Shown here: positions 1 through 24,000 of the stretch, in pieces
Layout: the number at the start of each line of letters is the position of its first letter
Position numbering within the stretch: the stretch's first letter is position 1
Source of the DNA: an uncultured Candidatus Saccharibacteria bacterium
GTDB taxonomy: Bacteria; Patescibacteriota; Dojkabacteria; SC72
Assembly (NCBI GenBank): GCA_964423025.1
Contig: CAYRDH010000007.1
Coordinates: 1 to 24,000 of the forward strand
DNA: 24,000 nucleotides
Direction: 5' to 3'
Program-made: the position numbers and the translations under genes
The notes under the pieces: generated by a model
What the model was told of the DNA's origin: nothing
Database searches by the model: none
Seen by the model: the letters and a program-made list of their open reading frames with translations, nothing else

Positions 1-57
1 TAGAGCAACTGCCTTTTAAGCAGTAGGTGCTGGGTTCGAGTCCCAGGCGCCTCACCA
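1..57 (+). tRNA. tRNA-Lys (anticodon UUU), 3' portion only; the 5' end lies upstream of the window
   Basis: Anticodon stem 8-12 (ACTGC) pairs with 20-24 (GCAGT). The 7-nt loop CTTTTAA puts TTT at 15-17. T arm is CTGGG/TTCGAGT/CCCAG (30-46). Acceptor 3' strand is GCGCCTC, discriminator A, encoded CCA at 55-57. Confidence 0.85.
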
Positions 58-133
58 CTCCCTCTTCTCCTGAATGGACAAAGTCTTATGCATCTTGTAC
101 ACTTAAACAGTATTATCTAGTCTCGATGTATAT

Positions 134-520
134 ATGAAAAGGTTTCTTCTTTTAATCTCAATTCTCTTCTTTTTATTTTTATTAGTTTTCATATCTTTTG
201 GCTCTTTTTCATTATTCCCCCCAGGTTGTAAAGATTCTGGTACTGTACCAGGAGGTTGTTTCAGTACTCGATCTGTAGCGATGTTGGGGAAATTAAACTT
301 GTCTCCTTGTTTAAATATTCGTGTAATTAACTGTAGCCAACCTGGGATTGAAATTCATAACAATTGTGATTCGCAAATAACTGTAAATGGAGTACAAAGA
401 AGTACTCTATCTCCATATATCTATTTAGATGCAAAACAAGGTTTGAATCTGTTTAGAGGCTCAGGAAAAGGCCTTCCATTTATTGTCCTCGTTTCTGTTT
501 CCCCTCCTTTGTGTGATTAG
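134..520 (+). CDS. Small secreted or membrane-anchored Cys-rich protein (128 aa), function unknown
   Basis: ORF track. N-terminal hydrophobic signal-like segment MKRFLLLISILFFLFLLVFISFG, then a polar region with several Cys, ending in CD. No SD, which is normal for this window. No recognisable family. Confidence 0.4.
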   Translation: MKRFLLLISILFFLFLLVFISFGSFSLFPPGCKDSGTVPGGCFSTRSVAMLGKLNLSPCLNIRVINCSQPGIEIHNNCDSQITVNGVQRSTLSPYIYLDAKQGLNLFRGSGKGLPFIVLVSVSPPLCD

Positions 521-622
521 TGTATATCAGATTACTTTTTCTTGTGTCGCTAATGTTTTTCTGTCTAAGAGAATCATGTCTAAACCCTTTAACAAAGAGC
601 CTAGTTTTAATAGCTTTTATGC

Positions 623-637
623 AATTGGTTGCAAAAC
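623..637. repeat. Exact 15-mer AATTGGTTGCAAAAC, copy 1 of 2, with weaker flanking similarity
   Basis: Identical 15-mer at 1031-1045. The downstream flank is also similar (TCTCA..TTC..TCA, later ATTTATT). Each copy lies downstream of a small Cys-rich ORF. Confidence 0.7.
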
Positions 638-736
638 TGTCTCACTCTTCTCATTTCCCTAATCCACATACACCCCAACTATTTATTTCAAGTTTTTTAT
701 GTTATTTTTATTTATATCATTTGTGTAATGTTAAAT

Positions 737-994
737 ATGAAAGTTAGTAAGAAAATAAAGTTATTCATTGTTATCTTGGGAGTTCCTGTCCTAATTCTTT
801 CTCTTTTACTATTATTTTCTCCCGTTCGTCTTAATATGTCTTTTTTCCTTGGGGATAGTGACATAATGTTTTGTGGAGGTAAGGGATATAGGGGGGACTA
901 TTTTATTAGTGGGTTAGAATGTTGTGGGACTAAGAAATTCTGGAATGTCGGTCCTACAATAATGCCAGGTCCTAATAGCTATGATTGTGAATAA
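737..994 (+). CDS. Small secreted or membrane-anchored Cys-rich protein (85 aa from the ATG at 737), function unknown
   Basis: Part of ORF 629..994. I start it at MKVSKKIKLFIVILGVPVLILSLLLLF (signal-like) because the upstream part of the ORF runs through the intergenic 15-mer repeat. The C-terminal part is Cys/Gly-rich and ends in CE. Confidence 0.4.
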   Translation: MKVSKKIKLFIVILGVPVLILSLLLLFSPVRLNMSFFLGDSDIMFCGGKGYRGDYFISGLECCGTKKFWNVGPTIMPGPNSYDCE

Positions 995-1030
995 ATTTCG
1001 TTCTTGTTAGTTTCTTTCTATGTAACCCCT

Positions 1031-1045
1031 AATTGGTTGCAAAAC
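1031..1045. repeat. Exact 15-mer AATTGGTTGCAAAAC, copy 2 of 2
   Basis: Identical to 623-637 and sits in a comparable position after the stop of the 737..994 ORF. Confidence 0.7.
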
Positions 1046-1142
1046 AATCTCATTTTCCTCACCACAGGCAATTTATTGTCCTTCCTATTTTTCTAATCTC
1101 CCCTTTTAACCCCATAGTATTGTTCTTTCTTTTCTCCTAAAG

Positions 1143-1186
1143 TATAATATTGCATTGAATATATGGGTTTTCATACCCATTCAATG
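1143..1186 (+). promoter_or_regulatory. Putative -10 box (TATAAT, 1143-1148) followed by a leader stem-loop upstream of the 1250 gene
   Basis: TATAAT at 1143-1148. CATTGAAT (1153-1160) pairs with ATTCAATG (1179-1186), and GGGT (1165-1168) pairs with ACCC (1175-1178) across an ATAT bulge. The SD AAGGAG follows about 50 nt later. Confidence 0.35.
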
Positions 1187-1249
1187 TCATTTTGCACATT
1201 AAAAAAAGAGGCTAGATTTATCCAATTCCAATAGACTAAGGAGCTAAAA

Positions 1250-1981
1250 ATGCTGTATGTAGTATTCATTCTTGCTGTTTTTGTAACAGTCCTGTATTTC
1301 ACAGGACCAGAATTTATCCTCCAGAAGAAATTTCGTGGACAAGATCTCTATGAAATCCTCTCTGATGAGGAACACAACCATACTTTAAGACTCCTGGGAA
1401 GAGGTTTGCATGCGGTCCTTTATTCGCTTGTATACTATCCCACGTCACTCATTGCAATCCCCTTAATTATTCTTTGGGCGATTTCCAATGATGTCGGTTT
1501 GCGGGTTGTGTCCTTTATTGCAATAGCAGCTGTCCTTGTATTGCTTTTTCAATTGGGTCAGTGGTTGTGGGAAGCGATATCTAGAAATAAAGGGAAAGCA
1601 GATATCTTAACGGATGATGGCAAAAGGTATCGCGGAGAGCTTCTTTCGGAAGAAAAGATTGTAAACTTCGATGTAATAATGCCAGACATTCCCGAAGGTG
1701 TTCATATAAGTGGTGTTTTGCTTGATGAGGATGATAGGAAAATGAAGATTCGTACATCCGATGGAGTTCAGAATCTTTACAAGAGTCCTCTTGATCTTGA
1801 GACCTTAGAAAAAAGGACTATCTTCGAAGCGGAGATCAAGTTAAAGGACGGAACGAAGAAGACCGGACGCAGAGTACATATTCTCGGAGAGAAACCTTTT
1901 AAGGAGTTCTTGGGGAATTTCCCAGACCTGCTTCTTGTTTTCTATCTTTGGTATTTGGTCGTTGTCCAACTTATTAACTAG
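1250..1981 (+). CDS. Polytopic membrane protein with a central soluble domain (243 aa), function unknown
   Basis: ORF track. Several hydrophobic helices at the N terminus and one at the C terminus. Strong SD context TAAGGAGCTAAAAATG, which is unusual in this window. Confidence 0.75.
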   Translation: MLYVVFILAVFVTVLYFTGPEFILQKKFRGQDLYEILSDEEHNHTLRLLGRGLHAVLYSLVYYPTSLIAIPLIILWAISNDVGLRVVSFIAIAAVLVLLFQLGQWLWEAISRNKGKADILTDDGKRYRGELLSEEKIVNFDVIMPDIPEGVHISGVLLDEDDRKMKIRTSDGVQNLYKSPLDLETLEKRTIFEAEIKLKDGTKKTGRRVHILGEKPFKEFLGNFPDLLLVFYLWYLVVVQLIN

Positions 1982-2005
1982 TTTCTAAACAGTTTTGTGC
2001 AAAAT

Positions 2006-2070
2006 AACCCCAGGGTTGATACTTTCGTGTCTAACACGGATTTAAATCAGACTTGGGGTTTTTGCTTTTT
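2006..2070. terminator. Possible bidirectional terminator between convergent genes
   Basis: AACCCCA (2006-2012) pairs with TGGGGTT (2054-2060) and encloses an inner hairpin CGTGT-CTA-ACACG. It is followed by TTTGCTTTTT on the + strand and by a weaker T-rich run on the - strand. The long interior makes this uncertain. Confidence 0.4.
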
Positions 2071-2088
2071 AAATACAAAAACCAAGAC

Positions 2089-2721
2089 TTACATATCTAC
2101 ATCCAAAGCACAGTTTGGACAACTTTCATATTGCTCAACAACACCTGGGTGTAAATCTGTGTAGTTAGATGAAAATTCACAATCTACATCTAAACATTGA
2201 GGAATCCAGTAACCAAAATCATCTTCTGTAGAACCAAAAAGGAATCCATTGTGCCCGTATCCTCCACCTGGGTAGGTGTCTTTTCTGACGACACTAACTT
2301 CGTAGTAGGTGTCTTCCTCGTCTTTACTTATTGACATAGAGATAATCTTTGTCTGCTGTCCATGTTCAGGATCATTGTAGTAGTCAAAGTAGGGGACGAC
2401 CAATTTCTCTCTTAAAGCAGCTCTCTCATCTTCACCTTGAAACAAGCCTCCCGGGACATATATAACAGCATAGGGATCCTCCTCTTCGTTCTCTGCCTCC
2501 TCCTCAACTTCTTCTAAATCGGTATCTTCGTTAGTATCTACCTCGTTAACATCAACATCTTCTTGCTTTATTGCTGTATTAGTTTTTAGTAATGTGAGTT
2601 CACTATTTAAGTTTTGTATCTCTTGTTCTCTGTACAGGTATACCAAAACGGCAGTAACTATACCCGTTATTAGAAATGTAAGAATAATTCCTAATATTGA
2701 TTTTATTTTAAGTTTTTTCAT
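2089..2721 (-). CDS. N-terminally membrane-anchored protein with an acidic linker and a Cys-containing C-terminal domain (210 aa), function unknown
   Basis: ORF track. TM segment ILGIILTFLITGIVTAVLVYL, then a coiled-coil-like stretch, a D/E-rich linker and a globular C-terminal part. Confidence 0.7.
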   Translation of the reverse strand: MKKLKIKSILGIILTFLITGIVTAVLVYLYREQEIQNLNSELTLLKTNTAIKQEDVDVNEVDTNEDTDLEEVEEEAENEEEDPYAVIYVPGGLFQGEDERAALREKLVVPYFDYYNDPEHGQQTKIISMSISKDEEDTYYEVSVVRKDTYPGGGYGHNGFLFGSTEDDFGYWIPQCLDVDCEFSSNYTDLHPGVVEQYESCPNCALDVDM

Positions 2722-2843
2722 TTAAACCCCAAGTAATATTATTATTTTATTATTCTAGATTAAAGAAATTTTGTTTAGGGATATCTCCTTCGAAGGTTCT
2801 TTTGTGGTAGGATAGTAGTAGCAATATATAAGCACAAAGACTT

Positions 2844-3275
2844 ATGCTCAAGAACATAAAGATACTGTTTTTTATTCAGTTTTGTTTAGTTTTGCTTTTC
2901 CCAACCCTGATACTAATTGGTGTGTATTTCCCTTTCTGGGGTATTATCCCAGCACTTGCCATTGTTTCTTTGGTAATGGTTGTTAAAAATCTAAAGAAAG
3001 GGTTGTTAAGAACGAGCATGATAATAAACAACTTATCTATACTTCTTTTCCCTTTTTTCTTTACCCTAATAATACTGTTGGCCTTCCCACCAGGCTTTCT
3101 CGGAACCCTTGGAGGAAAGAACTGTCCTGTATCTCCCGATCTTGCATTAAAGTCTTTTGGAGTAATCTCTTCCACCTTGGGTTTGGTCATAATTCCTTTA
3201 ACATACCTTGTGACAGCAATAATAATCACGGTTCTTTTTATTAAGGATAAAACTCAAAAGAAGGGCAAGAAGTAA
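2844..3275 (+). CDS. Small polytopic membrane protein (143 aa), function unknown
   Basis: ORF track. About four hydrophobic helices and a K-rich C-terminal tail. The antisense ORF 2876..3229 is judged spurious. Confidence 0.6.
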   Translation: MLKNIKILFFIQFCLVLLFPTLILIGVYFPFWGIIPALAIVSLVMVVKNLKKGLLRTSMIINNLSILLFPFFFTLIILLAFPPGFLGTLGGKNCPVSPDLALKSFGVISSTLGLVIIPLTYLVTAIIITVLFIKDKTQKKGKK

Positions 3276-3347
3276 CAAAAGATAAGGGAATTTAATAGGC
3301 TCTTTATCTGTGTTATACTCCCTCAATAAAATAATTACACAATCGTA

Positions 3348-3797
3348 ATGACAGAAGGAAATACTCCAATAGAAACCTCTCCAGAACAAAACCAATCTTA
3401 TTGGTCTGATGCTAGAAAACTTTTAGATAATGATGACCCAAGAAGAAAGAATGATGGAGTAGTGGAATTGCTTCTTAAAATGACCCCTGAGCTTCTAGAG
3501 GAAGACTACAACACCTACGAGGAAGGTTTTGACCTAGTTCTAAAGGCTTTGGCTTTTGAAGATACAGAAAGGACTCTGTACTACCCAATTAGAGTTTGTG
3601 CTGTTTGCACTCTTTCAAATGTTTTAGAGCATATCCAGAAGAATCCTAAAGTGGAGTATGCTGCAATATATGCAGAAGCAGCATTGGCAATTGAGGATAA
3701 AGCTTATGACAAGGACGAGCACACTAGGGTAAGATTACCTGCAAAAGTGGCTGTTAGAAAGTATTTAAATGGTTACAGGAAAAGGATTTTCAGGTAA
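3348..3797 (+). CDS. Hypothetical soluble, probably helical protein (149 aa)
   Basis: ORF track. No TM segment and no motif I recognise. TGTTATACT, an extended -10-like element, lies about 30 nt upstream. Confidence 0.6.
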   Translation: MTEGNTPIETSPEQNQSYWSDARKLLDNDDPRRKNDGVVELLLKMTPELLEEDYNTYEEGFDLVLKALAFEDTERTLYYPIRVCAVCTLSNVLEHIQKNPKVEYAAIYAEAALAIEDKAYDKDEHTRVRLPAKVAVRKYLNGYRKRIFR

Positions 3798-3800
3798 CCC

Positions 3801-4967
3801 TCACTTTAGTAAATCTAACTCTCCTCCAAGCCTCCAGTAAGATATCCCTGCAATTTCATACTCTTTTGCTAATGTTCTTCTAGATTCAACACCATCTGGA
3901 GATTGAAAATAGGCCTTGCAGGTATAACCATTATCACAGCTAAATACCGAATAAGTTTCCCCAATATCTTCTTTATATACATACTCTATATCTGGGTCAT
4001 TTACGATTGCACTAAGTGCTGTGGTGTATGTAAAAGCTATAGTTCTGTCACTAGACCATTGGTAACCATACAGGTGAATACCCAGCCATATCTTCTCTTC
4101 AGGAATTTTCTCTGTAGCATAATCTAAAACTTCCTTTACCCAATCTATTGGTGCTATTGGTCCAGGAATTTGTGAAGACTGAAGAGTGTAATCATAGGCC
4201 ATTATTCTAACCTCGTCTGCATACTTAGCAATCTCAGAATAATCTTGAACAGCTCTTGTTTCTTGATGATCTTTGTAATCTGCATCCTCCCATTTGGCAA
4301 AAACGGTAACAGACGAAATCTTGCCTATTTCATCTAGTTCTTCACTTAACTTTTTAATGAAGTTAAGGTAGTTCTCCCTGTAAGAACTATTTACCATCTC
4401 GTAATCTAAATCTATACCATCAAAATTATACTTCACTACCTCCGCAATAATCTTCTCTACCTGTCTCTGGTAAGCAGCTTCATCTTTAAATGCGCTTGCA
4501 GTAGATTCAAAATCGTATGATCCAATTGTTGGAAGCACCTTTATATTATTCTCTCTACAGAAAGAAAGAAGTTCCTTAATCTTTGCTTCTGAAACGCCTC
4601 TGGAAACAACATCTCCTGATTTGTCCACTGTGTAGAGGACAGGGAGGGCGGTGTCTATTATCCCAAGGTTGTTCTCTAAACTCTCAAGCCCTAAATCAAA
4701 ACCCCAGTTTGGTATCCAACCAGACTCCTTTAATACATAAGGAGCAATCTCCTCCTCTTCCTCTTCTGGGATCTCTTCTTGAGCTTCCAACTCCCTTTCT
4801 ACTTGGTCAAGAGTATTTACATTAGCACTCTCATACAAATTAACTTCCCCAAGAGAGTCTCCATTCTCTGGAGTAGGGCGAGTTAAAAACATAAAAGTTA
4901 AGGAAAGAAGGATTATTAAACTTCCGAAAGCCATTCCGATTATGGGCAAGGTTTTTGTTGCTTTCAT
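3801..4967 (-). CDS. Glycoside hydrolase family 18 (chitinase / peptidoglycan-hydrolase-like), N-terminal membrane anchor
   Basis: GH18 catalytic motif DxxDxDxE is present as FDGIDLDYE. N-terminal TM segment LPIIGMAFGSLIILLSLTFMFL is followed by an acidic linker. Confidence 0.85.
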   Translation of the reverse strand: MKATKTLPIIGMAFGSLIILLSLTFMFLTRPTPENGDSLGEVNLYESANVNTLDQVERELEAQEEIPEEEEEEIAPYVLKESGWIPNWGFDLGLESLENNLGIIDTALPVLYTVDKSGDVVSRGVSEAKIKELLSFCRENNIKVLPTIGSYDFESTASAFKDEAAYQRQVEKIIAEVVKYNFDGIDLDYEMVNSSYRENYLNFIKKLSEELDEIGKISSVTVFAKWEDADYKDHQETRAVQDYSEIAKYADEVRIMAYDYTLQSSQIPGPIAPIDWVKEVLDYATEKIPEEKIWLGIHLYGYQWSSDRTIAFTYTTALSAIVNDPDIEYVYKEDIGETYSVFSCDNGYTCKAYFQSPDGVESRRTLAKEYEIAGISYWRLGGELDLLK

Positions 4968-4981
4968 TTATATATAATATA

Positions 4982-5905
4982 TTACAAAGAGATCTTTTTC
5001 TCAAAGTCAATAAAAAGAGTATCGTAATTAAAGTCAGGGTAATGCTCTTTGCTTAGATATATACCATATGGATCCCTACTTAGAATTTTCTCTCCACTCT
5101 CCCAATCCCTAGCCGCTTCTTCAAAGTGTAAGTGGGGTTTATCCCAACTTTTAATTTTTCTTAAGTTTGGTCTTTTTCTATTTTCAAAATATTTAAGTCT
5201 TCCATGTATTAATCCAGATACACCGATATATCCAATAATATCTCCTTGTTCTACCCATTTCACATATTTATTGTCCTCATCCGCAAGCCTTTTTAGTTCC
5301 CCAGGGGTATACATGAAGGATTCTTTTTTCTTTATGTTCTCTGAGAAGGAATAGCCATAGAGCCTTTTTATCCAAGAGTATTTCCTAATTATTCTTCTAG
5401 TATTTCTTATCATCTCTTCTATTTCTTCTTTCCCTTTCCTATATTTTCTCTTATCTTTATTGCTTTTAATTATCCTTCGTTTGTAATCTACTCTTAGGGG
5501 TCTGTGTGTTTTAGCATATATGCCATCCCCAAATTTTGAAAGATGTCCATATATTGTTATTCTTCCACCTTTAACCCTAGAAATTTTGTAGGGATGATAT
5601 ATCTGTACGAAATAGCCTAGGCCTGAGGAGAAAGGCTTGCCATCGTATAACTTTGGGGTGTTATCCTCGTTTAGAACTGTATATCTGTGGTAACCTGCTA
5701 CAGCATAACCACTTGCAGAAGCATAAACAGGGGTCTTATGTGTAGAAGCGTAGTCTATTCCTTTGTGAAAATACCTGTTAAGAATATCTCTTTCCTCCTT
5801 TGTATAAAGGAAACCTTCTGTTATTGGGGCGCTCTCTTTTAAGGGGTGTATTAGGTATCTGTAATTTCTAATATCCGGGGCATATCTTACTCTCACTGTA
5901 GCCAT
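4982..5905 (-). CDS. M23 family metallopeptidase (LytM/lysostaphin-like) with an internal Lys/Arg-rich insertion and no obvious signal peptide
   Basis: M23 motifs HxxxD (HKGIDYA) and HxH (PHLHFE). A K/R-rich segment (KRRIIKSNKDKRKYRKGKEE...) lies between them. TATAAT sits 7 nt upstream of the ATG, so the mRNA may be leaderless. Confidence 0.8.
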   Translation of the reverse strand: MATVRVRYAPDIRNYRYLIHPLKESAPITEGFLYTKEERDILNRYFHKGIDYASTHKTPVYASASGYAVAGYHRYTVLNEDNTPKLYDGKPFSSGLGYFVQIYHPYKISRVKGGRITIYGHLSKFGDGIYAKTHRPLRVDYKRRIIKSNKDKRKYRKGKEEIEEMIRNTRRIIRKYSWIKRLYGYSFSENIKKKESFMYTPGELKRLADEDNKYVKWVEQGDIIGYIGVSGLIHGRLKYFENRKRPNLRKIKSWDKPHLHFEEAARDWESGEKILSRDPYGIYLSKEHYPDFNYDTLFIDFEKKISL

Positions 5906-5932
5906 ATATCATATTATACAGGATAATGGTTT

Positions 5933-6982
5933 TTAGAGAGTAGCTTCTTCTAAGTGATCTTTTATCGTGGTCTCAATTATCTCTATAGCTTTTTTGATGT
6001 CAGTAGCTTCAAAGTCACATCCAGAGGCTCCTTGATGACCCCCTCCACCTGGAAAAGTTCTAGAGAAGACGGAAGTGTCTACACTCCCATTTATAGCTCT
6101 AAAGGATACTTTGTAATGGTTCTCCTCTTCGAGTATTGGGGTTATAACAAAACCCCAGTTGTTATTTTCTATGGTTCTTACATATTCATTTACATACATC
6201 TCTGAAGCGTTCTTGTATAGACCAAATAGCTCTGGATTAGCTCTTACTTTCTGTGCTGTTTCGTCTGTAAAGAAACTAAAGGTGTAGTTATCTCTAATTA
6301 CAGTGTTATTAATTAATTCTTGTAAGAATTTTAATGTTGTCATTTGGTTTCTTCCAAATGTATAGGTGATTTTTTCTATCATCTGCTCATCAAAGGTTAT
6401 TAACTCTGATGCTATTGCAAAAGTTTTTTGTAAATCCTTTGCATAAAGAAATCTCCCTGTATCTCCAACTATTCCAGTCATAATGCAGTAAGCAATATCT
6501 TTATCTAGTTTATATTTGAAATCTTTAATAAATATCTCATACACAACCTCTGCAGCACTTCCAAAGTCTTCTTGTATGTAAAGGTCAAAGTTGTCAAAAC
6601 CTTTTTTAGGATGATGGTCTATACAGATTGTTTTTAAATCCTTCCTGCTTTCTATAAAATCCCCAAGCTCCTCATGTTCTTTCTTTGTTAGTCTCTTCCA
6701 GTTATTAGCATCAAGGACTATTAAGAGATCTATGTCTTCCTCTTGGATAATTTCTTCATGATTTCTGTTTTGGATTCTGTCAAAGCTTTTTAATATGTTG
6801 AACCTCTCATCCATGGGGTCTTCGAAATTAACGAGAACCTTCTTATTAAAGTTTTGGTTTATGATGTTATAAAGTCCGAGGGTAGAACCCATTGCATCAT
6901 AGTCTGGGTTCTTGTGTCCTGTGATTAATATGTTTTTGGAATTTTTAATATACTCTAAGAGTTCTTTGTATTCCTTTTTCAT
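5933..6982 (-). CDS. nrnA: DHH/DHHA1 family phosphoesterase (NrnA-like oligoribonuclease / pAp phosphatase)
   Basis: Motifs HKNPDYDAMGS, LIVLDAN, CIDHHP and GDTGRF, plus the DHHA1 motif GGGGHQGASG. Confidence 0.8.
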   Translation of the reverse strand: MKKEYKELLEYIKNSKNILITGHKNPDYDAMGSTLGLYNIINQNFNKKVLVNFEDPMDERFNILKSFDRIQNRNHEEIIQEEDIDLLIVLDANNWKRLTKKEHEELGDFIESRKDLKTICIDHHPKKGFDNFDLYIQEDFGSAAEVVYEIFIKDFKYKLDKDIAYCIMTGIVGDTGRFLYAKDLQKTFAIASELITFDEQMIEKITYTFGRNQMTTLKFLQELINNTVIRDNYTFSFFTDETAQKVRANPELFGLYKNASEMYVNEYVRTIENNNWGFVITPILEEENHYKVSFRAINGSVDTSVFSRTFPGGGGHQGASGCDFEATDIKKAIEIIETTIKDHLEEATL

Positions 6983-6984
6983 TT

Positions 6985-8424
6985 TTATATTTTTAACTCC
7001 AATCTGCCAGTTTCTTTTTCTAGTGCAAAGGAGGCATTTAATATGGTCTGTTCATCAAAGTGTCTACCTATGAACTGGATACCTGTGGGCATACCTTCGC
7101 TTAGGCCTGAAGGTATAGATATCCCAGGGAGGCCTGCTTCGGAACTAGATTCTGCCAAGACATCTGCTAATTCTCCAAAGAGGGGATTTTCTGCGTCCTC
7201 GTCTTTAAGCGCTATTGATGGGGTAGTGGGCCCTATGATTAAGTCATATTTATTAAGGATTCTGTCGATGTCTTCTTTAATTAACTGTCTAACCTGTTCA
7301 GACTTTTTGAAGTATTCATCTGCATATCCAGCGGATAATGAAAAGGTTCCAGTCATAATTCTTCTCTTATTCTCTTCTCCTAATCCTTCACCTCTTGTAG
7401 ATTCGTAAAGGTCGATTATTGTTTTGTTTTCAGTCCCTTCATAACCATATCTTGTTCCATCATATCTTGCCAAGTTTGAGGAGACCTCACTTCTGCAAGT
7501 TATTGTGTAAACAGCTATCCCATATTTAGGATCTAATATGTTTACTTCCTCTATCTTGGCTCCTAATTTCTTTAATGTATCTATAGCACTAAGGAAGTTC
7601 TTTCTAACACCATCTTCCAGTTCTAATTCTAGATATTCCTTAGGTAGTGCAATCTTCATCCCCTTTATTTTGTTAGCATCTAAACTTTCGTAGTAATTAG
7701 GGACTTCTGTTTTGGAAGATGTGAAGTCATTTTTGTCATGTCCTGCCATAATGCTGAGCATGTATGCTGCATCTTCTACACTCTTCGTAATTGGGCCTGG
7801 ACTGTCTAATGAGGAACCCATTGCTAATACTCCATATCTAGATACTCTTCCGTATGTTGGTTTAAGTCCGACTATCCCGCACCATGATGCTGGGAGACGA
7901 ATTGAACCAGCTGTTTCTGTTCCAATGGATGCAGTAGATAGGTCAGCTGCTAAAGCTGCTGCAGAACCTCCACTAGAGCCTCCAGGGAGTCTTTCTGTGT
8001 CCCAAGGGTTCCTAGATGGTCCATAATATGATGTTACTGTTCCAGATCCATGACAGAATTGGTCTAGGTTAGTTTTACCAATTAAGATAGCTTCTTGTTC
8101 TTTAAGTTTTTTAATAACGGTAGCATCATAAACGGGTTTGTAACCTTCTAAAATCTTGGATGCTGCTGTTGTAGGTAGTCCCTTTGTAGAAAATATGTCT
8201 TTTACTGAAATGGGAATACCTGCAAGCTTGTTTTCTTTAAGTCTGTCAAAGTTGTTGTCTAGCTCTTCTGCCTGTTTAAGGGAGTCATCTGCAAAAACAT
8301 TGATGTATGTGTTAAGAGATTTGTCTAATTTTTCTATTCTGTCTACGTAGTATTGTACTATCTCTTTGGCAGATATCTCTTTTTTAAGAAGTTTCTCTCT
8401 TAGTTGAGTTATTGTTAAGTTCAT
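6985..8424 (-). CDS. gatA: Glutamyl/aspartyl-tRNA amidotransferase subunit A
   Basis: Amidase signature GGSSGGSAAALAA, typical GatA length (479 aa), and end-to-end resemblance to GatA proteins. Confidence 0.92.
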   Translation of the reverse strand: MNLTITQLREKLLKKEISAKEIVQYYVDRIEKLDKSLNTYINVFADDSLKQAEELDNNFDRLKENKLAGIPISVKDIFSTKGLPTTAASKILEGYKPVYDATVIKKLKEQEAILIGKTNLDQFCHGSGTVTSYYGPSRNPWDTERLPGGSSGGSAAALAADLSTASIGTETAGSIRLPASWCGIVGLKPTYGRVSRYGVLAMGSSLDSPGPITKSVEDAAYMLSIMAGHDKNDFTSSKTEVPNYYESLDANKIKGMKIALPKEYLELELEDGVRKNFLSAIDTLKKLGAKIEEVNILDPKYGIAVYTITCRSEVSSNLARYDGTRYGYEGTENKTIIDLYESTRGEGLGEENKRRIMTGTFSLSAGYADEYFKKSEQVRQLIKEDIDRILNKYDLIIGPTTPSIALKDEDAENPLFGELADVLAESSSEAGLPGISIPSGLSEGMPTGIQFIGRHFDEQTILNASFALEKETGRLELKI

Positions 8425-8436
8425 TATTTAACTATT

Positions 8437-9009
8437 CTACCAAAAAGGCCAATAAATGAGAATTGAAATACTTAAGGGAATAAGGGTTCCGAGGGTTACT
8501 TGGGTTAGGGTGTGTTTGTTAAGTGCTATTCTAGACCAGCCGACGAATGGTGTTAGTACAAAAAGAAACATAAGTGCAGGAGTGGTTGGGAATAGATAGA
8601 TTAGTGTGGCAAACAGTATTGTGGAATATGTCATATGTCCAGATATTTTCCAGTAGAAGGTTATTATGGTGACTATGGTAGAGACGACAAAGAGATTCAT
8701 GGTTACTCTGGTTAAGGTTTCTACATTTAGGGCTAATACAAAGAAGAATATTACACCAAACAATATTGTTATTGTTGTAAAGTAAGGAGGTCTTTCCTTT
8801 CTGTCTGTGAATTCATAGTCTGTCACCTTCCCTAATTTTTTAAGCGTTAAGTAGGGGAGTATGGGGGAGAGTAGGTACAGGAAGAAGAGAATTATTTTTT
8901 GTGTGATTGGTATGGGCGAAGAGAATACGGCAATGGTTGGTGTTAGTATCATGGTCATAAAACCATTGAACATTTCGGATATTATTCTTGCGATTTTCGT
9001 TTTGGCCAT
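8437..9009 (-). CDS. PAP2-superfamily membrane phosphatase (190 aa)
   Basis: Polytopic membrane protein carrying PAP2-like motifs KERPP, SGH (KISGHM) and SRxxxxxH (SRIALNKH). Confidence 0.6.
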   Translation of the reverse strand: MAKTKIARIISEMFNGFMTMILTPTIAVFSSPIPITQKIILFFLYLLSPILPYLTLKKLGKVTDYEFTDRKERPPYFTTITILFGVIFFFVLALNVETLTRVTMNLFVVSTIVTIITFYWKISGHMTYSTILFATLIYLFPTTPALMFLFVLTPFVGWSRIALNKHTLTQVTLGTLIPLSISILIYWPFW

Positions 9010-9014
9010 CGTTT

Positions 9015-9042
9015 ATTCTAGCGGAAAAGTTTGTGTATGCAA
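9015..9042 (-). promoter_or_regulatory. Putative promoter of the PAP2-gatA-nrnA gene string; would give a leaderless mRNA
   Basis: The minus strand reads TTGCAT (9042-9037), a 16-nt spacer, TAGAAT (9020-9015), 5 nt, then the ATG at 9009. Confidence 0.4.
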
Positions 9043-9057
9043 AGTGTGAGGGTTTTT

Positions 9058-9114
9058 GGTTAGGAGAGGGATATGTTTTGTGTGTTTTAAGCACTGGTAT
9101 ATTCTCTCCTAACC
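9058..9114 (-). repeat. Long hairpin, third member of the GTTAG/CTAAC hairpin family; no ribozyme attached
   Basis: GGTTAGGAGAG..ATAT (9058-9074) pairs with ATAT.CTCTCCTAACC (9099-9114), about 16 bp with one bulge. It has the same base sequence (GTTAG/CTAAC) and the same purine-rich/pyrimidine-rich arm layout as the hairpins at 9711-9774 and 10168-10226. It lies 60 nt after the stop of the 9174..9545 gene. Confidence 0.7.
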
Positions 9115-9173
9115 CTTTTTCTCTTGGGCAATGTATTAAAACGTTATTTGCCAAAAGAATGGATGCAAAGTTG

Positions 9174-9545
9174 CTATTTAAGTGAATCTCGGAGATTTTC
9201 CAACTTGGTCTCGACTTCTTCGAAGTAAACTTCCTCGCAGGAATCACTTGCGATGGAATCTCGAAGTTTGGTTATTCTTTTTAGGCATTGGACATTCTCA
9301 ATGATTCTCTGGATTTCTGAACGATGCGATCCCTGAACAACATAGAAATCGTTTTGGAAGGTATCCAAGAAATTGAGAATAACCCAGACATAGCCAGCGA
9401 TAACTGCAGCTATTCCGAAGAAGAGCATGCCAATGTCATCTAGCTGTATCGTGTAGATCAGAAACCATGTACAACCGGCTGTGATGATGAGCCTTATCAG
9501 TGTATTAGCTGTAAAGGTTAGTACAAACTTTTTCCAAATGGACAT
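9174..9545 (-). CDS. Small two-TM membrane protein with a C-terminal coiled-coil-like tail (123 aa), gene C of the array
   Basis: ORF track. Strong SD context CCAAGGAGGTTAAAAATG. Two hydrophobic helices, then a charged helical tail. Confidence 0.75.
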   Translation of the reverse strand: MSIWKKFVLTFTANTLIRLIITAGCTWFLIYTIQLDDIGMLFFGIAAVIAGYVWVILNFLDTFQNDFYVVQGSHRSEIQRIIENVQCLKRITKLRDSIASDSCEEVYFEEVETKLENLRDSLK

Positions 9546-9603
9546 TTTTAACCTCCTTGGTTAAGTGTTGGAATAGGGACTTTGCATTTTAAAGAACATA
9601 TAT

Positions 9604-9612
9604 ATTATACCA
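9604..9612 (-). promoter_or_regulatory. Extended -10 element TGGTATAAT upstream of gene C
   Basis: The minus strand reads TGGTATAAT. A homologous TGATATAAT occupies the equivalent position in the other repeat unit (10062-10070). No convincing -35. Confidence 0.4.
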
Positions 9613-9656
9613 AAATACAGGCCTATAGCATATATCTTCTTTGATAAGCAGGACGG

Positions 9657-9710
9657 AGTAAGTTTCGCTTCATTTCAGAAGCTCATCAGATTTGTAACAA
9701 ATGACTTACT
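9657..9710 (-). ncRNA. Hammerhead self-cleaving ribozyme, type III topology (copy 1)
   Basis: The minus strand reads AGUAAGUC-AUUUG-UUA-CAAAU-CUGAUGA-GCUUC-UGAAAU-GAAGC-GAA-ACUUACU. The parts are: stem III 5' strand plus GUC cleavage triplet (C17 is the complement of 9703); stem I of 5 bp closed by a triloop; core C3-A9 as CUGAUGA; stem II of 5 bp starting G10.1-C11.1 with a hexaloop; core G12 A13 A14; the A15.1-U16.1 pair; and a 7-bp stem III. Every invariant core position is present. Confidence 0.88.
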
Positions 9711-9774
9711 AGTTAGAGGAGGAATATATTGTTGAGATGTACATTTACATGTACCAATATATCCTCCTCTAACT
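9711..9774 (-). repeat. Long hairpin immediately 5' of hammerhead copy 1 on the coding strand
   Basis: AGTTAGAGGAGGAATATATTG (9711-9731) pairs with CAATATATCCTCCTCTAACT (9755-9774), 20 bp with one bulged A. The apical part adds GTACAT/ATGTAC (9739-9744 with 9749-9754). There is no linker before ribozyme stem III (9710). The hairpin starts 8 nt after the stop of the 61-aa gene. The T-run (9774-9778) is on the + strand side only. Confidence 0.8.
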
Positions 9775-9782
9775 TTTTAGGT

Positions 9783-9968
9783 TTATCTGCCCCAGATTCT
9801 TTTGTATGCATCGAAAAAAATAAATGAGACACCAATTATGACAATAATTGTTATTATGACATAGCTTGGTCCCAAACTAACTGCGTAGTGCATGCTATTC
9901 ACCATAGAATATATGGCGACCATTACAAGGAGTGTAACGGGTATGGAAAGGAGAATTTTTCTCTTCAT
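9783..9968 (-). CDS. Very small two-TM membrane protein (61 aa), gene B of the array
   Basis: ORF track. Strong SD context CCCAGGAGGTAAAAATG. Two hydrophobic helices and a basic C terminus (KRIWGR). Confidence 0.7.
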   Translation of the reverse strand: MKRKILLSIPVTLLVMVAIYSMVNSMHYAVSLGPSYVIITIIVIIGVSFIFFDAYKRIWGR

Positions 9969-10061
9969 TTTTACCTCCTGGGTAGAATGAGTTTTAATGA
10001 GCAGATATTATTTATCCTTAAATAGAAAAAGATCATATTAATAGGATATTAACCTATATAC

Positions 10062-10070
10062 ATTATATCA
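10062..10070 (-). promoter_or_regulatory. Extended -10 element TGATATAAT upstream of gene B
   Basis: The minus strand reads TGATATAAT. It lies in a stretch (10052-10091) that aligns at roughly 70% identity with 9596-9633, which carries the other -10 element. Confidence 0.4.
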
Positions 10071-10113
10071 AAATATCAACCTATAGTATAGCAATGCTGA
10101 TTCCTGTCTTTGG

Positions 10114-10167
10114 GGTAAGTTTCGCTTCATTTCAGAAGCTCATCAGATTTGTAACAAATGACTTACT
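10114..10167 (-). ncRNA. Hammerhead self-cleaving ribozyme, type III topology (copy 2)
   Basis: 10115-10173 is 100% identical to 9658-9716 (59 nt). Core and stems match copy 1. C17 is the complement of 10160. The outermost stem III pair is an A-C mismatch, leaving 6 bp. Confidence 0.88.
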
Positions 10168-10226
10168 AGTTAGGGGAGAGATTGTTTTTGTTATTGTACC
10201 TATATGTACCAATTTCTCCCCTAACT
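10168..10226 (-). repeat. Long hairpin immediately 5' of hammerhead copy 2 on the coding strand
   Basis: AGTTAGGGGAGAGATTG (10168-10184) pairs with CAATTTCTCCCCTAACT (10210-10226), 17 bp including one G-U. The base AGTTAG/CTAACT is identical to copy 1, and the inner stem differs by compensatory changes. Apical GTAC/GTAC pairing is possible. A T-rich run (TTTTCTTCT) follows on the + strand side only. Confidence 0.8.
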
Positions 10227-10299
10227 TTTCTTCTCCAAGGTAAGGTTTGCTAAGACACTTAGCTAAGAGAATTATGCAGGGTTCTTTGTTTGGGCTTAG

Positions 10300-10749
10300 T
10301 TATTTTTGCTCAATGAGCTTGTCGATTTTTCTTTCCAACGATTGAAGCTTGTATTTGAGGTCATCCTCTGACATCTTTCGTTCAAGCATAGAGACTTTAA
10401 ACTCTGACTTTGACAGGATGTCGTTAACGTAATTGGATGACTGTCGGAAGCGAATCTGCCAGAGGTCTCTTTGTATATGACGAAAGTCGTCATCATGTCT
10501 ACGAGCGAAGGTTATCCAATAAGTGTACCAAGCAATAAAGATGTATCCAGCGACTGCGAAAGCAATGCGGATAGCTGACTGCTTTTCTATTCCTGAAAGT
10601 AAAAGCTCAGAGAATTGGTACAACATGAGTATAGCCCAAGCAACGTAGAGTAGTCCTAGAAACACCTCGGAAAGGGTTTCAAACAGTATTGTGTGTTCCG
10701 AGACAAAGTTTTTAATCTTGTCCCAAAGATTTTTAAAGAAGTTTTTCAT
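10300..10749 (-). CDS. Small two-TM membrane protein with a C-terminal coiled-coil-like tail (149 aa from the ATG at 10749), gene A of the array
   Basis: ORF 10300..10809, trimmed to the ATG preceded by CACGGAGGTGTAATAATG. Begins MKNFFKNLW. Two hydrophobic helices, then a charged heptad-like tail. Weak resemblance to gene C (an AGY motif in TM2, then xTF..DF..Q). Confidence 0.75.
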   Translation of the reverse strand: MKNFFKNLWDKIKNFVSEHTILFETLSEVFLGLLYVAWAILMLYQFSELLLSGIEKQSAIRIAFAVAGYIFIAWYTYWITFARRHDDDFRHIQRDLWQIRFRQSSNYVNDILSKSEFKVSMLERKMSEDDLKYKLQSLERKIDKLIEQK

Positions 10750-10870
10750 TATTACACCTCCGTGAAGTGTTGTGGTGAGTTGATAAGCCAAGGCCAAAGA
10801 ACCATGCATTTTTTAAAGATCGTTTTCCTTGTTAAACAAGGTTTAAACAGGGTTATTATATAATAATTAG

Positions 10871-10898
10871 GATTAAAAATAAACCCATAGAATGGGTT
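10871..10898 (-). terminator. Putative intrinsic terminator (minus strand)
   Basis: The minus strand reads AACCCA-UUCUA-UGGGUU followed by UAUUUUUAAUC. The stem is only 6 bp. It lies 27 nt after the stop of the 47-aa ORF. Confidence 0.45.
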
Positions 10899-10924
10899 AT
10901 ATAGATTAATGGAGGTATGGGTGT

Positions 10925-11068
10925 TTATTCTGGCTTTGCTATCCAAGATGGATCAGATATTCCTTCTGTGAGGATATCTTGGGAAGTGTCTACAGGAAGT
11001 TCCTGCTTAGGTAGGAATACTGGAACAAAGAATGTATTTAATATTGTTATGATTGCTAGTATTAACAT
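10925..11068 (-). CDS. Small membrane protein (47 aa), below the ORF-track cutoff and probably leaderless
   Basis: Hand translation of the minus strand gives MLILAIITILNTFFVPVFLPKQELPVDTSQDILTEGISDPSWIAKPE, then TAA. It has an N-terminal hydrophobic helix. TGGTATAAT ends 5 nt before the ATG, and a terminator-like hairpin follows. Confidence 0.45.
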   Translation of the reverse strand: MLILAIITILNTFFVPVFLPKQELPVDTSQDILTEGISDPSWIAKPE

Positions 11069-11073
11069 AGGAG

Positions 11074-11082
11074 ATTATACCA
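11074..11082 (-). promoter_or_regulatory. Extended -10 element TGGTATAAT driving the 47-aa ORF
   Basis: The minus strand reads TGGTATAAT, the same 9-mer as at 9604-9612, followed by CTCCT and the ATG at 11068. Confidence 0.4.
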
Positions 11083-11096
11083 TGGGGAAGGGGTTT

Positions 11097-13004
11097 TTAA
11101 AAGGTTTGCTCCTGCTCTTCATCTTTTCTTGTTAGTAGGGCTATGAAGATTATTAACAGGGGAATTATTATTACTAGAGATATCCAGAGCATACTGTTAT
11201 CTTTATCCTCAGTACTCTCTCCTTTTACGTCACCGCTTGTGTAATCTAAAGGATAGTTGTTGGTATTCATGTCTGTTTGTTCCATTAGCATAGGGTCGTT
11301 GTCCATTTCTAATATTTCATTCTCTTCTGGGACTTCATTTGTGGTCTCTTCCTCGGGCTTTTGAATAGGAGGAGGCTCCTCTGTGTTTTCTTCTGTAGTA
11401 GTATTTGTTTCTGTTTCTGTATTGTTTGTGGTTGTTGTAGTTGAGGTGTTGGCTCCGAGTACGGGTTCTTCTGTCTCCTGAGGAGGGGGTGGAGGTTCGG
11501 GGATAGTAAAGTTTGTGGATTTAACTTCTTCGTTTCCTGCGTTATCTGTGGCTCTTATGTAGAGGGTGTATGTCCCTGGTTCGTTATTTACAAGTGGATC
11601 TAAGGGTTCTCCTGGTAGATATGTAGTCCATTGTGTTAAAGAACCAATCCTCATTTCTGTGTTTTTAATGCCAGAGAGGTTGTCAGAGGTGGATACAGAC
11701 TGTAAAATTCTGTCCTCTGAGATATTTATACTCCCTATTACTGGTCTTGTGGCATCGTACATAATGTTTTCTACAAGGGGTGCTAATTCAAGATCTTCTG
11801 TGTTGTCTGCAAGGTCTTTGGATTGTGCTTTTATACAGTAGGTACCATCTTCTAGGGAATATTCGTAATGTGACCAATTAAAGGGTTCGGTTTCTTTGTC
11901 TAATATCTCTTTTGTTGTTAATTGAAGCCACTCCTCATTACAGATTTCTGTTTCTGTGTCATATGTTGTGTAATATATGGAGACTGTATCTAGGGTGTAA
12001 TTGTCTGTAGAGTAACCGCTAATATTTAATGGAGCTTTGCTTATATGGCCACTAGCAGGAGAAGTTATTGAGGTTGTTGGTGTTTCTGCGTCTATTGTTA
12101 GAGTACAGGATTCGGATGTCTCTCCCTTATTCCCTCCTCTATCTACAGCAGTGACTACAAAGTCATATGTGTTCTGGTCTGGGATTAGGTCCTCTTCTTG
12201 GATATCGTAGTAGAGGTTTTCAGAGGTTTTCTCCCAAGGGTCTTGTAGTTCTCCTTCTTCTAGGGGTGCTTCTGGATTAAGTTCTGTCTCTGTTGGTTTG
12301 AGTGTTATTAGGTAGTGGTCAACGATTGGAACGTATATGGTAGCGGGTATCGGGGGGACTTCGAGAGGTGGCTCTAGAGGATCCCAATTGTCATTTGACT
12401 TCTCCCAGTGAATCCTAATCTCAGAGTTGCCTGTGTAAGTGTTGCAGCCGAGCAAACTCTCTGGGTCAGAAGTGTATCCATTGTACACATTTACTCCCCT
12501 TACTTTCTCAGGAGGTTTGTTGTCTATAATAAACAGAGTTGTGTCGTATTGTCCTTCTGGTTTGGAGGGATTTCCTGCCTCATCTATTGCAACCACGGCA
12601 TACCAATATATCCCTTCCATAAGGTCTTCGTCATAGCCTGTTTCTGGGTGTCTTGTTGTTCCTACATATGTAAATGGTTCTTCTAATATAGGGATAAGGC
12701 CATAGTGGTATGGTATGTATAGGTAGGTCATATCCTCTGGCAGGGTTACGTTGTCTTCTGCTGGTTCCCATTCGACATAGAAGTTTTGGGAATTAAGAAC
12801 TGTTTCTGGTTCCCTAGGAGGGAATATGTGGGTTGGTACTGTTGGTGGTTGTGTGTCTATGATGGTTTCTGTTTCAGTGGGTGGTGTGGATGCTTCTTGT
12901 GCTAGTGTGTTAAAGGAGTTTAGGGAGAGGAGGTATATAAACGCAGAAAAAAAGGCTATTAAGAGTAGAATTCTAAGGTAATTGTTTCTACGTGACCTTA
13001 TCAT
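11097..13004 (-). CDS. Large cell-surface protein (635 aa): signal peptide, Ig-like/fibronectin-like beta domains, acidic Thr/Glu/Pro linker, C-terminal TM anchor
   Basis: N-terminal signal-like YLRILLLIAFFSAFIYLLSL. Recurrent domain-boundary motifs (IDNKPPE, IDAETPT, YDATRPV). Low-complexity T/N/E/P tract. C-terminal WISLVIIIPLLIIFIALLTRKDEEQEQTF. Confidence 0.85.
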   Translation of the reverse strand: MIRSRRNNYLRILLLIAFFSAFIYLLSLNSFNTLAQEASTPPTETETIIDTQPPTVPTHIFPPREPETVLNSQNFYVEWEPAEDNVTLPEDMTYLYIPYHYGLIPILEEPFTYVGTTRHPETGYDEDLMEGIYWYAVVAIDEAGNPSKPEGQYDTTLFIIDNKPPEKVRGVNVYNGYTSDPESLLGCNTYTGNSEIRIHWEKSNDNWDPLEPPLEVPPIPATIYVPIVDHYLITLKPTETELNPEAPLEEGELQDPWEKTSENLYYDIQEEDLIPDQNTYDFVVTAVDRGGNKGETSESCTLTIDAETPTTSITSPASGHISKAPLNISGYSTDNYTLDTVSIYYTTYDTETEICNEEWLQLTTKEILDKETEPFNWSHYEYSLEDGTYCIKAQSKDLADNTEDLELAPLVENIMYDATRPVIGSINISEDRILQSVSTSDNLSGIKNTEMRIGSLTQWTTYLPGEPLDPLVNNEPGTYTLYIRATDNAGNEEVKSTNFTIPEPPPPPQETEEPVLGANTSTTTTTNNTETETNTTTEENTEEPPPIQKPEEETTNEVPEENEILEMDNDPMLMEQTDMNTNNYPLDYTSGDVKGESTEDKDNSMLWISLVIIIPLLIIFIALLTRKDEEQEQTF

Positions 13005-13063
13005 TATATGGGCAGTAATTTATTGCTATTAAAACGATCTTAGGGGTATTTTAGCCCCATTAA

Positions 13064-13092
13064 AATATAACTTCTTTAGTATGTTGTGTCAA
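13064..13092 (-). promoter_or_regulatory. Putative sigma70-type promoter for the 635-aa surface protein gene
   Basis: The minus strand reads TTGACA (13092-13087), a 17-nt spacer, then TATATT (13069-13064), about 60 nt upstream of the ATG at 13004. Confidence 0.5.
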
Positions 13093-13110
13093 TTAAGTTT
13101 TACTTTATTT

Positions 13111-13140
13111 AAAGAAAAAGACAGGGTTAACCCCCTGTCT
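13111..13140 (-). terminator. Intrinsic terminator after the giant surface protein gene (minus strand)
   Basis: The minus strand reads AGACAGGG-GGUUAA-CCCUGUCU (8 bp, GC-rich) followed by UUUUCUUU. It starts about 20 nt after the stop at 13162. Confidence 0.7.
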
Positions 13141-13161
13141 TCTCTTGGCAGTTTTTAGATA

Positions 13162-16100
13162 TTAGAACTGTGGTTCGTTATCCTCTTTTCTTCTTTTCCA
13201 GAGGATTAGGAAGATAGCTAGTATAGGGAGTATGACTAATGGATATATCCACCATTTAGTTTGTTCTCCTTCTGTAGTTTCTTCTTGATTAGTTGGTTGT
13301 TCATTATTATCTTCTTCACCTTTAACAGCAGTAGTATCTTCTGTTATTGTTTCTTCCTCAGGAGTTTGTTGTTCCTCAGTATCTAATAGATCTGTTTGAG
13401 AATAGAGGTAGCCACCTGTACCAAGGGGAGAGTTATATGTTCCAGTAGGGGGTTGTTTCGAAGAGGGTGTGGTACTGTCAGTCCCATCGGATATCCCATC
13501 TATACTTCTATTTTCCGTTGTTGCTCCTGCTACTGCACCTACTGTTATATCTACAGAGTCTGTTGATGTGTCTCCATCTGCATCTGTTACGGTTACTGTG
13601 CATGTATATGATCCTTCTGTTGTTGGATCAAATATTGTTTGTGCATCTGTTCCTGTACAATCTCCTGACCATAGGTATGTGAATGTTGGATTACCATTGG
13701 TTACTGTAGTAGAGAGTACGATTGGATCGTCTCCTGCTGTTACTTCTGTGTCTGTAGGATTTATTGTTATCGTCGGTGTATTGTTTTGTATTGTTACTAT
13801 GAAGGTTTGAACATCACTTTCATTTTCTGCTTTGTCTGTAGCGTAGTAGGAGATTTGATATACACCTTCCGGTAGCACAGAAAGATTTATTGTAGTAAAT
13901 GAAGATCCTTGCCAGTTTTCTATAGCTTTTCTTACTTCATCTGCTAGAGAGAATTCATTATTAATGCTCAGATTACTTGCGTCAATGGAAACACAATATT
14001 CAGTAGATGTTCCTAGAGTTCCTGAGGCATCTTTTATTGTTATACATACTTGATCTAATTCACCGTAGCTGTCTGTAAGTGTTACAGTGTCTGTTGGGAA
14101 TGATTCTCCTTCGGTTAAGGTCATATCTGAATGACTAGCAATTACAGGGAGGGTATTATCAACTGTTACTTCTATTTCCTCATGATGATAATTTCCTGCT
14201 AGATCTTTTCCTGCAGCTCTAAGAGTATATACACCATTAAGTTCACTTCCTGTACTTTCATCTGATAGTCGTGGATTTAATGAATCTAGAGTCCAATCAA
14301 AGCTTGTTCCATTGGTATCTATTTTGTGGTTTTGTTTATTAGCTTCTGCGTCTTGTATTGTCTGCTCATCGCTCCACCACCAGAAATTTATGTAGTCGCA
14401 ATCTCCAAGAGTACCATCACATGTTACATCTAAAGAAATGTTTCCTGATAATAAATCTAAGTCTTGTGGAGTATTCCAATTGATTGTAGGAGGTGTATTA
14501 TCAACGTCAATTTGATAAGTAGCATATTTTATGTTTTCAGAGTAATCTCTAATTGATGCTCGAATGGTATATGTTCCACTTTCAAGTTCAGATATATCTA
14601 TATCTGTAGCATTATGGCTAACATTAAGTGTTTCTGGTGTAATATCGTGAGCTAATCTTCCAATTTCAATAACTGCAGAACCAGTATTACTTTCATTATA
14701 GATGTTTGTAGCTACTGTTCTAGCACCTGACAAATTGTCTGTTCCAGATACTGTAAAACTTAGTTTTTTGTCAGTTATATTAACATTAGTAATTTTTACA
14801 GTAGGTTTTGTTTTATCTACTACAAAATGTAATCCTAATACATCTCTATATTGATTTATTATAGGTATATTCCATCTTGTAGTATTGTCATATACTTGAT
14901 GTGCCATATAGTATTCTCCATCCGGTAGAGACTCTATACATTTAGTAAAACTGATTTTTTCAGTAAGATCATATGTATTACCAGTTAGACCCTCTATCAA
15001 GTTTGGACTCTTTCTCCAACTGCAGTATGCTTGCTTGTCATTAGCACTGAATCTAAATGATCCGTCATCTTGTGCTTGGAAGATTACAAATGAGTCTTGG
15101 TATAATCCAGAAGAGGGAATAGTATCTGCATATTGAGCTGTAAAGGAAAGTTGGTTAATTCCTTTGACATAAGTAATCGGATTTGCTGTTTCGTCTATGG
15201 TAATTTCATTGTTATAGTGTGTGTATATAGCTGTTGGTGGGTTGGTATCTATGAATATGTCTTGAGATACAGTTTTTGTATTCCCCGCTTTGTCTGTCCC
15301 CACTATTTTTAAGGTATTTATTCCATCTTCAAGTGCTGGTAATTCTACTATCCAATATGTACCACCATCGTATTCTGCTGTTTGTTCATTTACAGTAACA
15401 GAGTTCATTCCTGATAACAAATCAGATGCTGATATTAATACTATTGGTGTATTATCGCTTGTATTTATATTTAGTGTATCTACAGGAACTGATGGATATC
15501 TGTAATCATAGTGTCTAAGGCCTTCAAAGGATACTGTTGGCTCTACTGTATCCATTGTAAAATATCTAATTGCTTCAGGGTTTACATTCCCATATCCAGC
15601 ATTATCGCCTGCATGAATACGAAGCATATATTTTGTACCATTCACCAAGTTTCCAGTATCTATAGTACATAAAATATCCGCATGTTTGTTTTCATTACTG
15701 TATGTCAGTGCTGTTGTTCCAGATTTACAACCAGACTTCCAAGTTCCCCCATCTTGTGTTCTTACATCAAAGAATACGGACCTTAAAGCTACATTATCAT
15801 CTGCAATTCCTTTTACATCAAAATCACCGTTTACATATGAATTATTGGCAGGTGCAGAAATTAGTTTTGCTGTTGGACCGTGAGTATCATAATAGATTAC
15901 AAAAGGTGCTGAGGGAGCAGAAACTCCATTTTTATTTACTGCTATTACCTGGTATGAGTATCTACCATTGCCGTGCGCTCCAAAGCCGTTATATGTTTTT
16001 AACCACGCGTTCGTATTAGGACCTTGATAACTTAATTTTGTTGTCCCATCTGGGAAAGTTCCCAAAATACGATAACCTGTTACTAGATCAATAGGATTAG

Positions 16101-18300
16101 ATTGCCACAATAGTACAAGGTTATTACCGTTTGGTTTTGCAGTTTTGTTAATTGTGCTTCCGTTAAGTAAGTCTTGATTGTCATATTGAAACTTTGCAGT
16201 TAATCCTGTTGGAGTAGATGGTAGATCACTACTTAAGTATGTCAAATTGGCATCTTTGTACCATGGTTCGTAATCGACATTAGAACTTACTGAGTTCACT
16301 TTCCCGTTGGGATTTGTGTCCTCATTGTATGGTCCACTTAGATCTCCCCACCAATTATATCTAGCATCTAGTTGCGTCTCAGACAAATTTACAACATCTC
16401 CATTTAAAGATAGGTTATTTGCTTTCAAATCTCCACTAGCACCAGATCTAACTACAATTGCACTGTGGTAAGTATCCGAATCTGCGGTATGACCATTTTT
16501 GTCTACTGAATATTTCCCTCCATCTAAAATCATATCTTGGCCACTACCAGCGCTAGAACTTGCAAATCGTACAGCATAGGTGTCATTATCATTCCCTTGA
16601 GCAATAACAGAAATATCTGTGTTTTTTGCAACTAAATTCTTCCCACCCTGAAAATTAATACCACTTTTACAATTTGAAATGGTAGTGTCAACTACATCTA
16701 ATTGTGCATATTTCCCCTGAATTGCAGTATAATAACAATTTTTAAAGTTACTGTTTTGTACTGTTACTGTAGCATCTAAATCATCACTCATAATCCCTCT
16801 TACACTACCACTTACAAATAAGCCAGACCCATTAAAATTAGAGTTCTCTACATATAATTTATCTACATTGTCTATATGTATACTGTCTACTGGATCGTTT
16901 GTTGGGACTCTAAACTCCAAATGATTAACATTAACTGTTCCTGCTGTGTCAACTGTAAAACCACCATGAATAACAGGTGGTTTTTCTTGAACACCTATTA
17001 AAGTTAGAGGTTTATCTATCTCTACATTTTCGTTATAAGTTCCGTAGTAAATATCTAAGATGTCATCATTGCTAGCAGAGTCTACAGCAGCTTGGATTGT
17101 GCCAAAAATAGTTGGTATTATTCTTCTAGTTTGACTTCTAACAATGATTGAACCATCAAATTCGTTTTGTGAAAGTATTGTCTTTAGTATCCTTTCATCA
17201 TTAAGAGGCTCGATAGTTATTTGCTTTTGATTATTTTGAAAAATGTTCTTTTCAATTCTGTTCTTTTCACTATTGATTAAATACATACCTAATCCATTAT
17301 TAAGAAATCGGTTATTAATAAACAAACACTCTGATGACTTTTCAACTAAAATACCACCCTTTTCTGAATTACTTTCAACAATGGTTAAGCCGTTTATTTC
17401 TACATTATTTGTTTCCCCAATATGAATAGTTGGTTCACTTGTCTTTTTCCCAATAATTACGGCTTCTTTTGTTTGAGGGTCATCTAAAAGAGCTAGAAGT
17501 CTTACCGGATGATTAATGTTTAGGTTTTCACTTTTATAAACTCCATCTTTAACACATATTGTTAATCTTTCGCCACTGTCCTTACTTTTATCTATTGCCT
17601 CTTGTATAGATTCTATATCAGTAGGAACAGTAATATCACATGAGACTGCTGTCTCAACTTGAACAGGAGCAGGAGAAGGTTTAACAGGAAGGATAGAGCT
17701 CACTATATAAATACTAAAATGCTCCAACCCTTTTATTTCTATTACATCTTCATTAACTATTAATTTATTATCTATACTATTATATATTTCTCCATCCTCT
17801 GTGTATTTAACCTCTACACCATCTCCTAACGTATTAGGAAGAGTAAGATCATATGTAAATGATCCATTACTCATAGTAGAAGTTATATCCCAACCATAAT
17901 CATCTGAGGTATTTAATTTTTCTTTTTCTTCTTCTGTTAGTTCAACCTTACTAATAACTAAATTCCCCTCTTCAGTAATACTAGTAAACCTAACTCTAAC
18001 ATTTTCATCATCTGGGTATACATATTCTTCTAATTCAACATTACTTACTGTATACACCCCACCCTCATATGTAGACTTAGGAATATCCCCTTCTAATATC
18101 TCAGGATTTGCTATTTCCTCTGGATCAGAGATTCCTTCTTCCAGAATGTCCTCACTGATGTCCATTACCATAGGACCATCATAAGAATAGTCATCAATCA
18201 CGGTCCCTAGAGCTTGTGTGGAGGGTAGGAAAGTATATAAAGTAACAAACAAGGTAACAAATACCTTATTAAAAGGAAAACGTTTGAGAAATTTTCTCAT
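13162..18300 (-). CDS. Giant cell-surface protein (about 1712 aa): signal peptide, right-handed parallel beta-helix region, many Ig-like domains, PKD-like domain, acidic linker, C-terminal TM anchor
   Basis: ORF 13162..18342. I prefer the ATG at 18300 (MRKFLKRFPFNKVFVTLFVTLYTFL, signal-like) over the upstream TTG. Beta-helix-type repeats such as NNRFLNNGLGMYLINSEKNRIEKNIFQNNQ. Recurrent D-x-T-x-P-T domain boundaries. PKD-like YTCTVTVTDADGDTSTDSVDITV. C-terminal WIYPLVILPILAIFLILWKRRKEDNEPQF. Confidence 0.9.
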   Translation of the reverse strand: MRKFLKRFPFNKVFVTLFVTLYTFLPSTQALGTVIDDYSYDGPMVMDISEDILEEGISDPEEIANPEILEGDIPKSTYEGGVYTVSNVELEEYVYPDDENVRVRFTSITEEGNLVISKVELTEEEKEKLNTSDDYGWDITSTMSNGSFTYDLTLPNTLGDGVEVKYTEDGEIYNSIDNKLIVNEDVIEIKGLEHFSIYIVSSILPVKPSPAPVQVETAVSCDITVPTDIESIQEAIDKSKDSGERLTICVKDGVYKSENLNINHPVRLLALLDDPQTKEAVIIGKKTSEPTIHIGETNNVEINGLTIVESNSEKGGILVEKSSECLFINNRFLNNGLGMYLINSEKNRIEKNIFQNNQKQITIEPLNDERILKTILSQNEFDGSIIVRSQTRRIIPTIFGTIQAAVDSASNDDILDIYYGTYNENVEIDKPLTLIGVQEKPPVIHGGFTVDTAGTVNVNHLEFRVPTNDPVDSIHIDNVDKLYVENSNFNGSGLFVSGSVRGIMSDDLDATVTVQNSNFKNCYYTAIQGKYAQLDVVDTTISNCKSGINFQGGKNLVAKNTDISVIAQGNDNDTYAVRFASSSAGSGQDMILDGGKYSVDKNGHTADSDTYHSAIVVRSGASGDLKANNLSLNGDVVNLSETQLDARYNWWGDLSGPYNEDTNPNGKVNSVSSNVDYEPWYKDANLTYLSSDLPSTPTGLTAKFQYDNQDLLNGSTINKTAKPNGNNLVLLWQSNPIDLVTGYRILGTFPDGTTKLSYQGPNTNAWLKTYNGFGAHGNGRYSYQVIAVNKNGVSAPSAPFVIYYDTHGPTAKLISAPANNSYVNGDFDVKGIADDNVALRSVFFDVRTQDGGTWKSGCKSGTTALTYSNENKHADILCTIDTGNLVNGTKYMLRIHAGDNAGYGNVNPEAIRYFTMDTVEPTVSFEGLRHYDYRYPSVPVDTLNINTSDNTPIVLISASDLLSGMNSVTVNEQTAEYDGGTYWIVELPALEDGINTLKIVGTDKAGNTKTVSQDIFIDTNPPTAIYTHYNNEITIDETANPITYVKGINQLSFTAQYADTIPSSGLYQDSFVIFQAQDDGSFRFSANDKQAYCSWRKSPNLIEGLTGNTYDLTEKISFTKCIESLPDGEYYMAHQVYDNTTRWNIPIINQYRDVLGLHFVVDKTKPTVKITNVNITDKKLSFTVSGTDNLSGARTVATNIYNESNTGSAVIEIGRLAHDITPETLNVSHNATDIDISELESGTYTIRASIRDYSENIKYATYQIDVDNTPPTINWNTPQDLDLLSGNISLDVTCDGTLGDCDYINFWWWSDEQTIQDAEANKQNHKIDTNGTSFDWTLDSLNPRLSDESTGSELNGVYTLRAAGKDLAGNYHHEEIEVTVDNTLPVIASHSDMTLTEGESFPTDTVTLTDSYGELDQVCITIKDASGTLGTSTEYCVSIDASNLSINNEFSLADEVRKAIENWQGSSFTTINLSVLPEGVYQISYYATDKAENESDVQTFIVTIQNNTPTITINPTDTEVTAGDDPIVLSTTVTNGNPTFTYLWSGDCTGTDAQTIFDPTTEGSYTCTVTVTDADGDTSTDSVDITVGAVAGATTENRSIDGISDGTDSTTPSSKQPPTGTYNSPLGTGGYLYSQTDLLDTEEQQTPEEETITEDTTAVKGEEDNNEQPTNQEETTEGEQTKWWIYPLVILPILAIFLILWKRRKEDNEPQF

Positions 18301-18405
18301 TAAAAAATAATTAATAAATTTATTCTTTTTAATGAGAACCAACTAGGGGCATAGTAGTCCCCATTATTTATGCATATTAAAATATAGACCTTTTAAGAAA
18401 GGGTG

Positions 18406-20622
18406 TCAATTTTTAAGTGACACTTCTGTTACACTATCATCCTTCTTAGTAATAACAAAAACCCTATGCAATGCCCTAGTAATACCCACATACAACAACC
18501 TAATACTCAACTCATCCTCATCATAATAATTACTATTTAAATCTGCAAAAATAACACTATCAAACTCCAAACCCTTAGCATTCTCAATAGGAAGAACCTG
18601 CAAACCACCCTTATAATCAAACTCCTTATAACTAACCACCTGCCTCTCTATAACACCCTCATACTCCTTAAAAATAGAATAAAGATTATCTGCATGCTCC
18701 CTATTCCTACAAAGAAGAGCACAAGTAACTGCCCCCTTCTTAAACTGATCCTTTATTAAAGATACCAACTCTTTTATTTTATCCTTACTTAGATCTTTAA
18801 TGTCTTTATCATATTCCAATATCCCAACCTCATCACCATGCCTTAAAACTGCTTCTGGGAGCTTGTAAGACTTAGGAAATCTACCTTCAAATATCTTGTT
18901 TGCAAAATCTACAATCTCTATCGTTGTCCTATAACACCTCTGAAGTTGGTAATATTCTGTATCCTTATTCGTAATACCTTTAACAAGATTAATAACATCT
19001 TCCCAATCCCTAATGTAAAAAGGAGCAATTATGGACTGTGCTAAGTCCCCAGCTATCGTTATATTCCCACCCTTAGCTACCATAATTAAAGTAGCTAATT
19101 CTACAAAACTCATATCCTGAGCCTCATCTAGCATTACATAATCTTTCTCGTAAGACTTAGTTCCATTTATCTTAAGATGAAGATAAACCATAGGAGCCAA
19201 ATCCTCCATTCTGTAATTCCTAATACCCCCACTCTGTGTAAGCCCCTCAAGAGAGTACTTGGAAACCTCTTTATTAACCAAATCTGTTCTAAAGAGACCC
19301 TTGTAGAGAGAATAAATATTACACTTCCTTCTAAAGTAAGAAGAAATATCTCTTTTAAGATTCATATCTATGTCATTTGTGGCATCATAGAAACCTGTTC
19401 TTCCTTGTTTAAATTGCTTCTTAGCAAAAGCATAGTCCATAGCAAGGTCTAAACGCTCGATCATGTCTATATTAGGAAATTCCTTCTTAAGTTCGTAATA
19501 CCTCTTCTCAATAATATCTTTTCTAGAGTAGGGGATGTTTTCTAAAAGTTCCTCTTCAAATTTCTCAAAATATCTTTCAAGGACATTTAAGAATTCTAAA
19601 GAACCCTTGTAGGCCTTAATATCTAAGTTAGGTTTCTTATTAGATATGGTGAACCTATTATCCCAACCTAACACAGACTTACCCCAGAACAGATAAGTTT
19701 CGGTATCTACCTTACTAACACCAAGATTAGGAAGAACATCTGATACATAGTCTATAAACATCTGGTTAGGAGCAATGATTAAACTATTATTGGAGCTGAT
19801 CTGCTCTTTATGTGCGTAGAATATGTATGCCAATCTGTGTAGAAGTATTGTTGTTTTACCACTACCTGCTACACCCTGTATTAGAATTGGCTTGTTTAGA
19901 CCATCTCGGATAATTGAATTCTGTTGTGCCTGAATAGTAGATACAATGTCTTGGAGCTTCTTACCTAACCTCTCATTTAGTTGTGAAAGGAGGAATTCAT
20001 CTGCTGCAACATTTCCTGACTTAGCGTCATATATCCCGCTTATTCGACCTCTAGATATCTGAAACTGTCTTTTCTGTATTAAATCTCCTCTCCTTTCCCC
20101 ATTAGGTGCTTGAAAAGCAACATCATCTTTAGGACCACTATTTTGGTAGTAAAGATTAGCAACCGGAGATCTCCAGTCAGTTATTAAGGGGATATGTGTC
20201 TGTTCATCTATTAAGGCAAATTTTCCTATGTAAAGGGAAAGAGGTTTCTCTGCTCTAGAATCATATGGCTTAAACTGAATCTTACCGAAGTAGGGGGAAT
20301 CTAGTGCAATAATCTCGTTATTAGTCCTGTCAACAATCTCTCTAATCTTGTTTAGTATCTGGTTATATATCTTCTTAGCAGCAGCCTTTTCATCTAGGTC
20401 ACTCTCTGTGTCTATGAGGTATATTTGGTGTTCTAATTCTTCCTGTAATTGTTCTAATCTCTGTATGAGGTTCTTAATGGAATCTCTTTTAATATGAATA
20501 ACTTTTTTAAGATTTGGGTATTCTTCCTCTTCTAGCGTAGAGAGGTTTGTTAAATCACTAAAATCCGCAACTTTGTCTACATCCCTATACAGAGGGTGTA
20601 AGTACTGTTTAAACGTTTGCAT
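18406..20622 (-). CDS. UvrD/Rep superfamily 1 helicase, HelD / helicase IV-like
   Basis: Walker A GVAGSGKTT and Walker B-like VMLDEAQD. An N-terminal region with ITDWRSPVANLYY, typical of HelD/helicase IV-type proteins. C-terminal LYVGITRA motif. Confidence 0.85.
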   Translation of the reverse strand: MQTFKQYLHPLYRDVDKVADFSDLTNLSTLEEEEYPNLKKVIHIKRDSIKNLIQRLEQLQEELEHQIYLIDTESDLDEKAAAKKIYNQILNKIREIVDRTNNEIIALDSPYFGKIQFKPYDSRAEKPLSLYIGKFALIDEQTHIPLITDWRSPVANLYYQNSGPKDDVAFQAPNGERRGDLIQKRQFQISRGRISGIYDAKSGNVAADEFLLSQLNERLGKKLQDIVSTIQAQQNSIIRDGLNKPILIQGVAGSGKTTILLHRLAYIFYAHKEQISSNNSLIIAPNQMFIDYVSDVLPNLGVSKVDTETYLFWGKSVLGWDNRFTISNKKPNLDIKAYKGSLEFLNVLERYFEKFEEELLENIPYSRKDIIEKRYYELKKEFPNIDMIERLDLAMDYAFAKKQFKQGRTGFYDATNDIDMNLKRDISSYFRRKCNIYSLYKGLFRTDLVNKEVSKYSLEGLTQSGGIRNYRMEDLAPMVYLHLKINGTKSYEKDYVMLDEAQDMSFVELATLIMVAKGGNITIAGDLAQSIIAPFYIRDWEDVINLVKGITNKDTEYYQLQRCYRTTIEIVDFANKIFEGRFPKSYKLPEAVLRHGDEVGILEYDKDIKDLSKDKIKELVSLIKDQFKKGAVTCALLCRNREHADNLYSIFKEYEGVIERQVVSYKEFDYKGGLQVLPIENAKGLEFDSVIFADLNSNYYDEDELSIRLLYVGITRALHRVFVITKKDDSVTEVSLKN

Positions 20623-20717
20623 GATTGGTTTTTAGGCATGAAGTTACCAAGGGAGAGTATATATTAAAAAGGTAAAAAGTTCAAATAAAATAGAGGCTTT
20701 AAGCAAAACTTTTAAAG

Positions 20718-20726
20718 TGGTATATT
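20718..20726 (+). promoter_or_regulatory. Extended -10 element TGGTATATT, 8 nt upstream of the DUF192 start codon (leaderless or near-leaderless)
   Basis: TGG at 20718-20720, TATATT at 20721-20726, then AAACTACC and the ATG at 20735. Confidence 0.4.
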
Positions 20727-20734
20727 AAACTACC

Positions 20735-21292
20735 ATGAATAACCAATTAAAGTTGCTACTCTACATTGTTTTTATAGCAGGTGCTATTTTCTATTTCCAA
20801 GACAGTTTTGGGTTCCTAGATGTCTCTTTAATAGAGGACAAAGAAGCTACTCAAGAGGAGGGAGAAGATGAAGAAGAGGCTGTAGTTAAAGAAGTTCAAG
20901 AGGATCAGTACGTGGAGATATCTATTGGTGAGGGTGAAGAGATTAAGGTTAATGTAGAAGTTGCAGATACCGAGGCTCTTAGAATTCTTGGGTTATCTAA
21001 CAGAAGATACCTAGGAGATTATGATGGAATGCTTTTTGTGTATGACCAGAATGTAAATAATCCCTTCTGGATGAAAGATACTTTTATTAATCTAGATATC
21101 ATCTTTATAGACGAAAAAGGATTTATTGTAGATATTAAAGAAGATAACGAGCCCTGTTCAGATTCATATTGTCCCCAGATTCTTTCTGACCAGGAGTTCA
21201 GATACGTTTTGGAAGTAAATGGTGGATTTGCTAGGACAAATGGAGTGAAAGAAGGGCAGAATGTGACCATGAACTTGGTATCAAAGGAGTAA
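20735..21292 (+). CDS. DUF192 (COG1430) family protein with N-terminal membrane anchor and acidic linker
   Basis: C-terminal half matches the DUF192 pattern (GL..R..L....GMLFVY......FWMK.T...LDIIF.D..G.IV). N-terminal TM plus an E-rich linker. Confidence 0.75.
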   Translation: MNNQLKLLLYIVFIAGAIFYFQDSFGFLDVSLIEDKEATQEEGEDEEEAVVKEVQEDQYVEISIGEGEEIKVNVEVADTEALRILGLSNRRYLGDYDGMLFVYDQNVNNPFWMKDTFINLDIIFIDEKGFIVDIKEDNEPCSDSYCPQILSDQEFRYVLEVNGGFARTNGVKEGQNVTMNLVSKE

Positions 21293-21334
21293 GGTGGTAT
21301 AGTTTCTAGTTAACTTAGTTTAGACCTTAACAAA

Positions 21335-21982
21335 ATGATAAATTCCTTAGTAGAGTGGTTAGTTCAAGCAATAGATTCTCTTGGTTATTTAGGAGTCTTA
21401 ATTGCAGTATTTCTTGAAAGCTTTGTAGCAGTTATTCCAAGTCAGATAATATTACCTTTCTCTGGCTTTGTTGCCTCCCAAGGGTCTTTGAATATTGTTT
21501 TGGTTATCATAACTGTAGCTATTGGGGCATATTTAGGGAGTCTTCCTTTCTATTTTGTTGGAAGATGGGGAGATGATTTTGTACAGAAATTCTTAAAAAA
21601 GTATGGTAAGTACATATTTATCTCTAACGAGGATTTGGATAAGGGATACAAAGCCTTTGAAAAATATGGAGGAGGAATAGTATTTTTTGGCAGACTCCTA
21701 CCTCTAATTAGAACTGTAATATCTTTTCCCGCAGGTGCTGCTAGAATGAAGTTCTCTATATTCTCTCTGTATACAATTGTAGGTAGTTTAATATTTGCCA
21801 CCATCTCCTGTTTAGCGGGTTATTACATGGGTGAGAGCTGGCCAGTAGTTGCTGCCTATATTGAACAGTATGAGAACATAGTCCTTGCTTTGCTATCTAT
21901 AGCACTTCTTATCTATATATGGAGAGGTATGAGAGAGTTTGTTAAGAAGTCTAAAGAAAAAGATATTAAGAAGGAAGCCTAG
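21335..21982 (+). CDS. DedA / SNARE-associated family membrane protein
   Basis: Typical DedA N-terminal region (GYLGVLIAVFLESFVAVIPSQIILPFSGF), FFGRLLPLIRTVISFPAG, and the right length and topology. Confidence 0.85.
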   Translation: MINSLVEWLVQAIDSLGYLGVLIAVFLESFVAVIPSQIILPFSGFVASQGSLNIVLVIITVAIGAYLGSLPFYFVGRWGDDFVQKFLKKYGKYIFISNEDLDKGYKAFEKYGGGIVFFGRLLPLIRTVISFPAGAARMKFSIFSLYTIVGSLIFATISCLAGYYMGESWPVVAAYIEQYENIVLALLSIALLIYIWRGMREFVKKSKEKDIKKEA

Positions 21983-23535
21983 TACATTTTTATTAAAGAT
22001 TTCCCATTCATTTCAGAGGGTTTCCCTATTCCCATCAATTGCAGAACAGTTGGTGCGATGTCACATAGTGCTCCGTAAGGGAGAACTCTTGGGGCGACAT
22101 CTGTTCCAGAAAGAATAAAAGGAACAGGATTTATTGAGTGTTCTGTGTTTATAGAGTTGTCCTCCTCGTTAAGCATCTCTTCCGCATTCCCATGGTCAGC
22201 TGTAATAATTGCTGCACCCCCTAGGGATGTAAAATGGTTTACTAGTTCTTTTGTACAGTAATCAATTGTTTTAACTGCCTTCTTAGCCGCCTCAATATCT
22301 CCTGTGTGTGCAACCATGTCCGCGTTAGCGAAGTTTAAAAGAATAAAGTCATAGGGCATACCCTTTAATCTGTTTTTTAACAACTCTGTCATTTCTAAGG
22401 CACTCATCTCTGGTTTAAGATCGTATGTAGGAACTCTGGGAGATGGAACCACAACACGATCTTCTTTAGAATATGGTGAGGGCTGTCCACCATTAAAGAA
22501 GTACGTTACATGGGGGAACTTCTCTGTTTCAGCTATCCTTAATTGCCTTAATCCCATTGAATCTATAATTTTCCCAAGTGGAAGGTCAATATATTGTTTA
22601 GGAAATATTACATTTACAAGAAGGTCCTTTCTGTATTCTGTCATTGTTGCAACATAAAGGTTGCTTATTGGTTGTCTCACAAAACCTGCAAAGTTAGGGG
22701 ACATGAAGGCCTCTGTTATTTGCAGTGTTCTGTCTGGTCTGTAATTTACCATTATGACAACGTCGTTAGCTTCGACCTTCCCAGGATTAATAACAGCAGG
22801 CTCCATAAATTCATCTGTAATACCTCTTTCGTAGGAAGCAGTAATGGCCCTATGGTATGTGGGGAATTTCTCACCCATGTTTTTTTCAAAAAGATAGTAC
22901 GCTCTCTGTGTTCTATCCCATTTTCTATTTCTATCCATCGCGAAATATCTACCAACAATAGTAGCTATTTTCCCAACACCTCTTTCTAGACAAAATTTGT
23001 CTAATTCAACAAGATGATTAAGCGAAGCATTTGGTGCGGTATCTCTTCCATCCGTGATTGCATGAATAAATAACTCATTTTGGAAATTTAATCTAGCAAA
23101 GTAGTCCACTAGTGCTTTAAAGTGGTTAATATGTGAATGGACCGAACCATCACTTACCAAACCAATAAGGTGTACATTGCTATTATGCTTTTGTGCGTGT
23201 GCAAAAGCATTTTTTAATGTGTCATTTCTGTAAATAAGCTCATTCTCTATTGCCTTATTTATTCTTGGCAAATTCTGAAGAACAGTAGTCCCTGCACCTA
23301 GGTTTAGATGCCCAACCTCACTGTTTCCTTTAACATTTGGTGGTAATCCTACGGCTTTTCCAGATGCAAGAAGGTAAGTTCTTGGGGAGGTAGACCAGAG
23401 TTTGGCTAGATTCTCCGGTTGGCCTAAAACTACTGCGTTACCAGGGTTTTTGGGAGCTGCCCCCACGCCGTCTAATATTATTAATAGGACTTTTTGTTTT
23501 ACATTCATAGGCAGTTGTTGTATATATTGTGGCAT
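21979..23535 (-). CDS. gpmI: 2,3-bisphosphoglycerate-independent phosphoglycerate mutase
   Basis: iPGM motifs LIILDGVG, GNSEVGHLNLGAG, SDGSVHSH, TDGRD and TADHGNAE. Length 518 aa. Confidence 0.93.
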   Translation of the reverse strand: MPQYIQQLPMNVKQKVLLIILDGVGAAPKNPGNAVVLGQPENLAKLWSTSPRTYLLASGKAVGLPPNVKGNSEVGHLNLGAGTTVLQNLPRINKAIENELIYRNDTLKNAFAHAQKHNSNVHLIGLVSDGSVHSHINHFKALVDYFARLNFQNELFIHAITDGRDTAPNASLNHLVELDKFCLERGVGKIATIVGRYFAMDRNRKWDRTQRAYYLFEKNMGEKFPTYHRAITASYERGITDEFMEPAVINPGKVEANDVVIMVNYRPDRTLQITEAFMSPNFAGFVRQPISNLYVATMTEYRKDLLVNVIFPKQYIDLPLGKIIDSMGLRQLRIAETEKFPHVTYFFNGGQPSPYSKEDRVVVPSPRVPTYDLKPEMSALEMTELLKNRLKGMPYDFILLNFANADMVAHTGDIEAAKKAVKTIDYCTKELVNHFTSLGGAAIITADHGNAEEMLNEEDNSINTEHSINPVPFILSGTDVAPRVLPYGALCDIAPTVLQLMGIGKPSEMNGKSLIKMY

Positions 23536-23595
23536 ATTTTTGAAATTTATTCTATAATCACAACTGCAAATCAGTAATATTTTAAGGTAATTATT

Positions 23596-24000
23596 ATGGA
23601 CACCAATGTAATTAAGAAGGTAGAAGAGAGTTTTTACAAGAAAAGACCCGACGTTAGAGTTGGAGATACTGTAAGACTACATCTAAAAATTAAAGAAGCC
23701 GGGAAAGAGAGAACACAGATTTTTGAAGGCGTTGTTATTGCAATCAAGGGTTCTGGTTTAAGCAGGAACTTGGTAGCAAGAAAAATTTCTTACGGAGTAG
23801 GAGTAGAAAAGATTGTTCCTTTCCATGCACCAGCTTTGGAAAAGATAGAGGTTGTTAAGAGAGGTTCTGTAAGGAGATCTAAGCTTTACTACCTAAGAGG
23901 AAGAGTCGGAAGAAGAGCTCTTAAGGCTGGAGAAACAACAAATATCTACTTAACTGACGAAGAGGAAGTAGGAGTAGACATACCAGTGACGGGAGATGCA
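23596..24000 (+). CDS. rplS: 50S ribosomal protein L19, 3'-truncated by the window edge
   Basis: Not in the ORF track because no stop lies within the window. Hand translation from the ATG at 23596 gives [103 protein letters not shown]..., a clear L19 pattern. TATAAT at 23553-23558 lies upstream. Confidence 0.92.

Follow-up and report, generated by a model that had tools for sequence, protein, structure and literature searches.

A conserved hairpin at a fixed distance from hammerhead ribozymes suggests a sense-strand 3'-end module behind small membrane-protein genes in Dojkabacteria

Three long hairpins lie behind small membrane-protein genes in the window analysed here (the whole stretch of 24,000 nucleotides at the start of contig CAYRDH010000007.1, from a Dojkabacteria genome), and they belong to a structured family in which most copies directly adjoin a hammerhead ribozyme. 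Because the ribozyme-linked hairpin always ends exactly 8 nt upstream of the hammerhead cut, it is most likely the protective 3' end of the cut mRNA. In its full form, which we consider about evenly balanced between right and wrong, the proposal is that of a sense-strand 3'-UTR module, in which the ribozyme would cut 8 nt past the hairpin and leave a hairpin-capped, cyclic-phosphate 3' end, while the hairpin would also insulate the ribozyme or stack on its weak stem III. This proposal is carried by observations on how the hairpins fold, how they are conserved and covary, how constant the spacing is, where the elements stand with respect to genes and promoters, and to which family the ribozymes belong.

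All window features given below are on the minus strand, which is the coding strand of the locus. The hairpins at 9058–9114 (hairpin 1), 9711–9774 (hairpin 2) and 10168–10226 (hairpin 3) have folding energies of -19 to -32 kcal/mol and z-scores of -4.4 to -8.0, none of 200 shuffles folding as well, and they fold on either strand; the structures described in a preceding sequence-only reading are thus real. The pairing of a purine-rich with a pyrimidine-rich arm, the compensatory changes at stem positions 7, 8 and 12 among the three copies, and the T-rich tail that follows each hairpin on the plus strand (5–6 T in 8 nt), all part of that reading, were likewise recovered. The apical region, which it had put at 23–25 nt, is present and is itself structured, consisting of an inner mini-hairpin and, 3' of it, a linker that is mostly A-rich; this apical part spans 25–50 nt. 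As for the Shine-Dalgarno (SD)-like and anti-SD-like strings noted in the arms, GGAGG is found in the genus of the window only, and since other genera carry AAGAAG- or GATAAG-type arms, purine richness is the one conserved property of the 5' arm. The 776,766-bp genome holds no long GTTAG...CTAAC hairpin beyond these three, all located within 1.2 kb, and a REP-like dispersed palindrome was rejected on this ground. Comparison with the covariance models of Rfam 15 returned chance-level matches to miRNAs and leaders (E 0.5–4.5), far below gathering scores.

The locus is organized as a short array with a recurrent layout: a small membrane-protein gene, 7–135 nt, the hairpin, the hammerhead, and the next gene's promoter. 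The array begins with a gene (10300–10809) that encodes a 2TM/coiled-coil protein of 169 aa, or probably 149 aa (likely start at 10749, behind an SD), with orthologues in genomes G008, G011 and G012; hairpin 3 (68 bits with R1, the hairpin model used to score copies) lies in its 3' UTR, 69–73 nt past the stop, with hammerhead 2 directly 3'. The second gene (9783–9968), preceded by a strong SD, encodes a 61-aa two-TM protein with no Pfam or PHROG match. Its extended -10 element (TGnTATAAT, 10062–10070, read from sequence, the homologous block being a duplicated repeat) lies downstream of hammerhead 2, which therefore belongs to the upstream transcript. Hairpin 2 (63 bits) begins 8 nt past the stop of this gene and has hammerhead 1 directly 3', downstream of which the extended -10 of the third gene (9604–9612) is read from sequence, in a block of the same duplicated repeat. 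This third gene (9174–9545) encodes a 123-aa protein with 2TM and a coiled coil, and is followed after 59 nt by hairpin 1 (55.9 bits), which has no ribozyme. Immediately downstream stands the promoter-like site of a PAP2-like gene (9015–9043; TTTGCA, a 17-nt spacer and TAGAAT, conserved in six genomes of the genus). The PAP2-like gene itself (8437–9009; a 190-aa membrane protein), followed by a gatA-like amidase gene, serves as syntenic anchor: among close relatives, between zero and three small genes separate the first gene from it, each followed by a hairpin. In all copies the module sits in a 3' UTR, behind a co-oriented small membrane-protein ORF, and the ribozyme is upstream of the promoter of the next gene. 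A clamp between 5' leader and 3' UTR was considered for these units and rejected, as duplex energies are no better than those of shuffles (z 0 to -0.8); a 9-nt match between leader and 3' UTR is seen only in two duplicated units of G011.

By family membership, the elements adjoining hairpins 2 and 3 are type III hammerhead ribozymes, for which self-cleavage is predicted. Hammerhead 1 (9657–9710) and hammerhead 2 (10114–10167) score 59.9 and 57.8 bits with RF00008 (gathering score 48.5), both covering model positions 1–54 of 54, and the alignment shows the core (CUGAUGA, GAAA and GUC as the cleavage triplet), capped stems I and II, and an open stem III. Predicted cuts fall between 9703 and 9702 in hammerhead 1, and between 10160 and 10159 in hammerhead 2. 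All three stems show compensatory changes among relatives. A 3-nt loop closes the short stem I, and stem III is weak and AU-rich (6–7 bp, often only 6, with 7 pairs in hammerhead 1). The base of the hairpin had been proposed to be contiguous with stem III in both ribozyme-linked copies; this is so for hammerhead 1 and hairpin 2, where a true A-U forms the outer end of stem III, but strict helix-to-helix contiguity is confined to that copy because the corresponding position of hammerhead 2 is an A.C mismatch.

Three genera of one Dojkabacteria family (g1, g7 and g10), together with metagenome contigs, supplied seventeen further copies of the hairpin, bringing the total to 20, and hairpin length ranges from 51 to 76 nt; as the copies are related by descent, all copy counts given here overstate independence. 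Among 18 aligned copies, 94% of the cells of the basal 13-bp stem are paired and 9 of the 13 pairs change on both sides, a level reached by none of 500 shuffles, while slid controls are 45–58% paired; RNAalifold independently recovers 12 of the stem pairs. Selection on structure over sequence, already suspected from the three window copies, is well borne out by these values. Conservation is uneven along the stem: the GUUAG/CUAAC base is conserved in sequence, with positions 2–6 nearly invariant, and the upper stem covaries freely. Many copies also carry (AAN)n-like linkers containing ACAA; G012 has no linker, and in other copies it is short. Searches of viral contigs for the ribozyme subclass gave no match, and a phage origin was rejected.

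Hairpin and hammerhead stand in a fixed geometry. From the end of the hairpin to the scissile bond there are exactly 8 nt in all 17 ribozyme-linked copies (every hammerhead of the subclass that was found), around which the distances vary widely, from 7 to 135 nt between stop and hairpin, and from 35 to 321 nt between ribozyme and next start. The coupling of the two elements, first noticed where they abut in the window, is thus a property of the whole subclass. The three remaining copies, hairpin 1 among them, have no ribozyme, and each is found immediately 5' of the PAP2-like gene's promoter. Their lineages are not mutual closest relatives, and the closest relative of hairpin 1 (in G009) has a hammerhead at the equivalent spot; at least two ribozyme gains or losses have taken place beside a retained hairpin. 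In RNAfold predictions the hairpin and the ribozyme stay separate domains in nearly all contexts, and the flanks of the module show no conserved pairing that could close a junction. A further reading, in which the hairpin would form stem III of another hammerhead in permuted order (GAAA flank, hairpin, U-H), was rejected on inspection for want of an upstream CUGAUGA or a stem II. A second class of hammerheads in the same family also has a stable hairpin on its 5' side (z below -2 in 11 of 18), neither strand of which is followed by a U or T tail, and leaves about 20–30 nt after this hairpin, so that a minimal tail is not a general rule.

How could such a module act? In a transcript that runs past the gene, the hairpin would fold first and the ribozyme second, and the hairpin, being self-contained, would hold back some 60 nt of sticky purine/pyrimidine sequence that might otherwise mispair with the ribozyme. 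It may also stack on the short AU-rich stem III, for which the pairing probabilities given below, higher with the native hairpin than with a shuffled one, speak in part. The ribozyme would then cut 8 nt 3' of the hairpin, and the upstream mRNA would keep a stable hairpin at its end, followed by a minimal tail of 8 nt that carries a 2',3'-cyclic phosphate; such an end should resist PNPase. Where the ribozyme is missing (hairpin 1 and its two counterparts in relatives), the hairpin alone may form a 3' barrier for read-through transcripts. That the RNA is cleaved in vivo, that the hairpin stacks, and that it insulates the ribozyme and protects the mRNA from decay are steps that we infer. The genome, which is 91% complete, encodes PNPase, RNase J, RNase III and Rho; an RNB-family exonuclease (RNase R/II), Hfq and RtcB were not found in it, and PNPase is the sole 3' exonuclease family that was. 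Judged from sequence, the suggestion that the hairpin is a 3' stabilizer is therefore plausible, given its constant place in the 3' UTR upstream of the next promoter, with PNPase present and RNase R/II not found.

The sequence-only reading had taken the hairpins for terminators of antisense transcription, because of the T-run on the plus strand. They would stop, for example, divergent transcripts from the near-symmetrical -10 elements in the promoter of the following gene before these run antisense into the upstream gene, a role that may coexist with one on the sense strand. The tail is partly conserved: at least 5 T in 8 nt are present in 13 of the 20 copies and 17 begin with TT, compared with 10 of 124 ordinary gene-end hairpins of the genome having such a T-rich flank. 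The remaining 7 copies have only 3–4 T in 8 nt, and among them is the ribozyme-less G011 copy, whose tail is not T-rich. The ribozyme-less copies do keep the hairpin right upstream of a promoter. A -10-like hexamer on the plus strand overlaps the sense -10 at about 9603–9608, but this promoter-like site is not kept in the second repeat unit. The architecture fits a terminator poorly, since the stem base beside the tail is AU-rich where a terminator has a GC-rich stem, and since the apical part of 25–50 nt (25–38 nt in the comparison with the terminator model) far exceeds the short loop (3–8 nt) of a terminator, and a consensus terminator scan called none of the three hairpins. Genome-wide, terminators in sense orientation are about five-fold enriched at gene ends, whereas antisense-oriented ones are not enriched; the hairpins of the other hammerhead class do without T tails, and antisense termination leaves the invariant 8-nt spacing to the cut site unexplained. 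We regard this explanation as rather unlikely. A coding-strand intrinsic terminator is not found either, the 8 nt 3' of the hairpin holding 0–3 T in 20 of 20 copies. Internal signals of strand are of little help: 7 sense G.U pairs against 10 sense A.C do not favour the sense strand, and slightly favour the plus strand, and the sense fold is the more stable one in 9 of 20 copies, which does not identify the functional strand. The A-rich flank on the 5' side of the sense hairpin (at least 5 A in 8 nt in 13 of 20 copies, against about 8–12% of gene-end hairpins genome-wide) is left unexplained by a pure 3'-cap model, and would be explained by an antisense terminator.

Does the hairpin instead serve the ribozyme alone? 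As a purely catalytic or folding accessory, it would act as a coaxial clamp on the 6–7-bp AU-rich stem III or as a tertiary partner, with no role in the fate of the cleaved mRNA. The fixed spacing fits this, as do the weakness of stem III, the short stem I with its 3-nt loop, and the fact that the five base pairs nearest the ribozyme are conserved in sequence while the upper stem is free to covary. Predicted pairing probability of stem III is also higher with the native hairpin than with a shuffled one (0.56 against 0.31; higher in 10 of 14 units); the difference is in part a trivial one, since every stable hairpin sequesters its own sequence. The persistence of three copies without a ribozyme, in lineages that are not mutual closest relatives, argues against an accessory role, as does the expectation that the hairpin, if stacked on stem III, would be directed away from the other two stems; by inspection, no covariation was seen between the loops of the hairpin and those of the ribozyme. 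We hold an exclusive accessory role to be improbable. More doubtful still is a site for a protein or nuclease regulating the small membrane-protein genes, either RNase III acting on a stacked helix of about 20–24 bp or a factor recognizing the GUUAG/CUAAC base or the A-rich linker: the near-invariant base positions, the ACAA-containing linkers and the presence of RNase III in the genome are set against the failure to find Hfq, the absence of the linker in G012 and its shortness in other copies, and the lack of a candidate partner gene linked to the locus. At the level of DNA, the hairpins could be cruciforms or single-strand recombination sites bordering the cassettes of an integron-like array, as suggested by the variable number of small genes each followed by a hairpin and by the strand symmetry of the structure. 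They do resemble integron attC sites in being imperfect palindromes of about 55–75 nt behind each gene of a variable array, with GTT/AAC-type cores. The attC sites, however, have RYYYAAC...GTTRRRY, whereas here GTT is at the outer 5' end and the core order is thus inverted; no integrase or recombinase was found among the ORFs scanned in the 24-kb window, and the element is in fixed register with an RNA ribozyme. The cassettes are paralogous and carry their own promoters, so that tandem duplication accounts for the array. The attC/integron assignment was rejected, and a DNA-level element marking cassette borders appears very improbable.

The sense-strand 3'-end module has partial counterparts in known systems. 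In phage T7, RNase III cuts early mRNAs between genes and leaves a stable 3' stem-loop that slows 3' exonucleases; the likeness lies in an intergenic cut that leaves the upstream mRNA with a terminal stem-loop, although here a ribozyme in cis, not a protein, would cut, and would do so a few nt past the hairpin instead of inside the helix, leaving a cyclic phosphate. Histone mRNAs, in eukaryotes, acquire a 3' end made of a conserved stem-loop and a cut at a short fixed distance, dependent on protein and snRNP; this is an analogy only, in that the end is set by a stem-loop and a fixed-distance cut and not by a terminator or poly(A). Intrinsic terminators share with the module a stable hairpin followed by a T-rich tract, here on the plus strand only, and differ from it by their stem base, their loop, a tail that is here only partly conserved, and a U tract that the coding strand lacks. 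The synthetic insulator RiboJ joins a hammerhead to a hairpin 3' of the ribozyme and frees the RBS of the downstream gene; the dojkabacterial module is similar in fusing a hammerhead to an adjacent hairpin, by which interference from flanks would be avoided and ends defined, and it may be a natural counterpart of such ribozyme-hairpin insulators, except that its hairpin is 5' of the ribozyme and would be retained on the upstream RNA.

Closer in biology are the clustered hammerheads of bacteria and prophages, which flank single genes and have been proposed, and shown in vitro, to cut a long transcript down to RNAs the length of single genes (Perreault et al. 2011, PMC3088659). As far as the sections of that article considered here go, the common trait is the presence of several same-strand hammerheads between short genes, and the differences are that here, past each ribozyme, the following gene is given a promoter of its own as well, that the locus is chromosomal, in a CPR bacterium, and not in a prophage, and that a conserved, covarying 5' hairpin at fixed distance, as described here, is not mentioned in those sections. 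Our literature searches found no paper joining hammerheads with CPR, Patescibacteria or Dojkabacteria, and no description of a 3' module made of hairpin plus hammerhead.

As to the role of bacterial hammerheads, the present locus pairs the ribozyme with a conserved partner structure, in a geometry that is fixed and among genes whose arrangement is simple, so that a vague idea of mRNA processing can be turned into concrete testable predictions: 3' ends at 9703 and 10160, a PNPase-resistant, hairpin-capped terminus with a cyclic phosphate, and a cleavage or stability that depends on hairpin and spacing. With this family, one more structured RNA is added for CPR bacteria, whose RNA biology is very poorly known. 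A bolder version, which is possible and which we advance only tentatively, is that hairpin and hammerhead form a dedicated heritable 3'-end cassette of Dojkabacteria, and perhaps of other CPR, that takes the place of intrinsic terminators after some of the small membrane-protein genes. In it, the hairpin would be the obligatory structural partner of the ribozyme, in a composite subclass, and then a cap with a cyclic-phosphate end that sets mRNA lifetime, while its T-tailed reverse face might block antisense transcription coming from the next promoter, making the whole a two-way insulator between tandem units. As a side observation relating to the idea of a Rho site, the 45 nt past the module, a stretch that overlaps promoter sequence, are rich in C and poor in G (138 C, 70 G).

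The window (contig C7) belongs to a genome of 776,766 bp with 37% GC that is 91% complete. Contigs related to it are filed under Candidatus Dojkabacteria and, in two cases, as 'Saccharibacteria' MAGs, so that it is part of a CPR/Patescibacteria chromosome; a phage identity is rejected from gene content and from viral contigs, in which the ribozyme subclass has no match. All genes between 3801 and 20622 lie on the minus strand, along which the array starts with a TM and coiled-coil gene (10809 or 10749 to 10300), followed by hairpin 3 (10226-10168), the adjoining hammerhead 2 (10167-10114), an extended -10 element (10070-10062) and a 61-aa gene with an SD (9968-9783). Then come hairpin 2 (9774-9711), adjoined by hammerhead 1 (9710-9657), another extended -10 element (9612-9604), a 123-aa gene with an SD (9545-9174), hairpin 1 without a ribozyme (9114-9058), a promoter-like site (9043-9015), and the PAP2-like and gatA-like amidase genes. 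Each unit has its own promoter, and the two same-strand ribozymes (9703-10160) flank a 457-nt unit containing the 61-aa gene. With these promoters, and with RtcB not found in the genome, excision of that unit would be limited to read-through RNA. The stretches from ribozyme to next start (9595-9640 and 10055-10100, minus strand) carry a conserved palindrome centred on CTATAG, the extended -10 and a leader starting GTTCTTT, which recur in two relatives (G008 and G011) and suggest that the small genes of the array share a regulator or a promoter layout. Elsewhere, the junction of two genes, after the stop codon of one (1726 aa) and ahead of the strong promoter of the other (635 aa), holds a + strand hairpin with a T run (13135-13151), in which a G.T pair would become C.A on the coding strand; it is thus a terminator-like site in antisense orientation.

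Both ribozymes score above the Rfam threshold of 48.5 bits with the full RF00008 model (59.9 bits for hammerhead 1, 57.8 for hammerhead 2). The three long hairpins are real, folding with z-scores of -4.4 to -8.0 against shuffles on either strand, and no other long hairpin with a GTTAG...CTAAC base occurs in the genome. The compensatory differences between the three copies listed in the sequence-only reading are present in the alignment, and selection on structure, as it proposed, is borne out by 18 aligned copies: pairing is retained in 94% of cells in the basal 13-pair stem, with two-sided changes in 9 pairs, none of 500 shuffles matches the observed pairing or covariation score, pairing falls to 45-58% when the partner is moved by 1-3 columns, and RNAalifold independently recovers 12 of the 13 pairs. 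Stem positions 2-6, on the ribozyme side, hardly vary in sequence, and positions 7-13 covary freely. Above them stands a small hairpin whose own stem also covaries (GUAC/GUAC, GUGU/ACAC, GUAG/CUAC types), followed in most copies by an A-rich 3' linker of 11-15 nt. The SD-like and anti-SD-like strings noted in the arms do not generalize: GGAGG and CCUCC are confined to the window's genus and the arms are AAGAAG- or GAUAAG-like elsewhere, so the purine versus pyrimidine asymmetry is conserved and the SD likeness is not.

Hammerheads were found with RF00008 in 27 of 151 related genomes, nearly all from the window's own family, and form two classes. Class A, starting A/U-G/A-UAAGUC, occurs in the window's genus (three in tandem in G011, two in G008, and in G012, G009 and G003), in two other genera of the family, g7 (G072, G090) and g10 (G022), and in metagenome contigs. 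A long hairpin ends at the 5' edge of all 17 class A ribozymes, invariably 8 nt from the cut. Strict contiguity of hairpin and stem III, also claimed earlier, stands for hammerhead 1, whose outermost stem III pair is A-U, but not for hammerhead 2 (A.C), and this pair is unpaired in most relatives; what stays constant is therefore the distance from the last hairpin base to the scissile bond, 8 nt, and in this sense the hairpin is coupled to the ribozyme.

A search with a covariance model built from the hairpin (R1) confines its copies to these three genera, with further ribozyme-less copies in G011 and G013. Like 9058-9114, each directly precedes the PAP2-like gene's conserved promoter, the same spot where G008, G012 and G009 carry hairpin and ribozyme. 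In a midpoint-rooted tree of this single 190-aa protein, the window's genome (without ribozyme) groups with G009 (with ribozyme), their hairpins being the most similar, which is indicative of the 54-nt ribozyme having been gained or lost at least twice beside a retained hairpin. Contigs of several relatives (G090:C22, G016:C11, G067:C63, G071:C113) end about 45-125 nt from a hammerhead, suggesting that assemblies are broken by the repeated modules, so that copy numbers are probably underestimated. In several relatives (L006:1099-1287, L015 with a 65-aa ORF, L036, L041, L053) the module comes after proteins of 59-67 aa that are made up almost entirely of an LPATGG-like motif, a hydrophobic helix and a basic tail and resemble a sortase-type sorting signal with nothing attached. 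At LPATGG-type loci (L034:2580-2645, L006:1311-1376, L053), another long conserved hairpin (inner stem CTGTCA...TGGACAG) lies just upstream of the module.

On which strand does the hairpin function? Structure alone leaves this undecided, with 7 G.U wobbles in the stem on the sense strand versus 10 A.C (G.U on the antisense strand), and the sense strand folding more stably in 9 of the 20 copies. The sense strand is favoured by the constant hairpin-to-cut distance (while hairpins measure 51-76 nt and lie 7-135 nt from the stop codon, and ribozymes lie 35-321 nt from the next start), by the co-oriented small membrane-protein ORF upstream of every copy, and by folding, which predicts separate neighbouring domains for hairpin and ribozyme. 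The sequence-only reading took the hairpins for terminators of antisense (+ strand) transcription, and the T-rich + strand tail it relied on is indeed found in 13 of 20 copies, versus 10 of 124 ordinary gene-end hairpins; the retention of ribozyme-less copies is compatible with such terminators as well as with a 3' barrier. However, tails are poor in the other 7 copies and wholly absent from hairpins preceding class B hammerheads, the hairpins have an AU-rich stem base and a large apical part, a terminator scan of the window has no match at the three hairpins, and enrichment at gene ends genome-wide is confined to sense-oriented terminators (25/124 vs about 5 expected), leaving antisense termination a weak but still viable explanation.

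As for a sense-strand function, the ribozymes lie upstream of the following gene's promoter and thus belong to the 3' portion of the upstream transcript. After cleavage the mRNA would terminate with the hairpin plus an 8-nt tail that carries a 2',3'-cyclic phosphate. Genes for PNPase, RNase J, RNase III and Rho are present in the genome; RNase R/II, Hfq and RtcB were not found at its 91% completeness. From what is generally known of PNPase, a minimal, blocked tail behind a hairpin could plausibly hold this enzyme back, and a 3' cap role is likewise plausible. Before cleavage, the hairpin would keep its sticky arms paired with each other and could stack on stem III, which is AU-rich and 6-7 bp long. 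The partition function gives a mean stem III pairing probability of 0.56 with the native hairpin vs 0.31 with a shuffled one (higher with the native in 10 of 14 units), a hint that the native hairpin may aid stem III formation, weakened because any stable hairpin would help. A purely catalytic helper role is incompatible with the ribozyme-less copies, whose existence indicates that the hairpin is retained for a reason independent of the ribozyme. The 45 nt 3' of the modules (9612-9656, 10069-10113 and homologues) contain 138 C vs 70 G over 14 units, the background being about equal, and this C-rich, G-poor composition looks rut-like in a genome encoding Rho. In two duplicated units of G011 (L003:1614-1625 and 1885-1945), the 5' leader and a 9-nt segment immediately ahead of the same gene's hairpin are complementary, a possible 5'-3' contact; this complementarity is not seen in the window's units.

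The nearest functional analogues of the module would be the 3' hairpins generated by RNase III on T7 early mRNAs and the stem-loop at the 3' end of histone mRNA. The hairpin matches no Rfam family, and a literature search returned no paper connecting hammerheads with CPR lineages. Tandem hammerheads flanking single genes are described in prophages, where such transcripts were shown to cleave and processing into gene-length mRNAs was proposed; in contrast to the module found here, no conserved abutting hairpin is described in the accessible part of that paper (Perreault et al. 2011, PMC3088659).

Class B hammerheads come from further genera of the family (L007-L028, e.g., L025:1410-1590 and L027:1410-1575), each preceded by a stable hairpin and a conserved CA-rich linker ending ...CACACGCUA. 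About 75-85 nt upstream, these loci carry a GAYUCUAGC motif that is perfectly complementary to the junction of linker and stem III, cleavage triplet included, so that a competing long-range helix could hide the cut site.

What the first reader, a model, noticed from the sequence alone, without database searches (positions are those of the whole stretch)
9657..10167. Two identical type III hammerhead self-cleaving ribozymes between small membrane-protein genes
Segments 9658-9716 and 10115-10173 are 100% identical over 59 nt, while the surrounding intergenic DNA is about 70% identical or unalignable. On the minus (coding) strand each reads AGUAAGUC / AUUUG-UUA-CAAAU / CUGAUGA / GCUUC-UGAAAU-GAAGC / GAA / ACUUAC(U/C). 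That is a full hammerhead:
- a GUC cleavage triplet;
- stem I, 5 bp closed by a triloop;
- the CUGAUGA core;
- stem II, 5 bp opening with G10.1-C11.1 and closed by a hexaloop;
- the GAA core;
- the A15.1-U16.1 pair and an open-ended stem III, which makes it type III.

Predicted cleavage is 3' of the C complementary to 9703 and to 10160. The ribozymes sit between genes A/B and B/C of a same-strand array, so read-through transcripts would be cut into separate RNAs. The compact form (short closed stem I, hexaloop on stem II) recalls, from memory, the type III hammerheads of chloroplastic viroids and retrozymes more than the type II forms usually reported in bacteria. That comparison needs an alignment check.
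Basis: partly seen in the sequence, partly recalled or inferred. Interest (0 to 1): 0.9.

Follow-up and report, generated by a model that had tools for sequence, protein, structure and literature searches.

The report
Hammerhead ribozymes ending small-gene transcripts
Two genuine self-cleaving hammerhead RNAs, each fused to a conserved hairpin, sit just after small membrane-protein genes in an uncultured (Dojkabacteria) bacterium, where they most likely cut the end of each message; this is a known kind of element, with unusually clear comparative evidence about its position.

Summary
On the minus strand, 9657-9710 and 10114-10167 match Rfam Hammerhead_3 at 59.9 and 57.8 bits (threshold 48.5).

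Fourteen syntenic loci from Candidatus Dojkabacteria hold 28 such units.
- The 54-nt ribozyme is the best conserved segment of the locus: 94% pairwise identity, against 63% for the adjacent coding sequence.
- Every change lies in a loop, at tolerant core position N7, at the outer end of stem III, or is compensated. The exception is a loop-closing C.A in stem II, outside the Rfam stem.

New points:
- Each evaluable ribozyme directly follows a conserved long hairpin with no U-tract.
- Where more sequence follows, the ribozyme lies upstream of the next gene's own promoter. One lies at a convergent gene end.
- A relative without the ribozyme has a canonical terminator at that spot.
- The number and identity of the small genes between ribozymes differ among close relatives.

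I infer that hairpin plus hammerhead forms the 3' end of each message and insulates the next transcription unit. No phage link was found. Clustered hammerheads flanking small unknown ORFs in bacteria have been known since 2010-2011, so this is a new member of a known kind.

The parts
10114..10167 (-). Hammerhead ribozyme, type III, copy 1 (after gene A); predicted cleavage 3' of C17, the complement of 10160
   Evidence: RF00008, 57.8 bits against a gathering score of 48.5, full-length match; core CUGAUGA/GAA/GUC intact
9657..9710 (-). Hammerhead ribozyme, type III, copy 2 (after gene B); predicted cleavage 3' of C17, the complement of 9703
   Evidence: RF00008, 59.9 bits
10169..10225 (-). Conserved long hairpin (GUUAGGGGAGA...UCUCCCCUAAC) ending 1 nt before stem III of copy 1; no U-tract follows
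   Evidence: Inverted repeat I1; motif match; fold -36 kcal/mol for hairpin plus ribozyme, z=-5.2; compensatory changes across relatives
9712..9773 (-). Conserved long hairpin ending 1 nt before stem III of copy 2
   Evidence: Inverted repeat I5; motif match; fold z=-8.3
9058..9114 (-). Third hairpin of the same type after gene C, with no hammerhead behind it
   Evidence: Sequence; fold -21.3 kcal/mol, z=-4.6; no hammerhead match between gene C and the PAP2-like gene in L036 or L056 either
10062..10070 (-). Extended -10 promoter-like element TGATATAAT for gene B, 42 nt downstream of the 56-nt ribozyme segment scanned for (the 54-nt match plus one base on each side), copy 1
   Evidence: the same element lies 38-48 nt after 17 of 28 ribozymes, against a background of 0.36 per kb
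9604..9612 (-). Extended -10 promoter-like element TGGTATAAT for gene C, 43 nt downstream of the same 56-nt segment, copy 2
10300..10749 (-). Gene A, 149 aa, membrane protein with a coiled-coil-like charged tail; conserved first gene of the array (start taken at MKNFF, which has a GGAGG 7 nt upstream)
   Evidence: 20 homologue clusters, named only in Dojkabacteria; no Pfam, PHROG, PADLOC or NCBIfam hit
9783..9968 (-). Gene B, 61 aa, two hydrophobic segments; present in only some relatives
9174..9545 (-). Gene C, 123 aa, small membrane protein; present in only some relatives (L036, L056)
9015..9043 (-). Promoter-like TTTGCA-17-TAGAAT of the PAP2-like gene, with the ATG 5 nt after the -10 (probably leaderless); in relatives the last ribozyme abuts it
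8437..9009 (-). PAP2-like membrane phosphatase gene, the conserved downstream anchor of the locus (followed by gatA at 6985-8424)

Best explanation
Both elements are functional type III hammerhead self-cleaving ribozymes, encoded on the chromosome of a Candidatus Dojkabacteria (candidate phyla radiation, CPR) bacterium. Each is the 3' half of a conserved two-part module in the 3' untranslated region of a small membrane-protein gene. The module is a long hairpin without a U-tract, one spacer nucleotide, then the hammerhead.

Proposed mechanism: RNA polymerase transcribes the gene, the hairpin and the ribozyme. The ribozyme then cuts itself 9 nt after the hairpin. This is inferred; cleavage was not assayed. 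The upstream message would end in a stable hairpin plus a 2',3'-cyclic phosphate, a well protected 3' end. Any read-through RNA would be uncoupled from it and would start with a 5'-OH. The next gene is expressed from its own promoter, which lies about 40 nt downstream of the ribozyme. The module therefore acts as a ribozyme-made 3' end and an insulator between adjacent transcription units, in the place where an intrinsic terminator would normally sit.

The module and its gene have been tandemly duplicated. The repeated modules probably also serve as sites of homologous recombination, which would explain why the number and identity of the small genes differ among close relatives.

Status of each step:
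- Shown: ribozyme identity, conservation, position and the variable gene content.
- Inferred: cleavage in vivo, the stabilising and insulating effect, and the recombination mechanism.
For: Identity:
- RF00008 scores of 59.9 and 57.8 bits against a gathering score of 48.5.
- 26 further units in 13 related loci: 19 scored by Rfam at 55.6-60.5 bits, the others found by the pattern.
- In 13 distinct 54-mers, 43 of 54 columns are invariant. Changes fall in loops, at N7, at the outermost stem III pair, or are compensated. The compensated pairs are stem I G-C/C-G (8:5), stem II C-G/U-A (6:5, with two C.A rows) and stem III G-C/A-U.

Selection: mean pairwise identity across 11 orthologous regions is 94% for the ribozyme, 84% for the hairpin, 75% for the rest of the 3' UTR, 63% for the gene A coding sequence and 47% for the downstream spacer.

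Position:
- In all 27 evaluable units a hairpin of -20 to -32 kcal/mol ends 0-1 nt before the base that precedes stem III.
- The hairpin motif occurs nowhere else in the window or the fetched loci, and 4 of its pairs covary.
- 17 of 28 units have TGnTAnAAT 38-48 nt downstream, where 0.004 per unit is expected.
- The other units abut the conserved PAP2 promoter, lack a TGnTAnAAT match in that window, or the held sequence ends.
- In L069 the fifth ribozyme (9505-9560) is followed at once by the stop of a convergent gene at 9562.
- L057/L058 lack both the small genes and the ribozyme, and carry a canonical hairpin plus U-tract terminator at the same spot.
- No U-tract follows the hairpins, and canonical terminators are not enriched in the window (17 found against 11.9 +/- 3.3 in shuffles).

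Literature: a role of bacterial hammerhead and twister ribozymes in 3' UTR or polycistronic mRNA processing has been suggested but not established (PMC6765202, PMC3088659).
Against: - No cleavage assay and no transcript-end data are available.
- The promoters are consensus matches only, although conserved and precisely positioned.
- A hairpin of the same type follows gene C without any ribozyme (window, L036, L056), so the hairpin can apparently do its job alone, and the ribozyme's added benefit is undefined.
- In L068 three small genes follow one another with no ribozyme between them.
- Covariation is thin, at one pair per stem, because the family is narrow. Its stem II example has C.A intermediates and lies outside the 4-bp stem II of the Rfam model.
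- The fate of 5'-OH and 2',3'-cyclic-phosphate RNAs in these organisms is unknown. The RNase J analogy comes from the glmS ribozyme in Bacillus (recalled knowledge; the review PMC6765202 says only that cellular RNases degrade the cleaved glmS mRNA).
Confidence: 0.6

Rival explanations
1. Polycistronic-mRNA processing. The array is transcribed as one long RNA from upstream of gene A. The ribozymes cut it into monocistronic messages, and the main beneficiary is the downstream gene. Its message would begin exactly at the stem I hairpin with a 5'-OH, giving it a different stability or translation efficiency.
For: All genes are on the same strand, with short intergenic gaps and no canonical terminators between them. 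After cleavage the 3' product starts exactly at the first base of the stem I hairpin. This role was suggested for clustered bacterial hammerheads that cleave ~2-kb polycistronic constructs in vitro (PMC3088659).
Against: A conserved TGnTATAAT lies downstream of 17 of 28 ribozymes, so the main transcripts of the downstream genes would not contain the upstream ribozyme. The last ribozyme of the L069 array has no downstream same-strand gene. In L059 the ribozyme abuts the -35 element of the PAP2 promoter. The tightly conserved partner, the hairpin, lies on the upstream side of the cut.
Confidence: 0.2
2. Ribozyme-bounded mobile cassettes. The unit from one cleavage site to the next (457 nt in the window) is excised as RNA with 5'-OH and 2',3'-cyclic-phosphate ends and circularised by a cellular ligase. 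It then either acts as a circular message or is copied back into DNA, as plant and animal retrozymes are. This would account for the changing cassette content.
For: Direct repeats of type III hammerheads lie about 460-500 nt apart, the same topology as retrozymes and viroid multimers. Cassette number and identity vary among close relatives, from 0 to 4. In NPIE01010459.1 (loci L003 plus L055) the stem II variant of the ribozyme goes with the downstream cassette.
Against: No reverse transcriptase or integrase is found in the window or in the flanks examined. The ribozymes are confined to one locus per contig of 37-80 kb. The viral contig collection gave no hit. The interiors are diverged paralogous protein genes with their own promoters, as expected from tandem duplication plus homologous recombination between the repeated modules. 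Perreault et al. looked for circular or spliced products from bacterial hammerhead clusters and found none (PMC3088659).
Confidence: 0.05
3. The repeat is a DNA-level recombination site, for example an integron attC-like hairpin, and the hammerhead resemblance is incidental or a relic with no RNA function.
For: An imperfect inverted repeat with GTTAG...CTAAC ends lies next to each variable small-gene cassette. This superficially recalls the attC core sites (GTTRRRY/RYYYAAC; recalled knowledge).
Against: The order of the arms is the reverse of attC: GTTAG first and CTAAC last. No integrase is nearby. The most conserved part is the ribozyme, not the hairpin. Its substitutions follow RNA pairing rules and spare the catalytic core, which a DNA site would not require. 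In L011 and L026 the hairpin ends change to GCCAG...CUGGC with pairing kept, so the sequence motif itself is not conserved.
Confidence: 0.03

Closest known systems
Clustered hammerhead ribozymes flanking small genes in bacterial genomes and prophages (Perreault et al. 2011, PMC3088659; de la Pena & Garcia-Robles 2010, as reviewed in PMC6155905)
   Same: Several same-orientation hammerheads with a consensus core lie close together. They flank single small, poorly conserved ORFs of unknown function. The proposed role is mRNA processing, and the true function is still open.
   Different: No prophage, integrase or phage-gene context was found here. The host is a CPR bacterium (Dojkabacteria). Every evaluable ribozyme is fused to a conserved upstream hairpin, and where sequence follows it lies upstream of the next gene's promoter. 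These points fix its place at the 3' end of the upstream gene.
Type III hammerheads of viroids, viroid-like satellite RNAs and plant retrozymes (PMC6155905, PMC4918200)
   Same: Type III topology; short stems I and II closed by loops that match the RF00008 consensus (loop 1 UUA, loop 2 UGAAAU); direct repeats a few hundred nucleotides apart.
   Different: These copies are encoded in bacterial chromosomal DNA between protein-coding genes that have their own promoters and ribosome-binding sites. There is no sign of long terminal repeats or of RNA circles. The copies are confined to one locus.
glmS ribozyme (the only well-understood bacterial self-cleaving ribozyme; PMC6765202)
   Same: Self-cleavage of an mRNA changes the fate of the fragments through the new ends. 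The 5'-OH product is degraded by cellular RNases (RNase J1 in Bacillus, recalled knowledge).
   Different: glmS is a 5' UTR, metabolite-dependent ribozyme of a different fold. Here the ribozyme is in the 3' UTR, there is no sign of a ligand pocket, and activity is presumably constitutive.
RNase III processing hairpins between phage T7 genes, and synthetic ribozyme insulators such as RiboJ (recalled knowledge)
   Same: A cut next to a stable hairpin separates adjacent expression units and leaves a protective hairpin at the new RNA end.
   Different: In T7 the cut is made by a protein enzyme within the hairpin. RiboJ is engineered and is placed in 5' UTRs, with the hairpin after the ribozyme. 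Here the module is natural, the hairpin precedes the ribozyme, and the RNA cuts itself.

Membership tests
Hammerhead ribozyme, type III (Rfam RF00008) | Score at or above the curated gathering threshold of the covariance model, and the best hit within the hammerhead clan | tested here: met
   59.9 and 57.8 bits against 48.5, full-length matches to positions 1-54; overlapping clan hits were outcompeted
Hammerhead ribozyme, type III (Rfam RF00008) | Conserved catalytic core C3-U4-G5-A6-N7-G8-A9, G12-A13-A14, and cleavage-site triplet N-U-H (GUC) | tested here: met
   CUGAUGA, GAA and GUC are present in both copies. Across 13 distinct variants the only core change is U7 to C, at the tolerant position
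Hammerhead ribozyme, type III (Rfam RF00008) | Three helices around the core; stems I and II closed by loops and stem III open; A15.1-U16.1 and G10.1-C11.1 pairs | tested here: met
   Stem I 5 bp with a UUA loop, stem II 4-5 bp with a UGAAAU loop, stem III 6-7 bp and open
Hammerhead ribozyme, type III (Rfam RF00008) | Helices supported by compensatory substitutions in relatives | tested here: met
   One compensated pair in each stem. The only non-pairs inside the stems are two C.A rows at the stem II loop-closing pair, and the outermost stem III pair is often unpaired. 95.5% of cells are paired against 18-44% when the partners are slid. The support is thin because the family is narrow
Hammerhead ribozyme, type III (Rfam RF00008) | Loop 1 - loop 2 tertiary contact needed for fast cleavage at physiological Mg2+ | not testable with these tools
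   The loops match the RF00008 consensus letters and are nearly invariant, but no 3D test is possible
Hammerhead ribozyme, type III (Rfam RF00008) | Site-specific Mg2+-dependent self-cleavage giving 2',3'-cyclic-phosphate and 5'-OH ends | not testable with these tools
   Needs in vitro transcription or end-mapping of native RNA
Prophage-associated clustered bacterial hammerheads (Perreault 2011) | Several hammerheads in one orientation flanking individual genes or short gene blocks | tested here: met
   2 in the window and up to 5 in L069, spaced about 460-500 nt within the arrays
Prophage-associated clustered bacterial hammerheads (Perreault 2011) | Proximity to integrase or prophage genes | tested here: not met
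   Neighbours are surface proteins, a UvrD-like helicase, a PAP2-like phosphatase, gatA, a DHH-family protein, a GH18 hydrolase and, in relatives, sortase and a GT2 glycosyltransferase. No significant PHROG hits, no phage BLAST match, and no hits in the viral contig collection
Retrozyme / viroid-like circular RNA element | Non-coding interior between the hammerhead repeats; elements dispersed in many copies | tested here: not met
   The interiors hold conserved ORFs with ribosome-binding sites and promoters. The ribozymes occur at one locus per contig
Retrozyme / viroid-like circular RNA element | Circular RNA product; primer-binding site, polypurine tract and target-site duplications | not tested
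   No RNA data are available, and these motifs were not searched for
Intrinsic (Rho-independent) terminator | G+C-rich hairpin immediately followed by a U-tract | tested here: not met
   The hairpins are followed by UAGUAAGUC... and were not picked up by the terminator scan. A canonical terminator occupies the same site in L057/L058
Integron attC site | RYYYAAC...GTTRRRY arm order, with an integron integrase nearby | tested here: not met
   The arm order is reversed (GTTAG...CTAAC). The ends change to GCCAG...CTGGC in L011 and L026. No integrase was found. The attC consensus is recalled knowledge

The most novel reading that the evidence does not exclude
The hairpin-hammerhead module may be a natural ribozyme-based boundary between transcription units. 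In these terminator-poor CPR bacteria it would replace an intrinsic terminator: it makes a protected 3' end for the upstream message and disposes of, or uncouples, read-through RNA. If so, this would give one concrete answer to the long-open question of what constitutive hammerheads do in bacteria. A bolder version is that the cleavage-site-to-cleavage-site units are exchanged or circularised as RNA.
Probability: 0.3. Interest if true: 0.65.

Novelty: new member of a known kind. Interest (0 to 1): 0.4.

Why it matters
What self-cleaving ribozymes do in bacteria is still described as largely elusive, glmS apart (PMC6765202, PMC6155905). This locus adds no new ribozyme class, but it is a clean comparative case:
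- 28 units in 14 related genomes.
- A ribozyme under stronger constraint than the neighbouring genes.
- A fixed hairpin partner.
- A fixed place between a stop codon and the next promoter.
- A relative with an ordinary terminator at the same spot.

Together these turn the vague 'mRNA processing' idea into a specific, testable model of 3'-end formation and insulation. The locus also extends hammerheads to the candidate phyla radiation, outside any recognisable phage context.

Tried and rejected
- **Strict pattern** with both loops fixed: no hit in viral contigs and only one genome hit, L001. The relaxed pattern on metagenomes and the contexts of PAP2-like and gene A homologues made up for this.
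- **Phage origin**: no BLAST match to 50,697 phage records, no viral contig hits, and only insignificant PHROG hits. Rejected for lack of evidence.
- **Function of the small proteins**: Pfam, PHROGs, PADLOC and NCBIfam gave nothing usable. Only hydrophobic segments and weak paralogy among the 87-96-aa proteins could be established.
- **Integron attC idea** for the GTTAG...CTAAC hairpins: rejected, because the arm order is reversed, no integrase is present, and the ends covary.
- **Hairpin as an intrinsic terminator**: rejected, because there is no U-tract.
- **Minimum-free-energy folding of the 54-mer alone**: only z=-2.3, and the core is mispaired with stem I. This is usual for hammerheads and was not used as evidence either way.
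- **More distant PAP2-like orthologues** (45-66% identity, L061-L067) and L057/L058 (74%): no hammerhead above threshold. The element is confined to a subclade and has been lost or was never gained elsewhere.
- **Other pattern hits**: the ~2-kb repeat-ended contigs were checked for ORFs under genetic codes 1 and 4. They are non-coding and unrelated to this locus.
Full report
**Observation**

The direct repeat 9655-9721 / 10112-10178 is 67 nt long with two mismatches, which leaves 59 identical bases (9658-9716 = 10115-10173), spaced 457 nt apart. Rfam cmscan over the whole window finds two matches to RF00008 Hammerhead_3 on the minus strand: 9710->9657 at 59.9 bits and 10167->10114 at 57.8 bits. 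The gathering score is 48.5, and both matches cover model positions 1-54. A permissive E-value scan finds no further ribozyme in the 24 kb, and one overlapping match to another family of the hammerhead clan scored lower. The core (CUGAUGA, GAA, GUC), the G10.1-C11.1 and A15.1-U16.1 pairs and the cleavage positions (complements of 9703 and 10160) are as stated.

**Where the window comes from**

The neighbouring genes are chromosomal housekeeping and cell-envelope genes:
- gatA (amidase), a DHH-family protein, an M23 peptidase and a GH18 hydrolase;
- a PAP2-like membrane phosphatase;
- two giant Ig-like/beta-helix surface proteins;
- a UvrD-like helicase, DUF192, a VTT-domain protein and iPGM.

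The window G+C is 36.6%. A syntenic genome hit is titled Candidatus Dojkabacteria bacterium UBA4813 (L001). A 99%-identical homologue of gene A is named as coming from a Candidatus Dojkabacteria MAG. No phage signal was found: no hit in the viral contig collection, no BLAST match to phage records and no significant PHROG hit.

**Relatives**

I gathered related loci in three ways: a loop-constrained hammerhead pattern searched in genome and metagenome collections, the contexts of PAP2-like orthologues, and the contexts of gene A homologues. Together these gave 14 loci of the same clade with 28 ribozyme units. All the loci are syntenic or nearly so:
- a giant surface protein, a 47-aa ORF and gene A (~149 aa);
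- in some genomes, a sortase-GT2-LPATG-miniprotein operon;
- 0-4 small membrane-protein genes of 61-123 aa;
- the PAP2-like gene and gatA.

Arrays differ among close relatives:

| Locus | Order of genes and modules |
|---|---|
| Window | A \| HH \| B(61) \| HH \| C(123) \| hairpin only \| PAP2 |
| L040 | A \| HH \| B \| HH \| PAP2 |
| L036 | A \| HH \| C \| hairpin only \| PAP2 |
| L001 | A \| HH \| 87 aa \| HH \| PAP2 |
| L033 | A \| HH \| 96 aa \| HH \| PAP2 |
| NPIE01010459.1 (L003+L055) | A \| HH \| 89 aa \| HH \| B \| HH |
| L069 | A \| HH \| sortase-GT2-54 aa \| HH \| 90 \| HH \| 89 \| HH \| 94 \| HH, then a convergent gene |

(HH = hairpin plus hammerhead.) More distant relatives (L011, L026, L059) have a single ribozyme directly upstream of the PAP2 promoter. 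L057/L058 and the relatives with PAP2-like identity of 66% or less have none.

**Is the ribozyme under selection?**

Across 11 orthologous gene A 3' regions, mean pairwise identity is as follows:

| Segment | Mean pairwise identity |
|---|---|
| 54-nt ribozyme | 94% |
| Hairpin | 84% |
| Rest of the 3' UTR | 75% |
| Last 300 nt of the gene A coding sequence | 63% |
| 60 nt downstream | 47% |

Among the 13 distinct 54-mers, 43 columns are invariant. Changes occur only in these places:
- loop 1 and the last base of loop 2;
- core position 7 (U to C in L056), the one core position known to tolerate any base;
- the outermost stem III pair;
- three compensated pairs: stem I G-C/C-G (8:5), the stem II loop-closing pair C-G/U-A (6:5, with two C.A intermediates) and stem III G-C/A-U (one case).

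In total 95.5% of cells pair, against 18-44% when the partners are slid by 1-3 columns. Covariation is thin because the clade is narrow. Together with the covariance-model score and the conservation profile, membership in the type III hammerhead family is secure. Only the biochemical activity itself remains untested.

**The conserved hairpin partner**

In all 27 evaluable units a long hairpin (-20 to -32 kcal/mol in the 75 nt upstream) ends 0-1 nt before the base that precedes stem III. Its outer 11 bp show four pairs with changes on both sides, including GUUAG...CUAAC becoming GCCAG...CUGGC in L011 and L026. It has a small apical hairpin and an A-rich 3' internal loop. The motif occurs nowhere else in the window or in the 70 fetched loci. 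It is not followed by a U-tract, so it is not a canonical intrinsic terminator. After gene C the same kind of hairpin (9058-9114) occurs without a ribozyme, in the window, L036 and L056.

**Position relative to promoters**

TGnTAnAAT (an extended -10 element) occurs 39 times in 107 kb on the ribozyme strand. Of these, 17 lie 38-48 nt downstream of a ribozyme, where 0.004 per unit is expected. In the window only four such elements exist on the minus strand. Each lies just upstream of a gene of this locus: the 47-aa ORF that precedes gene A, B, C and gatA.

Several units without such an element abut the PAP2 promoter (TTTGCAT-N16/17-TAGAAT or TACAAT, with the ATG 5 nt later). This promoter is conserved even in relatives that lack the ribozyme. 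In L059 the -35 element begins right after stem III. In L069 the fifth ribozyme (9505-9560) is followed at 9562 by the stop of a convergent gene. In L057/L058, which lack gene A and the small genes, a textbook hairpin plus U-tract terminator occupies the site between the 48-aa ORF and the PAP2 promoter. The ribozyme is therefore a 3'-UTR element of the upstream gene, at the place where a terminator is expected.

**Mechanism proposed (inferred)**

1. Transcription runs through the gene, the hairpin and the ribozyme.
2. Self-cleavage 9 nt after the hairpin leaves the upstream message with a terminal hairpin and a 2',3'-cyclic phosphate.
3. Read-through RNA is uncoupled and carries a 5'-OH.
4. 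Downstream genes are expressed from their own promoters.

It also agrees with suggestions in the literature that bacterial hammerhead and twister ribozymes act in 3' UTRs or on polycistronic RNAs (PMC6765202, PMC3088659).

Points against the model:
- hairpin-only units exist;
- three genes in L068 follow one another with no ribozyme between them;
- there are no RNA data.

The varying gene content is most simply explained by tandem duplication and homologous recombination between the near-identical modules. An RNA-circle or retrozyme-like route is not excluded but has no positive support: no reverse transcriptase or integrase was found, and the elements occupy a single locus.

**The genes between the ribozymes**

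Most of the small proteins (B, C and the 87-96-aa ones) have two hydrophobic segments by a simple hydropathy scan, and several have an acidic or coiled-coil tail. The 87-96-aa proteins are weak paralogues of one another (blastp 1e-3 to 7e-7), while B and C are separate families. Gene A homologues form only 20 clusters, and the ones that carry an organism name are Dojkabacteria. No family or defence-system model matches. Their function is unknown. The surrounding genes point to the cell envelope.

**Comparison with what is known**

[quoted passage not shown] They cleave in vitro, and their role remains an open question with a suspected phage link (PMC6155905, PMC3088659). Type II is about as frequent in bacteria as types I and III (PMC3088659), so a type III form in a bacterium is not unusual.

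What is specific here is the CPR host, the absence of phage context, the fixed hairpin partner and the position evidence. I therefore class it as a new member of a known kind. Interest is moderate (0.4): a specialist would not be surprised by the ribozyme itself, but the locus gives a concrete, testable model for bacterial hammerhead function.

Noticed in passing
window 9058-9114 (-): A hairpin of the same family as the two ribozyme-linked hairpins follows gene C but has no hammerhead behind it. No hammerhead lies between gene C and the PAP2-like gene in L036 or L056 either, and relatives without gene C have a hammerhead at the PAP2 junction. This suggests loss of the ribozyme, or a cassette that never had one.
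   Followed up: partly
window 9015-9043 (-) and 8434-8442 (-): The PAP2-like gene and gatA each have a -10-like element (TAGAAT; TGGTAGAAT) ending only 5-9 nt before the ATG, with no Shine-Dalgarno sequence. This arrangement is conserved across distant relatives and suggests leaderless messages.
   Followed up: partly
window 10925-11068 (-), with TGGTATAAT at 11074-11082: A conserved 47-aa ORF (MLILAIITILNTFF...DILTEGISDPSWIAKPE) lies between the giant surface protein gene and gene A. Its DIL(T/D)EGISDP motif resembles the N-terminal region of the giant surface proteins seen in L040 and NPIE01010459.1 (DILDEGISDPAEI). It is present even in relatives that lack gene A (L057, L061, L064).
   Followed up: no
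window 9969-10061 (-); also L068 ~2162-2289, L069 ~5760-5879, L021 ~2130-2500: A long 5' leader of about 95 nt, starting AGGTTAATATCC..., follows the promoter of gene B. A similar start precedes the sortase-GT2 operon in relatives. It could be an unrecognised regulatory leader; it gave no Rfam hit.
   Followed up: no
L069 7630-7794; L011 728-904; L026 2867-3037: A 54-58-aa protein consists of little more than a sortase sorting signal (MYGPSLPATGGG, then a hydrophobic segment, then RLRRGE). It is encoded right after a sortase and a GT2 glycosyltransferase and is followed by a hairpin-hammerhead unit.
   Followed up: no
L016, L028, L031, L006, L013, L032, L034 and about 30 similar loci among L004-L054: Metagenome or metatranscriptome contigs of about 1.7-2.2 kb unit length have terminal or internal repeats (L028 holds two units). 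They have no long ORF under genetic code 1 or 4, and each carries a type III hammerhead with the same UGAAAY loop 2. They look like circular or concatemeric non-coding viroid-like or retrozyme-type RNAs.
   Followed up: partly
L038 (one site), L041 (two sites, 233 nt apart), L046 (two sites); positions: In another hammerhead group the 3' strand of stem III runs into AGGAGG (CGAAACAGGAGG...). A Shine-Dalgarno-like sequence is therefore part of, or adjacent to, the ribozyme stem, which could couple cleavage or folding to translation.
   Followed up: no
L064 269-353 (+): Rfam c-di-GMP-II-GAG riboswitch aptamer hit (51.6 bits against 40) upstream of a Peptidase_M73-family gene cluster in a Dojkabacteria relative.
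   Followed up: no
L056 2846-2899: One hammerhead copy has CUGACGAG (C at core position 7) and still scores 55.7 bits. This is a natural variant at the tolerant core position.
   Followed up: yes
L021 1167-1319 and L039 264-416: A 50-aa fragment resembling the N-terminus of gene A lies just upstream of the full gene A. It is a partial tandem duplication, consistent with frequent recombination in this locus.
   Followed up: no
window 1-54 (+): The 3' part of a tRNA gene is cut off by the window edge (RF00005, 36.9 bits). The same tRNA is intact in L001 at 7892-7964.
   Followed up: yes

Follow-up and report, generated by a model that had tools for sequence, protein, structure and literature searches.

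The locus described here lies on the chromosome of a member of the Candidatus Dojkabacteria (CPR), within a 24-kb stretch of DNA (24,000 nucleotides, hereafter the window), and is not part of a phage. Its neighbours in the window encode a GatA-type amidase, a DHH/DHHA1 phosphoesterase, an M23 peptidase and a GH18 enzyme, together with an iPGM phosphoglycerate mutase and a UvrD-like helicase; two further neighbours encode giant surface proteins that bear Big_13 and NosD domains. A phage or prophage origin was considered and rejected, as searches of about 20 ORFs against PHROGs and Pfam revealed no phage module or integrase. The window ORFs scanned contained no reverse transcriptase, integrase, transposase or recombinase domains, and no phage relatives were recovered from 50,697 phage records searched by blastn or from IMG/VR scanned by pattern.

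The minus strand of the window carries two near-identical type III hammerhead ribozymes (Rfam RF00008, Hammerhead_3), at positions 10167..10114 and 9710..9657. Hammerhead 1 (57.8 bits, E 1.2e-10) is predicted to cleave between C10160 and A10159, and hammerhead 2 (59.9 bits, E 3e-11) between C9703 and A9702; both score above the RF00008 gathering score of 48.5 bits and cover model positions 1-54 of 54. A permissive Rfam scan of the 24-kb window (E<=1) returned no other ribozymes or RNA families. The two hammerheads differ from one another only in their last base. They are embedded in a 67-nt direct repeat with a start-to-start spacing of 457 nt, within which 59 nt are repeated exactly (10173..10115 = 9716..9658). 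In both, the core is canonical (CUGAUGA, GAA, C17 and the A15.1-U16.1 pair, as placed by the Rfam alignment), stem I (5 bp with a UUA loop) and stem II (5 bp with a UGAAAU loop) are closed, and stem III, of 6-7 bp, is open.

Between the two predicted cleavage sites, after C10160 and C9703, lies a 457-nt unit (10159..9703, minus strand), here called cassette c61, whose first bases are AUUUGUUACA and whose last bases are CUAGUAAGUC. Read 5' to 3', it consists of the hammerhead body, the promoter element TGATATAAT, a leader of about 88 nt, the Shine-Dalgarno sequence AGGAGG, an ORF of 61 amino acids, a 64-nt hairpin and AGUAAGUC. When the ends of the unit are joined they form one intact hammerhead, and a public contig, L004, has exactly this joined sequence. 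A previous sequence-only reading of this DNA had proposed two type III hammerheads of the same polarity 457 nt apart, enclosing a Shine-Dalgarno-led two-TM ORF with its leader and long hairpin, and joined ends that rebuild a single ribozyme; the RF00008 scores and coordinates bear out the pair, the positions of the enclosed features were verified in the sequence, and L004 carries the predicted junction. As an RNA, the unit is predicted to fold at -118 kcal/mol (z = -4.97), with stem III drawing the two ends together. The predicted fold is branched and mRNA-like rather than rod-like, and most of its stability comes from one hairpin.

The c61 gene has a compact anatomy. Its extended -10 promoter, TGATATAAT (10062..10070, minus strand), was assigned by consensus, is conserved in all c61 copies and would place the transcription start at about 10055. 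The 5'UTR (9969..10056, minus strand), with the Shine-Dalgarno sequence at 9979..9974, has a single variable column in its ~88 nt among relatives that are 92% identical overall, and shows no structured riboswitch-like fold beyond that of shuffled sequence (z = +0.49). The ORF (9783..9968, minus strand; ATG at 9968, TAA at 9785..9783) encodes a protein of 61 aa with two predicted TM segments, which falls into only two clusters, both from Dojkabacteria, in a database of 5.8 billion proteins. It is followed by hairpin 2 (9711..9774, minus strand; 64 nt, fold z-score -7.8), which forms the 3' end of the gene and accompanies the c61 ORF in all relatives.

On the upstream side, in the direction of transcription, lies an anchor gene encoding a membrane protein (10300..10809, minus strand), the likely true start of which is the ATG at 10749. 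The 3'-end hairpin of this gene, hairpin 1 (10168..10226, minus strand), is an inverted repeat with a fold z-score of -5.2 that adjoins stem III of hammerhead 1 directly and lacks a U-tract. Downstream of hammerhead 2, the extended -10 promoter TGGTATAAT (9604..9612, minus strand) precedes the next cassette, c123, whose ORF (9174..9545, minus strand) encodes a membrane protein of 123 aa. The hairpin after c123, hairpin 3 (9059..9113, minus strand), belongs to the same family as hairpins 1 and 2 and has no hammerhead after it. Beyond it lies a PAP2-like gene (8437..9009, minus strand) with a promoter of its own, TTTGCA-17-TAGAAT (9043..9015); this gene is apparently leaderless, with TAGAAT 5 nt before the ORF. 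None of the cassette proteins matched anything in Pfam, PHROGs, NCBIfam or PADLOC.

The promoters were assigned by consensus and conservation. The internal promoter of c61 is very likely real, since its counterpart is conserved in every cassette and the same type drives the leaderless 47-aa gene upstream of the anchor, where a TGnTATAAT-type promoter lies 5 nt before the ORF. The hairpins at the cassette ends run into AGUAAGUC instead of a run of U residues, and so do not have the form of Rho-independent terminators. A terminator scan likewise found none at the cassette ends; it did find one canonical terminator after the 47-aa gene (10898..10872), 0.7 kb upstream.

A cassette array between two conserved genes

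When genomes representing 185,579 species were scanned with a pattern for the hammerhead subtype, only four DNA stretches matched, spread over three contigs; a collection of metagenome contigs gave ten stretches. The three genome-collection contigs belong to CPR MAGs (Dojkabacteria UBA2177, UBA4813 and one MAG labelled Saccharibacteria), and all stretches matching the pattern are syntenic with the window. The copies in GTDB genomes and in metagenome contigs thus all lie at one locus, where the sequence-only reading had suggested looking for the unit at others.

In about 20 related contigs a hairpin, a hammerhead and an extended -10 promoter recur together as one module, which separates zero to three small-membrane-protein cassettes lying between the anchor gene and the PAP2-like gene. 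The frame is common to all: in the direction of transcription, it comprises the leaderless 47-aa ORF, the anchor gene (146-169 aa), conserved at the upstream edge of the array, the variable region, and the PAP2-like gene (190 aa), which is syntenic in all relatives and forms the conserved downstream border. Within this frame the number, order and identity of the cassettes vary between lineages. If A denotes the anchor, c with a number a cassette and the length of its ORF, HH a hammerhead and hp a hairpin without a hammerhead, with percentages giving amino-acid identity to the window copy, then the window itself reads A, HH, c61, HH, c123-hp, PAP2. Contig L033 lacks the c61 unit (A, HH, c123-hp, PAP2), while L035 and L037 end with it (A, HH, c61, HH, PAP2), and NPIE (L027 and L036) has a further cassette before it (A, HH, c89, HH, c61, HH, PAP2). 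Other cassettes occupy the same frame in UBA2177 (A, HH, c83, HH, c86, HH, c89-hp, PAP2), UBA4813 (A, HH, c87, HH, PAP2) and L032 (A, HH, c96, HH, PAP2), and L028 carries HH, c87, HH, c90, HH. The order found in the window recurs in L038-L044 with a divergent anchor, as A164 (73%), HH, c61 (92%), HH, c123 (98%), PAP2 (99%), and L046 carries c61, HH and a c123-like cassette (36%). The c61 unit is 92-94% identical in L035, L036, L037 and L038. The c123 gene is missing from L035, L037 and NPIE, and is present elsewhere in versions that are 52% or 36% identical. Cassettes c86, c87, c89, c90 and c96 are paralogues, to which c61 and c123 are unrelated.

Despite this variation, every cassette has the same order from 5' to 3': hammerhead body, TGnTATAAT, a leader of 50-90 nt, a Shine-Dalgarno sequence, a two-TM ORF, a hairpin and the 5' strand of stem III. 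As the hairpin variant is tied to the ORF upstream of it and the promoter variant to the ORF downstream, the joint between cassettes falls within the ribozyme. Two gene ends, hairpin 3 of the window and its counterpart in UBA2177, have the hairpin with no hammerhead, and so show that it is the hairpin that acts as the 3'-end element. The proposal that the excisable unit is a discrete module is upheld by these comparisons, in that units have been added, dropped and reshuffled among relatives, and between alleles that occur together, at joints inside the hammerhead repeat.

Selection on the RNA fold and turnover of the DNA

Two kinds of change can be read from the relatives, in the folded RNA and in the order of the DNA. 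In the case of the RNA, an alignment (A1) of 16 distinct modules, each a hairpin plus a hammerhead, was scored for agreement with the canonical hammerhead and hairpin structure. RNAalifold alone mis-paired stem I, so that the canonical hammerhead structure was imposed and pairs were counted explicitly. Across the 16 modules, 96.1% of cells were paired, versus 43-46% when the 3' partners were slid by one column, and the observed pairing or covariation score was matched by none of 500 shuffles. Double substitutions were found in eight pairs, one in each hammerhead stem and five in the hairpin; all are compensatory, and in the ribozyme G-C is replaced by C-G in stem I, C-G by U-A in stem II and G-C by A-U in stem III. 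Across lineages the catalytic core does not vary beyond one natural substitution, U7C, at a position that tolerates change. From the compensatory changes in the stems and the invariant core it is clear that selection has acted on the RNA fold, not just on homology between DNA repeats, and the hammerheads look like working ribozymes rather than decaying repeats.

In the case of the DNA, several relatives are mosaics. Contig L002 departs from the window only in the segment, about 50 nt long, that separates the hammerhead from the -10 element, and this segment is shared by L038 and L043, which differ at U7 within the hammerhead. L038 combines an anchor protein of 73% identity with c123 and PAP2-like proteins of 98-99%. 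The breakpoints are scattered, lying inside the hammerhead and near the -10 element and not at the cleavage site alone, as ordinary homologous recombination would give. Moreover, the JGI contig L011 contains hairpin 1, a hammerhead and the c123 flank with no unit between them, and agrees with the window at 100% identity. The first 126 nt of L011 form a vertex shared with a unit-bearing path, a hallmark of branching in an assembly graph with k=127, and L018, from the same JGI sample, runs on into the c61 leader with flanks that are also 100% identical. Together these two contigs from one sample indicate that zero-unit and one-unit alleles coexist in one community. On comparison of all these sequences, the repeated modules are shown to offer the homology by which recombination can add, delete, duplicate and reorder cassettes.

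The joined unit appears in a single ENA contig. L004, assembled with MEGAHIT, is 598 nt long with an exact 141-nt terminal overlap and bears the MEGAHIT loop mark; it comprises 457 unique nt, which agree with the predicted closed circle at 100% identity. It could represent a tandem duplication, an excised DNA circle, an RNA circle or an assembly artefact, the last of which could arise, at low coverage and small k, as a false loop closed across the 59-nt repeat. We put the odds that the junction is real at roughly even and, if it is, a DNA molecule is likelier than an RNA one. Other assemblies in the series (ERZ272522xx-2723xx) look like DNA, since some of their contigs reach 21 kb and cover genes on both strands. 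Look-ups with neighbouring genes did not return ERZ27252280/282, a result compatible both with low coverage and with an over-represented unit.

Boundary elements, circles or recombination repeats

How are these ribozymes likely to act? The reading that we favour, at a probability of roughly 60%, is that the hammerheads are boundary elements that cut and insulate mRNA in a ribozyme-punctuated array of autonomous small-membrane-protein cassettes. Each boundary module would then have three parts: a long hairpin, free of a U-tract, that serves the upstream gene; an abutting type III hammerhead; and an extended -10 promoter that serves the downstream gene. The polymerase would read through the hairpin, and the hammerhead would cut 8 nt past it. 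The upstream mRNA would keep a 2',3'-cyclic-phosphate end protected by the hairpin, and the read-through RNA downstream would be severed and begin with a 5'-OH. Every cassette could in this way be expressed and turned over as its own mRNA, with the ribozyme as a substitute for a terminator or as an insulator. For c61, the main mRNA would run from about 10055, at the internal promoter, to 9703, a length of about 353 nt. The doubly cleaved 457-nt species would come only from read-through transcripts begun upstream of hammerhead 1, at the promoter of the anchor gene. The sequence-only reading had leaned towards processing or insulation on account of an apparent promoter inside the unit; that leaning is strengthened by the retention of a promoter in every cassette and by the same TGnTATAAT type at the 47-aa gene. 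It is not obvious, however, what the ribozyme would add if each cassette has a promoter and some gene ends manage with only a hairpin, and L004 could point to something beyond processing.

One such possibility is that read-through RNA cut at both hammerheads is closed into a circle of 457 nt, by RtcB or by the reverse reaction of the hammerhead; either route, RtcB ligation or self-ligation, would be chemically possible. The geometry is exact, as the ends rebuild an intact hammerhead and are paired by stem III in the predicted fold, the absence of U-tracts from the hairpins makes read-through plausible, and L004 matches the closed circle at 100% identity over its full 457 nt with its 141-nt terminal overlap. 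The conserved internal promoter speaks against it, because this promoter lies downstream of the body of hammerhead 1 and a transcript begun there cannot rebuild the ribozyme and close. Most c61 transcripts should begin at this promoter, and so should not circularise. L004 is in addition more likely to be a DNA junction or an assembly artefact, given a series of assemblies that look like DNA, and in several lineages the last cassette ends in a hairpin without a downstream hammerhead, so that the unit is not excisable there. Circles from tandem bacterial hammerheads, clustered in prophages, have been sought before, and none were found (Perreault et al. 2011, PMC3088659). We consider a circular product unlikely for these reasons; were it to exist, it would be an exonuclease-resistant circular mRNA for a 61-aa protein. 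The coexistence of alleles with and without the unit raises a different possibility, that the 457-bp sequence is a module for tandem repetition and popping out at the level of DNA, and that the hammerheads are kept mainly as recombination homology. Recombination between the 59-nt direct repeats would then yield deletions, duplications and transient DNA circles, for which the loop contig L004, the paralogous tandem cassettes c86 and c89 in UBA2177 and the mosaic breakpoints all offer support. As the whole explanation, this is about equally unlikely, as it does not account for compensatory substitutions in all three stems or for a catalytic core that is invariant across lineages; as a description of how cassettes are exchanged, it complements processing and insulation and does not replace them.

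The hammerhead might also be the physical joint of cassette exchange in the CPR, from which units excised as circular mRNAs, or as DNA circles made from these or formed alongside them, persist and re-enter arrays. We regard this as rather improbable. If it were true, the closed 457-nt contig would be a real molecule, and the locus would encode the first hammerhead circular mRNA from a bacterial chromosome, or a ribozyme-delimited analogue of integron cassettes. Less probable still is a mobile element, in the manner of a retrozyme or an integron, for which a dedicated enzyme would place excised circles, of DNA or of RNA copied into cDNA, into hammerhead or hairpin sites. The cassettes are discrete and occur in differing orders, the repeat holds a ribozyme and a promoter much as the LTRs of retrozymes and Penelope elements do, and the hairpin arms (GTTAGRG...CYCTAAC) loosely resemble integron core sites. 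Yet all copies, in GTDB genomes and metagenome contigs alike, occupy one syntenic locus upstream of PAP2, there is nothing in IMG/VR or in phage records, none of the window ORFs scanned has a domain of a reverse transcriptase, integrase or transposase, the core-like motifs are opposite in order to those of attC, the cassettes have their own promoters, and breakpoints are found elsewhere than at the cleavage site as well. A mobile element of this kind is already largely refuted.

The value of the locus lies in the natural comparison that it offers. What purpose hammerheads serve in bacteria has been a question since their discovery there in 2011, and here the comparison is unusually clean: the same gene ends with a hairpin and a ribozyme or with a hairpin alone, the same cassette stands beside different neighbours, and unit-bearing and unit-free alleles occur in one community. 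Such contrasts make the hypotheses of an insulator or 3'-end element and of a circular RNA directly testable, in metatranscriptomes of these digester-type samples or with short constructs in vitro. The locus also extends hammerheads to the chromosomes of CPR/Patescibacteria and indicates that a repeat containing a ribozyme can be the seam of a hypervariable small-membrane-protein array, which may be relevant to the surface biology of these episymbionts.

Comparison with known systems

Hammerheads that flank genes have been known since 2011, and what is new here is the CPR host, the chromosomal context, the three-part boundary module and the turnover of cassettes. A full-text literature search returned, among its top-ranked hits, no paper that combines hammerheads with CPR or Patescibacteria. 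The closest precedent is found in prophages, where hammerheads flank single genes and processing was shown in vitro (Perreault et al. 2011, PLoS Comput Biol, PMC3088659). There too, several hammerheads on the same strand bracket single genes or short blocks of varying identity, processing of a polycistronic RNA was proposed, and spliced or circular products were considered. Unlike those prophages, the Dojkabacteria array lies at a chromosomal locus without phage genes or integrase, its hairpin, ribozyme and promoter form a fixed module, and turnover of cassettes at the ribozyme joints is documented.

In having a hammerhead and a promoter within direct repeats that flank a unit, the locus resembles the LTRs of retrozymes and Penelope-like elements, and as in retrozymes a double cleavage would leave 5'-OH and 2',3'-cyclic-phosphate ends from which the ribozyme could form again. 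Retrozymes, however, are eukaryotic, dispersed, non-coding and mobilised by reverse transcriptase, with long LTRs and PBS/PPT sequences, whereas the Dojkabacteria element is bacterial, confined to a single locus and protein-coding, shares a repeat of only ~60-135 nt and has no reverse transcriptase in the window. The locus does not match a retrozyme, whose marks are dispersed or multi-locus copies, dependence on reverse transcriptase, PBS/PPT and target-site duplications: its copies all share one syntenic position, and the window ORFs encode no reverse transcriptase domain. In place of the compact, rod-like, non-coding genome of a viroid-like element there is a conserved ORF with a Shine-Dalgarno sequence. 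The analogy with viroids and retrozymes drawn in the sequence-only reading is therefore not sustained, given a single syntenic locus, no reverse transcriptase or integrase in the window, and an RNA that is coding and branched.

Integron arrays share with this locus their small ORFs in variable number and order, their imperfect hairpin-forming repeats and their fixed chromosomal platform. They differ in that here no IntI tyrosine recombinase is found in the window, the cassettes have promoters of their own where those of integrons are promoterless, neighbouring cassettes meet within a ribozyme, and homologous recombination accounts for their exchange. An attC reading of the hairpin was rejected on three grounds: a motif order reversed relative to RYYYAAC...GTTRRRY, the lack of an integrase in the window, and the presence of promoters in the cassettes.

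Finally, the glmS ribozyme, which is metabolite-dependent and lies in a 5'UTR, and RiboJ, a synthetic insulator, are comparable in function. As in those systems, self-cleavage at the Dojkabacteria boundaries would set an mRNA end and decouple a cistron from its upstream transcriptional context. In contrast to both, the ribozyme here is placed 3' of a stabilising hairpin and before the next promoter.

Rapid divergence of the cassette proteins and conservation of the c61 leader

Compared with the sequences that flank them, the proteins encoded in the cassettes separated by the hammerheads change very rapidly. The product of c123, the 123-aa cassette ORF (9174-9545, minus strand), is only 52% identical to its counterpart on the related metagenome contig L033, whereas the flanking DNA of that contig shares about 87% identity with the window, and identity falls to 36% for the version on contig L046. 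In c61, the 61-aa cassette ORF, five of the ten substitutions are at first codon positions. Taken together, this divergence suggests that the small cassette membrane proteins are under diversifying or relaxed selection. The c61 5'UTR (9969-10056, minus strand) is more conserved than its ORF, with a single variable column in about 88 nt when c61 copies that are about 8% divergent overall were compared. The predicted fold of this leader was not more stable than that of shuffled sequence (z = +0.49).

Spacers and hairpins at the cassette boundaries

The 40-50 nt that lead from each hammerhead to the -10 element are hypervariable and mosaic among strains (10071-10113 after hammerhead 1 and, equivalently, about 9613-9656 after hammerhead 2, both on the minus strand), and several assembly contigs break within this spacer. 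Many copies carry, at approximately the -35 position, an inverted repeat of the CCTATA-C-TATAGG type, a candidate operator that could serve a shared regulator.

Directly ahead of the PAP2 promoter lies a hairpin of the same family as those in the array, without a hammerhead (9059-9113, minus strand); the same arrangement was seen in the Dojkabacteria genome UBA2177. In other lineages this position holds both hairpin and hammerhead, a difference that looks like the clean gain or loss of a ribozyme of about 60 nt.

Gene starts and leaders around the array

While the cassette genes have long leaders and strong Shine-Dalgarno sites, the mRNAs of the 47-aa ORF (10925-11068) and the PAP2-like gene (8437-9009), both on the minus strand, are apparently leaderless, since their starts lie only 5 nt after the -10 hexamers TGGTATAAT and TAGAAT, respectively. 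For the 169-aa anchor membrane-protein ORF (10300-10809, minus strand), the true start is probably the internal ATG at 10749 (MKNFFKNLW...); counted from the equivalent point, where a Shine-Dalgarno site lies just ahead, the anchor proteins of relatives are 146-149 aa long. A 66-aa ORF that overlaps the anchor gene (10296-10496) looks spurious.

The wider neighbourhood

At the window edge, Rfam detected the 3' part of a tRNA (1-54, plus strand; 36.9 bits), for which ARAGORN made no call because it is truncated. The genes directly upstream of the array (11097-18342 and 18406-20622, minus strand) encode two giant surface-type proteins, 635 and 1726 aa long, in which Big_13, NosD and beta-helix domains occur, as well as a UvrD-like helicase that weakly resembles GajB and DRT helicases. 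The surroundings of the array are thus of a cell-surface or conflict type.
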